Shown in pieces: positions 1 through 64,000 of a DNA stretch of 64,000 nucleotides; position 1 is the first letter of the stretch, and each line of letters begins with the position of its first letter. The notes beneath the pieces are model-generated. The model ran no database searches, was not told the origin of the DNA, and worked only from the letters and a program-made list of their open reading frames with translations. A program made the translations under genes and the position numbers. Source of the DNA: Planctomycetota bacterium (GTDB lineage: Bacteria > Planctomycetota > MHYJ01 > JACQXL01); contig JAZDMB010000030.1 in the NCBI GenBank assembly GCA_043801445.1, forward strand, positions 78,178 through 142,177, in the 5' to 3' direction.

Positions 1-1
1 G

Positions 2-1279
2 TTGCCAGCCGAATCAAAACCGACTTCATCTGACCCCGATGGGACCGCGGTCGAGAAAGGTTCTAAAGGAGAAACCTTACGCGACGATATATACCAGAAA
101 TCGAAGAAGATATATGAGGCTATCGAGAAAATAGACTCCGGGAATATTACTAAACAGCAGGAGGGTTTCGAACAGCTTCGTTTAATGGGTCCAATGGTCC
201 TGCCTTTTGTATCAGCCCATCTAAAAGAGAAATCAATCTTTCTGGAATTAGTCCGTCAGATTATTGAAGACGGTATTTTTAAAGATGGGAAACCGAGCGG
301 TATTTTTACTGCGCCTTTGCATAATATCAACTCTCTGCCGCCGGAAACCGCTCTCGTAGAAAAGTATTTTTATGGGAAATACCTGCAGTCGCTAAAACTA
401 TTTGACCAGGAAAACTATGAATCAGCAAAAGAGTTAGCAACCGCGATTCTTACGATAGAAAGAAAATTGTCATTTTCCAATCAACTTAAACTGCTGAAAA
501 TACAGTGCGAAGAAATGATTATTCAGCGCGGTTTGCTGAAAGCAACGTTAATACCGATTCCCAAAGAAGGGTTGCCTTCATGTCTATATGAAATAGGGGA
601 CCGTATAAAACTTACTTTGAAATTGGAAAATGTCAGTCTTCTGCCGCTTGAAATCATTTTCGGCAGAGATAATTTTATTATGCTGCAAGTCAATCTTAAT
701 CAATACGACCCTTTTGGTAATTTCAATAACAAGGTATTAACGGAAGAATTCCCTGTAAAAATTAATTCAGTAAAACTTAATCCTAACGAGAAAAAAGAGT
801 TTGAATTGGTTTTGGACACTTTACGTGATAATCCTAATAGCGCTTGTTACCGAACATATACTCTTTATACTGAAATCAGACCGGAGACAATTAAGGGCGA
901 GACCTTGGAGAAAAAGATAGGGATGAATGAGACTATCAGGAAAATATCATCGCCAAGTATTATGCTCAGGATATTCCCGCCTGATGTAAAACCAGCTTTA
1001 AATAATCCGATAGAAAAATTAGAAACGGCGCTCCAGGGAGGCATTCCGCTTGATATATTCCTTTGCAGTCTGTTAGTTCCGGAATCAAAACAGACGCAAG
1101 CCATAGAACTATTGATTAAGGCATTAGAATCGCCCCCGATAAAAACTCTTGAGGAAATAAAAATGTCACCGGAGGTCTGGGATTTGGTTATAATGAATTC
1201 GCTCAAGCATGTAACTAATCTGCCATTTGAGATAAATAAAACCACATGGCTGGAATGGTTTAAGCGGAAAAAGAAGTGA
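2..1279 (+). CDS. hypothetical protein, 5' partial (helical/repeat-like, no recognised catalytic motif)
   Basis: Long ORF open to the window edge, ends TGA at 1277-1279. No family recognised from sequence. Confidence 0.5.
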   Translation: MPAESKPTSSDPDGTAVEKGSKGETLRDDIYQKSKKIYEAIEKIDSGNITKQQEGFEQLRLMGPMVLPFVSAHLKEKSIFLELVRQIIEDGIFKDGKPSGIFTAPLHNINSLPPETALVEKYFYGKYLQSLKLFDQENYESAKELATAILTIERKLSFSNQLKLLKIQCEEMIIQRGLLKATLIPIPKEGLPSCLYEIGDRIKLTLKLENVSLLPLEIIFGRDNFIMLQVNLNQYDPFGNFNNKVLTEEFPVKINSVKLNPNEKKEFELVLDTLRDNPNSACYRTYTLYTEIRPETIKGETLEKKIGMNETIRKISSPSIMLRIFPPDVKPALNNPIEKLETALQGGIPLDIFLCSLLVPESKQTQAIELLIKALESPPIKTLEEIKMSPEVWDLVIMNSLKHVTNLPFEINKTTWLEWFKRKKK

Positions 1280-1531
1280 TTTTGCCAACTATTTTCGGTG
1301 GCAGAAACATGGAATCACTATACGAAAACTGTCAGTATAAGTGATGTAACAGATCTTGCATTAAAATTATTAAAATAATTTTACGTAAATACTTGACATA
1401 TTATTAAGTATATCTATTATATAGAAGCGATTAACCGCTCAGGATACTTTCTTACTTAATCTCACTTAATATTTTTAGCCTTTAAAATAACAAAACATTT
1501 CTATTAGCATAGATAATTATCCCAGTAAGAG

Positions 1532-2155
1532 ATGCCATTAAAGCTGATTATTGTTGGGTTAATAGGAGGAATCGGGAGCGGCAAAACCCATGTCGCTGAA
1601 ATATTCAAGCGATTAGGAGCCAGTTTAATAGAAGCAGATAAGATTGCTTATACAGTTATTAATCACCCTCAAATTAAAAGAACTTTATTAAAATGGCACG
1701 GATATAGTATTATTAAAAAGACCGGTCAAATTGACCGTAAGAAACTGGCGGATGTATCATTTAATAGCCGTAAAAATATCGGAAGATTAAATAAATTAAC
1801 TCATCCCTATATTAAAAAGGAGATTTCTAACCGATTAAGGCAACTGAATAGCAATCGCAAATTAAAAGAAACGGGCGTGGTGGTAATTGATGCTCCTCTT
1901 TTATTGGAAACGGGTCTGGACAAGTTTTGTGATTGTATAGTGTTCATCAAAACATCCTATAAAATAAGATTGAAAAGAGTTCTTATCTCGAGAAAATGGG
2001 ATAAAACAGAAATAAAGAAAAGGGAACAATATCAAATACCTCTTTTGAGAAAACAATCTAAAGCCGACATTATTATTAATAACAATAAATCATCAGATAT
2101 AACGACATCACATATCAAAAATGTCTTTCAATTGATAACAAGAAAATATGATTAG
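1532..2155 (+). CDS. coaE: dephospho-CoA kinase
   Basis: N-terminal P-loop 'IVGLIGGIGSGKTHV' typical of CoaE (GLTGGIGSGKS). Size ~200 aa. Confidence 0.8.
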   Translation: MPLKLIIVGLIGGIGSGKTHVAEIFKRLGASLIEADKIAYTVINHPQIKRTLLKWHGYSIIKKTGQIDRKKLADVSFNSRKNIGRLNKLTHPYIKKEISNRLRQLNSNRKLKETGVVVIDAPLLLETGLDKFCDCIVFIKTSYKIRLKRVLISRKWDKTEIKKREQYQIPLLRKQSKADIIINNNKSSDITTSHIKNVFQLITRKYD

Positions 2156-2245
2156 GTCTTCCATAAAATGACACGATTCAATCTCAACCGCAATCAACTT
2201 CTAAACATAAATACGATTAAAATTATTAAATAAAGGAGGTTCATT

Positions 2246-3616
2246 ATGCCAAAGGCTGTTAAAGACAAAGAAAACGGTGAAATAAATACTACTACCGCTC
2301 CGGAAACAAAGCCTGTTACGCCTCTCAATAACGATAAATACGAGGAAGTAAAAAAGTCGGAATTATATCTTACCAAACTTCAAAAGATGACTATTGCGGA
2401 ACTTGTCCAAGTCGCCAAAAAAGAAGGCATGGTCGATTACAGCGGCTTGAAAAAGCAGGATTTAATATTCCGGATTCTGAAAGAGCGCGCTAATAAAAAC
2501 GGATTAACTATCGGAGAAGGCGTTTTAGAAATACTGCCTGAAGGTTTTGGATTCCTCAGGTCAACAGATTATAATTATTTGCCTTCACCCGATGATATTT
2601 ATGTTTCGCCCTCGCAAATTAAACGCTTCGGCATGCAAACAGGTTTAATCGTAACCGGCCAGATTAGACCGCCTAAAGAAGGCGAGAAATATTTTGCCCT
2701 TCTCAAAGTTGAAGCAATAAATCATGAAAATCCAGAGCTAAGAATCGGAAGAGTCGTTTTTGATGATTTAACACCGCTGTATCCTAAAGAACGGATTCTT
2801 CTCGAAACCACACCGGATGAAATTTCCATGCGTATTATGGATATGATAACTCCGATTGGAAAAGGACAACGCGGATTAATCGTTGCGGCGCCTCGAACCG
2901 GCAAAACGGTTTTCCTCCAGAAAATAGCCAATAGCATTGCTGTAAATCATCCCGAAGTTTATCTTATCGTTTTACTGATTGATGAAAGACCGGAAGAAGT
3001 CACCGATATGCAAAGGTCGGTAAAAGGAGAGGTGATAAGTTCTTGTTTTGACGAACCGGCCAGCCGTCATATTCAAGTAGCTGAAATGGTTTCAAATAAA
3101 GCCAAGAGATTAGTGGAATACGGGAAAGACGTGGTCATACTATTGGATTCTATTACTCGTTTAGGAAGGGCTTATAATACCGAGGCGCCTCATAGCGGCA
3201 AGATTCTTACCGGCGGTATTGATTCTGCGGCATTACAGGGACCGAAGAAGTTCTTCGGCGGAGCCCGTAAAATCGAAGAAGGCGGCAGTCTCACTATTAT
3301 CGCCACCGCCCTGATTGATACCGGCAGCAGAATGGATGAAGTTATTTTTGAGGAATTCAAAGGAACGGGTAATATGGAAATCCATCTTGACAGGCCGTTA
3401 GCAGACCGCAGAGTTTTCCCGGCAATTGATATGACTATGTCCGGTACGCGTAAGGAAGAATTAATACTTGATCCGGAAGAACTTAGACGCATCTGGCTGC
3501 TCAGAAAAGGGCTGTTAAGCGAAAGGAAAAATCCTTTAGAAATAATGTCATGGCTGATTGAAAATATATCTAAGACGAAAACCAATGCCGAATTCCTGAT
3601 GAAATTCAAGGTTTAA
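2246..3616 (+). CDS. rho: transcription termination factor Rho
   Basis: N-terminal '[21 protein letters not shown]' Rho_N domain, RNA-binding CSD region, and RecA-like ATPase with 'AAPRTGKT' Walker A. Strong RBS 'AAAGGAGG' upstream. Confidence 0.9.
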
Positions 3617-3865
3617 TAATGATGAAACCACGGATACACACTGATAAACACTGATTTTCATTATTCGTATTAATCAAATCCATAAATAAACACAGATTAT
3701 CTGCGTTCATCTGCCTGCCTACTTGGTGTTAATCTGTGGTTGCAATTTTAGATATCATCATTTTTGGAATATAATCATTCTTACAAATTAATCTTCAATT
3801 TATTTGACCTGACTCATATCGAATGTTATGCTTTATAAAAAGTCATAGGATTCCTATAAAATAAT

Positions 3866-4420
3866 ATGCCGAAAGACAAATTAATAATAAACGGGAAAAC
3901 GCTGGAGCATATTCTAAAAAACATTTCCGATGAAATCATTTCTCATCATTCTTCTAAGTCGGACAAGAATCAATTGGTTCTTATCGGTATCCACCGTCGC
4001 GGAGTTCCGTTAGGACAAAGATTGAAAAATCTCATAGAAAAGAAGATAAACAGGAAAATATTATTCGGGACATTGGATATTACTTTGTATCGTGATGACC
4101 TCGATACGATAGGGCATGCGCCGGTAGTTAAAAACACCGATATCCCATTCGATTTAACCGACAAGAATATTATTCTGGTGGATGACGTTTTATTCACCGG
4201 ACGAACCGTACGCTCGGCTCTTAATGAACTGACCGATTTCGGCCGTCCGAAACGAATCCAGCTATCCGTTCTTATAGACCGCGGTCATCGTGAACTGCCT
4301 ATCGCCGCTGATTATACAGGTAAAGAGATTAAAACAACGTCAAACGAAATCGTAATGGTCAGGTTGAAGGAAATTGACGGTGTTGATGAAGTGGTTATCA
4401 GACAGAAAAAGATAATATGA
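3866..4420 (+). CDS. pyrR: bifunctional pyrimidine operon regulator / uracil phosphoribosyltransferase PyrR
   Basis: '[17 protein letters not shown]' and PRTase motif '[17 protein letters not shown]'. 4-nt overlap with downstream pyrB indicates an operon. Confidence 0.85.
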
Positions 4421-5379
4421 AATCAGAGAAACAAATTATCTGGAAACATAAACACCTTTTGGGTCTGGAAGAGCTTACTTCCGCTGAAATCAATCATATC
4501 CTGGATACGGCCGAGTCATTCAAGGAAATCTCTACGCGGAATATCAAGAAGGTTCCCACGCTCAGAGGCAAGGTAGTCGTTAATATGTTTGTCGAGCCGA
4601 GCACGCGGACCAAGATGTCATTTTCTCTGGCTGCAAAAAGACTCAGTGCCGATATAATAGACTTCTCGCCTTCTACCAGCAGTCTTTCCAAAGGAGAAAC
4701 CCTGAAAGATACGGCTCGTAATATCGAAGCAATGGGCATTGATATCGTAATTATCAGGCATACCTCTCCGGGCGCTCCTCATATGTTATCGCGTATCATA
4801 GATGCCAGTGTTATTAATGCCGGCGACGGCGCTCATGAACATCCGACTCAGGGACTGCTGGACATTTTTACTATGCGCGAACAAAAAGGCAAAATAAAAG
4901 GGCTCAAGGTCGCGGTCGTGGGGGATATTCTGCATAGCCGTGTGGCAAGAAGCAATATCTGGGGGCTGACAAAACTCGGCGCCGAAGTCATTGCGGTCGG
5001 TCCGCCTACTTTAATACCGGTCCAGCTCCGTGATATGGGAATTAAGATTTCTTATAATCTCGATGAGGTTATACCCGAAGTGGATGTAATAAATATTTTA
5101 CGGATTCAACTGGAACGCCAGAGAAGTAAATTCTTTCCTACAGTCAGAGAATATGCCAGGCTATTCGGAATAAATCCGGAACGGCTCAAAAATGCAAAGA
5201 AAGATGTAATGATAATGCACCCCGGACCTATTAACCGCGGTGTGGAAATTACACCGGACATTGCCGATGGTAAACAATCAGTCATATTACGACAGGTAAC
5301 TAACGGATTATCGGTCCGTATGGCTGTCTTATACTTGGTTTCAGGTTCTTATGGAACAGATGAAACGGAACCATTGTAA
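4417..5379 (+). CDS. pyrB: aspartate carbamoyltransferase catalytic subunit
   Basis: Carbamoyl-phosphate binding motif '[10 protein letters not shown]' (STRTR), 'HPTQGLLD' (HPxQ), and 'HPGP' near the C-terminus. Confidence 0.9.
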
Positions 5380-5584
5380 AGGAGTGAAGTTAAGCCACCG
5401 ATTACACAGATTGAAAAGATAGTAAGCGGATTGAACTGATAATACGCCTATACGGGTGTTAAATCAGATTACTCTTTAATTAAAAATTAATCGGTGAAAT
5501 TCGGACATAAATATAAATTAAACAACAAATTACACTGATTTAATAACTTAATCTGTGTAATCTGTGGCTAAATGATTAATCATT

Positions 5585-6859
5585 ATGAATAGCATACTTA
5601 TAAAAAATGGGCATGTGATAGACCCGGCTAATAAGATAGATAAGATTACCGATGTTTTTATACAGGATGGCAAGATAAAATCTATCGGGAAACAATCCTT
5701 CAAAGCGGATAAAATCATAGATGCCAAGGGATTAATAGTCACGCCCGGATTGATAGATATGCATGTCCATTTACGCGAGCCCGGTAAAGAAGACGAAGAA
5801 ACCATTGCTTCGGGTTCAGCCGCTGCAATAAACGGCGGTTTTACCTCGGTTGCCTGTATGCCTAATACTGACCCGGCCATTGATAATGAAGCGTCAGCCG
5901 AATTTGTTTATCTTCAGGCAAAACGCGCCGGTCGCGCCAATGTCTTCCCTATCGGCGCCGTAACTAAAAACCGGAAGGGCGAAGAACTCTCCGAAATGGG
6001 GCAGTTATACCGTGGCGGGGCTGTCGGATTCTCAGATGACGGCGAACCGATTAAAAGCGCCGAAGTTATGCGCCGCGCCTTGGAATACAGCAAGATGTTC
6101 GATAAACCTATCATTGACCACTGTGAAGACATTGATTTAATCCGTGACGGCACTATGAATGAAGGCAATGTTTCTGTCTCGTTGGGATTGGTTGGAATGC
6201 CTTCGGTAGCAGAAGAAATAATGGTCTATCGGGATATAGCATTAGCCAAACTAACCGGCGGTAAATTACATATCGCCCATATCTCCACCAAAAAGGCAGT
6301 CGAACTCGTCCGTCAGGCGAAAAAAGAAGGTATAAAGATTACGGCTGAAGTTACTCCTCACCATCTTATCCTTACTGATGATTATATTAAATCGAGTAAA
6401 TTTAATACGAACTATAAGGTCAACCCGCCGTTAAGAACGAAAACCGATGTACAAGCCGTAAGAGAAGGACTTGCCGACGGGACAATAGATGTAATCGCCT
6501 CTGACCACGCGCCTCATTCAGAAGAGGAAAAGGATGTGGAATTCAATGTCGCGCCATTCGGAATTATCGGAATGGAATCATTTCTGGGAATAATTCTCAC
6601 GGAACTCGTTGCCAAGGATGTCATTACACTGCCGCAATTAATATCATCTCTGACTATCAATCCCGCCCGGATTTTAGGAATACCGAAAGGAACGCTTTCG
6701 GTTGGAGCCGACGCTGATATCACTATCATAGACCCCAAAAAAGAATGGGTAATTGACCCGGCGCAATTCAAATCCAAGAGTCGCAATTGTCCCTTTGCCA
6801 ACTGGAAGGTCAAAGGCAAAGCCGTAAAAGTCATTGTCGCTGGGCAGATTATCATTTAA
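5585..6859 (+). CDS. pyrC: dihydroorotase
   Basis: Amidohydrolase metal-binding 'DMHVHLREPG' and 'DHAPH' motifs. ~420 aa class I DHOase. Follows pyrB. Confidence 0.85.
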   Translation: MNSILIKNGHVIDPANKIDKITDVFIQDGKIKSIGKQSFKADKIIDAKGLIVTPGLIDMHVHLREPGKEDEETIASGSAAAINGGFTSVACMPNTDPAIDNEASAEFVYLQAKRAGRANVFPIGAVTKNRKGEELSEMGQLYRGGAVGFSDDGEPIKSAEVMRRALEYSKMFDKPIIDHCEDIDLIRDGTMNEGNVSVSLGLVGMPSVAEEIMVYRDIALAKLTGGKLHIAHISTKKAVELVRQAKKEGIKITAEVTPHHLILTDDYIKSSKFNTNYKVNPPLRTKTDVQAVREGLADGTIDVIASDHAPHSEEEKDVEFNVAPFGIIGMESFLGIILTELVAKDVITLPQLISSLTINPARILGIPKGTLSVGADADITIIDPKKEWVIDPAQFKSKSRNCPFANWKVKGKAVKVIVAGQIII

Positions 6860-6951
6860 TAAGTTATTGGCTACAGAGTTAGAGGTTAACTTGCAACTTC
6901 TAACTTAATAAGGTGATACTTACTTTTGTTTCTTAAGAAATGAGATAAATT

Positions 6952-7998
6952 ATGAGCGAAGAAGTGGTTGAAAAACATAATTGGTGGATACGAAACTGGA
7001 AATGGTTTGTGCCCGTAAGCATTTTGACAGCCATAATTATTTTATGTCTGATATGTTTCGCCTTTGTTTATTTTATCTTCGGAATAATTAAATCCACGGA
7101 TGCCTATAAAACATCCCTTAAATATGCCCAAGAAAATGAAGAGGTCATAAAGACATTTGGAGGAAAAATCGAGCCTAAATGGTATGTCATTGGAAGCGTT
7201 AGAACAGTCGGTCTGGGTGGTCATGCATCACTTCAAATACCTGTTTCATACGGCAATAAATCTGGCAATGTCTATGTTGAAGCCGATAAGGAAACAGGCG
7301 TATGGACAATAAAAAAACTGATTGTACAAGCCGACGATACTGGTAAAAGATTAACGCTAATTGACTGGGGTGTAAAGTGTGACTCGAATGAGAATCAAAC
7401 CGCTGAAACAATAGTAGTAAATCCAACAGACTACTTGCCTTTAAAAATCGGGAATAAGTGGGTTTATAAAGTTACTTCCCACGGTGGAATAGGCAGAAAA
7501 GAAGAAGAGGCGAGTGAGATTATATATACTGTTACAAGTACCCAAAAGTATAATGGAGAAGAATGTTTCGTAATTGAAGGTCAGAGAAAAGAAGCTAATC
7601 CGCAACCGATTTTCTACAAAGCTACATTAGATGGCATTATAAGTTATCACGGTATACGAGGAGGTAACGCGATAGATTTTGATTCTCCTTTTGTGGACAT
7701 CAAGAATCCTTTAAAAATAGGAGAAGCTTGGACTGGTAAAGGGAATTTAGGTAATTTAGAATTCAATTTTTCTACAATATTTACTAAACAAGAGGAAATC
7801 ATTACTCCAGCAGGAAAGTTTCAATGTATCAAGATAGAACGAGTATGTAGATTTGGAAACACGGAAAGTAAAGATATCTATTGGTATGCTAAAAACGTAG
7901 GATTAGTAAAAATGATAAGCTGTTCCTATGGTACCCCGACATTTGGGATATCGGGTGGTGAAGATGTAGAGGAACTAATATCCTTTCAAGTAAATTGA
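6952..7998 (+). CDS. hypothetical membrane-anchored protein
   Basis: N-terminal hydrophobic helix (WKWFVPVSILTAIIILCLICFAFVYFIFGII) followed by a soluble domain. No family recognised. Confidence 0.5.
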   Translation: MSEEVVEKHNWWIRNWKWFVPVSILTAIIILCLICFAFVYFIFGIIKSTDAYKTSLKYAQENEEVIKTFGGKIEPKWYVIGSVRTVGLGGHASLQIPVSYGNKSGNVYVEADKETGVWTIKKLIVQADDTGKRLTLIDWGVKCDSNENQTAETIVVNPTDYLPLKIGNKWVYKVTSHGGIGRKEEEASEIIYTVTSTQKYNGEECFVIEGQRKEANPQPIFYKATLDGIISYHGIRGGNAIDFDSPFVDIKNPLKIGEAWTGKGNLGNLEFNFSTIFTKQEEIITPAGKFQCIKIERVCRFGNTESKDIYWYAKNVGLVKMISCSYGTPTFGISGGEDVEELISFQVN

Positions 7999-8283
7999 AT
8001 TTAGGTGAGAGTTAACCGGGTGACACACACCTTCCGATAAGACCTCCTCCATAGGCGGACAGGCGTTAAATATTTGCGAAGCCGCAGCGAAGTCCCGATT
8101 GTTCATCGGGGACTCGCAGGTTAAATTATCGCTTAATTAATTGTATGGGATTTCAAAGAAGCCACAGATTAAATTTGTGTAATTTATATTTATTAACCGA
8201 ATTCCACCGATTAAGTTAAATCTGTGGCTTAGGGACTTCTGGTTCATATATTTCTCTGTGTCTCTGTGGCTAATTATGTGGTT

Positions 8284-8727
8284 ATGAAAATTAATATAAA
8301 ACCAATCGGTATAATCCATACTCCATATAAAAAACCGCACGATGTTCCATTGCAGGCATATAAATCTAAGAAAAAGGGACGGGTTACGGTTTATAGGGAG
8401 TTCGCTGAAGGACTTGCCGATATTGACGGTTTCTCATATATCATCATTATTTTCTATTTCCATAAGGCGCATGGTTATAAACTTAAAGCCATACCGTATC
8501 GGGATAATGTTCCGCGCGGAATATTTGCAATCAAAGGGCCGTGGCGTCCTAATCATATCGGTGTTACAACCGTCAGATTATTAAAACGCATCGGAAGAGA
8601 ACTGATAATCAAAGGAATGGATATCGTGGATGGCTCACCGCTTCTGGACATAAAACCCTATGTCCCGCCATTTGACGAAAGGACAAACGCTAAAATCGGA
8701 TGGCTTGAAGGTAAAATAAAACGATAA
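8284..8727 (+). CDS. trmO: tRNA methyltransferase TsaA/YaeB (TrmO) family protein
   Basis: 'MKINIKPIGIIHTPY...' matches the conserved N-terminus of the TsaA/YaeB (TrmO) family. The ORF track starts earlier at a GTG at 8266; the ATG at 8284 is the likelier start. Confidence 0.6.
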   Translation: MKINIKPIGIIHTPYKKPHDVPLQAYKSKKKGRVTVYREFAEGLADIDGFSYIIIIFYFHKAHGYKLKAIPYRDNVPRGIFAIKGPWRPNHIGVTTVRLLKRIGRELIIKGMDIVDGSPLLDIKPYVPPFDERTNAKIGWLEGKIKR

Positions 8728-8916
8728 TAGGCTGTCTAAAAAGCAACCACAGATACACACCAAGTAGGCAGGCAGATGGACACAGATAAATCAGTAGGTA
8801 GTAGGTAGAAAATAGTAGGTAGGAAAAACTCCCTACATTCTATCTCTTATAATATCAGTGTTTATCCGTGTTAATCTGTGGTTACGAAGTTTTCTTGAAA
8901 TAAAGGAGGATTTTAT

Positions 8917-10329
8917 ATGAGCGGAATTTTTGGAGTAGTTACCGGGAAAAAGGATTGTTCTGAGCTTTTGCTTTACGGGACTGATTATCATTCGCATTTA
9001 GGCACCGAATACGGCGGGCTGGCAATACTGGGCAAAGAGTTTTTTAGGAAAATCCACCATATCAGCCAGTCGCAATTCAAATCGAAGTTTTATGAGGACC
9101 ATACGGCAATGTCCGGCAACAAGGGCATCGGCGTCATCAGCGCGGATGAGGAACAACCGATGTATCTTAATTCACGCTTGGGTCCTTTCGCCATATGCAC
9201 CAACGGCAGAATTGAAAATATAGACCGCCTCGTTTCGGAAATGCTCAAAAGGGGCGTCTCTTTCACCGAGGTTAAAGAAGGCAAGGTGAATTCTACCGAG
9301 GTCATTGCCAAGCTGATTAATGAGGGCAAGAATATCACGGACGGGATAGAGCGTGTTTTCAGCAAGATAAAAGGCTCATGTTCGCTCTTGCTTCTGAACA
9401 AGGACGGAGTCTATGCAGCGCGCGACCGATACGGGTATTCGCCGCTGATTATCGGCCAGAAAGCCGGCGCCTGGGCCGTTACTTCGGAAACCGCTTCGTT
9501 TCCCAATACCGGATTCAGGATAAAAAAATATCTACAGCCGGGCGAGATTGTCTTAATCCATGAAAACGGATTAAGTGAAAAACGGAAAGGCGGAAAGATT
9601 AACCAGATTTGCTCTTTTTTATGGATATACACCGGGTTCCCGGCCTCCAGTTATGAGGGCATCAACGCCGAGATAGTCAGGGAGCAGAGCGGACGCCTGC
9701 TTGCCCGTAATGATGATATCGCAGCCGAACTGGTTTCCGGAGTGCCTGATTCAGGAACGGCGCATGCCATCGGCTATGCTATGGAATCAGGAATACCTTT
9801 CAGGAGGCCGCTGGTAAAATACACTTCCGGCTACGGACGGAGCTATACACCGCCGGCTCAGGCAACCCGTGATTTGGTTGCCAAGATGAAGTTGATACCC
9901 ATCAAGGATATCATCAATAATAACCGCATTATTGTTTGCGAGGACTCCATTGTCAGAGGAACCCAGCTGAAGAATTTTACTGTTCAGAAGTTATGGGAAA
10001 ACGGCGCTAAGGAAATTCATATCCGTCCGGCATGTCCGCCCCTGATGTTTCCCTGCCGTTTTAATATTTCCACGCGCACTTTGGACGAACTTGCCGCCCG
10101 CCGCGCTATAAAAGATATCGAAGGCAAACCATTAAAAGACATAAGCGCATATATTGACCATAAAACCAAAAAGTATCAGAAAATGGTTGAATGGATTGCC
10201 CGTGATTTAGACGTCACCAGCCTGAGATATCAGACGATAGACGATATGGTTGAAGCTATCGGATTACCGCATGATAAACTCTGCCTTTACTGCTGGACCG
10301 GCCGGGCTCATGACAACAATAAGCAGTAG
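8917..10329 (+). CDS. amidophosphoribosyltransferase (PurF)-like protein with Ser replacing the N-terminal nucleophile Cys
   Basis: N-terminus 'MSGIFGV' (class II Ntn-GATase normally starts 'MCGIxG'). C-terminal type I PRTase motif 'IVCEDSIVRGTQLK'. C-terminal Cys pairs (CPPLMFPC, CLYC) resemble the PurF Fe-S ligands. Strong RBS upstream. Confidence 0.65.
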   Translation: MSGIFGVVTGKKDCSELLLYGTDYHSHLGTEYGGLAILGKEFFRKIHHISQSQFKSKFYEDHTAMSGNKGIGVISADEEQPMYLNSRLGPFAICTNGRIENIDRLVSEMLKRGVSFTEVKEGKVNSTEVIAKLINEGKNITDGIERVFSKIKGSCSLLLLNKDGVYAARDRYGYSPLIIGQKAGAWAVTSETASFPNTGFRIKKYLQPGEIVLIHENGLSEKRKGGKINQICSFLWIYTGFPASSYEGINAEIVREQSGRLLARNDDIAAELVSGVPDSGTAHAIGYAMESGIPFRRPLVKYTSGYGRSYTPPAQATRDLVAKMKLIPIKDIINNNRIIVCEDSIVRGTQLKNFTVQKLWENGAKEIHIRPACPPLMFPCRFNISTRTLDELAARRAIKDIEGKPLKDISAYIDHKTKKYQKMVEWIARDLDVTSLRYQTIDDMVEAIGLPHDKLCLYCWTGRAHDNNKQ

Positions 10330-10436
10330 CAGCCTTTGCTGAGCTTCTCAGCCCGTTAGAAGCCTCGCTTTCAACATGTGATATAATTTTATTCGTCTCT
10401 TTACCCCGTTGAGTTGCTTCTAACGGGGCAGGCGGA
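10326..10436 (+). repeat. hairpin-forming dispersed element, copy 1 (…gcagtagcag…cccgttagaagc / gcttctaacggg…gcaggc)
   Basis: 12-bp perfect inverted repeat cccgttagaagc/gcttctaacggg around a ~50-nt loop. Immediately 3' of the purF-like gene. Confidence 0.6.
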
Positions 10437-10539
10437 AATCATAGGGGTTGTAGAATTAGGAGGCGAGGTGTGTATCACTAGACCTTGACGAGATTTGTCA
10501 ATGTGTCTCTCGAGATACATAATTAATTTTGGAGAAAAG

Positions 10540-11355
10540 ATGAAGAAAATTAAAATATATAAGTTAACTGTGCTTTTGATTGTTTCACTGACAATTGCAA
10601 GCGCGATTTATTATGCGGGTTGTTCAAGAAGTAGAAATGCTGACGAAAATAAAGATATCGATAGGGATCCTCTTGCTGAGATTGAAGGTCAAATTGACAG
10701 GAAATCTAAGGAGTTAAAGAATACCAACGAACGTATTAACGCTTTATATAGTGAAGACAGGTTGACAAGAAGCGCTGGTATCTGGTCATTAATTGAACAT
10801 CCAGACCCCATAGCAATACCTCATATTATGCAACTACTGAAAAATAACGATATAAGACTTAAAACTTTTTATAATAGGAATCATTCTGGCAAGTCACTTG
10901 ATGTATTTATTAGTATTGGTGCGCCTGTAATTCCCTATATTATAGATGAGTTTAGAACTTGTTTAACACAAATGCCCAGTGAGGAAAATGAGTTCTTTAT
11001 TGTGCTACTAGAAAATACGCTGTCGGAGATGACATCTTTTCCTGCGAGATATAATTATATTAACGGTTCATCTCAAGAAAAAATGGCGGTTTTACAATGG
11101 TGGATTGGTTGGTGGGAGAAAAATGGGGGACTGTCAAATATTACTTGGCGTAAAGATTCTATTAGAACTCATCAAAAAGATTTAACCTTAAGAAATATCG
11201 GGAGAGTTTCAACAATCAAGAAATTAAGACAATTAACCGGACTAAAATATAGCGAGGTAATTGTTAATACATCACCTGTAGATTATCCTCCAATGAAAGA
11301 CAGGAATGGTAATTTTCAAGGTTATCCTAATAAAGAAGATTTGAAGAAGTGGTAG
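10540..11355 (+). CDS. hypothetical lipoprotein (W-rich C-terminal region)
   Basis: Start 'MKKIKIYKLTVLLIVSLTIASAIYYAGCS' is a signal peptide with lipobox. The ORF ends at a TAG that is followed in-frame by a further 57 coding-like codons (see findings). Confidence 0.45.
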   Translation: MKKIKIYKLTVLLIVSLTIASAIYYAGCSRSRNADENKDIDRDPLAEIEGQIDRKSKELKNTNERINALYSEDRLTRSAGIWSLIEHPDPIAIPHIMQLLKNNDIRLKTFYNRNHSGKSLDVFISIGAPVIPYIIDEFRTCLTQMPSEENEFFIVLLENTLSEMTSFPARYNYINGSSQEKMAVLQWWIGWWEKNGGLSNITWRKDSIRTHQKDLTLRNIGRVSTIKKLRQLTGLKYSEVIVNTSPVDYPPMKDRNGNFQGYPNKEDLKKW

Positions 11356-11529
11356 GAGTGGTTTGATGAATACGGCGAGATTGATAAATGGAATCAATGG
11401 ATAAATGAAAATTATGATTACTTATATTGGTCTAAAGAAAAAGGTTATTTTATTGTCAATGAAGAAGCCAAACAAAAGAAAATTCCGGTCGACCCAGAGA
11501 CCGGTCATATAAAAAGATAAACAATTCCA
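11356..11529 (+). pseudogene. in-frame coding-like extension downstream of the TAG stop of the 10540-11355 gene
   Basis: Same frame as the upstream gene. Translation EWFDEYGEIDKWNQWINENYDYLYWSKEKGYFIVNEEAKQKKIPVDPETGHIKR ends at TAA 11527-11529. Composition resembles the upstream W-rich protein. Confidence 0.3.
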
Positions 11530-11559
11530 TGGGACGGTGGCACCTCACCCTCCAAAGGC

Positions 11560-11721
11560 CATGCCAGAGGCCCTCCATAGGCGGGTAAACAGGTAAACGG
11601 GCAGGCAGTAGCAGAACAGGGTTGCATCTTCACCCCGTTAGAGTCGCAACAGCCGAATGGATTAAACCAAAACAAAACCCATATCACACATTACGAACGA
11701 CTCTAACGGGGCAGGCAGATT
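11560..11721 (+). repeat. hairpin-forming dispersed element, copy 2
   Basis: 'gggcaggcagtagcag...ccccgttagagtcg / cgactctaacgggg...caggcag'. Stem carries compensatory changes relative to copies 1 and 3 (gagtcg/cgactc vs gaagc/gcttc). Confidence 0.6.
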
Positions 11722-11837
11722 ATCTAATAAGGATTGCTCTTGACATACAAGGGATAATTTTCTATAGAATAGGCATTTAGGGACGATAGAGATATATGAT
11801 GCGTTCATAGAGAATCCCAATTACCGATTAGGTATAT

Positions 11838-12326
11838 ATGACACAGAAACAGAATCTCAAGCTTACGCTCGTTTTAGGATTATTCTTTATCTCGTTAGGC
11901 GGATTCCTGCTCCACCTGCGGATTCACAATCCGGCCGTTAAAGCGGTTAATTATTTCCCTTTTATTATCGGGCTGATTAATATTGTCATTATTCCGTGGC
12001 TTTTCTTGTTCCGTAAATGGGTGCTCACGGCATATCTTTTTAATGGTTTGACGGTTATTTTCGGCATAATTTTCATGGCGCATTTTTCCACCGCTCATTT
12101 AACTGATTTCAGTTTTAAGGGCATTGTTGTGGGTACGCTTTTGGCAGATATTATTGTGCTCGGCACCAAATTTACACTGGGCAAGGCATTATTCGATTTG
12201 GAAATGGGACATGACCCGGACCGGGAATTAAGATACATGAGCCTGCGCTATCCTAATATGGGCTGGTGGTTTATCCATCTTGCGGGTATCGCATTGGTCT
12301 ACGCTATAGGAGCCATTGTATTATGA
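11838..12326 (+). CDS. hypothetical integral membrane protein
   Basis: About five hydrophobic segments. No recognised motif. Confidence 0.5.
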   Translation: MTQKQNLKLTLVLGLFFISLGGFLLHLRIHNPAVKAVNYFPFIIGLINIVIIPWLFLFRKWVLTAYLFNGLTVIFGIIFMAHFSTAHLTDFSFKGIVVGTLLADIIVLGTKFTLGKALFDLEMGHDPDRELRYMSLRYPNMGWWFIHLAGIALVYAIGAIVL

Positions 12327-12444
12327 TGAGATATTTTAGATTGGGTTCGTTAGGCTGGTTTATCCTGCATCTGGCTGTGATTGTTTTAATATTATGGCTG
12401 GGTTCGGTTATAAAATTTATATAGGTAGAAAGGAGATAAGGAAT

Positions 12445-12759
12445 ATGCAAAAGGCAATAGTTATAGGGCTGCTTATGTGCGGCGTGGTGTATTATTGGGG
12501 CTGTGGCAAAGAAAAGACTGCCGAGCAGCCGACTGCGGCAAAAACCGTAGCTCCGGCAACCGATGTTGTCAATCCGCATACGATTACCGATGCCGAGGTG
12601 GGTTTAACTGCCAAGTGTCCGGTAATGGGCAGTGAAGTTACCGTTGCCAAAGATACTCTGGCCGCTGAATACAAAGGCAAGGTCTATTATTTCTGCTGCG
12701 GTAGCTGTCCTGAGCAATTCAAACTCGACCCGGAAAAGTTTATCAAGGAATCAAAGTAG
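12445..12759 (+). CDS. YHS/TRASH-type metal-binding domain lipoprotein
   Basis: Signal/lipobox 'LLMCGVVYYWGCG'. C-terminal 'CPVMGSEV...YYFCCGSCPEQF' matches the YHS-domain cysteine pattern. Confidence 0.6.
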   Translation: MQKAIVIGLLMCGVVYYWGCGKEKTAEQPTAAKTVAPATDVVNPHTITDAEVGLTAKCPVMGSEVTVAKDTLAAEYKGKVYYFCCGSCPEQFKLDPEKFIKESK

Positions 12760-12859
12760 TACTCGAGTACTTAGTACTAAAGTATCTTAGCGGCTAAATT
12801 CACCTGTGCCCGTAGGGTATACTTTCCTATACCGCGAGAAATCAGAAAGGAGAAATATT

Positions 12860-13834
12860 ATGAAAAACAGTGCAGCGATTCTGTTATTGGTAGTATTGGT
12901 AACTGTTTTTAATTATGGTTGCGGAAGCAGCAGCAGTGGTAGTTCTACCACCGCCGGGTCCACGACGGCCGTGGATGACTATGTTTGGGTGGCAAATTCT
13001 GGCGCTGTTACCCGCATTCTGAAATCAGATCCTGCTATCAGCACCACGATTACCGCGGGAGGTGGACGGGGAGTCGCAGTAGATGAAACCTATTGCTGGG
13101 CGGTAGAACAGGGCTCTAATTATATCATCCGCATCCTGAAATCAGACCCCGCTATCACGTCCACGATTGTGGTAGGAACTAACCCCTTTGGAATCGCGGT
13201 TGACGGGACCTATTGCTGGGTAGTAAATACTGGGTCTGCTAATGTCACCCGCATCCAGAAATCAAATACTGCTATTAGCGCCACGATTGGCGTGGGAAGT
13301 TCACCCCAGGACATTGCGGTAGACGCGACCTATTGCTGGGTGGCAAATCAGGGTAACGGCGCTAATAGTGTCACCCGCATCAAGAAATCAGACTTAACCA
13401 CGACCACGATTGCCGTAGGAACTAATCCCACCGGAATCGCGGTAGATGAGACCTATTGTTGGGTGGCAAATTATTATGATAATAATGTCAGCCGTATCTT
13501 GAAATCAAACCCGGCTATCAGCGACACGGTTACGGTGGAAAGTCGTCCAGTTGGAGTCGCGGTTGACGGAACCTATTGTTGGGTGGCAAATTATATTTCT
13601 TGCACTGTCACCCGCATCAAGAAATCAGACTTAACCACGTTCACGAGTCCGGTGGGAACTTCCCCTTGTGGAGTCGCGGTAGACGGAACCTATGTCTGGG
13701 TGACAAATTCTGTTGCTAATACTGTCACCCGTATCCTGAAATCAGACTTAAGCACAACCGCGATTGCGGTCGGAACTACTCCCGTATCGTTGGGCGATAT
13801 GACCGGCTATGCCTACGATAATTACGCCCGGTAG
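12860..13834 (+). CDS. YVTN-family beta-propeller repeat lipoprotein
   Basis: Lipobox 'NYGCGSSSSG'. About eight consecutive ~40-aa repeats 'TYCWVANxGxxxVTRIxKSDxxxxTTIxVGxxPxGIAVD' (YVTN 40-residue repeat). Confidence 0.65.
   Translation: MKNSAAILLLVVLVTVFNYGCGSSSSGSSTTAGSTTAVDDYVWVANSGAVTRILKSDPAISTTITAGGGRGVAVDETYCWAVEQGSNYIIRILKSDPAITSTIVVGTNPFGIAVDGTYCWVVNTGSANVTRIQKSNTAISATIGVGSSPQDIAVDATYCWVANQGNGANSVTRIKKSDLTTTTIAVGTNPTGIAVDETYCWVANYYDNNVSRILKSNPAISDTVTVESRPVGVAVDGTYCWVANYISCTVTRIKKSDLTTFTSPVGTSPCGVAVDGTYVWVTNSVANTVTRILKSDLSTTAIAVGTTPVSLGDMTGYAYDNYAR
12990..13790 (+). repeat. intragenic tandem repeat (~120 bp unit x ~7-8) encoding the YVTN propeller blades
   Basis: Recurring DNA blocks '...acctattgctgggtggcaaat...gtcacccgcatc(c/a)(a/t)gaaatcag...' visible at ~120-bp spacing. 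Confidence 0.7.
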
Positions 13835-14100
13835 TATTCTTGATGTTCAAGCATTGTTTTATTAATTTATATTATCATGGCAACCGCAGAGCAACAACTC
13901 CAATAGTTTAATTAATATGGTATCCCTAGAATTACTAAACATTTTGCTTGACTTATAGAGATCTTTCCTCTAGAGAGTAACTGGCAGAAAACCCAAAAGA
14001 GGATCCGTTAGGTTTTTCGTTTGAGACGACTCTGTTATGAACCATAACCAGTCCCCTGGTGAATATGATGGATTCTGATTAAAATATATTCTTTAAATAA

Positions 14101-16236
14101 ATGAAAATTATCGTATTGGTATTAGGTATTATCACTGGTTTAGCAATCTTGGGTTATGCCGCACAGGATAACAATAATACAGAACTGTCAAAAGCCAAAG
14201 AGGCAGATAAGGAAAAGATAGAAGTGTCAAAAGAGTTCTATAATTTAGGCTCAGATGCTTTCAAGGACAAAAAGTATGATAAAGCGCGTAGCTTCTTAAT
14301 CAAAGCAATTTCCTATAATACCGAATTCATTGAAGCTTATGCTTTACTCGGCGACATATACGCCATACTTAAAGAAGAGACATTGGCATTCGAAAATTAT
14401 AAGAAATGTATGGATTGTGTTGATAAATTGAAGTCACCTTCAGAAGAAATAATCAAGCTTCGTAATGATTTATTTACTAAAACAGCGAAATTCAGAGAAT
14501 GGGAGGCGAAATTATTAACTCTGGATGAGGAATTCGTTGGCCGATTACTTGAATTGGGCTTGAAAGCCAAGGAGGAAAACGATTATTTATTAGCCGAGGA
14601 TATATTTTCTTTGGTTGTAAAAGTAGATAAAAATAATTCAGAGGCTTCAGGTTATCTGCAGAAAGTCAAAGATGAATTAAGCCAGGGAGCCGGAGATGCA
14701 TCAAACGTTGAAGCCGCTCAAATTTATTATCAATCCGGGCTGGCGTTTTTTAAGCAAAATAAATACGAAGAAGCGATTGAAAAATTCAGTAAAGCGGTCT
14801 CGGCCAAAAAGTATTTCCTTGAAGCATTATTTAAGTTGGGTGAATGTTATGAAAAGACTAAAAATAATATTCAAGCGATAAATAATTATAGATTGTGTCT
14901 GAGGTCTTTAGAATTCAGAAAGGAACTTACCCAAGATGAAAAGAATATCTTAACAGCGGTTAAACGTAATCTTGGTGCAATTGATAATAAAAGTAAGGAA
15001 ATTACTACTGTCCGTGAGAAATATGTTACTGAACTGATAAAAACAGCTAAAGATTGCATATCGCAAAACTCGGTTGATTTTGCCAAAAGTATTTATCAGA
15101 AGATTCTCAAGATAGAACCGGGTAATAAAACCGCCGTTGAAGCAATTACCAGAATCGAAAAAGAATCTACGAAAAAGATTGGTTGGTTGTCATTAACTCT
15201 GGGAGGCGCTCACGGAGTCGGCGTGAAAACAGATGGCACTCTATGGAGCTGGGGTTTAAATCAATCCGGACAATTAGGTGATGGAACAAATACTAGCAGA
15301 AACAAACCTGGTCAGATTGGGAAAGATATCAATTGGTTGAGCATTGTAGCCGGTAGCAGTCATACCTTGGCTCTGAAATCGGATGGTAGTCTATGGGCAT
15401 GGGGTGCCAATGAGTATGGCCAATTGGGTGACGGTACGACCAAAAATCGAAATAGTCCAATTAGAATAGGCACTGATACAACATGGTCGGTAATTAATTG
15501 TGGGCTTAATCATAGTATTGCCTTGAAAATTAACGGAACTTTATGGACCTGGGGCAAAAATGGATATGGCGCACTGGGTGACGGCACATGGGAACATAAG
15601 AATGTCCCGATTCAGATAGGCATTGACACAAACTGGGCAATTATTGCGGGCGGGAGCGAGCTTACTGCTGTTTTAAAAACAGATGGGACTTTGTGGACCT
15701 GGGGCTGTAGTCTTTTTGGTCAATTGGGTGATGGGTTACCCAATCATAATAGAAATAGGCCGATGCAAATAGGCACGGATACTGACTGGGCCGCTATGGT
15801 CTCCAATAATGCGTCTATTACCGCTCTAAAAAAGAATGGCACTATCTGGACCTGGGGTAATAATAATTTCGGTCAACTTGGAGACGGTACATGGATAGAC
15901 AGAAATGTTCCGGTTCAAATGGGCATAGATACAGACTGGGCAATGATCCAAGCCGGCGGGGGTAATTTTATGGCTCTGAAATCGGACGGTAGTCTGTGGG
16001 CATGGGGCGCCAACGGTTCCGGCCAATTAGGGATTGGAACTAAAACGAATAAAAATATACCTACCCAGGTCGGCACTGATAAAAATTGGCAAACTATTGT
16101 ATTTGCAGGCTTATCCAATAGTTCTGCTGCCTTTAAGAACGACGGCAGTGTTTGGATTTGGGGTGCCAACGGCGCCGGGCAATTAGGCGACGGCACCACT
16201 ACTGATAAAAATTCTCTTACCCGAATGAGCCACTAA
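14101..16236 (+). CDS. TPR-repeat / RCC1-repeat beta-propeller fusion protein
   Basis: N-terminal signal anchor. TPR-like helical repeats (EAYALLGDIY, KLGECYEKTKNNIQAINNYRLCL). C-terminal seven RCC1 repeats, each with 'G(Q/A)LGDGT' and 'LKxDG(T/S)LW(T/A)WG'. Confidence 0.7.
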   Translation: MKIIVLVLGIITGLAILGYAAQDNNNTELSKAKEADKEKIEVSKEFYNLGSDAFKDKKYDKARSFLIKAISYNTEFIEAYALLGDIYAILKEETLAFENYKKCMDCVDKLKSPSEEIIKLRNDLFTKTAKFREWEAKLLTLDEEFVGRLLELGLKAKEENDYLLAEDIFSLVVKVDKNNSEASGYLQKVKDELSQGAGDASNVEAAQIYYQSGLAFFKQNKYEEAIEKFSKAVSAKKYFLEALFKLGECYEKTKNNIQAINNYRLCLRSLEFRKELTQDEKNILTAVKRNLGAIDNKSKEITTVREKYVTELIKTAKDCISQNSVDFAKSIYQKILKIEPGNKTAVEAITRIEKESTKKIGWLSLTLGGAHGVGVKTDGTLWSWGLNQSGQLGDGTNTSRNKPGQIGKDINWLSIVAGSSHTLALKSDGSLWAWGANEYGQLGDGTTKNRNSPIRIGTDTTWSVINCGLNHSIALKINGTLWTWGKNGYGALGDGTWEHKNVPIQIGIDTNWAIIAGGSELTAVLKTDGTLWTWGCSLFGQLGDGLPNHNRNRPMQIGTDTDWAAMVSNNASITALKKNGTIWTWGNNNFGQLGDGTWIDRNVPVQMGIDTDWAMIQAGGGNFMALKSDGSLWAWGANGSGQLGIGTKTNKNIPTQVGTDKNWQTIVFAGLSNSSAAFKNDGSVWIWGANGAGQLGDGTTTDKNSLTRMSH

Positions 16237-16268
16237 AATTATTTTATCTGACTAGAAAGGAATACTTT

Positions 16269-17846
16269 ATGCTGTCGAAATCAAAATATATTATATTTGG
16301 GATAGTGATTATTTCTTTTTTAGGTGTTTTGAATTATTCGTTGCCTGATGATAATTTAGTTCCAGCTTCAAATCAGGATGTGACCGACCCGCAAAAAATC
16401 GAGCTGGCAAAAGATTCCTATAATTTAGCTTTAGCCGCATACAAGGAGAAGAACTATGAAAGATCCTGTGATTATTTGTCAAAAGCGATTTCGTTTTATC
16501 CAAATTATACCGAAGCGTATGCTTTATTAGGTAACGTTTATTATTCATTGAAGGAAGAAGAACGGGCATACGAATCCTATAAGAAATGCATAGAACTTAT
16601 TGATAAATCCGAGTCACCGTCTGATGATATAAGCAAACTGCGTGCTGAAATATTACCCAAGATTGAGAAAATTCTGGTATTGGATGCCAAAATATCCGTT
16701 TTGGATAAGGAATTTGTGGCACGAATATTGGAATTAGGTATGGAATCTATGCAAAGAGAGGATTATTTATTGGCAGAAGAAACATTTTTACTAATACTTA
16801 AAATAGACGCGAATAACACTGAAGTATCGGATAATCTTCAAAAGGTTAAAAATATATTAGCCCAAAATGATGGCAGCAATAACTACGAAATAGCCAAAGC
16901 ATATTATCAGTCCGGGCTGTTGCTTTTTAATCAAAACAAGTATGACGAAGCAATCGAAAAATTCAATAAAGCCCTTTCAACTAAAAAGGATTTTGTCGAG
17001 GCATTATTTAAGTTAGGCGAATGTTATGAAAACACAAAGGATACCATTCAAGCAATAATCAATTATCGATTATGTCTAAAATCTCTGGAATCCAAGAAAG
17101 AACTTGTCCAGGATGAAAAAAATATCCTGACCAGTGCTAAACGCAATCTTGATAAAATAGATGTTAAAGGCAAAGAATTTAAGATTGCAAAAGAAAAATA
17201 CGTAGCGGAGCTTCTGAAAACAGTCAATGAATACGCCTCTAAAAAATATCTTAATTGTGCAGTAAAGTTATACCGAAAAATTTTGAGTGTTGATCCTGTT
17301 AACAAAGCCGCTTCGGACGGGCTGGCGAAAGTGCGCAATGATATGACGCAAAAGGCGGTTGGCTCTAAGAAAGAACGCCTGATTTTCAGCGGCGAAGATA
17401 TGAGTGGATGGGATGTGAACAGTATATGGTTGCCGCTCTGGTCAGTCGATAAACCATTTCTGGTTTTTAACAGAACATCAAGAGATCAACCCAGCCTTAT
17501 TGAATATAAAACTGCCTTCCCCGAAAATTATATTTTAGCATTCGAACTAATTTTAGAAAAAAGATTGCCTATAACAGGGTATGAAGTTGGTATTTGTTAC
17601 GGTCAAAGTAGCAATGAGGGTAAAATATCATTACAAATAGTTAATACAATTTTTTCCAAACTAAACAACTGGGAAAAAATACGCTTTACTTTTAGCAAAC
17701 AAGATATGACTTTTAAATTGGAGGAAGGGTCTAAGGTGACCAAGAAGGGCAAGCTGGAAGTATCTGGAGTTTATAAAATCGGCATAAACGCACGCGGTTA
17801 TATAGCCAAATTCCGCAATATTACCCTACTGGATTTGGATCAATGA
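16269..17846 (+). CDS. TPR-repeat protein, paralog of the N-terminal module of the upstream gene, with a different ~170-aa C-terminal domain
   Basis: Residues ~20-360 align closely with the 14101-16236 protein (e.g. 'KLGECYENTKDTIQAIINYRLCLKSLESKKELVQDEKNILTSAKRNL'). The C-terminus 'LIFSGEDMSGWDVN...FRNITLLDLDQ' is unrelated to RCC1. Confidence 0.6.
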   Translation: MLSKSKYIIFGIVIISFLGVLNYSLPDDNLVPASNQDVTDPQKIELAKDSYNLALAAYKEKNYERSCDYLSKAISFYPNYTEAYALLGNVYYSLKEEERAYESYKKCIELIDKSESPSDDISKLRAEILPKIEKILVLDAKISVLDKEFVARILELGMESMQREDYLLAEETFLLILKIDANNTEVSDNLQKVKNILAQNDGSNNYEIAKAYYQSGLLLFNQNKYDEAIEKFNKALSTKKDFVEALFKLGECYENTKDTIQAIINYRLCLKSLESKKELVQDEKNILTSAKRNLDKIDVKGKEFKIAKEKYVAELLKTVNEYASKKYLNCAVKLYRKILSVDPVNKAASDGLAKVRNDMTQKAVGSKKERLIFSGEDMSGWDVNSIWLPLWSVDKPFLVFNRTSRDQPSLIEYKTAFPENYILAFELILEKRLPITGYEVGICYGQSSNEGKISLQIVNTIFSKLNNWEKIRFTFSKQDMTFKLEEGSKVTKKGKLEVSGVYKIGINARGYIAKFRNITLLDLDQ

Positions 17847-17849
17847 ACT

Positions 17850-18750
17850 TGACTAAATTATTGTTGTTCTTGTTAAGCATTTTATTTTCTGATTAATATT
17901 TCATATCCCATATTTCTTAACTTTCTTGTTCATATTCCTGCTTGTTGGCATAGGTAGGGGTGTTAGTAAAATTTCTACGGGATACTCGTTAACGGCGAGG
18001 AATACCAAGCCATTCCGGATGGACATTTCATAAACCCTATATTACATCTGGGTTTTGGCGATGACTATCATCCGTCACCTTTAAGTAGGGCAGTTGTGCG
18101 ATAAACAGGCATACCTCTAACACCTTATTTCAGGCAGGTCACAGACTCATCTATCCTTGTAGTCAAATATCCCTAAGATATATAGGTTGGTCGCCTATAT
18201 GTGCTTATTTTATAGGATATACCGGTATAGGCTCTATTGGGTGGTAGGGGATACCCTACCCCCATACCACCAATACCATACCCCTTATAACTTATTCATA
18301 TACCTGATACTATCCTGTGATATATAGTATATACACCGGTAACCGAATATGTATTACCTTATATACTTACTGATACTACGATGTAGTCCATCTGATAGTA
18401 TATGTTATACTACAGGATAATATCAGATAATACAATGTTTAGTCAGGTATATTATATCGTATAGTATTGCATATGATAATTCATACTACCTTATAGTATA
18501 TAGTATAGTATGGGATAGATCAACTCATAGCATGGCATAGTCACACTATGTGGCATAGTTAGACACAGATACCGTATAGGTGAAATTCATTACAGAGAGT
18601 AATATACGGAAAATATATAATTATATTGACCCCATTAGAGATAATTGATATGGTTTACATATATGATAACCCCTCTGTCCCTGCGGGACTACGGGATAAC
18701 TGCCCGTAATTCTTCCCGACGGGACTCAAACAGGCAGTAAGGAGGTGTAA
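17850..18750. other. ~0.9 kb non-coding block of skewed, word-repetitive composition (tata/gtat/catag/ggtag words; near-palindrome GGTAGGGGATACCCTACCCCC)
   Basis: No ORF of 60 aa or more on either strand. Contains 'gggtggtaggggataccctacccccataccaccaataccatacccc' and long runs of 'tatagtata/catagcatggcatag'. Word content resembles the repeat arrays at 47.9-50.1 kb. Confidence 0.5.
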
Positions 18751-18751
18751 T

Positions 18752-19531
18752 ATGCCGATGATAAGTAAGGTGGATATACCGGTAATACCTGATGTGAGGC
18801 CGCACCAGGATATGAGCAGTAAATGGGAGGAGAATAGCAAGAATAACGCCCAGACTGCGAATGAACGCCGTAAATGGCGCATCAAGAACGATAATGACTA
18901 CGGCCAGATTATCGCCACACCTGCCGCGGAGAAATATAAGGCACGGGTTCAATTTACATCCGCCGGCGGTAATGACCGAGATGCCGAGGATATCTACGTT
19001 ATGCACCGCAAGAAACTGCTCAAGTCATACAAGAAATACCAAAAAGGATTGGATATCGTCTATGCCGAGGATGGCAAGAAATTCAAAGAGGCGATAGAGA
19101 AGAAGAAGGGTAACTGGGAAGAGGGCATCGGCACAACATTGCGATTTACCGGCAGTCGCGCCAGAGGCAGGCAGGTAGTCTCGGTAGTCGGCAAATGGCT
19201 GACCGGCGACCCGGCTACAGTCGGTATTTTACCGGAGGGTTCTCAGATTGATGGCGGTCCTTATGACATTGCGCCGGAGCGGCTGAAAGCCACATTACGC
19301 GCCTCGTTGACCCAACTCCTGACCCAGACCGGCATAATTATATCCGAATCAGAGTATAACCCGGCTCTGATGCTCAGGCACAACAGCCGAATAAAGGATT
19401 TTCTCTCGCGGATGTCCGACCCGACTAAAGCCATCAATTGGTCAATAGACCGCCTGACTGATAAATCGTATTGTGTCTGGTACCTGAACCAGGGGCAGTT
19501 GTTTCTGGGCATCCAGATTTATGCGCCGTAG
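18752..19531 (+). CDS. hypothetical protein (ORFan; visibly GC-richer than flanks)
   Basis: Strong RBS 'TAAGGAGGTGTAATATG'. 259-aa ORF with no recognisable motif. Codon composition is GC-richer than neighbouring genes. Upstream leader has several short GC hairpins (tacggg-ataactg-cccgta; gtccc-tgc-gggac). Confidence 0.5.
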   Translation: MPMISKVDIPVIPDVRPHQDMSSKWEENSKNNAQTANERRKWRIKNDNDYGQIIATPAAEKYKARVQFTSAGGNDRDAEDIYVMHRKKLLKSYKKYQKGLDIVYAEDGKKFKEAIEKKKGNWEEGIGTTLRFTGSRARGRQVVSVVGKWLTGDPATVGILPEGSQIDGGPYDIAPERLKATLRASLTQLLTQTGIIISESEYNPALMLRHNSRIKDFLSRMSDPTKAINWSIDRLTDKSYCVWYLNQGQLFLGIQIYAP

Positions 19532-19715
19532 GAACGTGAAACCACAGATAGACACGGATAAACACTGATTTTTATATGGGTTAATCAAATCCCGATTAAA
19601 CACTGATTATCTGTGTTCATCGGTGTTCATCTGTGGTTGTCATACCTGTGGCAGATCCGCCTTTGGCGGACAGTTTTCTTGACCCCGTTTGGAATATTTT
19701 ATATATTCATATAAT

Positions 19716-20186
19716 ATGATAGGTATAGGATTTGATATACATAGATTAATTAAGGGCCGTGAATTTATCTTGGGCGGCATAAAGATCGATTATCCCAGAG
19801 GACTTAAGGGCCATTCTGATGCCGATGTGCTTCTGCACGCTTTGATTGATGCGCTTCTGGGCGCATCAAAATTGGGCGATATCGGTAATTTATTCCCCGA
19901 TACTGACCCTTGTTATACAAATATCCCCAGTTCAATATTGCTTAAAAAGACTTTAGACTTTATTCGTTCACACAAAAAGAGGTTTAAGATGCAGGATGTA
20001 GATAGTATTATATTTTTAGAAGAGCCCAAATTAGGCAGGAAGAAAAAGGTTATGGCGAACAATATCGCTCGCTTATTAAATATACCGATCAACAATGTTA
20101 ATGTCAAAGCCAAGACAATGGAGGGTTTGGGACCGATAGGGCACAAGAGCGCCGTTGCCGCTTTGGTCTTGGTGAATCTGGCCTAA
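19716..20186 (+). CDS. ispF: 2-C-methyl-D-erythritol 2,4-cyclodiphosphate synthase
   Basis: 'MIGIGFDIHRL...GHSDADVLLHALIDALLGA...LGDIG..FPDTDP' are hallmark IspF motifs. Start taken at the internal ATG at 19716. Confidence 0.85.
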   Translation: MIGIGFDIHRLIKGREFILGGIKIDYPRGLKGHSDADVLLHALIDALLGASKLGDIGNLFPDTDPCYTNIPSSILLKKTLDFIRSHKKRFKMQDVDSIIFLEEPKLGRKKKVMANNIARLLNIPINNVNVKAKTMEGLGPIGHKSAVAALVLVNLA

Positions 20187-20352
20187 CAAATATATCAACG
20201 CATATCGCGATTTCAGCACAATTTAAATTCTAAAATCAAATCTATTTAGGTTTTATTTAATTTTATTTGACATCTAATATTATTTTATTGCATATTATAC
20301 TTAGTGAACCTAATTATTAGGTCGCCGTATTATAATTACATAGGGTAATTCA

Positions 20353-20802
20353 ATGGCACGAAAACAAGAAAGTCAGATTGATAAACTGGAAATCCTTTTA
20401 GCGAATATTCGCAGAAAAATCCATTCCATACCTACAAAACAGATTGTTTATAAAGATGTAACCTTTGCCCAGTTAAAAGTTATAAGATTTTTGAGCCACA
20501 AAACTAATGCTCCGATGACGGATATCGCCCAGGCGCTAAGTGTTGCCTTACCGACCGCGACCGGGTTGGTTGATAACTTGGTTCATAATGGGTATTTAAA
20601 AAGGTACCATCAAGCAAGTGATCGCCGGTTAGTGCATGTGGCGCTTTCGGTTAAAGGGCGTAAATTGCTCAACGCCATTTCTAAAAGGCAACGTGAGCGA
20701 TTAATAAAAATTAGTGATTCGATGACAAGCGCCGACAGGAAAAGGTTTATAGGAGCGCTTAAAACATTAGATAATCTTTTAGATAAAAGCAGGCAACTAT
20801 GA
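20353..20802 (+). CDS. MarR-family transcriptional regulator
   Basis: ~150 aa with a winged-HTH pattern ('MTDIAQALSVALPTATGLVDNLVHNGYLKRYHQASDRR'). First gene of the efflux operon, 4-nt overlap with the next gene. Confidence 0.7.
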   Translation: MARKQESQIDKLEILLANIRRKIHSIPTKQIVYKDVTFAQLKVIRFLSHKTNAPMTDIAQALSVALPTATGLVDNLVHNGYLKRYHQASDRRLVHVALSVKGRKLLNAISKRQRERLIKISDSMTSADRKRFIGALKTLDNLLDKSRQL

Positions 20803-22190
20803 CGTTATTCAATAGTAAAATATTGTGCATTAGTTATTTGGTCTTCTCCATTATTATGGCCGGTTGTATGTCCACCCATAGGCCGGCCCGAGATTATTAC
20901 TCCAGGTTTATATATGAGGATTCCAAAGATTACTCAAATCTACCCAAGGACCAAAAGACAGCACAACAGGAAATTAACAAAACAGAAGAAATCCAGAAGA
21001 AAGCTGAGTGGAGCCTGCAGGATTGTGTCAACTTGTCACTTATTAACGAAGAGGGATTAAAAATAAAGGGCGAGGCGTATTATCAAACCAAATGGCTTTA
21101 CCGACAGGCGCTTGCCACATGGTTACCCTCGCTAAGCATAGAAGGTTCAGCTACTAATTATGACCCATCAGCGCCCAATAGTTATTATAATAAGCAAGAC
21201 TATTGGTTTAGAATCAGACAGCCCGTCTTTAATGCCGGCAAGGAATTTATCGGCATAGCCAATGCCAAAGAACTGGATGAACTCCGCAAATATGAACTCA
21301 AACAGGGCAGAAACATTTTAATTCTTGTGGTAGCCGATGCTTTTTATCAGATGTTAGGTTTAAGGAATGAACTGAACGCCCTGGAGACACTTCAGGAATA
21401 TACTGAAAACTATGTGGCTATGGTCAAGGCGCGGGAAGAAGCCAGAATCGGCAAACGCAAGGATACGCTTTTAGCCGAGGCATCTCTTTTTGATATCAAG
21501 GCGCGGATTGCCCGCACCGCTAATTTCCTGAATAATGCCCGTCTGAACCTGCAGATACTGGTGGGTGTGCCGTTAACACAAAATTTCGTTGACACGCTCT
21601 CCGTGCCCGAGATACCGGTGTATAGTAATGAAGTCTTATCTAAGGTAATGGACAACAGGGATGAAATCAGAATAGCTCAACAGCAAATCAAACTGGCTAA
21701 AGCAGAAGTAGACTTAGCCAAAGCAAATTATCTGCCCCAGGTTAATCTGGATTGGAACAAGTATATGCACAACGACCGCAGTTCCGTTTCGGGACTCGAC
21801 TGGGCTTTAATTCTGTCTGCTTCAATACCGATTGATAACGGCGGCAGATATGCCAAATTAAAGGAAGTGTATTCCAAGCTCCGACAAGCCTCTCTGGCAA
21901 AGGAAAAGATGGTTAAGACTATTGAGAGTGACGTGGAGAAGGCATACGGTGATTTGCAATCCATTAAAGCTGATTTAGAGGCGCGGGAAAAAGAGCTTGC
22001 CGCAGCTAAAGAAACCGCTGATATCGTATTAGAGGAATACAAAGTCGGCGCAGCAACTAATGTGGAAGTCCTGTTTACTAAAAATATCTATGAGCAGGCT
22101 AAGGTATCACTGGAAAAATCTAAAATAGACTTGAAAATATCATATTTGAAATTAAAATTTGCCGTAGGTGAATTACCTGAAGAATTTTAA
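20799..22190 (+). CDS. TolC-like outer membrane efflux protein
   Basis: Signal/lipobox 'IIMAGCMS'. ~460 aa with two coiled-coil/beta repeats typical of OEP family proteins. Operon position before MFP and RND genes. Confidence 0.7.
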   Translation: MTLFNSKILCISYLVFSIIMAGCMSTHRPARDYYSRFIYEDSKDYSNLPKDQKTAQQEINKTEEIQKKAEWSLQDCVNLSLINEEGLKIKGEAYYQTKWLYRQALATWLPSLSIEGSATNYDPSAPNSYYNKQDYWFRIRQPVFNAGKEFIGIANAKELDELRKYELKQGRNILILVVADAFYQMLGLRNELNALETLQEYTENYVAMVKAREEARIGKRKDTLLAEASLFDIKARIARTANFLNNARLNLQILVGVPLTQNFVDTLSVPEIPVYSNEVLSKVMDNRDEIRIAQQQIKLAKAEVDLAKANYLPQVNLDWNKYMHNDRSSVSGLDWALILSASIPIDNGGRYAKLKEVYSKLRQASLAKEKMVKTIESDVEKAYGDLQSIKADLEAREKELAAAKETADIVLEEYKVGAATNVEVLFTKNIYEQAKVSLEKSKIDLKISYLKLKFAVGELPEEF

Positions 22191-22204
22191 TAGGAGGTAA
22201 ATCA

Positions 22205-23362
22205 ATGATGAAATCTAAATTTCTTGCGCCGGTTTTATTCCTACTTCTGTTTATGGCGCTATTGCCGGCGTGCTCCAAGCAGAAACCGGTTAAAAATAAA
22301 ACAGCACAAATAGCTAAGGTTACTGTGGCGCAACCCAAAGTCGAAAGGATTGAAAGGATAATTTCTGCAGTGGGCTCTTTGGAACCGGAAGATCAGGTCC
22401 AGTTAACAACCGAGGTATCCGGAATCATTAGCGAAATTAAGTTTGAAGAGGGACAGGAGCTCAATCAAGGCGATGCCATGGCAATATTAGACCCGGCGAG
22501 CTTTAAATTAAATGTGGAAAATTCACAGGCATTACTGGAGCGGGCTAAGACAAATCTGGCGCTGGCTGATGCCAATTACAAGCGCAAGAAAGACCTTTAC
22601 GAGAAGAAATTCATCACCGAGCAGGAACTGCAGGAATTAACTAATGCGCTGGATAAAGCCAAAGCCGAATACACCAGCGCTCTGGTGGCTTGCGACATCG
22701 CGCAAAAAGCGCTTCAGGACTCGGTCATCAAGGCCCCGTTTGACGTAAATAATAAAAACTATACCTGGGCGGTACAACAAAAGATGATATCTATCGGTGA
22801 ATTTATCAGTCCGGGAAAACCGATTGCCGAATTAGTCAACCGAACCACGCTAAAACTGCGTTTCACAGTGCCGGAGCAGGATGCGTTACATCTGACAATG
22901 GATAAACCGGTAAAATTTACCGTGCCGGCATTGCCGAACAGGGAGTTTGATGCTAAAATATTTTACATCAGCCCCAGTGCCGTAGAAAATATTCGCTCGG
23001 TCATTATCAAAGCGCGGCTTAATAATACTGAGCGATTATTAAGACCCGGCTATTCGGCAAATGTCCGCCTGATTGCCGAAATTAAAGAAAAAGCCATTGT
23101 CATACCCAGACGCTCCTTACGCTATGATGTAAATAAATCCTATGTTCTGGTTGTTAATTCTGGCGTATTAAACAGAAAGACGGTTACCCTGGGAGTCGAG
23201 AAAGAGGATTATGTGGAAATCGTCGCGGGAATCAACCCAACCGATTTGATAGTAGTCCGCTCAAGTTCATTTTTAGATGATGGCTCAGAAGTAGAAATAG
23301 TTGAAGACGCTCCTATCGGCGGAACTGCCCCAAAGGACACTTCAACTAATGAAAGAAAATAA
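22205..23362 (+). CDS. RND efflux membrane fusion protein (HlyD/AcrA family)
   Basis: Lipoprotein signal 'LLPACSK'. Biotinyl/lipoyl-like hairpin and coiled-coil segments. Immediately precedes the RND pump. Confidence 0.75.
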   Translation: MMKSKFLAPVLFLLLFMALLPACSKQKPVKNKTAQIAKVTVAQPKVERIERIISAVGSLEPEDQVQLTTEVSGIISEIKFEEGQELNQGDAMAILDPASFKLNVENSQALLERAKTNLALADANYKRKKDLYEKKFITEQELQELTNALDKAKAEYTSALVACDIAQKALQDSVIKAPFDVNNKNYTWAVQQKMISIGEFISPGKPIAELVNRTTLKLRFTVPEQDALHLTMDKPVKFTVPALPNREFDAKIFYISPSAVENIRSVIIKARLNNTERLLRPGYSANVRLIAEIKEKAIVIPRRSLRYDVNKSYVLVVNSGVLNRKTVTLGVEKEDYVEIVAGINPTDLIVVRSSSFLDDGSEVEIVEDAPIGGTAPKDTSTNERK

Positions 23363-23364
23363 TT

Positions 23365-26300
23365 ATGTGGCTTTCTGATACCGCAATAAAAAGGCCGGTT
23401 ACCACTATAATGGTTATCTCGGCTCTTCTTATTTTCGGGATAATCGGTTTTACCAGATTAGGCATTTCACTGATGCCCAATATTCAATTCCCGATGGTAA
23501 CCGTATCCACCCACTGGTTGAATTCCACGCCGGAACAGATAGAAATGAACATTACCAAGCCGATTGAGGACCGTATCGGAGAAGTTGAAGGCGTTAAACA
23601 CATTTCTTCATCAAGCCAGCGCGGCGACTCGCGCATTACCGTAGAATTCGAGCTATATAGGGAGATTGAAAGCGCGGCACAGGACGTCCGTGATGCAGTG
23701 GCCAGGGCAACAAGAGCCTTGCCTAATGATGCCGACCCGCCGGTTATTACCAAGGTAGATATAAATGCCCAACCCATTATGCAGCTGGTGGTATATGGTG
23801 ATTTGCCGGTGGCGGATATCCGCGAGTTCACCGAGGATACCATTACACCGCGCATCCAGCAAAAACCCGGTGTCGGCGCCGTGCAGGTCCGCGGAGGCAG
23901 AACAAAAGAAGTTCGGATTTGGCTCTACCGAGACAAACTAAAACAGTATGGGCTGACGATTCAGGACGTTACGCTGGCGCTCCGGACTCAGAATCTGGAA
24001 GTACCCGGAGGCAAAGTAGAAAACCAAATTCAAGAGCTGGTAATCAACACCAAAGGCAGGATTGATCATCCCTATCGCTTTAATGATGTGATTCTGGCAT
24101 ACCGGGACGGGACTCCGATAAAAATCCGTAATATAGGATATGCGGAAGACGGTTTAAACGATATGGATTCCATCGTCAGATTTATAGATTCAGCCGGAAC
24201 GGAACGTTTAAGCGTCGGTGTTGCCGTTTCACCGCAATCCGGAGCGAACCAGGTAGCTATAGCCAAGGCAATCCGACAAGAAGTAGAAAATATCAGGAAA
24301 ATTCTGCCGCCCGGCATATATATTGAGATTGCTTTTGATAATTCTGTTTTTATCGAACGGGCAATAAAAGACGTAGAAAGCAATCTTATTCTCGGCGCTA
24401 TTTTGGCTTCATTGGTAATTCTTTTATTCCTCCAGAATATCGGCACGGCGATTATCAGCTCTTTAGCCATTCCGACATCTATTATATCAACCTTTGCCTT
24501 TATGCATTTTATGGGTTTTACGCTGAATACCCTGACGATGCTGGGTTTGGCTTTAGCGGTCGGTATTGTGATTGACGATGCTATTATTATCGTGGAAAAT
24601 ATATATCGTCATAAAGAAAGCGGCAAGAATATATTGGAAGCCGCCAAGGATGGCGCCAGCGAAATCAGTTTCGCGGCTATGGCCGCCACCTTTGCGCTGT
24701 TAGCTGTCTTTCTGCCCGTTACTTTCATGTCCGGATTGGTTGGCAGATTCTTTTTTGAATTCGGATTAACTGTCGCATTCTCCATACTTATTTCTCTCCT
24801 TGTCGCGCTGACCCTGACACCGATGCTCGCTTCAAGATTCCTCCACGTCGGCATACCTCATTTCTTCATATTTAGATGGTTTGAATCTTTGATGAAACTA
24901 TTACACAAATTATATGAAAGTATTATAGGCTGGACATTGAAATACAGCCTGACTACGATATCTATTGCGATAGTCCTCTTCCTGGCCAGTTTATATTTAG
25001 TCCAGACACTGGGTATGGAATTTAATCCGCAGGAAGACCAGTCGCGCTTTAGGATACGGCTTGAGACCCCGATAGATTACTCTATTGAAGCCACAGACCG
25101 CGTGACCCAAAAAGTAATCGCTATTGTCAAGAATGTTCCGGAAGTGAATATTTTCCTTGCGTATGTCGATGTTAATTCAGGTTCTATTAATGTAACGCTT
25201 AAGGATAGAAGCCAGCGAACCAAAACACAATTTGAATTAATGGCTGAATTAAGACGAAAACTTTCTCAAATGCCTGATTTATTTGTTTCGGTCTCACCAG
25301 CCGGCGGATTTCAAGGCATGGGCGGCGGGCGCAGCGGAGATATGCAATATATTATTCAAGGGCCTGATATTAATGTGCTTGACATCAAATCAAACGAGAT
25401 TCTCGCGGAATTGAAAAAGATAAACGGCATGGTGGATGTAGACCGTGATTTGCGCATCGGCAAACCGGAACTGGATATTAAGATTGACCGTGAACGGGCG
25501 GCTGATATGGGCGTCTCAGTTGCCGATATATCAAATGTCATCGGCTCAACCTTCGGCGGGCTGGAAGTAGGTGATTACACTGCGCACGGCCGGACATATA
25601 AGGTGCGGGTTAAAGCCGTTGCTAATGAACGCAAAATCGCCAATGACATTTCGGATATAAGCATCCGTTCCAAAACCGGTGAGATAGTGGAACTTGCAAG
25701 CTTAATAGAAATAAAGCCGTCCATAGGGCCCAATACAATAAACAGAACCGACAGGGAACGTTCTGTTACAATCGTGGCAAATTTAGACGGCATCCCTTTG
25801 GGAGAAGGTATTACCAAACTGGAAGAAATATCCAAAAGAATACTGCCACCCGGATATTATGGCAGGAGGTCAGGTCAAACCGAAATATTCGGCGAGACCT
25901 TTTATAATATTGCTTTCGCATTGATTCTGGCGCTTATTTTCAGTTATATGATACTGGCGGCGCAATTTGAAAACTTCATACATCCTTTTTCTATCACGCT
26001 CTCGTTGCCTCTGGCGATTGTTGGCGCACTCGGGTTCCTCTGGATGGGAGCTTCTTTCACCAACCTGAGGGGAATGACCATAAATATGATGTTCTTAATA
26101 GGCGTAATATTGCTGGTTGGGCTTGCCAAGAAAAATGCCATCCTACTGATTGATTATACTAACCAATTACGCCGGAGCGGATTGGAACGTGACGAAGCAT
26201 TGCAAAAAGCCTGCCCGGTTCGTTTAAGACCGATTCTTATGATATCCATTGCAACTATCGCCGCCACCATCCCGGTGCTTTTCGGTCTGGGTGAAGGTTC

Positions 26301-26436
26301 AGAAAGTCGAAGACCTATGGCAATAGCCATATTCGGAGGAATGATAACTTCGACGTTACTGACATTAATTGTAATACCGGCTGTTTATCGGGTCTTTGAT
26401 ATCGTACTCAATAAACTACGCAAGTCATCAGGTTAA
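23365..26436 (+). CDS. RND family efflux transporter (AcrB/HAE1-like)
   Basis: 1023 aa with 12 TM helices in a 1+5/1+5 arrangement. Conserved 'AIGIVIDDAIIIVENI' TM4 motif (GxxVDDAIVVVEN). Confidence 0.85.
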   Translation: MWLSDTAIKRPVTTIMVISALLIFGIIGFTRLGISLMPNIQFPMVTVSTHWLNSTPEQIEMNITKPIEDRIGEVEGVKHISSSSQRGDSRITVEFELYREIESAAQDVRDAVARATRALPNDADPPVITKVDINAQPIMQLVVYGDLPVADIREFTEDTITPRIQQKPGVGAVQVRGGRTKEVRIWLYRDKLKQYGLTIQDVTLALRTQNLEVPGGKVENQIQELVINTKGRIDHPYRFNDVILAYRDGTPIKIRNIGYAEDGLNDMDSIVRFIDSAGTERLSVGVAVSPQSGANQVAIAKAIRQEVENIRKILPPGIYIEIAFDNSVFIERAIKDVESNLILGAILASLVILLFLQNIGTAIISSLAIPTSIISTFAFMHFMGFTLNTLTMLGLALAVGIVIDDAIIIVENIYRHKESGKNILEAAKDGASEISFAAMAATFALLAVFLPVTFMSGLVGRFFFEFGLTVAFSILISLLVALTLTPMLASRFLHVGIPHFFIFRWFESLMKLLHKLYESIIGWTLKYSLTTISIAIVLFLASLYLVQTLGMEFNPQEDQSRFRIRLETPIDYSIEATDRVTQKVIAIVKNVPEVNIFLAYVDVNSGSINVTLKDRSQRTKTQFELMAELRRKLSQMPDLFVSVSPAGGFQGMGGGRSGDMQYIIQGPDINVLDIKSNEILAELKKINGMVDVDRDLRIGKPELDIKIDRERAADMGVSVADISNVIGSTFGGLEVGDYTAHGRTYKVRVKAVANERKIANDISDISIRSKTGEIVELASLIEIKPSIGPNTINRTDRERSVTIVANLDGIPLGEGITKLEEISKRILPPGYYGRRSGQTEIFGETFYNIAFALILALIFSYMILAAQFENFIHPFSITLSLPLAIVGALGFLWMGASFTNLRGMTINMMFLIGVILLVGLAKKNAILLIDYTNQLRRSGLERDEALQKACPVRLRPILMISIATIAATIPVLFGLGEGSESRRPMAIAIFGGMITSTLLTLIVIPAVYRVFDIVLNKLRKSSG

Positions 26437-26504
26437 AGTATTATCTGTCGCCACGGTCCAGAATATAAACTTCTGAACTATGCATCTGTACGTCAAGAGC
26501 AGGG

Positions 26505-26690
26505 TGAATAATTTAAGATTGTTGCCAAAAATAACAATTTCACCCTGAACAAAATAACAAATCTTAAAGCTGTGCTTGATAACCTACCTAAGGTAAATTG
26601 TGATTCTTAGCTAAGTTTATTAAGTTTTCAGCGGGGCTCGAATAACACCGTTAATGAATTTCTAAACGGTCTCATATTGGATAAAGTTTT
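26505..26690 (+). ncRNA. conserved structured element (copy 1) in the cysS 5' leader region; second copy at 53745-53905
   Basis: Shares blocks with 53745-53905: 'agattgttg...caatttcaccctgaac', 'ctgtgcttg', 'acaccgtt...aacggtctcatatt'. Two hairpins are conserved with compensatory changes (attgtt-N9-aacaat vs attgttgac-ttt-gtcaacaat; accgtta-N-taaacggt vs accgttgaaa-N-tttcaacggt). Confidence 0.45.
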
Positions 26691-26742
26691 TTTGTTTTAC
26701 GCTTGACAGATAATAATATTATTTGATATGGTTTGTAGCACT

Positions 26743-28179
26743 ATGCCTTTATATCTTTACAATACCTACTCTAAACAAAAAGAGGAATTTAAACCGATAG
26801 AACCGAGTAAGGTGCAAATTTATTCCTGCGGTCCAACGGTTTATAGCCATCCTCATATCGGTAATTTTCGTTCATTTATCGCCGCTGATATTTTATGCAG
26901 GTATTTACGTTACAAGGGTTATGAAGTTACCCAGGTAATGAATATAACTGATGTCGGTCATCTGACCACTGATGACAACCTATCGGCTGATGCTGAGGGT
27001 GTTGATAAGATTCAGTTAGCAGCCCAATCTGAAATGAAGACGCCAAAAGAAATTACAGAGTTTTATGCTAATAAGTTTTTTGAATTAGTTAAAACATTGA
27101 ATCTACATCCAGCCAATCATTATCCTAAGGCAACTGACCATATCCCCGAAATGATTGAAATGGTGAAAAAATTATTAGAAAAGAATTGTGCCTATGAGGT
27201 TGACGGTAATGTTTATTATGATATTAGCCGTTTTGAGAAATACGGTAAACTTTCAGGTAATACGCTGGAAAATTTGAGGGCCGGGGTAAGGGTTGAGGTT
27301 AAGAGTGATAAAAGAAACCCGATGGATTTTGCATTATGGAAACAAGACCCGAAACATCTGATGCAATGGGATAGTCCATGGGGCAGGGGATTTCCGGGCT
27401 GGCATATTGAATGTTCGGCTATGTCATTAAAATATCTGGAAGATAATATCGATATTCATACAGGTGGCGAGGATAATATCTTCCCACATCACGAATGTGA
27501 GATTGCCCAATCAGATGCTTTTACAGGGAAACAGGTTGTTCAACATTGGTTCCATACAAGACACCTTTTAGTGGATAATCAGAAGATGTCAAAATCTCTG
27601 GGTAATTTCTATACTGTAGATGATATTTTAAAGCAGGGATATCATCCACTGGTCTTGAGATATGCCTTGATGAGCAGTCACTATCGCCAGCAGATAAATT
27701 TCAATATGGAATTATTGAAATCAGCGCACGGTGCAATCGAAAGACTCAGAAATTTCAAAATAATGATAGATAATAATATTAAAATTAATGAACCAATTCA
27801 CGGAACTCTTAAAATCAATAATCTATTAATTAAGGTAAAAAAATCATTTGAGGAATCACTTGATGATGACCTTAATATTTCCGAAGCACTCGGGGTTATA
27901 TTTGATTTCGTAACAGAGGTAAATAAGTTACCAATTTCCTTTAGTGATGCGGCAAATATAAAACAACTTATGAATGATTTCGATAAGGTATTGGGTATAT
28001 TAGAAATAGAAAAAACTGAAAGTCTTGATGATGAAATAACAAAACTGATTAATGAGAGAGAAGATGCACGAAAAAGAAAAGATTTTAAGCGTGCTGATGA
28101 AATAAGAGATATTCTATATAAGAAAAGAATTATTTTGGAAGATAATCTAAATGGTACAAGGTGGAAAAGAGTATTATAA
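26743..28179 (+). CDS. cysS: cysteine--tRNA ligase
   Basis: Class I aaRS motifs 'HIGNFRSF' (HIGH) and 'KMSKSLGN' (KMSKS). 'CGPTVYSHPHIGN' N-terminus typical of CysRS. Confidence 0.9.
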   Translation: MPLYLYNTYSKQKEEFKPIEPSKVQIYSCGPTVYSHPHIGNFRSFIAADILCRYLRYKGYEVTQVMNITDVGHLTTDDNLSADAEGVDKIQLAAQSEMKTPKEITEFYANKFFELVKTLNLHPANHYPKATDHIPEMIEMVKKLLEKNCAYEVDGNVYYDISRFEKYGKLSGNTLENLRAGVRVEVKSDKRNPMDFALWKQDPKHLMQWDSPWGRGFPGWHIECSAMSLKYLEDNIDIHTGGEDNIFPHHECEIAQSDAFTGKQVVQHWFHTRHLLVDNQKMSKSLGNFYTVDDILKQGYHPLVLRYALMSSHYRQQINFNMELLKSAHGAIERLRNFKIMIDNNIKINEPIHGTLKINNLLIKVKKSFEESLDDDLNISEALGVIFDFVTEVNKLPISFSDAANIKQLMNDFDKVLGILEIEKTESLDDEITKLINEREDARKRKDFKRADEIRDILYKKRIILEDNLNGTRWKRVL

Positions 28180-29052
28180 TTGAATAATCTTGTCAATGAC
28201 TGTTTGAAGAACAGAATCGGGGGTGGATGTACCAGTGGTAATCCCGATAGAGTGGTATTTTTTTAATGTGCGTAGCGGTAATTCTGATACTGATGCCACC
28301 TGAAATGCGGGAATTTTCAGGGAACGAACCAGAAGGGCGAGATTAGTTGTATTGGCGCTTTTATGGTCACCGACCACCACAAAAGCATCAACTTGTTTAG
28401 CCAATTCTTTGACTTCAAGTTGACGCCGGGCCGGCGCATGGCAAATCGTATTTAGAATAATCAGTTCATTATCTTTTGAAAGAGTTAATCGTAAAGTATC
28501 TACGATGTCCTCATAAAGTTGCGGTTGGAAAGTGCTTTGTGCCAGAATGCATATTTTCTTCTTTAATAATCTCGGTTTTGAATTTATGAACTTAACAACT
28601 TCCGGCGGAGAACTTATTACTATGGTATGATAATGATACCGACTATTACGAGCATATCCGACTAAACTTATCACTTCGGCATGTTTTTTGTCACCAACAA
28701 TGATTATCTGATAACCTTTATCAGCATATTGCTGAACCATTTTCTGCGATTTCTTGACGTGCGGACAGGTCGCATCTATTATCTTGAAACCTTTTAAGGT
28801 AAGTTTAGCACGAACCAGAGGCGGAATTCCATGAGCCCGAATTACCAAAGCATTTTTTCTAGAAGACTTCATTTTATCAGATGGTAACGGTTCTATACCT
28901 TTGGTCTTGAGCATCTGTACCACATCTTTGTTATGAATCAAAGGTCCGTAGGTATATATCTTACGTGAAGAAGACGAACTTTTAATGGCCAAATCCAAAG
29001 CACGTCTGACACCCCAGCAGAAACCTACATTATTTGTTAATTTGATGTTCAT
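28174..29052 (-). CDS. ispH: 4-hydroxy-3-methylbut-2-enyl diphosphate reductase
   Basis: 'MNIKLTNNVGFCWGVRRALDLA' (IspH GFCxGVxRA N-terminus). ~290 aa with three conserved Cys (C12, C96-like, CHAP). 6-bp convergent overlap with the cysS 3' end. Confidence 0.85.
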   Translation of the reverse strand: MNIKLTNNVGFCWGVRRALDLAIKSSSSSRKIYTYGPLIHNKDVVQMLKTKGIEPLPSDKMKSSRKNALVIRAHGIPPLVRAKLTLKGFKIIDATCPHVKKSQKMVQQYADKGYQIIIVGDKKHAEVISLVGYARNSRYHYHTIVISSPPEVVKFINSKPRLLKKKICILAQSTFQPQLYEDIVDTLRLTLSKDNELIILNTICHAPARRQLEVKELAKQVDAFVVVGDHKSANTTNLALLVRSLKIPAFQVASVSELPLRTLKKYHSIGITTGTSTPDSVLQTVIDKIIQL

Positions 29053-31835
29053 TTGAATATATCCAGAATCGGTAATGGTTTTATTTCAGCCTTGGGGTCA
29101 CTGAATGTACCTTCTACTTTGATTGTATAAATATTCTTCAAGAAGAATTCTTTAATCTGTTCAAATACTGGAATTTTGGGAATAATTGATTTGGGGAATT
29201 GCGTATCAAACTGGATATCCAAAACACCATCCTCAAGTTTCATTTTGCCGGCGCCTTTTAATATGACATCTTTGCTGCTAAAAATTAGTCTTCTTATGTT
29301 CATTTCACCGTTATATATTGAGAATCGTATTTCACCTTCCTTGAATGTTGATTTTTCTTTGAAGGTAAAAAGGTTATAAATACTTAAGAATACAGGAACT
29401 TCCCATAATTGAGCGTTAATAATAGATGCTTTGCCCTGAACATTGAGTGCCTGTTTAGATACTCCCTTACCATTAAAAACTAATTCTGTTGAAAATTTGC
29501 CTGATATATCCTTACTACCAAGAGATGTATCACGTCTGAACTCTTTAATATCAATACCTACCAAATCTATTTTACCCTGATATTCGTATGCTTCTATGTC
29601 TTTAGTCAATGAAGTGGTGTTATTAGATGTAATGGTTTGCGTTAATTCCGGTAATGACACCATAAAGAATCCGGAGACAGCTCCATTATAAGAGTTACCC
29701 TTAATATCATAAAAACTAACATGATTCTTTTCCTGTAAAAATTGAACCGATAGGTTATTGATAAGTTTATTTTCTACTCTTATCTGTGAGATTTTTCCAG
29801 AGCCAGCCATATAATTTGTTGTTGTATTGTCATCAGGGTTCATCGCTAATGAATAACGTCCCTTGAGAATTAACGAACCGGTAATATTGTCGAAGTTAAT
29901 CCCGGTTTTAAATCCGCAATCCAATAATTTCAATTCGCCGGTGTAATTTAAACCGTACTGGGATTTTGAGGGTGATGAATCTTCGTTCCCATCAGTGGTA
30001 ATTTTTAGTGCAACATCTGTTTTTCCATAAAAATCTATTTGTTGAAGCAAATCCTTCAAGTTAGCAGGTATTATGGAGTAAAATCCCTTTTCACCAAAGA
30101 CAAGATTGGAAATTTTAATATCTAATACTATTTTAGGTTCTTCTTGAATATATGAATCAATAGGAGCTAAATTAAAGTTATCAATAGTTCCAATTATTTC
30201 AAAACGTGTTCCTTTATAAATCGCAGAAAGGTGACTGAACAAGACATGTGACTCTTGAGCAACACCGTAATTAGAGTAATATTCTATCTGTCCCTGAACC
30301 TGCGTAATCGGTAATGATGATGAGCCTATTTTAAGTGCTATATCGTTACATTGGACTATAGATTTAACATCTATTTTATGGTTGCTTGAAGATTTCTGAA
30401 GAGTGGTTCTAATATTTATGGTTCCTTCAGGCTGAGATTTGCTCCAAAATTTATCTATATCAGGTATAATTTTTTTTGTTGCCTCTCTCAAGGTATAGTC
30501 ATTAATCTCAATATTTTTGGCGTCTATCGAAACAGAAAGATTTTCAACTTGGCCGGTTGCATTAATAGAAATATCTCCTTCTGTCTTGATTTCTCCACTA
30601 TTACGAGATGCGGAAATATATTTGATTTTTATGGATTGATCTAAGATTTCTATTTCTCCGCTTGCATTAGTAATATGGTAGGGGAAAAAAGAGGGAGTGA
30701 ATTCAACCGATCGACAATATAATTTTATATTGTACTGAATATTCTGATTCATACCAGAACGTTTAGAAATTAAAGACTCCGCATCCACTAAACCACCCGG
30801 CTTTAAATCATTCCAGATATTCCGCATATGAGAAGGTATGGCATTATAGAGTTTATTATCTAATGACATATTAGATATCTTCAACATTAGATTTAATCCG
30901 TCAGATTCTTCATAACCCTCCAGATAACCATTGGCAACGATAATGGTGGAGCCATTTGTTCCTTTTAAATTCTTGATATGAACTTCTGATGGTGTAAATT
31001 CAATCTGTCCATTAATTCCGGACAAGGTATAAGGAAATCCTTTAAAAGTCATAGCGTTTTCCTGACAATCCATTTGAATTTTCATATCAAGAGGCTGGTT
31101 ATTGCCAGCTTTAAAAAAAACGTTTAGATTTACTTTGCCATGTGGTTGGAAACGGTGCCAGATAGTATAATATTTCTCACTTAAACGTGCTGCCAGATAA
31201 TCTCCGATATCTGTATTCTGAGAAATGAGATTGACCTGCATATTGGTTGTTTGAGTATCTAATTCGCCTTGTATTCCCCATCCGCCTAATTCTAAGCCAT
31301 CAAAACCGCCTTCTATACGATAACGCCCATTAACAAGAGGATAGAAATGAATATTTACATCCTTGAGTTTTAGAGTAGTATCTGATTTTAAAAAGGTATG
31401 ATGAACAAATGCTACCGAAGCATTTTTTACAATGATTATCGGTGCTGGGGCATTTCCAGAAGTATTTAATCTTAAATGAGGTGTCTCATTATTAATCAAA
31501 TATATCTCCGGACTATAAAAAATTACTTTATCTATGACAAATTGACCTTTTATTAATTTGGTCTGATCATAAGTAATCCTAACTGTTTTTACTTTAAGAA
31601 AATCATAGCCTTTATCGGTTATGGGTAACCTGATATCAGAAATCTTTATACCCCGCCAGAAATTGAAACTGATTGACCCGACAGAAAATTTCTCGCCAAA
31701 AAGATTGTATAAAGTTGATTCAACATTAGATGGAGTTATTAAAGATGAGGAGATTATTCTTATGTTTATCGCGACGAGAATCAACAATAAGGCAACGATA
31801 AAAAAGAAAACGCTAATTGTACGATACTTGAGCAT
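29049..31835 (-). CDS. AsmA/TamB-like large membrane-anchored protein
   Basis: 928 aa. Single N-terminal TM helix followed by a long beta-rich region. Architecture and operon context (overlap with ispH) are AsmA-family-like. No catalytic motif. Confidence 0.45.
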   Translation of the reverse strand: MLKYRTISVFFFIVALLLILVAINIRIISSSLITPSNVESTLYNLFGEKFSVGSISFNFWRGIKISDIRLPITDKGYDFLKVKTVRITYDQTKLIKGQFVIDKVIFYSPEIYLINNETPHLRLNTSGNAPAPIIIVKNASVAFVHHTFLKSDTTLKLKDVNIHFYPLVNGRYRIEGGFDGLELGGWGIQGELDTQTTNMQVNLISQNTDIGDYLAARLSEKYYTIWHRFQPHGKVNLNVFFKAGNNQPLDMKIQMDCQENAMTFKGFPYTLSGINGQIEFTPSEVHIKNLKGTNGSTIIVANGYLEGYEESDGLNLMLKISNMSLDNKLYNAIPSHMRNIWNDLKPGGLVDAESLISKRSGMNQNIQYNIKLYCRSVEFTPSFFPYHITNASGEIEILDQSIKIKYISASRNSGEIKTEGDISINATGQVENLSVSIDAKNIEINDYTLREATKKIIPDIDKFWSKSQPEGTINIRTTLQKSSSNHKIDVKSIVQCNDIALKIGSSSLPITQVQGQIEYYSNYGVAQESHVLFSHLSAIYKGTRFEIIGTIDNFNLAPIDSYIQEEPKIVLDIKISNLVFGEKGFYSIIPANLKDLLQQIDFYGKTDVALKITTDGNEDSSPSKSQYGLNYTGELKLLDCGFKTGINFDNITGSLILKGRYSLAMNPDDNTTTNYMAGSGKISQIRVENKLINNLSVQFLQEKNHVSFYDIKGNSYNGAVSGFFMVSLPELTQTITSNNTTSLTKDIEAYEYQGKIDLVGIDIKEFRRDTSLGSKDISGKFSTELVFNGKGVSKQALNVQGKASIINAQLWEVPVFLSIYNLFTFKEKSTFKEGEIRFSIYNGEMNIRRLIFSSKDVILKGAGKMKLEDGVLDIQFDTQFPKSIIPKIPVFEQIKEFFLKNIYTIKVEGTFSDPKAEIKPLPILDIFK

Positions 31836-32175
31836 GTTTTTTAGTTCTTCAGTTAAAATAGAAACAATTCCTTAATAATATAACTTATAAAGTTTGAAGT
31901 CAATGTTTTTGGCTTGCCAAAATTACTATGTGTCTGATGAATAAAACTATCAGTCAAAATTATAGGGTTTTAGTAAGAGGACAATAAGATATATGTTTAA
32001 AGCGCGTTGAATTCTCTTTATCCCTGATCGCCGAGAAGTAATGCTACGGCTGGAAAATGCCGCCATGTTTCTGATGCATATTGTAATCGAACGGAATACG
32101 TGCCAGTTGTATCACGAGTCTGTTTCATTCGGCCTTCCAGCAACAGTTCAAGCAAGTCTGTAGAATGGATTATAA

Positions 32176-32688
32176 TTACATCCTATGGGTATGACAGATA
32201 GCAATTGCCAGAGCATCTGAGATGTCATAAGGTTTGGGTATTGTATCTAAAGATAAAAGGTGTTTAACCATTTCAGCCACCTGGCTTTTATCAGCCCGTC
32301 CGTTGCCGGTGACACTCTTTTTCACTTCTGCAGGGCTATATTCATAGACAGGCGTTTTGGTTATAGCTGCAACGAGTAATGCGATGCCCCTTGCCTCGCC
32401 TATTTTTATGGTTGCTTGCACGTCTTGAGAATAAAATACTGTTTCTATGGCTATTTCATCAGGTTTGTGTTGTTTGATTATCTTGAATAGCTCTTGATAA
32501 CTGATGAGCAAACGGGATGCCAGATTACTAACATCAGATATTAACTTAAAATTCTTAATTTGAGATGTGGAATTTTTAACTGAAGTTTTGATTGCTCCAC
32601 AAGTAATAATTTTTAAGTTAGATTTCTCTGATTGAATAATTCCATAACCGATTATTAGCGTGCCAGGATCAATACCTAATATAATCAT
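32176..32688 (-). CDS. ruvC: crossover junction endodeoxyribonuclease RuvC
   Basis: 'MIILGIDPGTLIIGYGII' N-terminus and ~165 aa size are characteristic of RuvC. Confidence 0.85.
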   Translation of the reverse strand: MIILGIDPGTLIIGYGIIQSEKSNLKIITCGAIKTSVKNSTSQIKNFKLISDVSNLASRLLISYQELFKIIKQHKPDEIAIETVFYSQDVQATIKIGEARGIALLVAAITKTPVYEYSPAEVKKSVTGNGRADKSQVAEMVKHLLSLDTIPKPYDISDALAIAICHTHRM

Positions 32689-32691
32689 ATT

Positions 32692-33543
32692 TTACTCGGA
32701 AGATAATACTTCGCAAATTCGATCCAATCTAAATTGGCGGATTTCATCAGCTTGATGGCAATGTGCTGCCACATATGTACTGCCACGAAATGAAAATATA
32801 TTAAAAGGCGTTATCCATCTTTGAGATTCTTCGCCTTTATTATTGCGGTAGGTTATTTCAATCGGTATAGATTGTTCCATTGCTTTTTTTAAGATTATTT
32901 TGTCAGGTGGTATTTCTATTTTATCAAATATATAATCATTAAACTTTAATCCACCAGTAGAACGAAGAGCAATATCATTTATAGTCATTTTGGAATCTAA
33001 TCGATCAAGACACATCTTATAAAGTTTCATAACTACATACGAATCAGCCAGAGCGCGGTGATATCCGGATTGCTCATTGCTGCCTACAAATGCTTCGACG
33101 GGCGGACAGGCAATATTCAGATATTTGCCCAGAGTTGATAATTTATGATTTTCTACATCTTTGAAGCATATTCTCGCTAATTCACAGGTATCAATCAAAA
33201 GATTAGAAGGTGACTTGATTTTATAAAGAGCCGCTGATGCCATCAGAAAACTGACGTCAAATGATATATTATGTGCAATCAAAGGATTGTTATTGATAAA
33301 CTCTAAAAATTTAGATAATGCTTCTCTTTCAGACGGTGCATTTTTTACCATTTCGTCGGTAATGCCGTGTATTTCTATGACTTCCTGCGGAATAGAAATT
33401 GCCGGATTAATAAAGGTTTGAAAAGTATTAATAATTTCAGTATCCTTTTCAAGATTAAAACAAACAGCACCGATTTCTATTATCTTATCCTTAATCGGAT
33501 ATAAGCCCGTGGTCTCAAAATCAAATGCTACAATATTGGTCAT
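32692..33543 (-). CDS. DnaQ-like 3'-5' exonuclease (DEDDh family) with C-terminal extension
   Basis: Exo I motif 'IVAFDFETTGL', Exo II 'AHNISFDVSFL', Exo III 'YHRALADSY'. Confidence 0.7.
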   Translation of the reverse strand: MTNIVAFDFETTGLYPIKDKIIEIGAVCFNLEKDTEIINTFQTFINPAISIPQEVIEIHGITDEMVKNAPSEREALSKFLEFINNNPLIAHNISFDVSFLMASAALYKIKSPSNLLIDTCELARICFKDVENHKLSTLGKYLNIACPPVEAFVGSNEQSGYHRALADSYVVMKLYKMCLDRLDSKMTINDIALRSTGGLKFNDYIFDKIEIPPDKIILKKAMEQSIPIEITYRNNKGEESQRWITPFNIFSFRGSTYVAAHCHQADEIRQFRLDRICEVLSSE

Positions 33544-33755
33544 ATATTTAGTTTTTGGTTATTAGCGATGGCTAAATAGCGCAGTAAAACCAGAAATTAT
33601 ATAATTTTGTAATATAATCCTGCTAATTTAAGTATGTCAAATAAAAGAGGGTAAATAGTTGACAATGTTAATAATTAATTATTAATATACTGAGTATTAT
33701 CATTATTAAACCCGCCTGACCAGTCGGGGATGCAACTTGAAAGAGGAGGTATTTC

Positions 33756-34511
33756 GTGAATATCATTACCTGCATAAAAAGAGTTCCCTCTACTGAAACA
33801 AATGTTAGAATTGGTAGTGACGGTAAATCATTGGAACAGACCGGAGTTGAATATATTTTGAGCCCTTTTGATGAGATAGCTTTGGAAGAAGCTTTACGCA
33901 TAAAAGAAAAATTAGGAAAAGGAGAAGTTATTGCTATTACTGTTGGTCCAGCAGAGGCATCTACCACTTTAAGGACTTGTTTAGCCATGGGTGCTGATAA
34001 AGCAATCCACATTAAAGACAACGATGCATATAAAAAAGACCCTTTCGCTATTGCATCAATTTTAGCTTCTATTATCCAAACAATCCCATATAATTTAATA
34101 CTTTGTGGCAAACAAGCGGTTGATGATGATAATTCTCAGACCGGTGCAATATTATCACGGCTATTAAATATACCATTTGTTAGCCTGATTACCAAACTTG
34201 AAATTGCCGAACAAAAAGTTACGGTGCACCGCGAGATTGGAAATGGTTATGAAGTATTAGAGGTGTCTTTACCAGCCGTATTAACCGCACAAAAAGGTCT
34301 GAATGAGCCGCGTTACCCTTCACTTAAGGGAATTATGTCCGCCAAGAAAAAACCGTTCGAGGAAAAATCAGTTAATTTTGAAGCTTTATCGATAGAGACA
34401 ATAAAAATGGAATATACGCCCAGCCGCCCAGCTGGACGAGTTGTCGGAAAGGGTATTGAGGTTGTTCCTGAACTTGTTAAGTTGCTCCGCGATGAAGCAA
34501 AGGTTATTTAA
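33756..34511 (+). CDS. etfB: electron transfer flavoprotein beta subunit
   Basis: 'NIITCIKRVPSTE' and 'ILCGKQAVDDDNSQTG' match EtfB. GTG start with RBS 'GAGGAGG'. Confidence 0.8.
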   Translation: MNIITCIKRVPSTETNVRIGSDGKSLEQTGVEYILSPFDEIALEEALRIKEKLGKGEVIAITVGPAEASTTLRTCLAMGADKAIHIKDNDAYKKDPFAIASILASIIQTIPYNLILCGKQAVDDDNSQTGAILSRLLNIPFVSLITKLEIAEQKVTVHREIGNGYEVLEVSLPAVLTAQKGLNEPRYPSLKGIMSAKKKPFEEKSVNFEALSIETIKMEYTPSRPAGRVVGKGIEVVPELVKLLRDEAKVI

Positions 34512-34561
34512 TAAAAAGAGAAATTACATAAACCGAAACAGATGTTAAAGGATTATATAAT

Positions 34562-35533
34562 ATGCAGCCAATATTAGTTTTTATAGAATCTACAGATAAT
34601 CAATTAAAAAAAACATCACTAGAAACACTTTCTGAGGCTAAAAGACTCAATGAAATACTCAAGACGGAAATAGTAGGTTTTATTGTTGGTGATAATGTCA
34701 GTTCTTTAACTAATGAAATTGCATCTTATGGGGCAAATAAGATAATTATAGCGGAAGGCGCTGATTCCACGAACTATATCCTGGCTAACTATACTAAAGC
34801 CATTCTGAGTGCAATAAATAAAATTAATCCTATGGCCATATTACTTTCAGCTACGCCTGTGGGCAAGGATTTAGCCGCCAATATTGCTGCGGAATTGAAA
34901 TCATCAGTAATTCAAGATAGTATCTTTCTTTCCTACGAAAATGGTTCTTTCGTTGCCAAAAGACCAGTCTATGCTGGTAAGGCTATTATTACGGTTAAGT
35001 CACTGAAATCTCCGGCTATAATTACACTTAGACCCAAAGTTTTTCCATTAGGTTTACCTAAAGACCAAACTGTTCAAATTGAAAAAATACAGGTTAATAT
35101 TTCACCTGACGACCAACGTGTAAAACTGAAAGAAACTGTAATGAGTGGTCAGAAGAAGATAGAATTAACCGAGGCTGATATTATTGTGTCTGGTGGACGA
35201 GGCATGAAAGGAACGGAAAACTTCAAGATAATAGAAGAATTAGCGCAGACACTTAATGCAGCAGTTGGGGCATCAAGAGCTGCAGTTGATTCAGGCTGGA
35301 GGCCTCATACTGACCAGGTTGGCCAGACCGGCAAAACCGTTTGTCCAACACTTTATATTGCATGTGGTATTTCTGGTGCTATTCAGCATCTGGCTGGGAT
35401 GTCATCATCAAAATGTATTGTTGCTATAAATAAAGACCCAGACGCACCTATTTTCAAAGTAGCTAATTATGGTGTAATAGGCGATTTGTTTGAAGTAGTG
35501 CCAGCACTATGCCATGAACTCAAGAAAAGTTAG
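34562..35533 (+). CDS. etfA: electron transfer flavoprotein alpha subunit
   Basis: C-terminal FAD-binding '[11 protein letters not shown]...[17 protein letters not shown]' signature of EtfA. Confidence 0.8.
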
Positions 35534-35685
35534 TCCTGTAATTGCTGTTTGCAGCGGATAGGCTTTGCGGTAAAAAATATTACGATTTTTCTTGAAAAAT
35601 ATAAAATTGGTTGTAAAGTGAATAGTTTTTAGTAAGTACATAATTTCTGAAAGGACAATAAGATATTTTTATAGATAGAGAGGTA

Positions 35686-37479
35686 ATGGACCATTTTATT
35701 CCCCATTCACAGATAGTTGAAATTCAGAAAGCTATAGATATAGTCGAGTTGATTTCCGATTATATCCCGCTGAAAAAAACTGGGGCGAATTATCGAACAC
35801 TTTGTCCATTCCATGAGGAAAAAACCGCATCTTTTACAGTCAATCCGAATAAACAAATCTTTCACTGCTTTGGTTGCCACAAAGGCGGGAATGTTTTTTC
35901 ATTTATCATGGCATACGAAAAAGTGGGGTTCCCCGAAGCCGTGAAAATGTTGGCTGAACGCAGCGGTATAAAATTAGCAACAGCTCAACCGCGGGATGAC
36001 GTCACTCGTGAAAAAAGGGCGGAATTCTTAAAAACAAATCGGTTAGTCACAAATTATTATCACCGCTGTTTATTGCAATCGCAAGAAGCCGATATAGCCA
36101 GAACTTATCTTGTTAAAAGAGGATTCACACAAGCAATGATTTCTCGTTTTCTTTTAGGTTATGCACTTCCCGGGTGGAATAATTTAATCGATTATGCAAA
36201 GAATAATAATATATCATTGAAATATCTGGAAGAATTAGGGTTAATCCTGCCGCGTAAAGAAAAGAATGGTTATTATGACCGTTTCCGCAATCGTTTGATG
36301 TTTCCTATTTTTAATCCTCGCGGTGGGGTGGTAGGATTTGGGGGCAGAGTTCTTGATAATAGCGAGCCGGTTTATCTTAATTCACCGGAGAGTATTCTTT
36401 TTTATAAAGGCAAATCACTATATGGGCTCAATTTTATTAAAGAATCATGTCAAAAGGAAGGTAAACTTTGCCTAGTGGAGGGATATACTGATGTAATTAT
36501 GGCGCACCAATGCGGTTTTGAATGGGTGGTCGGAACACTCGGAACGGCATTAACAACAGACCATATAAAATCTATCAGACGCTTTGTCAACAAGGTCATT
36601 ATTGTCTATGACGCTGATGTGGCAGGTGAAACAGCATCGGCTCGTTCGTTAGATTTATTCCTGACTGAAGAGATGAATCTTTTTATTGCCCGTCTGCCTG
36701 ATGGATTAGATCCTTATGATTGTCTCAGAAGCAAAGATGGTGCAAAGATATTCCAAAAGTGTCTTGATGATGCCGTAGACTTATTTACTTATAGACTTGA
36801 TTTAATCCGTCGTAAATATGACCTTAATAATATAGAAGATAAAACCAAGGCAGTAGATGAAATTTCAGAAACAATTCATGCGATTCCTAATGTGGTAAAA
36901 CGAAATTTATATATTAAGCAATTAAGCGAATCAATGAATATTTCCGAGGATATATTACGACACCGCTTTAAGATGATAGAGAAAAGAAATCCATCTAATT
37001 CTAAAACCAATTCAGCTTCTTCATTTTTCAAACCCACTATCTCCTTACAGGATAAAGATGTTAAAGCAGGCGATGAGCTTATAGAATTAATGTTAATAAA
37101 GAATGAATTTATACCGATAATAAAAGATTCGCTTGAATTGGAAGATTATCCCACTTTAATCATTAGACAATTAGCCGAAAAAATATTCGAGAATTATGAG
37201 CAAGAAGGTCAGGTTAGCGTGGAAGGCATTTTAAACTATGTAGCGGATAATCTTGAATTATCAAGTGCAATTGTTAGAATCTCGCAGAAGGAATCTGTGA
37301 TAGATTGCGACAAACATCTACCCGATTTATTGTTCTATATTAATAAGCGCCGGGGGCAAATGAGAGAAAATCCTCTTCTGAAACAACAACTTAAAGATGC
37401 CAACCTGAAAAGTGATGACAAATCAATAAATCGGTTACTTAAAAAATTAGAGGAGATGAAAATAGCAGGTTCTAAATAA
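35686..37479 (+). CDS. dnaG: DNA primase
   Basis: Zinc ribbon '[15 protein letters not shown]...[12 protein letters not shown]', TOPRIM 'EGYTDVI', '[10 protein letters not shown]'. Confidence 0.9.
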
Positions 37480-37505
37480 GACCATTTATAAAATATAATC
37501 ATATA

Positions 37506-39155
37506 ATGAAAAAATTAAGTAAAGCATTAAAACTGTTGGTGGAAGAAGGCAAACGGAAGGGTAAGCTGACATATGATGAAATCAATAAAGTTCTGCCGTC
37601 AGAAACAACCTTTCCCGAAGAACTTGATAAGCTATTAGTTCTTCTGTCTGATTTAGGTATTGAATTGGTTGAGGAAGAAGCGACTGCCGAAACTCAAGAA
37701 ACCGAGAAAGAAGAACGAGAGGGACATGAGGAACAAGAAGAGCCGGAGTTGAAGCCGGAAGTAGAAAAGGAGAAATTAGACGACCCGGTCCGGATGTACC
37801 TCAAACAGATGGCGGAGATACCGTTACTTTCCCGCACCGATGAATTAATGCTGGCAAAAAAGATTGAACAAGCCCGTCATCGCTTCCGTGAGAAAGTGGA
37901 AGAATCACCCGTGGCGGTATTGGAATCCATTAATTTATTGGAAGATGTCCGTAATGGTAATATTGCTCTTGACCGTACTTTGCGAGGTGACAGTGAGATA
38001 GACTTAAGCAAACGCAAGATAATCCGTCATTTACCCCGTATCATCAGTCAGCTCAAACGATTATTAAATAACAATAAAGACGATTATATAAATCTTACGA
38101 CCAATAAGCTCACATCTAAAATTAGGGATAAAATTAAACGTAAAGTTGCATCCAGACAAAAGAAATGGATTGGTATTTTAGAATCTCTTAATATACAGGT
38201 GCGAAGAATCAAACCAATTGCCAACCGCTTGAAAGACATTTATAAACAATGGAACCTGGCTGACAAAGAAATGTTATCTCTGCGGAAGAAACCAGCAAAT
38301 CGTCTGAGACGAAAGGAATTAGAAAGTAAATTTTCAGATTTTAAATTACTTCTGATGGAAGAATTTTTGACTTTAAAGACCAGAGTAAAAGAACTTGAAC
38401 GAAGGTATAATGAATATGAAAAATATAAACGCAGACTTTCGGCGAGTAATTTGAGACTAGTAGTAAGTATTGCCAAGCAATATCGTAATCGTGGCATGGG
38501 CTTTTTGGATCTGGTCCAGGAAGGTAACACGGGTTTAATGCGGGCCGTTGAAAAATACGACTACACACGCGGATATCGGTTTTCGACTTATGCAACCTGC
38601 TGGATTCGACAGGCGATTACTAGGGCTATTGCAGACCAATCACGGACCATAAGAATACCGGTTCATATGGTCGAAACCATGAGAAGGCTTAAGTCAGCTG
38701 CCAAAGAAATCATGCAGGACAAAGGAAGGAAACCGGCAATTGAAGAAATTGCCATACTCTCTGATGTGCCACTTGATGAGGCAAAAAGAATTTATCGGAT
38801 AATCAGACAGCCGGTTTCTATCGACCGCCCCGTTAAAAGCGGAGAAGACGCAGAATTCAGCGATTTTATTGAGGATACCTCCGTTCAATCACCGGTTAAG
38901 CTTGCGACACATGAAATGCTCAGGGAAAAACTTAGAATAGTTCTTCATTCTTTACCTTTCCGCGAACGAGAAATTGTCAAGCTCAGATACGGCATCGGTG
39001 CCGGCTATTCATATACTCTGGAAGAAATCGGTAAAATATTTAAAATTACCAGGGAAAGAGTCAGACAGATTGAAGAAAAAGCTCTGAAAAAATTAAGACA
39101 TCCCACAAAAATCAGAAAACTAGAAAGTTTTATGGAAGGGGTTAAGAAAATTTAA
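37506..39155 (+). CDS. rpoD: RNA polymerase primary sigma factor (sigma-70)
   Basis: Region 1.1 acidic stretch; region 2 '[54 protein letters not shown]'; region 4 '[30 protein letters not shown]'. Follows dnaG. Confidence 0.9.
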
Positions 39156-39893
39156 ATGAACAATCAAATTATTGAAAGACTCAAGGAACTGCAGGAAATC
39201 GATCTGAAAATAAATCGGCTGAATAAAATATGCGTTGAAAAATCGGATTCGATTGATGGAAAGCGGGAAGACATCAGAACGTTACAGCAAATAATCAAAG
39301 AGAAAAAGGATAAGGCCAAACAATTAAAAATAGAAATAGACAAAAAGGATTTGGACCTGAAGTGCAATGAGGAAAAGGCTAATAAATTAACTATCCAGTT
39401 AAACACGGTTCGCACCAATAAAGAATACTCGATTATTACCAATGAAATCAAAGCAGTCAAGGCCGATAATGATGTGATAGAGGATGTCCTTTTGAATTTC
39501 TTCAACCAGAATGATATGATACAAAAAGACATTAAAGAATTGGAAACCAAAATAAAAGAAAAGAATGATGAGATAAATGCCTTGACGGCTGTGATTAATG
39601 ATGAAATCAGCCAGATTAAAAAGGAAATAGATAATAATTGCCAAATCCGCAACAAGAATTCGGAAGAAATAGACAGTGAAGCATTGAATAAATATGAAAA
39701 AATCATGAATAGCAAACCGGATTTAACTGCGTTAGCCAAAGTAGTTGATTTTACCTGCGGGAGTTGTTATATGGATGTACCCCGGCAGCAGGTTAATGAA
39801 ATCCTGCGTGGTAAACAACTGATTTGCTGTAAGTCATGCTCACGAATTCTTTACCTTGATATTACTAATGGACTGCAGGAAAATAATGATTGA
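39156..39893 (+). CDS. coiled-coil protein with C-terminal C4 zinc ribbon (COG1579-like)
   Basis: Long heptad-rich region, then 'CGSCYMDVPRQQVNEILRGKQLICCKSCSRILY'. 1-nt gap after the rpoD stop. Confidence 0.55.
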   Translation: MNNQIIERLKELQEIDLKINRLNKICVEKSDSIDGKREDIRTLQQIIKEKKDKAKQLKIEIDKKDLDLKCNEEKANKLTIQLNTVRTNKEYSIITNEIKAVKADNDVIEDVLLNFFNQNDMIQKDIKELETKIKEKNDEINALTAVINDEISQIKKEIDNNCQIRNKNSEEIDSEALNKYEKIMNSKPDLTALAKVVDFTCGSCYMDVPRQQVNEILRGKQLICCKSCSRILYLDITNGLQENND

Positions 39894-39935
39894 ACTATGC
39901 CACATTATTTAATCGCTTCTGCATAGTTAACTAAA

Positions 39936-41246
39936 ATGGTAAAATTTTCTAACATTTTCAAATTATGGAACGTGGCCAAAGAAGAGGATGCAACAAAAGA
40001 TAAACAGGCAGAAAAGTCGCCTGATAGCAACCTGAAAATTCCGGCTGTCTCTCAGACCCGGGAAATGGAAATCAAAAACGATTCACCGGGTAAAAACATT
40101 CCTCAGAAATCAATAGAATCCATCAAGTATTCGGATATGACGCAAACATCAGCGTCGTCTCAAAAATCTCAAAATGAAGGTGCTGCTGTGAAAAGCGGTA
40201 TTGAAACTCCGGCGTTCAAAGATATTACGGCCGCCAAACTAAAAGAACCTGAAAACACAAACATCGCTTTTAAAAGAGAAGTGGTTACTTCTAATAAACC
40301 TGAGCAGCTTGATTCGGAAAAACCAAAGGAACAAGATAGTAAAAGTATGGCGGATGCTTTGTTGCTTTATGATAAATTATATACAATGAATCAATACACG
40401 CTTAATGTGATTAATAATAAGCTTCCGCTGACTTATATCAACATCAAGGAAATTGCACAGCTTCTTAAAGAAATAGTTGCTTCAATTCAGAATAATCCGG
40501 CTTTTATAGATTTAACTTATCGGGAATCAAAAGAAACCTATCTTGTTTCACACCAGGTTAATGTTACGTTAATATCAATGGTTATCGGATTTGAACTAGG
40601 TTATGACCGTATGCGTTTAGAAGATTTAAGCCTGGCTGCCTTTTTCCATGATATCGGTATGCAGGAATTACTTTTCCTGGTTGAGAAAAAGGAAAAATTA
40701 TCTGAATCCGAATATGAACGCGTTCGCAATCATATCGGAATCGGCATTAAGATTCTTCAGCAAATTCCTGAACTTCCATCTTTTGTAATAGACGTATGCT
40801 CCCAGCATCATGAACGCCTCGGCGGGTCGGGTCATCTCAGCTTAGAAGAAAGCATTATCCATGAACATGCCCAGATTATCGGATTGGTTGACACCTTTGA
40901 ATCATTAACACATAATCGCTCGTACCGGACGGCTAAGACGGTTCAGAATACATTAAGAGAATTGACTCAAATGACAGATACTGATTTCCCAAAAAAAGCG
41001 CTTAAAATATTGATTAGGAAAATCGGTATATATCCGGTCGGCACATTTGTCTTGCTTAATACCCAGGAAGTTGCCGAAGTCATCAAAATTAACGAAAAAT
41101 TCCCTTTAAGACCACTCGTCAAAATAGTTTACCAATCAGGTGATAAATTGATTTCATCAAAGACTCTTGATTTACTGGCTAATCAAACTTTCTATATTAC
41201 TGCCACCTTGACCAAAAAGGAAGCATTATCCCAAAGCCGTAACTGA
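39936..41246 (+). CDS. HD-domain phosphohydrolase (HD-GYP-like with degenerate GYP)
   Basis: 'FFHDIGM' (HD) ... 'HHERLGGSGH' where HD-GYP consensus is HHExxDGSGYP. K/S/E-rich low-complexity N-terminal ~150 aa. Confidence 0.6.
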   Translation: MVKFSNIFKLWNVAKEEDATKDKQAEKSPDSNLKIPAVSQTREMEIKNDSPGKNIPQKSIESIKYSDMTQTSASSQKSQNEGAAVKSGIETPAFKDITAAKLKEPENTNIAFKREVVTSNKPEQLDSEKPKEQDSKSMADALLLYDKLYTMNQYTLNVINNKLPLTYINIKEIAQLLKEIVASIQNNPAFIDLTYRESKETYLVSHQVNVTLISMVIGFELGYDRMRLEDLSLAAFFHDIGMQELLFLVEKKEKLSESEYERVRNHIGIGIKILQQIPELPSFVIDVCSQHHERLGGSGHLSLEESIIHEHAQIIGLVDTFESLTHNRSYRTAKTVQNTLRELTQMTDTDFPKKALKILIRKIGIYPVGTFVLLNTQEVAEVIKINEKFPLRPLVKIVYQSGDKLISSKTLDLLANQTFYITATLTKKEALSQSRN

Positions 41247-41266
41247 GAAACTATAATTTATTCATA

Positions 41267-41887
41267 ATGGAAAAAGTTTTAGTAGTTGAACGTGATAAAT
41301 TGTTGAGTGGTAAACCATTTTTGCACGGGTTCCACAATCAGAATTTAGATGAATTATTAGCCAATATTCACCGCTTTAGCTATTTTGTAGACCGTCCTGA
41401 TGCCGAAAATAATCCGGCACTCAAACAGATAATACCATACCTTTTGATTTCACATAAAAACAGCACAGCTGATGAGTATAAATTGTTCCTGGTTCAGCGT
41501 CTGGCTACCCAGACCGAAAAACGATTGCATAATAAATATTCTATCGGAATCGGAGGACATATTAATCCGGTTACTGCGAAAGACGATTCACCGGCAGAAG
41601 ATATCATCAAAAGCGGATTGGAACGTGAACTGCACGAGGAACTTGAAGTTTCCACTCCGTACCAATACAAACTGGTGGGTTATCTTAATGACGATACTAA
41701 TTCAGTAGGGCAGGTGCATTTCGGATTGGTCTTTCAGGTTATGGTCAACGAGGAAAATGGCGTTAAGGTGGCTGAAAAGGATTTGATGGTCGGAAAGTTT
41801 GTAAGCATCAAGGAGATTGAAAAACAATTCTCATTATTGGAATCATGGTCGCAGATAGTCTACAGCAACTTCGTAAAACATTTATAG
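41267..41887 (+). CDS. probable Nudix-family hydrolase
   Basis: 'GGHINPVTAKDDSPAEDIIKSGLERELHEELEV' approximates the Nudix box Gx5Ex7REUxEExGU. Weak call. Confidence 0.4.
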   Translation: MEKVLVVERDKLLSGKPFLHGFHNQNLDELLANIHRFSYFVDRPDAENNPALKQIIPYLLISHKNSTADEYKLFLVQRLATQTEKRLHNKYSIGIGGHINPVTAKDDSPAEDIIKSGLERELHEELEVSTPYQYKLVGYLNDDTNSVGQVHFGLVFQVMVNEENGVKVAEKDLMVGKFVSIKEIEKQFSLLESWSQIVYSNFVKHL

Positions 41888-42034
41888 TGCCGATTTATTC
41901 ACGCAACACCCCAAACCGTGCCAGCCAATACTTATTATTTTGGTGGCCAAAAAAGTGATTAGTAATTACAAACCCATCATAAATCTATAACGATGTGAAC
42001 ATTAAAGAAGCAATTCTGTCAGTGATAGGCTGGG

Positions 42035-43636
42035 TTAAATCAGCAAGCTGATTCCTTCCATTTCCGAAGGTTTTTCTATGCCGAGAATTCCCAGCATAGT
42101 CGGCGCAATATCGCATAATCTCCCATTCATTTTGAGTTTGCGATTCTTGAATTTCTCTCCAACCAGAGTAAAGGGAACTACATTAGTGGTATGATAAGTA
42201 TGCGGCTGGTTATTATTTTTATAATCTATCATCTCTTCGGCATTGCCGTGGTCTGCAGTAATGATAACAACGCCTTTTTTTCTTAATACCGCATCGACTA
42301 TTCTGCCGACTCCGCCGTCAACAGTCTCGACTGCCTTGATAGCAGCATTTATAATACCGGTATGTCCGACCATATCACAATTGGCATAATTCATAATAAT
42401 TACCTGATGGGCATTATTTTCAATATCTTTTAAGACCTCGCGGGTAACCTCAGGAGCATTCATTTCCGGTTGCATATCATAGGTCGGCACTTTGGGTGAA
42501 GGGATGAGTTTTCGGTCCTCGTATGGGAATGGAGTCTCTTCACCGCCATTAAAAAAATAGGTGACGTGGGCATATTTTTCCGTTTCGGCAATACGAAGTT
42601 GCGTTATCTGCTTCTCAGACAGGATAGCGCTCAGAATGTTTTTAAGGCTAACCGGTTTAAAGGCAACAGGCAGAGTAAAATGCTCGTCATACTGGGTCAT
42701 TGTGGTATATAAAACCTGCGGGAATGTTTTACGCTTGAATTCATTGAAATCAGGTTCGGTCAGTGTCCGGGCAATCTCTCTGGCGCGGTCAGCCCGGAAA
42801 TTAAAGAATATCACCGAGTCTTTGTCTTTGATTGAGCCGATGGCAAGATTATTCTCGGTAATGACGATAGGTTTGATGAATTCATCGGTCTCGCCTTTTT
42901 GATACGCATCTTTTATGGCTTCGATTACTGATGTTCGTTTTACGCCTTCTCCCAGCGTAAGTGAATGATAAGCCTTTTCCACGCGTTCCCATCGTTTATC
43001 GCGGTCCATTAAATAATAACGGCCACAAATCGTGGCTATCTTTCCTACGCCGAGCAAATTCATTTTATTGAGTAGTTTTTCAATATGATTGACTCCACTA
43101 TCAGGCGGCGTATCGCGTCCATCCGTAACGACGTGGAAAAAGAGATTGCTCCGGTTAAATCCGTTCTTTTTAGCCATTTCCAAAAGGGCGAAATAGTGAT
43201 TTTCAGAACTATGCACGCCGCCATCAGAAACAAGCCCGATTAAGTGGAGGTTGGTTTGATTACGGCGGGCATAGGTCATTGCATTGACGAGTTCGGGGTT
43301 GGCAAAAAATGAGCCGTCTTTGATAGTGTTATCAATCCGGGTAATTTCCTGCCAGACCACGCGTCCTGCGCCGATATTGAGATGTCCGACTTCAGAATTG
43401 CCCATTAAACCGGCCGGCAATCCGACGGCATTACCCGAACATTCAAGTTCGGTATATGGATATTCCTTCTCTAAACTGGTTAAGTTAGGAGTGCGCGCCA
43501 GTTTTATGGCATTACCTTCTTTACGCTCCGATGTCCCGCCTTGGCGGGAATATGGAGCGTCCCGTATCGAAGCATCGGGACGCTTGTTCACACCCCAGCC
43601 GTCCATTATGATTAATACAAATAAAGGAATTTCCAT
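42035..43636 (-). CDS. gpmI: 2,3-bisphosphoglycerate-independent phosphoglycerate mutase
   Basis: 'LIIMDGWGVN' N-terminus, 'SEVGHLNIGAGR', 'ADHGNAE' metal site. ~530 aa. Confidence 0.85.
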   Translation of the reverse strand: MEIPLFVLIIMDGWGVNKRPDASIRDAPYSRQGGTSERKEGNAIKLARTPNLTSLEKEYPYTELECSGNAVGLPAGLMGNSEVGHLNIGAGRVVWQEITRIDNTIKDGSFFANPELVNAMTYARRNQTNLHLIGLVSDGGVHSSENHYFALLEMAKKNGFNRSNLFFHVVTDGRDTPPDSGVNHIEKLLNKMNLLGVGKIATICGRYYLMDRDKRWERVEKAYHSLTLGEGVKRTSVIEAIKDAYQKGETDEFIKPIVITENNLAIGSIKDKDSVIFFNFRADRAREIARTLTEPDFNEFKRKTFPQVLYTTMTQYDEHFTLPVAFKPVSLKNILSAILSEKQITQLRIAETEKYAHVTYFFNGGEETPFPYEDRKLIPSPKVPTYDMQPEMNAPEVTREVLKDIENNAHQVIIMNYANCDMVGHTGIINAAIKAVETVDGGVGRIVDAVLRKKGVVIITADHGNAEEMIDYKNNNQPHTYHTTNVVPFTLVGEKFKNRKLKMNGRLCDIAPTMLGILGIEKPSEMEGISLLI

Positions 43637-43798
43637 ATATGTTTTTCAACATTTTATACTAAAGATAAATTAACTTAGCAAGAAGAAAGAGAAAGATATG
43701 ACAATTAATCTGTGTAATCTGTGGCTCAAGTTTAGCTCCTAAAAAGCCGATAAATACTTAACATCACTAATATATAATTCTTCAACAAGGAGTATGTT

Positions 43799-44593
43799 AT
43801 GGCGAATATATTAATCGTTGACACACTGCAAGAAACCGGCTCATTGATGAAGAGCCTGCTCAGCAATTATTACGGCGTATCACTGTCAGAAAATACCTCT
43901 GACGCCATAAAGAAAATAGAAACGGCTTTATTTGATGTCGTTATAATGGAATTGGAAAAGCTTAATCCCGATGCCGAGAAGTTTATAAAGGAAACAAAAG
44001 AAATGCTGCCTCAGTTGCCGATTATCATTATGAGCGACCACGAAGTGACCGCGGTCAGGGATGCTTCTAAAGGGAAAGCCCTCAGCGAACATCAGGACAA
44101 CCTGCAATCTTTAGACTGTCTCAAAGTAATGAGACGGCCTTTCCGGTGCACTGCATTAATGGAATCTATCGCCGATGGTCTTCTCAAATACAATATCGGT
44201 TCTGAGGTAAACGCTCATCATCGTTCCATGGCATACAATGTAGAAATATCCCAGAATAATAATAAGACATTGATACCGTTAAAGTGTTCTATAATTGATT
44301 TAAGTTTAAAGGGAATGATGATAGAACCATTAACTGTTTTCGCAGGCCGTTCCCAGGAGACCGAAAAGAACCAGTTCCAGAGTTTCTTTAAGACCCTGTG
44401 CCCTGAAGGGCGTATTTATTCGAAGCCGCTACATACCAATATTCTTATAAAAGAACAAGAATCAATCGGTCTTGACGCAAGCATTGCCTTCGTGGAAAAC
44501 AGTCCCGGCGATATTTTTAATAGGGCAGGCTTGAGTTTTAACGATTCCAATCAGCAGAACAATCGCCTGATGGAATTATTGAAACAAGCATAA
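43799..44593 (+). CDS. receiver-like (atypical, Asp->Glu at phospho-acceptor position) plus PilZ-like domain protein
   Basis: N-terminal CheY-like fold 'ILIVDT...FDVVIMELEKLNPD' with Glu where the phospho-Asp is expected. C-terminal 'HHRSMAYN...IIDLSLKGMMIE' resembles the PilZ RxxxR/DxSxxG pattern. Confidence 0.4.
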   Translation: MANILIVDTLQETGSLMKSLLSNYYGVSLSENTSDAIKKIETALFDVVIMELEKLNPDAEKFIKETKEMLPQLPIIIMSDHEVTAVRDASKGKALSEHQDNLQSLDCLKVMRRPFRCTALMESIADGLLKYNIGSEVNAHHRSMAYNVEISQNNNKTLIPLKCSIIDLSLKGMMIEPLTVFAGRSQETEKNQFQSFFKTLCPEGRIYSKPLHTNILIKEQESIGLDASIAFVENSPGDIFNRAGLSFNDSNQQNNRLMELLKQA

Positions 44594-44705
44594 TTTCAGA
44601 AAACTTCGTAACTTCTGCCACGAAAGCACAAAGACACCAAGAAGAAATTAACGAGTTGTTTTCTTTGTGCCTTAGTGTCTTTGTGGCTAAATTTTATGAC
44701 TTTCT

Positions 44706-46169
44706 ATGCTATTAAAGAAATTTGTATTAGGCATTGCGATTGCTTTTATCCCCTTTTTAGTCACGACAGTTTTGTCTACTGAGCCACCTAAACCAGAAAC
44801 AACCCCTACTACGGGACAAGCGGCAGTTGAAGTTCCGCCAGGGACAATAGAATCCGCTCTGACCTTTTCAGACGACTGGACATTTCTTTCATCAATAACA
44901 ACCCCTTTACCGGGCATCGGCAGGGTGGATACTGGCTTTATATCTTTACCAAATGATAAAAATCCTCAGGGTTACCGTTGTTCCGCGCAACAAAAGACCG
45001 TCCAATTAGATGTAGATGGAAACGGCTCTTATGATACCGAAATAGAAAAAAAAGATAATTTTGTAACCTATAAAATAAAATACCCGAATGGCGTTCAATT
45101 AAATTACCGCATGCGTGTATTTATCAAAGGAGCATCAAAAAGTATCTATACTGATGGTTCTACCAGCCAGCCGGTTTGGGCATATCAGCGGGCTTGTTTT
45201 CTTACGGCTAAAACACCGTTAGACACATTGGTCATTATTGATGACAACAACAATGGTTATTTTGGTGATTATGGACAGGATGCCATTATTATCGGCGCAG
45301 CAAATAAACAGTCAATCCCTCTTTCTTCTATTATTCCTATAAAGGGAAAATTTTACACAATTAAAGTAGAGGTGATTAATGAAATACCTGAAGAGAGTAA
45401 AAAGAACCCCAAGTTCAGCGGCATGAAATTAGTGCTTACTCCTTATACCGGCGATATGGGTAAAATAGACGTCACTAAGAATCTAAAACCTCCGAAAGAG
45501 AAGATATCTAATATTATTATCAAACGTGATACCGATATTTTCCTGCAATTGGCGGAGAGGGGCGAGACAACTGTCCCGACCGGAGAATATTATCTGGTAT
45601 CCGCTGTTTCCGGCAGCCGAATCCGGGTGCGGCTTGGCGAAAAATCTTTTACCGCAGTTGAAAAAGGTAAAACCAGCGCTCCCAAATGGGGCGGACCTTT
45701 TAAGTTAGAAGTTAAACCATATTGCGAAAAGGGCGGAGCAATTATTTTCGTGCAACCTTTCACTCAGACTACAGGACCGGCATATGCGCCGAAATCCAAG
45801 GATTGCCCATTTATTAAAATGAATTTCCCTGCGCTTATCGGTTCATTAGGCGAAGAATATTACATACCTGATGAGTTTCAGGATGAAGTCGGTAATACTT
45901 TCCCTGAAAAAGTCAGTTCCTTTAATGTGGAAATAAAGACCAAAAATACGGCATCCGAACAAAGAACATTCAACAAAGGCGTAAGTCCTTACACTGACAG
46001 ATGGATACCGATTGACCTCTCCGGCCCGCTCTATCAAAAGACGCCTTTCTGGGAATCATACCGCTGTCCCATAGAAAGATACCTTGGACCGGTAATAGTC
46101 AAAGTATGGGTTTCAGGACCAGCCTTCGGCGACCTGATTTCCGAGCAGGAAGTCCAGGTTACCGAGTAA
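44706..46169 (+). CDS. hypothetical secreted protein
   Basis: N-terminal signal peptide (LGIAIAFIPFLVTTVLS). No recognised domain. Confidence 0.5.
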   Translation: MLLKKFVLGIAIAFIPFLVTTVLSTEPPKPETTPTTGQAAVEVPPGTIESALTFSDDWTFLSSITTPLPGIGRVDTGFISLPNDKNPQGYRCSAQQKTVQLDVDGNGSYDTEIEKKDNFVTYKIKYPNGVQLNYRMRVFIKGASKSIYTDGSTSQPVWAYQRACFLTAKTPLDTLVIIDDNNNGYFGDYGQDAIIIGAANKQSIPLSSIIPIKGKFYTIKVEVINEIPEESKKNPKFSGMKLVLTPYTGDMGKIDVTKNLKPPKEKISNIIIKRDTDIFLQLAERGETTVPTGEYYLVSAVSGSRIRVRLGEKSFTAVEKGKTSAPKWGGPFKLEVKPYCEKGGAIIFVQPFTQTTGPAYAPKSKDCPFIKMNFPALIGSLGEEYYIPDEFQDEVGNTFPEKVSSFNVEIKTKNTASEQRTFNKGVSPYTDRWIPIDLSGPLYQKTPFWESYRCPIERYLGPVIVKVWVSGPAFGDLISEQEVQVTE

Positions 46170-46345
46170 AGAAACCACAAAGAGCGTGAGTATTTTATAA
46201 GGAGTCCATGAATTCAGGAAAATTAATCTTAGTTTCCTGGGTTCCTTATAGAAATTATCTGTGAAATCTGCTTGCCTCGTTAGAAAATGCAATTTCACCA
46301 CAACGAAATTCATTGATTTTATGGAATAAGAGGGCATAATCTGAA

Positions 46346-47530
46346 ATGATGAAAAGAGAAATCACGAACGCCCCGAAGTTATCGGGACGGAGTTTATCCC
46401 GCTGTTGGCGGGGTTGCGACTTCGCAAAACAATGGTTTCTTATTCTCCTGACCTGTCTTTTACTGGTTGCCTCTGTTGCCTACGCCGATAAAGAACAACC
46501 ATCTGATTTAACGCCTTCTATCAACACACCTATAACACCTACCGCTGTTTCCGGCATTCCCCTTAAGGTTCATTACATAGATGTTGGGCAGGCGGATTGT
46601 ATTCTTATCCAGATTCCAAATGGCAAAAATGTTCTCATTGACGCAGGTAATAGCTGTGACGCGGATAAAATAGTTTCTTATCTTCAACATCAAAAAGTTA
46701 AGAAATTAGATAACGTAATAGCCACACATCCGCACGCAGACCATATGGGCGCAATGGATACAATAATCAACAAATTTGATGTTGGTAAATTTATAATGCC
46801 TAATGCAACCTCTATTTCCAATACATTTAGTAAGGTAGTTACCACAAATATTGCATATATTGAAAAGCATCTTGAGATTACCTACGCCCATCCGGGGTTA
46901 CTAATAGACCTCAGTCCCAATATAACCGCACAAGTTATAGCGCCAATCTCTCCTACTTATCAAGGCAAGGACAAAGAAAATAATTATAGCATTGTTATTC
47001 ATTTGGAATTCGGCAAAACTTCCTTTTTATTTATGGGTGACGCGCTAGAAGAATCAGAAAATGAAATACTCAAATCCGGATTTGATATTAAGTCTGATGT
47101 ATTGAAAGTCGGCCATCACGGAAGCAAGACATCTACCGGCACAAGTTTTTTACGGAAAGTTCACCCATCGTATGCTGTTATTCCTGTCGGTAAAAACAAT
47201 ATATATGGACATCCTAAACAGATCACTTTAAAGAGACTTGAAGATGATAGGGTGCAAGTATTTAGAACAGACGAAAGCGGGACAATACTAATAGAATCCG
47301 ATGGCAAGGATTTAAAAGTTACTACTGAACGTAAACCAGAAAGCATACAAACAGGTTCTAAAAAAGCTGACGAAAACCCGGAAGAAGTTAAGATTTATGT
47401 TACAAGGACAGGGACAAAATACCACCGTGCCGACTGTGAATATTTAGCCAAGTCAATGATACCAATTTCGCTTAAGGAAGCCAAAAAGAGAGAGTATGAA
47501 CCTTGTAAGGTATGCAACCCTCCTAAGTAG
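46346..47530 (+). CDS. metallo-beta-lactamase fold protein (ComEC C-terminal domain-like)
   Basis: 'VHYIDVGQADCILIQ...VLIDAG', 'ATHPHADHMGA' (HxHxDH), 'KVGHHGS'. C-terminal 'YHRADCEY...CKVCNP' Cys-rich tail. Confidence 0.65.
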   Translation: MMKREITNAPKLSGRSLSRCWRGCDFAKQWFLILLTCLLLVASVAYADKEQPSDLTPSINTPITPTAVSGIPLKVHYIDVGQADCILIQIPNGKNVLIDAGNSCDADKIVSYLQHQKVKKLDNVIATHPHADHMGAMDTIINKFDVGKFIMPNATSISNTFSKVVTTNIAYIEKHLEITYAHPGLLIDLSPNITAQVIAPISPTYQGKDKENNYSIVIHLEFGKTSFLFMGDALEESENEILKSGFDIKSDVLKVGHHGSKTSTGTSFLRKVHPSYAVIPVGKNNIYGHPKQITLKRLEDDRVQVFRTDESGTILIESDGKDLKVTTERKPESIQTGSKKADENPEEVKIYVTRTGTKYHRADCEYLAKSMIPISLKEAKKREYEPCKVCNPPK

Positions 47531-47984
47531 GCAACGACTTGCGGGAGTCCCGACCGAACGTCGGGGGATGCCTGCCTGCGCTAAAGCTTCGGCGGGTAAT
47601 CCATACCTAATTATCCATCCGTAAAATCTGTTTTATCAGTTTAATCCACTTACAGATTCTTCGTATTTCTTACACACTAATATTAAATCCGTGTTCATCT
47701 GAGTTCATCTGTGTCCCATATTTCTTTGCGGTGAATCTTCTCTTAACCTACCTACTACCTACTTCATACTGCATACTACATACTATTAATTCGTGTCAAT
47801 CTTGTGAAATCTGTGGTTACGTTTCGGTTTTTATTTACCGTATTCCTCTTTCTTCTATCCGTAAGGATACCATAAGTAACGGGTTTGTTACTTATCCGGC
47901 AGGTATGAGAAATGAAGGTTTCATCTAACTTCTTGATTTGAAATGGATTAGAAAAAATAAAAAAATATGCAGAAATCCGAAAAT

Positions 47985-48250
47985 AGCACTCTCTGTTACT
48001 TATGGGGACCTATCCACTACGGGATTCTACCCTACCTACCTATGGTTATATGGGGTATATCCTATGGTTAGTAGGGATACTACCTATGGTTATATGGGGT
48101 ACTACCTATGGTTAGTAGGGATACCTCCTATGGTTATATGGGATACTACCTATGGTTATATGGTATACCTCTACTGGAGGGTACGGTATCCCCCCTGGGT
48201 AGGTAGGGTAGTATAGGGGGGAGATAGGGGGATGGGGGTATACCTAATTT
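47985..48250 (+). repeat. degenerate tandem array (~22-bp unit 'tacctatggttatatgggGatac', ~8 copies) ending in a G-run block
   Basis: Unit copies are visible directly. Ends '...ggggggagatagggggatgggggtatacc'. Read-through ORF 47938-48216 is periodic and judged non-coding. Confidence 0.75.
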
Positions 48251-48647
48251 TGGTAAAGTGATGCCTTAAAACTGGTTTATATCGTTGGATTAACTAAAGA
48301 CGGTGGGTGTCATTAAGCCAAGTGTATAGTATAAAGTATGAAGTAGGTAGTATGTAGAAGGTAGGAGAAGAGAAGACGTAAGATTTGCCACAGATTAAGC
48401 GGATTTGGCGGAATGCCTCAAATAAACGGTGAATTGTCTTGACAAAGGATTAGGGAATATGTATTAATTCACAATAGATATGGATAATTCGGGTGACGCT
48501 CTCCTACGCTCTTTGAGCGGAGTTTATCCCGCTCACAGCGGGGGAAGGGCAAGCCATACCGCATAGTTAAGATGTCCACGGAATTATGCGGGTGACAGCA
48601 TACTGAATTCCAATAATAAATATGTATTATGTATCCTGAATATAAAT

Positions 48648-49337
48648 ATGAAAAAAGTATTTAACTTTCTGATTGTTATTGGGTTATTTATTATCGCTTA
48701 TATATGCTGGAAGTATCATGACGAGATTCGTAAAGATTGGTATTTATACTCAACTCTTATCCTTGCAAGCATTGCTATCTTTCAAGACCCAATAAAACGA
48801 TGGTGGAATAAACCAATATTAGTTTTCACCCACAAGGAAACAAGCCCTTTCAGAAGAGAAAATACACTACTTATAGAACCTACTCTAACAACTTCTAAAG
48901 TTCTTAGTACCTATGAATGTTTTATGGTAGAAAACAATGGACGAGGTTCTGCTTTACAATGCCGATGCCAAATTCGTGAAGTAAGACAAAATGGTAAATC
49001 TTTTGGTTGTTACAGAGGATATCCTTTACATTGGGCCCGTAGGCCAGATGCAGAAATTGACCCATTGAAAGCTGAAAGACTTAATATTGGTCCAGGGGAA
49101 AGCGAGTTTCTAGATTTATGTTTCACCGCGTCTATAGATTCCGATATCCATTTAGCAAAATATCATACAATACCTATCGGTATTCCCGACTTCATTCCAT
49201 CTGGCGTATATGAGGTTAAATTAATATTTAGTGGTGATAATTTTAAACCGTATTTCATAGTCTTTGAGATTAAAAAAGATAACTCAGCGAATATCAATAG
49301 TATCAGTGTCAAACTAATAAAATACTGGCAAGGATAA
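48648..49337 (+). CDS. hypothetical membrane-anchored protein (ORFan) enclosed by inverted repeat arrays
   Basis: N-terminal TM helix (FNFLIVIGLFIIAYICW), Cys-containing soluble domain. No family recognised. Confidence 0.45.
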   Translation: MKKVFNFLIVIGLFIIAYICWKYHDEIRKDWYLYSTLILASIAIFQDPIKRWWNKPILVFTHKETSPFRRENTLLIEPTLTTSKVLSTYECFMVENNGRGSALQCRCQIREVRQNGKSFGCYRGYPLHWARRPDAEIDPLKAERLNIGPGESEFLDLCFTASIDSDIHLAKYHTIPIGIPDFIPSGVYEVKLIFSGDNFKPYFIVFEIKKDNSANINSISVKLIKYWQG

Positions 49338-49595
49338 CTTACTAATTCGGGGGGACACCCAGCACATAACGGAATTATGTGCTGGGCAGGCCCTAATTCA
49401 TAATTCTTAATTATTAAAACTCTATGCCTTCAGACACCTTTCTACATCCTGATTCCGGTAAGGATATCCGCACAGACGAGACATTAATTGAATTCTGAAG
49501 ACACCACACCTAATTCGCACTTATTCTGACCCCCAAACCCCCATTTTCGGCTATTTTCGTTATTACAAAACCTTATAAATCAACCACTTATACAG

Positions 49596-50100
49596 GCAGG
49601 GGGGGGTATACCCCCTCTACTGCCTCAGTAGAGGGCATCTACTGGATTATTAACCCATATCTCCTGAGGTAGTAGGTGGCGTCTGCTGAGGTATCTGACC
49701 ACCTCTCCTAAGATAGTAGACTGTATCTGCTGAGGTACCTGACCATCTCTTCTGAGATAGTAGACGGCATCTGCTGGATTGTCAACACCCCGCCACTGAG
49801 TTAGGGGGTGGTATCTGCCGGATTGGCAGCCCATGTCTCCTGAGATAGGGGATAGTATCTGCTGGATTATTAACACATCTCTCCTGAGGTAGTAGACGGT
49901 ATCCGGTGAGTTACCCGACCATATCCCCTGAGGTAGTAGATGGTATCTGCTGAGGTATCCAACCATATCCCCTGAGGTAGTAGATGGTATCTGCTGAGAT
50001 ATCCAACCATATCCCCTGAGATAGTAGATGGTATCTGCTGGATTGTCAACACCCCTCCACTGAGTTAGGGGGTAGTATCTGCTGAGTTACCTCCACCCTG
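49596..50100 (+). repeat. degenerate tandem array (~45-bp unit 'ccatatcccctgaggtagtagatggtatctgctgaggtatccaa', ~9 copies), inverted relative to the 47985-48250 array
   Basis: Unit contains 'ggtatccaaccatatcccctgaggtag', which resembles the reverse complement of the upstream unit ('ggtatccccatataaccataggtag'). Begins with the palindrome 'ggggggtataccccc'. Confidence 0.7.
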
Positions 50101-50127
50101 ATTAGAAATTTTGGTTGTTAGATTATG

Positions 50128-50269
50128 GTTCGGCAGGCAGTAGCAAGACACTGATGCAGTAGCAAGTTTTCTGGGCTTCTCAGCCAGTTAGAAGCGTCCT
50201 TTGAATGAGATGTAAGGCTTTCTGATAGGTTATTATTTTCTCTTGGTTTCGCTTCTAACGGGGCAGGCT
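50128..50269 (+). repeat. hairpin-forming dispersed element, copy 3
   Basis: 'ggcaggcagtagcaag...cagccagttagaagcg / cgcttctaacggggcaggc'. Lies between the tandem array and the gatC 3' end. Confidence 0.6.
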
Positions 50270-50296
50270 CCCGACCAGAATGACGAGGGATAATCA

Positions 50297-50623
50297 TTAT
50301 TCTATAATTCTCGGCACCTCGAAGAAATTACCTTTCCGTTTTGGCGCATTTTGGAGCGCTTTGTCAGGTGTCAATGAATTCTGATGTGCCTTATCATCCC
50401 GCCAAATACCCGCCTGACCGGCCGTCAGTTCGGGCAGGTTCAAGTGTTTTTCGTCCAAGGAATGTATTAATGGCTCGATATTAGTTACGTCTATTTCCTT
50501 AAGGCTGTCCACATAAGCGAGTATCTCTGACATGCCTTGTTTGAGTGATTCTTTGTCTTGAGGAGATACGGAAAGCCGCGCCAGTGAACAAAGATGCTCG
50601 ATAAGTTTATCGTCTATTTTCAT
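50297..50623 (-). CDS. gatC: aspartyl/glutamyl-tRNA amidotransferase subunit C
   Basis: 'MKIDDKLIEHLCSLARLSVSPQDKESL...ILAYVDSLKEIDVTNIEP...NFFEVPRIIE' matches GatC over its full length. Start taken at the internal Met. Confidence 0.75.
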   Translation of the reverse strand: MKIDDKLIEHLCSLARLSVSPQDKESLKQGMSEILAYVDSLKEIDVTNIEPLIHSLDEKHLNLPELTAGQAGIWRDDKAHQNSLTPDKALQNAPKRKGNFFEVPRIIE

Positions 50624-50802
50624 AGTGAATTTCCTTACTAACCACAAGATTTCACAAGATTAACACGAGAAAATAACCTTTATATAAAATCTGGTGAAAA
50701 TCTCGTGCTAATCTCGTGGTTTATATTTACCTACTACTACCATTCCCTCAAGCGGGACAAATTAGTGTCCCATTATTAAATTTAATAAATCTGTGTACTT
50801 AT

Positions 50803-51303
50803 TTATCTTATATACGATGTTGTATCAGTTATAGGCGCCTTATTCCGCCTCGGCGTAGTTATTATATTCGATTTTACTAATGAAATAAACCGGTTATCCG
50901 CTGTCCGGACACCGAATTCTGATTGGTATTTCGTATCCGGTAATACAGTCAGATAGTAATTGCCCTGGATACCGGAATAATTTTGCGGAGTTGGTATCGC
51001 AATATCATTGAATGATTTTTGCGAAATGTTTTGAACCCTCAATATCCATTTCAGATTGGGTTCTCTTTTGTTTCCTAATGCAGCCGTTACGGCTGTTCCT
51101 GAGAGTTCCCAATAGCAAAAGACACATTCGGGGTCACGGATTAGCAGTACGATGATATTCTGATTGTATGAATCAGGCAGCAGGGGACCATAATCAAGAT
51201 AGATAGCATCACGGTCGGGTTCGCTGTGGGTTTCTACTTTAGTGTGACCAACTGCGGTCACTTCGGGTTCAACATGATATTTTTCTTCAGGTATACTATT
51301 CAT
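50803..51303 (-). CDS. DUF4912-family protein (typically adjacent to GH57 enzymes)
   Basis: ~165 aa. Conserved 'LLIRDPECVFCYWEL' region. Genomic pairing with the upstream GH57 gene matches the known DUF4912 context. Confidence 0.5.
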   Translation of the reverse strand: MNSIPEEKYHVEPEVTAVGHTKVETHSEPDRDAIYLDYGPLLPDSYNQNIIVLLIRDPECVFCYWELSGTAVTAALGNKREPNLKWILRVQNISQKSFNDIAIPTPQNYSGIQGNYYLTVLPDTKYQSEFGVRTADNRFISLVKSNIITTPRRNKAPITDTTSYIR

Positions 51304-51478
51304 AGTATTTATTAATAATTTATCGTATGGAATTCCAGAGATAACAACGGAATTAAACTAATTAAAGAGAACACGAATAAGACGAATACGGCGAATCTCG
51401 CGAATAATTCGTGCTATTCGTTCCATTCGTGTGATTCGTGTTGAAATCTGATAAATCCGTTAAATCCTGTTGTTTAAT

Positions 51479-53677
51479 TTATAAGAATTTAATTACTTTA
51501 CTGATACGCACGGTCCATTTTTCCTGGGGCTGCAGTTTTATTTCCCAGCGGGGCAGAATCACGGATGATTGGTAAACCAGTTCGAATCCGCTTTCGGACT
51601 GTGACACAGTCTGCACAGGGAAATACCATATCTGAGCCGGTTTAGTCAATTTAAAACCGATGTCTATCTTTTGGAATAAGTCCTTGATTCCGAATATTTT
51701 TTCATTACTTGATTCGCCTTCTGTAATAAGCGGTCCCAGATTGGGTTTACTGTCATAATAGAATCTGTCAGGCGCATTGCCGGCTAACATCGACAGGTTG
51801 AATTCGGGAGCAAAGATAGTTTCAAGATAGTCCGAACCGGTGTTTATAATCTCGTAATCTATCAAGAGGGTTTTATTGTCATTGGAATCAAATGCTATAT
51901 TCTTGCTGACTTTTATCGGGCATGGTTTTTCAGGTTTTTTAAGATAGCCGTCCCGATGGAATTGAACCGCAGTGTTGTTTTTAAGAATGGATATTTGGTA
52001 TTCATTGAGTATAAAATCGCCTTCTTCGTCATAATTACAACAGGCAAAATTCTTCAATGATGTATTTTTATCCAGGAAATGGTCAAGAAGACTCTGACGC
52101 GGGTACTTATCATAGTAGAGCAGGTTTTCCAAGCCGGCCACTTTGGACACAATAATATCGTGTATGGTGGCGACATTAGTAACATAATTTTTATCCTGCG
52201 CCTGAAGTATTTTCTGGTGATAGGATTCCTGTCTGCGTCTGAGCGTGGCTAAAGGATTGAACTTTTTAGGGATGATATCCATCTCGTAAAGAGCCGCTCC
52301 TTGAGATGGTTTGAAATAACAATTAATAATCCTGTTGGAATAACGTAATTCAGGATATCCGTCATAATCAAAATCACCCTTGTCTATCCGGTTTTTAGCC
52401 GTCTTTTGGGATGTTTCTGATTCGGAGATAATTTCTTCAGCCGTTATAAGATGCTGATAAATAGCGTGCCTGAGGTGGGGGAGATAGAATCCGCCGAAGA
52501 CGCCATGCCAATAGGCGCAATTACCCTGGCCTTGATAAAGTTCACGCCCGGCATCTGCCAATTTCCGGCTGTCTTTTTTATGATGTTGTTCTGCAGACGA
52601 TGCCAAAGCCTTGCTGACTTCCATCATCTTGGAATACATTATGTTTATCTCAGGGTATTTCACTAAGAAATTACGCCAGAAACCGCCGGGGTTAAGTGTA
52701 AATTCGGAAGAAGATGTCTGATGTTGCTTATTAGCCAGAGGCGGATCTGCCTCAGGCACAGGGTAGCAAGAAGAAGACCGCTTCCGATAGTTTTCATAGA
52801 GCGTTGCGGCATCAATTGATAAGACCCATTCCATCATTTCACGATAAGAACCGCTGGGGATATATGCTTTACCGATAGGCTTTATTTTATCTATGACTTC
52901 CGAATATGTCGTTATGTTGAGCCAGTCTTGGGCATCATTTAAGGCTTGGAAGAATCGTTCCAGCCAGCCGACGGGACTGCCGTAACAATGCTCGTATGTC
53001 TTGGGCCAAAGCCCGAATTTCTCGCCATCATCGGCATAGCAAATTACCGAATCAGTATTTTTATAACTGTCCTGCCGATAATGAGAGAGGTAATTTATCG
53101 TTTCTATCGGTTCTTTGAAAGGTATCATATAGCGGAGTCTTTCAGGAATAGGGAAAATAGAAATTGCCTTGCCCTGGTCTTCGCTGATAAAATAGCCCGA
53201 GAGTTCCTTATTCAAGAATCCGGTGGTCTTAAAATGGAAATCGTCTATTACAGTATATTCGACACCTGCTTGGGCTAAAGATTTTACGAGGCTTTGTTCC
53301 CAAACCCTTTCAGCCAGCCATATTCCACGCGGACGTTTACCGAAAAGCTTTTCCAGATAATCGCTGAATAGGGCAATCTGCCCGATTTTATCGTCATCTG
53401 TAAGCATCGTCAAAATCGGCTCATAAAAACCGCCGCCCAGTATTTCCAGCCTGCCGTCATTTACCATTTTTTGGAGGCGGCTGATAAATTTAGGATGGCT
53501 GCGTTTTAGGTATTCTAAAAGAGGACCGCTATAATGCATGCATAATTTTATCCGCGGGAATTTGTCTATTAAATTAAGGAATGGTTCATAACTCTGCCGA
53601 TAGGCTGATTCCATAATATCATCAAAATTACCCACAGGCTGATGATTATGGATGCATAAGATAAAATTTAGCGACAT
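51479..53677 (-). CDS. glycoside hydrolase family 57 protein (alpha-amylase / alpha-glucanotransferase / branching-enzyme type)
   Basis: 'LNFILCIHNHQPVGNF' (GH57 HQP motif), 'YEPILTMLTD', 'GIWLAERVWE' catalytic region. Additional C-terminal ~250-aa domain. Confidence 0.8.
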   Translation of the reverse strand: MSLNFILCIHNHQPVGNFDDIMESAYRQSYEPFLNLIDKFPRIKLCMHYSGPLLEYLKRSHPKFISRLQKMVNDGRLEILGGGFYEPILTMLTDDDKIGQIALFSDYLEKLFGKRPRGIWLAERVWEQSLVKSLAQAGVEYTVIDDFHFKTTGFLNKELSGYFISEDQGKAISIFPIPERLRYMIPFKEPIETINYLSHYRQDSYKNTDSVICYADDGEKFGLWPKTYEHCYGSPVGWLERFFQALNDAQDWLNITTYSEVIDKIKPIGKAYIPSGSYREMMEWVLSIDAATLYENYRKRSSSCYPVPEADPPLANKQHQTSSSEFTLNPGGFWRNFLVKYPEINIMYSKMMEVSKALASSAEQHHKKDSRKLADAGRELYQGQGNCAYWHGVFGGFYLPHLRHAIYQHLITAEEIISESETSQKTAKNRIDKGDFDYDGYPELRYSNRIINCYFKPSQGAALYEMDIIPKKFNPLATLRRRQESYHQKILQAQDKNYVTNVATIHDIIVSKVAGLENLLYYDKYPRQSLLDHFLDKNTSLKNFACCNYDEEGDFILNEYQISILKNNTAVQFHRDGYLKKPEKPCPIKVSKNIAFDSNDNKTLLIDYEIINTGSDYLETIFAPEFNLSMLAGNAPDRFYYDSKPNLGPLITEGESSNEKIFGIKDLFQKIDIGFKLTKPAQIWYFPVQTVSQSESGFELVYQSSVILPRWEIKLQPQEKWTVRISKVIKFL

Positions 53678-53744
53678 ATTTAGATTTTGTTCCCTAATTT
53701 CATATGTGTAGATTTAATTTTATATATATGAGATTGTTGACTTT

Positions 53745-53905
53745 GTCAACAATTTCACCCTGAACGAAGTGAAGGGTCTCAAACCCGCCTGACCGGATGA
53801 CCAGTCGAACAGAACTGTGCTTGGTGAGATTCTTCGCTTCCCACCGGGCCCCTGTGGGTCGCTCAGAATGACACCGTTGAAAGGTTTTTCAACGGTCTCA
53901 TATTA
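53745..53905 (+). ncRNA. conserved structured element (copy 2), paralogous to 26505-26690
   Basis: See copy 1. Both hairpins are retained with compensatory substitutions. Not positioned as a 5' leader of any + strand gene. Confidence 0.45.
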
Positions 53906-54055
53906 CGAATAAAGACAAGATTTTAATAAGATTTTGTAAGAGATGGAGAAACGATTGCCTAGAGATAAAAAGAAAAAGGGCGTTCCGATGTTTATCAGAA
54001 CGCCCTTGATTTAAATCAAGATGTTATATCACAGTTTCAGATAAAATGCAGCACC

Positions 54056-54772
54056 TTACTCTGCTGGCCCCCAGTTTCTGCCACCTGCGCCAGTTGACTG
54101 GGTGGGTGAACCACCAGCAGTTGTAGCAGGCCAAGTGAGAGGATTAGCCGCAGCCGGTCCACAATTCCAAGCGGCATTTGCGCCACCTTGGTCTGTTGAA
54201 TAGACTGTGCCACCTTCGTTTACAATAAACATATTGACACCGCTTGACCCATAAGCTTCAGGTGCAGCGGCAAAAGCAAAAAGACTATTATTACACGCGG
54301 CCACAGCTGCAACGCCAACCGTGTTTACTTTATAAAGAGCTCCTGAGGCGATATAAGTGGTTACTAATGCTCTGTATAAATAACCTGATTTTGCAGTCTT
54401 TACAAGTGCTGTTGCTCCTGCATCCCAATCTTCAAAGACTGGAGTTGCACCAAAAACATCATCAACCGCTCTGGAGTCATCAGCTCTGGCATAGGATATA
54501 TCAATGAAATTAACCTTTGTAGTGCCATCTGCCCGCGTCATACGGTTAAAACAAGAAAGATCATATGTCCAATAGTCTTTTGTTCCATTGCCATCACAAT
54601 CTTGCTGTTTCCAGATAGCTTCCTGTGAAGTGAGTGTTTTCAATCCTGCAATCGCGCTGGTCTCATTTGCAGACATACGGCCGGTTAACAGATTCGGGAT
54701 AGCAATAGCCGCGATAATCGCAATAATGGCGATTACTATCATCAGTTCAATCAGTGTAAAACCTTTACGCAT
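54056..54772 (-). CDS. prepilin-type N-terminal cleavage/methylation domain protein (type IV pilin / pseudopilin-like)
   Basis: 'MRKGFTLIELMIVIAIIAIIAAIAIPNLL' is the canonical class III signal peptide (G/FTLIE). Start taken at the internal Met preceding this motif. Confidence 0.7.
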   Translation of the reverse strand: MRKGFTLIELMIVIAIIAIIAAIAIPNLLTGRMSANETSAIAGLKTLTSQEAIWKQQDCDGNGTKDYWTYDLSCFNRMTRADGTTKVNFIDISYARADDSRAVDDVFGATPVFEDWDAGATALVKTAKSGYLYRALVTTYIASGALYKVNTVGVAAVAACNNSLFAFAAAPEAYGSSGVNMFIVNEGGTVYSTDQGGANAAWNCGPAAANPLTWPATTAGGSPTQSTGAGGRNWGPAE

Positions 54773-55424
54773 ATAGCTCCTTTCAGTTATAGTTATATTT
54801 TCGTTCTCTGATGGAGTATAAGAGAACGATTTCAACAATTTGTATCGCTTAGTTTTATGTGTTCTATATATTCTTATCACCTCCTTTATCTTTTATAGAA
54901 CCCATAAATCAAGAATACTCTATTGTTTGATTTAATTATATAGCAATTCTTATACCTGATTCTTGTAAATATGTCAATAAAATAATAAAATATAAGTAAT
55001 ATCCTTAACTTATTTATTAGTATGCAGATAAGAAAATAATTAAATTCAGTTAATAATAAAGCTATTAATAATCAACAATAACCTTACATAAAATACACTA
55101 TTAATTGTCATAATATACCATTTTTTGTAGCTGTTGTAGCAATTTTTTGTGTATATCTCTTATACTGCAGACAAAAGCGAGTAAAGTGCTTTTTGTTTCG
55201 CATGTATTTATCAGCAATAGAGCGATTGCTATAATCATGATTAAATAAATTGATGAAGCGATGCCATTCGGTGAATTTAGACGGCCATGTTCCTTTTCAT
55301 GCTTACCTTCTCAAATCAAGTAAAGAGACAATTCAACTCCACATCCTTGACCTAAAACACACAGCATAATGTTTACCTTGAATTTTTATTGACTATTTCG
55401 AGAATAATTATTTTAGTGTTTATA

Positions 55425-56366
55425 ATGATGAAGGATACTATTGTTGTTACAGGCGGTGCCGGTTTTGTTGGTTCCTATCTGTGTGAGCGTCTTTATGATG
55501 ACGGGTTTAAGATTATTTGTATTGATAATCTTATTACCGGCAGACTTAAGAATCTTTCTAATATATCAGGGAAAGCAGATTTCAGGTTTTTACAGCAGGA
55601 TATATCAGAAAAGGTTACGATTAAGATAAAAAAACTGGTTGCCATATTGCATTTTGCTTCTCCGGCAAGTCCAAAAGATTATCTGCAATATCCTATAGAG
55701 ACCTTAAAAACAGGTTCTTTTGGAACATATTTAGCATTAGAATTAGCACGTTCTTCAGGAGCACGATTCCTTTTAGCATCTACTTCAGAAGTTTATGGTG
55801 ATCCGCTTAAACATCCACAGGATGAAACTTACTGGGGAAATGTGAATCCCATAGGACAAAGAAGCGTATATGATGAAGCCAAGCGATTTGCCGAGGCATT
55901 AACAATGGCCTATCACAGAAAATATAAAATAGATACAAAGATTGCCAGAATTTTCAATACTTATGGACCAAGGATGAGGTTAAACGACGGCAGGGCACTG
56001 CCCAATTTTTTCGCTCAGGCAATTAAGAACAAGGATATCACCATCTATGGAAATGGGAAACAGACACGAAGTTTTTGTTATATTGATGATATGATTGATG
56101 GACTCGTTAAATTGCTTTGGTCAAATGAATATTTCCCGACAAATTTAGGTAATCCGGAAGAGATTAGTATGCAAAAAATAGTTCAAGAAATAATTGAAAT
56201 AACTGAAAGTAAAAGTAAAATAGTATATAAATATTTGCCGGAGGATGACCCTCAACGACGTAAGCCTAATATTAATAAAGCCAAGAAAATCCTCAAATGG
56301 CGACCATTGGTCAGCCGAGACGTAGGATTGATAAAAACACTAAAGTACTTTAGAAAGGAGTGCTAA
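55425..56366 (+). CDS. UDP-glucuronate decarboxylase-like NAD-dependent epimerase/dehydratase
   Basis: 'IVVTGGAGFVGSYL' Rossmann motif. 'YGDPLKHPQDETYWGNVNPIGQRSVYDEAKRFAE...ARIFNTYGPRM' closely parallels the UXS/ArnA-Cterm family (YxxxK catalytic motif). Confidence 0.75.
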   Translation: MMKDTIVVTGGAGFVGSYLCERLYDDGFKIICIDNLITGRLKNLSNISGKADFRFLQQDISEKVTIKIKKLVAILHFASPASPKDYLQYPIETLKTGSFGTYLALELARSSGARFLLASTSEVYGDPLKHPQDETYWGNVNPIGQRSVYDEAKRFAEALTMAYHRKYKIDTKIARIFNTYGPRMRLNDGRALPNFFAQAIKNKDITIYGNGKQTRSFCYIDDMIDGLVKLLWSNEYFPTNLGNPEEISMQKIVQEIIEITESKSKIVYKYLPEDDPQRRKPNINKAKKILKWRPLVSRDVGLIKTLKYFRKEC

Positions 56367-56367
56367 G

Positions 56368-57345
56368 ATGCCAATGCTGATAAAGAAAGAACAGATAACA
56401 AAGGTATTAACAATGGCCGATGTGGTTAAAATCATGGAAACAACCTTTCGGTTCCACGGGCTGGGTAAGATTCAGCAGCCTCCAAAATCTTATTTGATAT
56501 TCCAGCACGGTGATATGAGGTCAATGCCTTCCCATATTAGCGCACCAACAATGGAAATCGCCGGTATTAAATGTGTTACCGTGCATCCTAACAACCGTAA
56601 ACTTGGTCTGCCTACAGTAATGGCAACTATCCTTTTGATAGACCCGAAAACAGGATATAATATTGCAGTAATGGATGGCACATTGATTACTGATATGAGA
56701 ACCGGTGCAGCAGGCGCCTTAGCGGCCAAATATCTTTCCAAGAAAAATAGTAAGGTTGCTGGTTTTGTGGGAGCAGGCCGTCAAGCATATACTCAAATGG
56801 AAGCTTTGAAAATAGTCCGTAATATTAAGGTTGTAAAAATATATGATCTCAATTTGCAAACCGTCAAGACATTCGCACAATGGATAAAGAAAAATTATCC
56901 TGATATCAATGTGCTGACTGCCAAGAGTGTTTCTGACGCCGTTAATCAATGCGATATCGTAGTTACAACTACACCTGCCCGAGGTCCGATTGTTATGGCT
57001 AAAGACGTTAGCCCGGGAACTCATATTAATGCTATCGGAGCCGATGCGCCAGGCAAGCAGGAATTAGAGGATAAACTAACAAAGAAATGTAAAATTGTCA
57101 TTGATGAATGGGAGCAAGCTTCGCACAGTGGTGAAATCAATGTGCCTTTTGCTAAAGGTGTAATTACTAAAAATGATATTTATGGGGAATTAGGTAAAAT
57201 CGTTGCCAAATTACAAAAAGGACGTACTAACAATAACGAAATCACCATCTTTGATTCAACCGGTTTGGCTTGCCAGGATATTGCTACCGCGTATACCGTT
57301 TACAAGAAACTTAAAGGTAAAGCAGTTGAAGTTAAATTCTTCTGA
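56368..57345 (+). CDS. ornithine cyclodeaminase / mu-crystallin family protein
   Basis: 'VAGFVGAGRQAYTQMEAL' NAD-binding motif of the OCD/mu-crystallin family. ~325 aa. Confidence 0.75.
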   Translation: MPMLIKKEQITKVLTMADVVKIMETTFRFHGLGKIQQPPKSYLIFQHGDMRSMPSHISAPTMEIAGIKCVTVHPNNRKLGLPTVMATILLIDPKTGYNIAVMDGTLITDMRTGAAGALAAKYLSKKNSKVAGFVGAGRQAYTQMEALKIVRNIKVVKIYDLNLQTVKTFAQWIKKNYPDINVLTAKSVSDAVNQCDIVVTTTPARGPIVMAKDVSPGTHINAIGADAPGKQELEDKLTKKCKIVIDEWEQASHSGEINVPFAKGVITKNDIYGELGKIVAKLQKGRTNNNEITIFDSTGLACQDIATAYTVYKKLKGKAVEVKFF

Positions 57346-57453
57346 TTACTTTTTAAAATCGAATAAGAGTGTTTGGCGTATAATCACGGTCAGGTAGTGA
57401 CAAATACGGTTTTTAGCTTTATTTGTATTATAAAGCTAAAGTAAGGATATCTT

Positions 57454-58770
57454 ATGGAATTCAATCCGATGATTGAGGCATCAAAATTCTGGACACTAAG
57501 AGGTAATCCAGCATTGATTTCCGGCAAGCGTCTTAAACAAGAAAATATTAAATGGACGCATCAAGGTATTACACACGGAGTTATTTTCTGTAATATCGGT
57601 GATACACATTTAGAAAAAGATATTGTTATTCCACAAGTAGTCAAAAAAGCCGTGCACCGATGCATCGAACAACAAAGAATATGCTATACCTTTTCCGAAG
57701 GCGACCCGTCATTAATTAAAAGCATCTCCGCCAAGTTCGGCGTATCGGATACTGAAATATTTATCACCAATGGCGTTACTGAAGCGATTTTGTTCCTGGG
57801 TCGTTTATTCGGCCAAATTATAGGTAAACCTGAAGACGGATTAACCTGTGCCAGGCGCAAAAGCAATTGGCCTGGTATCGTTTTAGTCAGCCCAGTTTAT
57901 CCGCCCTGGAACGGTATAATGATGGAATACGGACTGAAGGTAAACTTAGCTTGCCGCCATGATTCTGGCAAATTAAAAGGGCAAGCAAATATTGCCGAGA
58001 TTAAAAACAAAATAAACAGCGGAACTCAGGCGGTCGTTTTGATACCAGCTGATAATCCTACCGGTAAAGTCCTGCCGCCAGATAATATAGAAGAGGTAGC
58101 AAAATTGCTGGTTAAGGAAAAGGAAAATGGCAAAGACATATTCCTCATTGTAGATGATGTTTACCGGGAATTTATCGACCCCAAAATGCGGGTCGATTAT
58201 ATCAAACTGGCGGACAAATACAAATTACCTTTGATACTATTAGGCGGTATTGATAAGGTATTAGGAACCGGATTCCACGGTGGTTGGATGATTATTCATG
58301 TGCCAAAGGAATTGGAACGTCTGCATAAATTAACACCTGACACCATGCGCTTGATATTCGCTAAATACACAGGCGCAAATACCATCACTCAATATGCAAT
58401 GATGCCTTATTTCAACGATTACAACAGGGTTTTATCTGATATTAAAAAGAATCTAAAGAAATTTCACAACTGGAGCAATAAATATATTAAAGGATTCAAA
58501 ACGTATAGCAAAAACTATCTTAGGTTTAAATATGGTCCGCCCGAACTACCATTGTATTTATGGTTAGAACTTGTTCCCAAAAATGTCTGGGCGAATGCTA
58601 CTGAATTTGCTGATGACCTCGTAAAGACAACTGGCGTCTTAGTAGCACCAGGAGACCCTTTTGGTGATAAAAATTGTATTCGTATTTCAGTAGTTCGTGA
58701 TCCCCTTAAACCGTTAAATATTCCTAAAATTATTATTGATTTTATGAGAAGGGAAACAGGATTTAAATAA
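57454..58770 (+). CDS. probable PLP-dependent aminotransferase (fold type I)
   Basis: 'LIPADNPTGKV' (NPTG signature of class I/II aminotransferases), 'FLIVDDVYREF' (DExY-like). Confidence 0.5.
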   Translation: MEFNPMIEASKFWTLRGNPALISGKRLKQENIKWTHQGITHGVIFCNIGDTHLEKDIVIPQVVKKAVHRCIEQQRICYTFSEGDPSLIKSISAKFGVSDTEIFITNGVTEAILFLGRLFGQIIGKPEDGLTCARRKSNWPGIVLVSPVYPPWNGIMMEYGLKVNLACRHDSGKLKGQANIAEIKNKINSGTQAVVLIPADNPTGKVLPPDNIEEVAKLLVKEKENGKDIFLIVDDVYREFIDPKMRVDYIKLADKYKLPLILLGGIDKVLGTGFHGGWMIIHVPKELERLHKLTPDTMRLIFAKYTGANTITQYAMMPYFNDYNRVLSDIKKNLKKFHNWSNKYIKGFKTYSKNYLRFKYGPPELPLYLWLELVPKNVWANATEFADDLVKTTGVLVAPGDPFGDKNCIRISVVRDPLKPLNIPKIIIDFMRRETGFK

Positions 58771-58833
58771 TTCATGAAAATATGTCGCAAACAAATTGCA
58801 AACTGCATATATTATAAAATAAGGTGAAATAAT

Positions 58834-59037
58834 ATGCGGAAAAAAGAACTATTTGGAGAAATAGCTGTTAGATTAAGACTTGCAACACCACAACAGGTAA
58901 AATTAGCTCTAAAAAAACAACAGCAACTGAAAGAAAATAATAGGCACCGTTTAATTGGGTTAATCATGCTTGAGATGAATATTCTTGATACTACAGGTTT
59001 TATTAGTATTCTGAAGGAAATTGACAAGTCTATTTAA
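58834..59037 (+). CDS. small T2SSE_N/MshEN-like domain protein (possible c-di-GMP-binding module)
   Basis: Two tandem ~24-aa motifs 'LFGEIAVRLRLATPQQVKLALKKQ' and 'HRLIGLIMLEMNILDTTGFISILKEI' resemble the RLGxxLVxxGLITxEQLxxALxxQ repeats of GspE/MshE N-terminal domains. Confidence 0.4.
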   Translation: MRKKELFGEIAVRLRLATPQQVKLALKKQQQLKENNRHRLIGLIMLEMNILDTTGFISILKEIDKSI

Positions 59038-59554
59038 AACTCATACAAAAATAAAACAGCAAAAGAAAGGTTACATGAAAAAAAATAAGCCCTCTAAGAA
59101 AAAGATTCCTAATCAACAATCTTTAACATTTCCTTGCCACCCTAAATATTTAGTGACCGTACGAAAAGTAGTGTCTAGAATGTGGCGTCTAAATAAATTG
59201 CCGTTAAAAGATATGAGATTAGTAACGTTAGCAATTGATGAAGCAGCCAGTGTTATTGTTCAACATGCATTAGCGATAAAACAAAGCGGGAATATCAATA
59301 TTCATTTGGATATAAACGATGTAAGGTTTAAAGCTGTTATACAAGATAATATTCATTATTTTGATATAGATAATCTTTCCGAAACAGAACGTCGTTCTTT
59401 ATTACTAAAAGAAAGACGTCACCAAATATCCCTTTATTTAATAACTACAGTGATGGATGAAGTTACTTATGTTTATAAAAAGGGATTCGAGAATGAATTG
59501 CATCTCATTAAATTTATAAAACCATCCTCAATTCAAAGAAACAACTTGAAATAA
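59021..59554 (+). CDS. hypothetical protein, possible HATPase-like anti-sigma regulatory factor
   Basis: 'VTLAIDEAASVIVQHA' resembles the N-box (ExxxNAxxHA) of RsbW/SpoIIAB-type kinases. G-boxes not evident. Overlaps the upstream small ORF by 17 nt. Confidence 0.3.
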   Translation: MTSLFKTHTKIKQQKKGYMKKNKPSKKKIPNQQSLTFPCHPKYLVTVRKVVSRMWRLNKLPLKDMRLVTLAIDEAASVIVQHALAIKQSGNINIHLDINDVRFKAVIQDNIHYFDIDNLSETERRSLLLKERRHQISLYLITTVMDEVTYVYKKGFENELHLIKFIKPSSIQRNNLK

Positions 59555-59567
59555 TACGATTTTATTT

Positions 59568-60485
59568 ATGCTTAATAACAATGAAGTTGCTACAGAGTTA
59601 CTGCCAAATAATAATTATAAAGCCACAAAAGTCTCGGAAAGATTACGATATTTAGAAAATGTCTTGAATTTTTCTCCTGACATTATTATTTGTGGTGATA
59701 GCAATGGTAAAATCGTGGAATTTAATAGGGGAGCTGAAAAATTATTGGGTTACTCGCGAGGAGAAGTATTAGGCAAGCCGATTACCGACCTTTATTTTAA
59801 TCCTCGCGACAGATATAAAATGATTAATCTTTTACAACGAAAAGGTCAAGTTGTCGATTATGAAACCAGGCTTAAAAATAAAGCGGGACGAATGATTTAT
59901 ATATCAACCAGTGTAGCTTATCTTTATAACGAATTCGGGAAACTTATTGGTACAATTGGTATTGCTAAAGACATTAGACGCAGAAAGGAATTAGATAAAA
60001 AATTAGAGCGTTTAGCAATTACAGATGGATTAACCAACTTATATGATAGAGGCCATTTTAATATTTCCTTAGTTAAAATTATTGAAAAAGCTCGAAAAAC
60101 ACGACAATTGCTGAGTTGTATAATGATTGATTTAGACGGATTTAAAGAATATAATGATAAAGAAGGACATCTTGGAGGCGATGAAGTTCTGCGGAAAGTA
60201 GGTTCAATCATCCTAAAAGTTATACCTTATAACACAGGCTCAGCTTATCGTTATGGGGGAGATGAGTTTATCATGTTGATTACTGGGAAGAAACAAATGG
60301 TGGTAACATCTTTAGCTGAAAGAATCAGGAAAGAAATAGAAAATAATTTTAATAAACGAATTACGGCAAGTATTGGTGTTACTTATTGGCAATTATTTCA
60401 GACACCGCACCAACTGGTCAAAAATGCTGATGATGCGATGTATCGGGCAAAATCGTATGGCGGTAATAGAGTCTGTTTATCATGA
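59568..60485 (+). CDS. PAS-GGDEF diguanylate cyclase
   Basis: N-terminal PAS-like region, then 'RYGGDEF' active site with preceding 'IMIDLDGFKEYND'. 4-nt overlap with ruvA. Confidence 0.8.
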   Translation: MLNNNEVATELLPNNNYKATKVSERLRYLENVLNFSPDIIICGDSNGKIVEFNRGAEKLLGYSRGEVLGKPITDLYFNPRDRYKMINLLQRKGQVVDYETRLKNKAGRMIYISTSVAYLYNEFGKLIGTIGIAKDIRRRKELDKKLERLAITDGLTNLYDRGHFNISLVKIIEKARKTRQLLSCIMIDLDGFKEYNDKEGHLGGDEVLRKVGSIILKVIPYNTGSAYRYGGDEFIMLITGKKQMVVTSLAERIRKEIENNFNKRITASIGVTYWQLFQTPHQLVKNADDAMYRAKSYGGNRVCLS

Positions 60486-61096
60486 TAGAATATATTTGCG
60501 GACAACTAAAAGAAAAGAACCCAGCTACAGCAATAATAGATATTAATGGCATTGCCTTTAAGTTGTTTATTCCATTATCTACCTATGAAAAACTGCCAGA
60601 AAAAGGTCCCGTTTCACTTTTTACAACTCTTGTTATTCATGGTGGAATGTCATCTTCCGGTGAATTAAAAATATATGGTTTTGGCTCTAAAGAAGAACGC
60701 CAGTTTTTTCAGCTTCTCTGTTCGGTTACTCGAATCGGTCCATTAGTAGCATTACGAATACTTTCTGGTTCTTCAATTTATAATATCAAACAAGCCATTA
60801 TTTCTGAGGACGTTAAATTTCTATCTAAGGTAAAAGGTGTAGGCCTTAAAACTGCTCAAAGGATTATTATGGAACTTAAAGATTCTCTCAAGGATTTTGA
60901 AATAATGACGACTGCAACAACCCCCATAAAAAATATAGCGGTTACTGAAGCAATATTAGTTTTAAATGCTTTAGGATATCCTCTAAATATTGCCGAGAAA
61001 ACTGTGAGACAAGTATTACAAAAACCATTATCAGAAATATCTACTGAAATTTTAGTTAAACAAGCATTAAAAGAATCTCAATATGAACCATTATAG
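60482..61096 (+). CDS. ruvA: Holliday junction DNA helicase RuvA
   Basis: 'MIEYICGQLKEKNPATAIIDINGIAFKLFIPLSTYEKL' OB-fold N-terminus, HhH 'VKGVGLKTAQRIIMELKD'. ~200 aa. Confidence 0.85.
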   Translation: MIEYICGQLKEKNPATAIIDINGIAFKLFIPLSTYEKLPEKGPVSLFTTLVIHGGMSSSGELKIYGFGSKEERQFFQLLCSVTRIGPLVALRILSGSSIYNIKQAIISEDVKFLSKVKGVGLKTAQRIIMELKDSLKDFEIMTTATTPIKNIAVTEAILVLNALGYPLNIAEKTVRQVLQKPLSEISTEILVKQALKESQYEPL

Positions 61097-61715
61097 ATTA
61101 TACCACGTATTATTTGTTGTAATAAGTTTATTTGTCAGTTGTAGTTCACCGCAATTAGACAGAACTGGATTCTCACCACAAGATCATTATAAATTCGGGT
61201 TAAATTGGATAGGAGCTCATGACTTTCAGAGGGCGGAATTTTCCTTTAAGAAGGCAGTTGAATTAGATAGTAATTTTGGAGATGCCTACATCCAATTAGG
61301 ATTAGTGTATTATATTCTTTATGAAAAAGAAGTATCTTCTACTAAGAATCCAGATACTATAATGCAATATTATAACTCCGCATATAATTGTTTTACTAAA
61401 GGGTTAAAATGTGGCTCTAAAAATCCGCAGGCATATACAGGAATCGCAAGATTACAAAAAGTAGCTAATAGATTTGATAAAGCTATTGAAAGCTTGCTAA
61501 AAGCGCATGAACTTACTGAACCGGATGATATCACTACTGAAATTATCATTCATTATGAGTTAGGAGATTGTTATTTGGCACAAGGAAAATATAAGGAAGC
61601 TCTAGCGGAATACAAGGAATATCTGGAATTAGTTCCAACCAGTCAAGAACACGAAAATATTGAGAATGTCATTAAGGAAATCGAAAAACAGTTAGGCATC
61701 AGCTCGCCCCGATAA
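61083..61715 (+). CDS. TPR-repeat lipoprotein
   Basis: Signal/lipobox 'LFVSCSS'. TPR-like repeats (AEFSFKKAVELDSNFGDAYIQLGLVYY; YELGDCYLAQGKYKEALAEYKEYLEL). Confidence 0.55.
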   Translation: MNHYRLYHVLFVVISLFVSCSSPQLDRTGFSPQDHYKFGLNWIGAHDFQRAEFSFKKAVELDSNFGDAYIQLGLVYYILYEKEVSSTKNPDTIMQYYNSAYNCFTKGLKCGSKNPQAYTGIARLQKVANRFDKAIESLLKAHELTEPDDITTEIIIHYELGDCYLAQGKYKEALAEYKEYLELVPTSQEHENIENVIKEIEKQLGISSPR

Positions 61716-61759
61716 ATTTTCAGACCTTTCTCGTACTCATTTATTATTAATTTTTATAA

Positions 61760-61897
61760 AGATTTTTTATGTTTTTTCTTGACAAGTTTATTTACATACT
61801 GTAAATTACATCATGTAAAAAATATTTTAATAATATTTTTTATTTTTCTTGACATTTTTACACATTGTAATTTATACTATGTAAAGAATAAATAATA
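61760..61897 (+). promoter_or_regulatory. tandemly duplicated promoter/operator unit (2 x ~60 bp: TTCTTGACA-N17-TAAATT/TATACT with paired TTACA-N3-TGTAA palindromes)
   Basis: 'ttttttcttgacaagtttatttacatactgtaaattacatcatgtaaa' and 'tttttcttgacatttttacacattgtaatttatactatgtaaag' both visible. Each has a consensus -35 TTGACA and two TTACA..TGTAA inverted repeats. Confidence 0.55.
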
Positions 61898-62161
61898 ATG
61901 ATTATGAAAAATAAAAGGGCATTTGAATACCAGCCTAGAAAATTATATAGGATATCTGAAATCCTTTATTTTTTACAGCAGGGCGGCACAAGAATTTCAA
62001 GACAGACTCTTCATAATTATACTTTAATGGGATTAATTTCTGAAGATTGCCGTACACAAGCCGGTCATCGCTTATATGATGCAAACGTTTTTAAACGTCT
62101 AAGAAAAATAGAACTTTTAAAAAGACACAGAACATTATCAGAAATAAAAAAAATAATATAG
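61898..62161 (+). CDS. small HTH DNA-binding protein (MerR/excisionase-like)
   Basis: 'YRISEILYFLQQGGTRISRQTLHNYTLMGLI' is an HTH-like pattern; 87 aa. Directly downstream of the duplicated operator-like promoter. Confidence 0.4.
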   Translation: MIMKNKRAFEYQPRKLYRISEILYFLQQGGTRISRQTLHNYTLMGLISEDCRTQAGHRLYDANVFKRLRKIELLKRHRTLSEIKKII

Positions 62162-62198
62162 GTATTGATAACGAGAGGATAAATGTGAAAGGAGATTT

Positions 62199-62972
62199 AT
62201 GAAAATAAACACAGAAAATTTAGAACTAATGTCTCTTTGGGGGAAATACAAGAAAACTTATCGTAAAGATTTTCGCAATCAACTAATAGAACATTATTTG
62301 CCTATAGTTAAGAATATTGCCGAGAGATTATCATTACATCTACCTAATTTTATTAATGTCGAAGATTTGATTAGTATGGGGGTACTTGGGTTATTTACTT
62401 CTATTAGGTCATTTAATTTGAAACGGGGTGTACGCTTTGAAACTTATTGTGCCAATAGAGTTCGTGGAGCTATGATAGATGGATTAAGAGAATCAGATTG
62501 GGTTCCTCGTCTGGTAAGAACGAAATCTCATCGATTAGAAAAAACATCCCGCTATTTAGAAAATGTCCTCTGTAGAAAACCGAATGATGTTGAAATTGCT
62601 AAAAAACTTAGAATTTCGTTGAATGAATATAACCGATTACGTCATGAATCAGTTGCAACTTCTATATTGCCTTTTGCTTATAAGGATGATGAGGACGAAA
62701 CCAATATGTTAACGTCTAATATTCTTGAAGACAATAAAAGTCCTGATAATTTGAAAAGGTTTTTAAATCGTCAAATAGTAGAAAATATTAAAAATAATCT
62801 TTCTAAAAAGGAACGGCTTGTTTTAGAAATGTATTATTATGAGGAAATGACAATGGATGAAATCGGTTACGTATTAGATATTACCGAATCACGTGTAAGT
62901 CAGATACTGGCAAATTTGATTAAACGATTGAAAACTTTGTTACAAAAGCATAAATATGAGTGGCTATCCTAA
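62199..62972 (+). CDS. fliA: FliA/WhiG-family (sigma-28-like) RNA polymerase sigma factor
   Basis: Region 2 'LIEHYLPIVKNIAERL...LISMGVLGLFTSIRSFNLKRGVRFETYCANRVRGAMIDGLRE'; region 4 'MTMDEIGYVLDITESRVSQILANLIKRL'. No flagellar genes in the window. Confidence 0.7.
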   Translation: MKINTENLELMSLWGKYKKTYRKDFRNQLIEHYLPIVKNIAERLSLHLPNFINVEDLISMGVLGLFTSIRSFNLKRGVRFETYCANRVRGAMIDGLRESDWVPRLVRTKSHRLEKTSRYLENVLCRKPNDVEIAKKLRISLNEYNRLRHESVATSILPFAYKDDEDETNMLTSNILEDNKSPDNLKRFLNRQIVENIKNNLSKKERLVLEMYYYEEMTMDEIGYVLDITESRVSQILANLIKRLKTLLQKHKYEWLS

Positions 62973-63780
62973 TAAACCGCATATATTATTAACTAATGAT
63001 GATGGATTAGGAAAATCTGAAGGATTGAAAAGTTTGTATTTATCGTTAAGTAAACGGTTCACAGTGACAGTGGTAGCACCATTCTATGAACAAAGTGGCA
63101 AAAGCCAATCTATAACCATTTTGTCTCCTATCTTTATAGATAAAATTAATAATGATAAAAAAGGAGTTGATTATATATATGCTGTAAAAGGCACTCCAAC
63201 TGATTGTGTCAAGATTGCTTTCAGTTATATACTAAAAAGACTACCAGATTTTGTTGTTTCAGGTATTAATTTAGGTGCTAATGTCGGATTAGATGTTTTT
63301 TATTCCGGCACTGTTGCAGCAGCAATTGAATCCTCCTTTTGGGGTGTTACTTCATTTGCGGTATCAGTAGAAAAACATACTCATCAGAAAAAAAAGCTAG
63401 ATTTAAGAAAAATATCTCAAATCGCCGGAAAGGTTATCAGATCACTTATTAAAACTAATCCACCCAGAGGAAGCATTTTTAATATTAATATCCCCTCAAA
63501 TACATCCTCTATCAAAGGTATTAAATATACTCGACAAGATTTACGATTAATCAAAGATAATTTTATCAAAGGCATAGACCCGAGAGGCAGACATTATTAT
63601 TGGATGACATCAGGTCATAGAACCATTTCTCCAACTGATTCGCCTGATGATAAATTTTTATCAGATATAATGACTCTAAAATCCGGCTATATTTCAATCA
63701 CGCCCCTTAAAGCAAATTTTACAAACGATACATTCCTTACTAACCATCCTCAAATTAACCCCGGATTATTCATACGTTAA
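62956..63780 (+). CDS. surE: 5'/3'-nucleotidase SurE
   Basis: 'ILLTNDDGLGKSEGLKSLYLSL...VVAPFYEQSGKSQSIT' SurE N-terminal signature (DDG motif). Confidence 0.85.
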   Translation: MSGYPNKPHILLTNDDGLGKSEGLKSLYLSLSKRFTVTVVAPFYEQSGKSQSITILSPIFIDKINNDKKGVDYIYAVKGTPTDCVKIAFSYILKRLPDFVVSGINLGANVGLDVFYSGTVAAAIESSFWGVTSFAVSVEKHTHQKKKLDLRKISQIAGKVIRSLIKTNPPRGSIFNINIPSNTSSIKGIKYTRQDLRLIKDNFIKGIDPRGRHYYWMTSGHRTISPTDSPDDKFLSDIMTLKSGYISITPLKANFTNDTFLTNHPQINPGLFIR

Positions 63781-64000
63781 TCTGTTTAAAAGCGGATAAA
63801 TCGTAGAGGGAGGATTAACGATATGGTGCATCGAGACAAGCCATATATTTTTCAAGGCAATATTTACTTGATATATATTGAAATTATCCTGACCACTACC
63901 TCCGCACCTTTGCGGCGAATAATGTATGGTATGTAAGATAGGTGGTTTTGTTATAACAGGGTTATTGGGTGATTTTTATTGATTATACCCAAATTATCAG

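What the first reader, a model, noticed from the sequence alone, without database searches (positions are those of the whole stretch)
61740..62972. Tandemly duplicated sigma-70-type promoter with TTACA-N3-TGTAA operators upstream of an HTH gene and a fliA-like sigma factor
Two ~60-bp direct repeats each contain a consensus TTGACA, a 17-bp spacer, an A/T-rich -10, and two TTACA..TGTAA palindromes overlapping the -10 region. Downstream are a small MerR/Xis-like HTH protein and a FliA/WhiG-family sigma factor, but no flagellar or chemotaxis genes are visible in 64 kb. This suggests an autoregulated alternative-sigma module with non-flagellar targets.
Basis: partly seen in the sequence, partly recalled or inferred. 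Interest (0 to 1): 0.5.

Follow-up and report, generated by a model that had tools for sequence, protein, structure and literature searches.

The report
Self-repressed promoter of a sigma-28 operon
A duplicated promoter carries binding sites that most likely let a tiny MerR-type protein shut off its own operon, which also encodes the flagellar-type sigma factor FliA; the same protein-plus-site pair recurs across Planctomycetota and Omnitrophota, usually beside flagellar regulator genes.

Summary
Window 61779-61890 holds two tandem sigma-70-type promoters. Each is followed by two abutting 13-bp palindromes TTACA-N3-TGTAA: three exact copies against 0.08 expected, plus one copy with a single mismatch. 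Downstream lie an 87-aa MerR-type HTH gene, a FliA/WhiG sigma-28 gene and surE, with no terminator between them.

The half-site array travels with the HTH gene. TTACR-N3-YGTAA is about 126-fold enriched in the 350 nt upstream of 85 homologous loci. Omnitrophota carry it at the operon promoter. The half-sites keep a 7-bp register. The recognition helix (SRQTLHNYT) is nearly invariant. The operator centre coincides with the -10 element, so negative autoregulation is the best reading.

The "non-flagellar" idea is not supported. Relatives place this HTH next to fliA, an FlhG-like ATPase, an FlgM-like protein, FlgN and sigma-54 activators. The window itself has no flagellar genes, and the rest of the genome could not be checked.

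Two further findings. The window has lost a sigma-54 activator gene that sits between HTH and sigma in its closest relatives; a 12-codon remnant remains. A conserved canonical sigma-28 promoter lies at 43726-43753.

Verdict: an uncharacterised regulator family of ordinary logic, moderately interesting.

The parts
61759..61828 (+). Promoter unit 1, the upstream copy of the tandem duplication. It has a T-rich tract, the -35 TTGACA at 61779-61784, a 17-nt spacer and the -10 TAAATT at 61802-61807.
   Evidence: The same unit is present in L081 and L082. Its -35-to-operator spacing of 7 nt is that of the single-promoter relative L093; the other single-promoter relatives have 6 nt.
61792..61818 (.). 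Operator pair O1: TTACAtacTGTAA (61792-61804), one base, then TTACAtcaTGTAA (61806-61818). That gives four half-sites in a 7-bp register. The centre of the pair coincides with the P1 -10 hexamer.
   Evidence: exact matches, 0.08 expected; half-sites conserved while the N3 spacers vary; spacing rule.
61829..61897 (+). Promoter unit 2, the copy next to the gene. It has the -35 TTGACA at 61849-61854, an 18-nt spacer and the -10 TATACT at 61873-61878. The gap between the -35 and the operator is 4 bp shorter than in unit 1.
   Evidence: L081 shares the 4-bp deletion. L082 does not.
61858..61884 (.). Operator pair O2: TTACAcatTGTAA (61858-61870) and the degenerate TTATActaTGTAA (61872-61884). The mutated third half-site provides the TATACT -10 hexamer.
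61898..62161 (+). Gene for an 87-aa MerR-type winged-HTH protein that consists of the DNA-binding domain only. It is the proposed autorepressor.
   Evidence: Pfam and NCBIfam; PDB profile hits MtaN, MerR and TipAN over residues 14-82; AlphaFold2 model with pLDDT 89.8 showing four helices and a wing and no alpha-5 helix; Foldseek; the recognition helix S34-T42 is invariant apart from L38, which is conserved in at least 90% of the 36 homologues.
62164..62202 (+). Remnant of a deleted sigma-54 activator (EBP) gene: its last 12 codons plus stop (IDNERINVKGDL*), overlapping the sigma start codon.
   Evidence: L081, at 90% DNA identity, has 964 more bp here that encode a 331-aa AAA+/HTH_8 protein.
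62199..62972 (+). FliA/WhiG-family sigma-28 gene. It follows the HTH gene after 37 nt with no terminator between them. A Shine-Dalgarno sequence AAAGGAG precedes it.
62956..63780 (+). surE, which overlaps the end of the sigma gene by 17 nt. It is probably the last gene of the operon.
   Evidence: The sigma-SurE adjacency is also seen in L081 and in the distant L095.
61687..61715 (+). Candidate weak sigma-28-type promoter upstream of P1: AACAGTTA, 13 nt, CCCGATAA. It overlaps the TPR gene's stop codon. This would be possible positive feedback by the sigma factor.
   Evidence: The -10-like element is conserved in L081, L083 and L001, where it is intergenic in the latter two. It is lost in L093, L085, L091 and L095.
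61083..61715 (+). Gene for a 210-aa TPR protein immediately upstream. A TPR gene also neighbours the HTH gene in Omnitrophota, where it is the first gene of the operon, and in many Planctomycetia.
43726..43753 (+). Canonical sigma-28 promoter TCAAGTTT-N12-GCCGATAA, 45 nt upstream of a gene for a receiver-like, PilZ-like protein (43799-44593). This is a candidate target of the sigma factor.
   Evidence: Both promoter elements (TCAAGTTT and GCCGATAA) are identical in the orthologous locus L097, while the 12-nt spacer and the upstream flank differ.

Best explanation
Window 61759-61897 is the sigma-70-type promoter-operator region of an operon that encodes three proteins. These are a MerR-type protein reduced to its DNA-binding domain (87 aa), the sigma-28 factor FliA/WhiG, and SurE.

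The 87-aa protein binds an array of four TTAC(A/G) / (C/T)GTAA half-sites set 7 bp apart, which read as two abutting TTACA-N3-TGTAA palindromes. The array lies across the spacer and the -10 hexamer. Binding would therefore block RNA polymerase, so the protein represses its own synthesis and, with it, that of the co-transcribed sigma factor (inferred).

In this lineage the whole promoter-operator unit has been duplicated in tandem. The gene-proximal copy has lost 4 bp, and one of its half-sites has changed into a better -10 hexamer (TATACT). The two copies therefore probably differ in strength and in how tightly they are repressed (inferred).

A weak sigma-28-type promoter further upstream may add positive feedback (weakly supported).

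The ancestral operon also carried a sigma-54 activator between the HTH and sigma genes. This genome has deleted it.

By its genomic company in other lineages, the module most likely gates a flagellar or motility-type sigma-28 regulon.
For: Shown directly:
- The promoters and palindromes are present and non-random.
- HTH, sigma and surE are contiguous or overlapping, with no terminator between them.
- The protein is a MerR N-terminal winged HTH that ends after helix 4.

Comparative evidence:
- In 11 promoter copies from 9 relatives plus the 2 window copies, TTGACA, TTTAC, GTAAaTTA and GTAAA are conserved. The N3 spacers and the flanks vary.
- TTACR-N3-YGTAA occurs 25 times in 29.75 kb of upstream regions from 85 dereplicated HTH loci, against 4 times in the remaining 599 kb.
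- Most of the remaining half-site pairs at these spacings are the same array at the promoter of the TPR-HTH-FliA operon in Omnitrophota.
- Half-site spacing follows a strict rule: 8 or 15 for convergent pairs, 6 for divergent pairs, 7 or 14 for direct pairs.
- The recognition helix SRQTLHNYT and the wing motif GHRLY are invariant or nearly so across the family, which matches the conserved half-site.
- No second double site exists in the 64-kb window.

Linkage to sigma-28: 43 of 72 species-level loci with at least 3 kb of downstream sequence carry fliA within 2.7 kb on the same strand.

Flagellar company: FlgN, PF05130, 35.7 bits against a 30.5 cut-off; an FlgM-like protein in 10 of 12 members; a MinD/FlhG-like ATPase.
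Against: No binding, transcription-start or expression data exist; every functional step is inferred from sequence.

The protein lacks the MerR dimerisation helix, so how it assembles on four half-sites is unknown.

The -10 hexamers are weak (TAAATT) or lineage-specific (TATACT), and the promoter scan is not enriched above shuffles in this A+T-rich region.

About 40% of family members (29 of 72 loci) have no sigma gene within 4 kb, so the HTH is not exclusively a fliA regulator.

The upstream sigma-28-like -10 element is lost in four of the eight distinct clade relatives examined.

The window contains no flagellar gene. The one clear sigma-28 target found is a protein of unknown function.
Confidence: 0.65

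Rival explanations
1. The HTH protein is a classical MerR-type activator. It would bind between the -35 and -10 elements and twist a badly spaced promoter into an active form.
For: The protein belongs to the MerR family by sequence and fold. Part of the operator lies in the spacer.
Against: The spacers are 16-18 nt, already near optimal, rather than the 19-20 nt typical of MerR targets. The operator centre lies on the -10 hexamer, not in mid-spacer. The protein lacks the alpha-5 coiled coil and any effector domain, both of which the MerR mechanism needs.
Confidence: 0.1
2. The half-site array is bound by some other regulator or nucleoid protein. The HTH protein would act elsewhere, for example on sigma-28 or sigma-54 target promoters, or as a partner of the sigma-54 activator.
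For: No direct evidence links the protein to the site. The family often neighbours c-di-GMP cyclases and other regulators that could supply another binder.
Against: The array follows the HTH gene through four different operon layouts and two phyla. It moves to the TPR gene's promoter where TPR is the first gene. It is absent from the rest of about 600 kb of flanking sequence. The invariant recognition helix parallels the conserved half-site.
Confidence: 0.12
3. This is a stand-alone, non-flagellar sigma-28 module, as in Chlamydia or Streptomyces. It would control development, c-di-GMP signalling or the cell surface rather than motility.
For: The 64 kb contains no flagellar or chemotaxis genes. 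The one clear sigma-28 promoter precedes a receiver-like, PilZ-like gene of unknown function. The operon ends in surE. An RsbW-like kinase and a PAS-GGDEF gene lie just upstream, and this is conserved in the clade.
Against: The family's neighbours elsewhere are FlgN, an FlgM-like protein, an FlhG-like ATPase and sigma-54 activators. PilZ proteins are ordinary members of sigma-28 regulons in flagellated bacteria (established knowledge for E. coli YcgR). 64 kb is too small a sample of the genome.
Confidence: 0.3
4. The tandem duplication is a neutral, recent slippage or recombination product with no regulatory consequence.
For: It is restricted to the closest relatives (window, L081, L082). L093, whose sigma is 91% identical, has only one full promoter.
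Against: Both copies keep intact -35 elements and half-sites in three assemblies. The proximal copy has acquired a compensating -10 hexamer after its 4-bp deletion. This suggests that both copies are kept in use.
Confidence: 0.3

Closest known systems
BldC of Streptomyces, a 68-aa MerR-like protein (PMC5859096)
   Same: Both are MerR DNA-binding domains without the coiled coil or an effector domain. BldC binds arrays of short repeats as a multimer. It is a developmental regulator in an organism that also uses a WhiG-type sigma factor and c-di-GMP.
   Different: There is no detectable sequence relationship: BldC is absent from the PDB profile hits and ranks only 37th by fold, with TM 0.5. By its authors' account, BldC binds direct repeats head to tail. 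Here the half-sites have mixed orientation at a 7-bp register.
Canonical MerR-family activators (MerR, MtaN, TipAN, BmrR, CueR)
   Same: These are the best sequence and structure matches over the winged HTH (residues 14-82): E 4e-10 and TM 0.65-0.68.
   Different: This protein has no alpha-5 dimerisation helix and no sensor domain. The promoter spacer is 16-18 nt rather than 19-20 nt. The operator is centred on the -10 hexamer. The likely action is repression.
GlnR/TnrA of Bacillus
   Same: They are small MerR-type proteins without the coiled coil. Their half-site TGTNA resembles TGTAA. They act as repressors and are weakly hit by the profile and by fold.
   Different: Their operator is TGTNA-N7-TNACA (established knowledge). 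Here the half-sites are arranged as N3 and N1. This protein has no C-terminal tail for binding glutamine synthetase.
FliA (sigma-28) of flagellar hierarchies and its FlgM/FlhG/sigma-54 context
   Same: The sigma factor passes the FliA_WhiG subfamily model. A conserved TCAAGTTT-N12-GCCGATAA promoter is present. Relatives carry FlhG-like, FlgM-like, FlgN and sigma-54 activator genes beside it.
   Different: fliA is placed behind a dedicated autoregulated MerR-type gene. No flagellar genes are in view. The operon continues into surE.
Chlamydial sigma-28 and Streptomyces WhiG (non-flagellar sigma-28 factors)
   Same: They belong to the same sigma subfamily. Chlamydiae belong to the same superphylum as Planctomycetota. 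WhiG activity is tied to c-di-GMP (established knowledge), and GGDEF genes neighbour this module.
   Different: No RsiG-like partner was seen. Non-flagellar use is not shown here.

Membership tests
MerR family transcription regulators | N-terminal winged helix-turn-helix domain of the MerR type | tested here: met
   PF13411 scores 22.3 bits against a 21.6 cut-off. PF00376 scores 25.1 bits, below its 28.2 cut-off. The profile against PDB hits MtaN at 3.7e-10 and MerR at 4.5e-10. Foldseek gives TM 0.65-0.68.
MerR family transcription regulators | Long alpha-5 coiled-coil dimerisation helix and a C-terminal effector-binding region | tested here: not met
   The protein ends at residue 87, after helix 4. 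The model shows helices at 19-28, 35-43, 63-74 and 80-86 only. PDB alignments stop at target residues 70-76.
MerR family transcription regulators | Operator centred in an over-long (19-20 bp) -35/-10 spacer | tested here: not met
   Spacers are 17 and 18 nt in the window and 16-17 nt in relatives. The operator centre lies on the -10 hexamer.
BldC-like MerR proteins that are DNA-binding domain only | Consists of the MerR DNA-binding domain alone | tested here: met
BldC-like MerR proteins that are DNA-binding domain only | Homology to BldC | tested here: not met
   BldC chains are not among the 32 profile hits. Foldseek places them at ranks 37-50 with 18-19% identity and TMq 0.45-0.50.
BldC-like MerR proteins that are DNA-binding domain only | Cooperative multimer binding to tandem repeat arrays | not testable with these tools
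   The sites form arrays of 3-5 half-sites at a 7-bp register, which is compatible with this feature. Stoichiometry needs experiment.
GlnR/TnrA | 17-bp operator TGTNA-N7-TNACA | tested here: not met
   The arrangements seen are TTACR-N3-YGTAA and YGTAA-N1-TTACR.
HspR heat-shock repressor | Passes the HspR equivalog model | tested here: not met
   NF047375 scores 24 bits against a cut-off of 105. No CTTGAGT-N7-ACTCAAG element is present in the region read.
FliA/WhiG sigma-28 factors | Passes the subfamily model and has sigma regions 2, 3 and 4 | tested here: met
   TIGR02479 scores 227.6 bits against 189.6. NF005413 scores 211.8 against 201. Pfam regions r2, r3 and r4 are all above their cut-offs.
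FliA/WhiG sigma-28 factors | Cognate promoters of the TAAAGTTT-N11-GCCGATAA type in the genome | tested here: met
   TCAAGTTT-N12-GCCGATAA lies at 43726-43753. Both elements are identical in orthologous locus L097 while the spacer and the flanks differ. Only one clear site was found in the 64 kb.
FliA/WhiG sigma-28 factors | Controls late flagellar genes and is paired with the anti-sigma factor FlgM | not testable with these tools
   The window has no flagellar or FlgM gene. Relatives have FlgM-like, FlgN and FlhG-like neighbours. The rest of this genome is not available.

The most novel reading that the evidence does not exclude
A previously undescribed family of MerR proteins, reduced to the DNA-binding domain, acts as a conserved gatekeeper of fliA. 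In some lineages it would also gate a sigma-54 activator, FlgN or FlgM. The family spans Planctomycetota and Omnitrophota. The protein would assemble as a multimer on heptad-phased half-sites of variable orientation, a DNA-recognition geometry not described for MerR proteins. It may couple motility or life-cycle switching to the adjacent c-di-GMP cyclases. In the window's clade the module is being remodelled, with two independent losses of the sigma-54 activator and a promoter duplication.
Probability: 0.25. Interest if true: 0.65.

Novelty: new variant of a known kind. Interest (0 to 1): 0.45.

Why it matters
Nothing turned up in the two literature searches run here about how Planctomycetota or Omnitrophota control sigma-28 or their motile stage. 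This analysis gives a concrete, testable regulator-operator pair. It names the protein, the half-site, the spacing rule and the promoters, and the pair is conserved across two phyla and linked to fliA.

It also adds a second, unrelated example of a MerR domain working without its dimerisation helix on arrays of short sites.

The logic itself, a repressor co-transcribed with the factor it limits, is ordinary. The value therefore lies in annotation and as an entry point for experiments, not in a new principle.

Tried and rejected
- HspR/HAIR reading: rejected, 24 bits against a cut-off of 105.
- Known RNA element in the leader or elsewhere: no Rfam hit in the whole window.
- Further operators in the window: the one-mismatch hits at 18590 and 20336 are single sites at chance frequency and lack the double arrangement.
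- Sigma-54 promoters in the window: 4 one-mismatch hits against 1.4 expected, none exact; their positions relative to genes were not examined.
- Exact look-up of the window's sigma protein: not on record. A 100%-identical protein surfaced later through the homology search.
- Literature on a MerR-fliA module in Planctomycetes: nothing relevant.
- Sigma-28 autoregulation: CCGATAA is 4.4-fold enriched on the coding strand upstream of the family's genes (16 found against 3.7 expected). However, the -35 part is not conserved, and the element is lost in half of the window's clade. It is kept only as a weak add-on.
- The JGI contig carrying P0002 gave gene calls but no DNA.
Full report
**What is in the sequence**

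The intergenic region 61716-61897 lies between a TPR gene (61083-61715) and an 87-aa ORF (61898-62161). The promoter scan ranks two sites here as the best in the 3.6 kb examined. P1 is TTGACA-17-TAAATT at 61779-61807. P2 is TTGACA-18-TATACT at 61849-61878. The total number of promoter-like hits is no higher than in shuffled sequence, so the scan alone proves nothing.

The two sites belong to a tandem duplication with a unit of 66-70 bp. Ungapped blocks are 75-79% identical. With the 4-bp indel between the -35 element and the operator, identity is 65% over the aligned unit.

Each copy carries two abutting 13-bp palindromes. Exact TTACANNNTGTAA occurs only at 61792, 61806 and 61858 in the 64 kb, against 0.08 expected. 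The fourth site, at 61872, has one mismatch.

**The genes**

The 87-aa protein is a MerR-type winged HTH. A profile of 36 homologues aligns to MtaN, MerR and TipAN over residues 14-82 only. The AlphaFold2 model (pLDDT 89.8) has four helices and a wing and ends where the MerR coiled coil would begin. Foldseek agrees. The protein is therefore a MerR DNA-binding domain with no dimerisation helix and no sensor.

Thirty-seven bases downstream, behind a Shine-Dalgarno sequence and with no terminator, starts a 257-aa FliA/WhiG sigma factor (TIGR02479, 227.6 bits against a 189.6 cut-off). surE overlaps the end of the sigma gene.

**The organism**

Homologues come from uncultured Planctomycetota. The more distant members of the window's clade are labelled Candidatus Brocadiia. 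The window has about 34-42% G+C.

**Comparative test of the operator**

Nine distinct relatives of the window's clade were read: L081, L082, L093, L091, L083, L085, L089, L001 and L095. Sigma identity to the window ranges from 94% down to 48%.

All of them have TTGACA followed, 6-7 nt later, by TTACA-N3-NGTAA-N-TTACR-N3-YGTAA or a close variant. In the most distant relative, L095, the two palindromes are separated by a longer gap. The pentamers are conserved while the N3 spacers and the flanks drift. The hexamer TAAATT, formed by the junction of the two palindromes, lies 16-17 nt after TTGACA. The operator centre is therefore the -10 element.

The pattern holds across 85 dereplicated loci that encode family members. 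TTACR-N3-YGTAA occurs 25 times in the 29.75 kb of 350-nt upstream regions and 4 times in the other 599 kb, an enrichment of about 126-fold.

Spacings between neighbouring half-sites in those upstream regions are almost entirely of a few values:
- 8 or 15 for convergent pairs;
- 6 for divergent pairs;
- 7 or 14 for direct pairs.

This amounts to a constant 7-bp register once a half-base offset is allowed.

Most of the half-site pairs at these spacings found outside the upstream regions turned out to be the same array in Omnitrophota. There it lies immediately upstream of the TPR gene that precedes the HTH gene (TGTAAAG TATAAAG TGTAATT TACATTT TATAAAC). The array thus follows the operon promoter, wherever that promoter is.

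The recognition helix SRQTLHNYT is invariant apart from one position conserved in at least 90% of the 36 aligned homologues, and the wing motif GHRLY is invariant. This fits a conserved half-site. Together these results make the HTH protein the most likely binder and negative autoregulation the most likely function.

A MerR-style activation mechanism is unlikely. The spacers are already 16-18 nt, the site is centred on the -10 element, and the protein lacks the parts that the mechanism needs.

**The duplication**

The duplication is present in the window, L081 and L082. L093, L083, L085, L089, L091, L001 and L095 each have one promoter. In L082 both copies keep the ancestral spacing. In the window and L081 the gene-proximal copy has lost 4 bp, and its third half-site reads TTATA. 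That change creates TATACT or TATATT at an 18-nt spacing. The duplication is therefore recent and lineage-specific. Its two copies probably differ in strength and in repressibility; this is inference.

**A deleted sigma-54 activator**

A 315-333-aa sigma-54 activator lies between the HTH and sigma genes in L081, L082, L083, L085, L090, L093 and the distant L095. It has an AAA+ domain and HTH_8 but no receiver domain (family scan). A homologous stretch follows the HTH gene in L001, whose contig ends soon after.

The window is 90% identical in DNA to L081 on both sides of this gene but lacks 964 bp. It retains the last 12 codons of the activator gene (IDNERINVKGDL*, 62164-62202), which overlap the sigma start codon.

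An independent assembly, L092, has a 100%-identical sigma and begins with the window-type junction. L091 lacks the gene too. It has different breakpoints and retains short stretches that match the activator's 3' end. That points to a second, independent loss.

**Flagellar or not**

About 55 window ORFs were scanned against Pfam. They are housekeeping genes (rho, pyrB/C, cysS, ispH, dnaG, rpoD, an RND efflux system and others), with no flagellar or chemotaxis family among them.

The family's company elsewhere is telling, however. Among 72 species-level loci with at least 3 kb of downstream sequence:
- 23 have fliA directly after the HTH gene. Most are Omnitrophota, where fliA is followed by a small protein that weakly matches FlgM in 10 of 12 cases (best E 2.7e-4).
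- 20 have the order HTH, unknown 134-aa protein, MinD/FlhG-like ATPase, fliA. A GAF-GGDEF gene often lies divergently upstream.
- 29 have no sigma gene within 4 kb. In at least a dozen of these the HTH gene is followed by a large TPR protein and then a small protein that passes the FlgN model in L008, or a homologue of it.

These are the standard regulators and chaperones of flagellar systems. The "non-flagellar" reading is therefore not supported. It is also not refuted for this genome, which I could not inspect.

**Sigma-28 promoters**

CCGATAA is over-represented in the window: 27 found against 12 expected.

One site is a textbook promoter: TCAAGTTT-N12-GCCGATAA at 43726-43753, 45 nt before a gene for a receiver-like protein with a sub-threshold PilZ match. 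In the orthologous locus L097 (77% protein identity) both promoter elements are identical, while the 12-nt spacer and the upstream flank differ.

A weaker candidate, AACAGTTA-N13-CCCGATAA (61687-61715), lies upstream of P1. Its -10-like part is also present in L081, L083 and L001, where it is intergenic in the last two. It is lost in L093, L085, L091 and L095. Across the family, CCGATAA is 4.4-fold enriched on the coding strand upstream of the HTH gene, but without a conserved -35 element. Positive feedback by sigma-28 is therefore possible but only weakly supported.

**Comparison with what is known**

By sequence and fold the protein is a MerR family member in its DNA-binding domain only. It fails the family's other defining features: the coiled coil, the effector domain and the long-spacer operator.

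It works most like BldC, which is also a bare MerR DNA-binding domain that binds arrays of short repeats (PMC5859096). It is not homologous to BldC beyond the shared fold.

It also recalls GlnR/TnrA, but the spacing of the operator half-sites differs.

The sigma factor is a regular FliA/WhiG member. I found no paper describing this module.

**Verdict**

The autoregulation reading is supported by strong comparative evidence. The non-flagellar reading is unsupported.

The feature is a new variant of a known kind: a self-repressed operon for an alternative sigma factor, run by an uncharacterised family of truncated MerR proteins with an unusual heptad-phased operator. Interest is moderate.

Noticed in passing
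window 62162-62202: A sigma-54 activator gene (331 aa in L081) has been deleted between the HTH and sigma genes. 964 bp are missing relative to L081, and a 12-codon 3' remnant (IDNERINVKGDL*) overlaps the sigma start codon. The breakpoints lie in an imperfect repeat of about 35 bp. L091 shows a second deletion with other breakpoints.
   Followed up: yes
window 43726-43753 and 43799-44593: A canonical sigma-28 promoter, TCAAGTTT-N12-GCCGATAA, has both elements identical in orthologous locus L097 although the spacer and the flanks diverge. The downstream gene encodes a receiver-like domain in which Glu replaces the phospho-acceptor Asp (by eye). It also has a sub-threshold PilZ match (E 0.0035, DxSxxG present). 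A 487-aa secreted-looking protein of unknown function follows.
   Followed up: partly
window 58834-60485: Three genes lie upstream of ruvA, the TPR gene and the HTH gene, in order: a 67-aa protein with a faint match to an MshE-type c-di-GMP-binding motif, an RsbW-like anti-sigma kinase (HATPase_c_2), and a PAS-GGDEF cyclase. The order is kept in L081, L083, L087 and, except for the first gene, L001. In Phycisphaerae and Pirellulales a GAF-GGDEF gene lies divergently next to the HTH gene and shares the operator-bearing intergenic region. This hints at a c-di-GMP link.
   Followed up: partly
L048-L080 (Omnitrophota), for example L062:3273-3300: The same heptad-phased array (TGTAAAG TATAAAG TGTAATT TACATTT TATAAAC) lies just upstream of the TPR gene. 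The operon there reads TPR, HTH, FliA, FlgM-like. The operator is thus conserved across two phyla.
   Followed up: yes
L004, L005, L007, L008, L013, L018 and others: A sister branch of the HTH family is not followed by a sigma gene. Instead it is followed by a 770-1045-aa TPR protein and then FlgN (PF05130 above its cut-off in L008). Their promoters carry TATAAA-type heptad repeats, for example GTATAAA GTATAAA ATATAAA in L007.
   Followed up: partly
L001:3740-3990: About 250 bp of G+C-rich palindromic repeats (for example cccgtacgggtgctggg and ccccccgtacgggggg) are inserted between the operator-bearing promoter and the HTH start codon. They look like a small repeat element.
   Followed up: no
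window 39156-39893: Directly after rpoD (37506-39155) lies a gene for a CT398/HP0958-type protein with a coiled-coil hairpin and a zinc ribbon. That family is reported to interact with sigma-54 and with flagellar or type III secretion components in Chlamydia and Helicobacter (from memory).
   Followed up: no
L093:4555-4746: In this close relative (91% sigma identity) the surE gene after the sigma gene is reduced to a 63-codon fragment. This is either a pseudogene or an assembly break.
   Followed up: no
L016, L020, L037, L042 upstream regions: A recurrent motif, A-rich tract then GTTGACATCCGATAAAAT, lies ahead of the operator in Phycisphaerae-type and Pirellulales-type loci. A sigma-28-like -10 element abuts a sigma-70-like -35 element. 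Its meaning is unclear.
   Followed up: no
window 54056-54880 (-): A gene for a prepilin-type protein with an N-terminal methylation motif (type IV pilin or pseudopilin-like). It is the only surface-appendage gene seen in the window.
   Followed up: no
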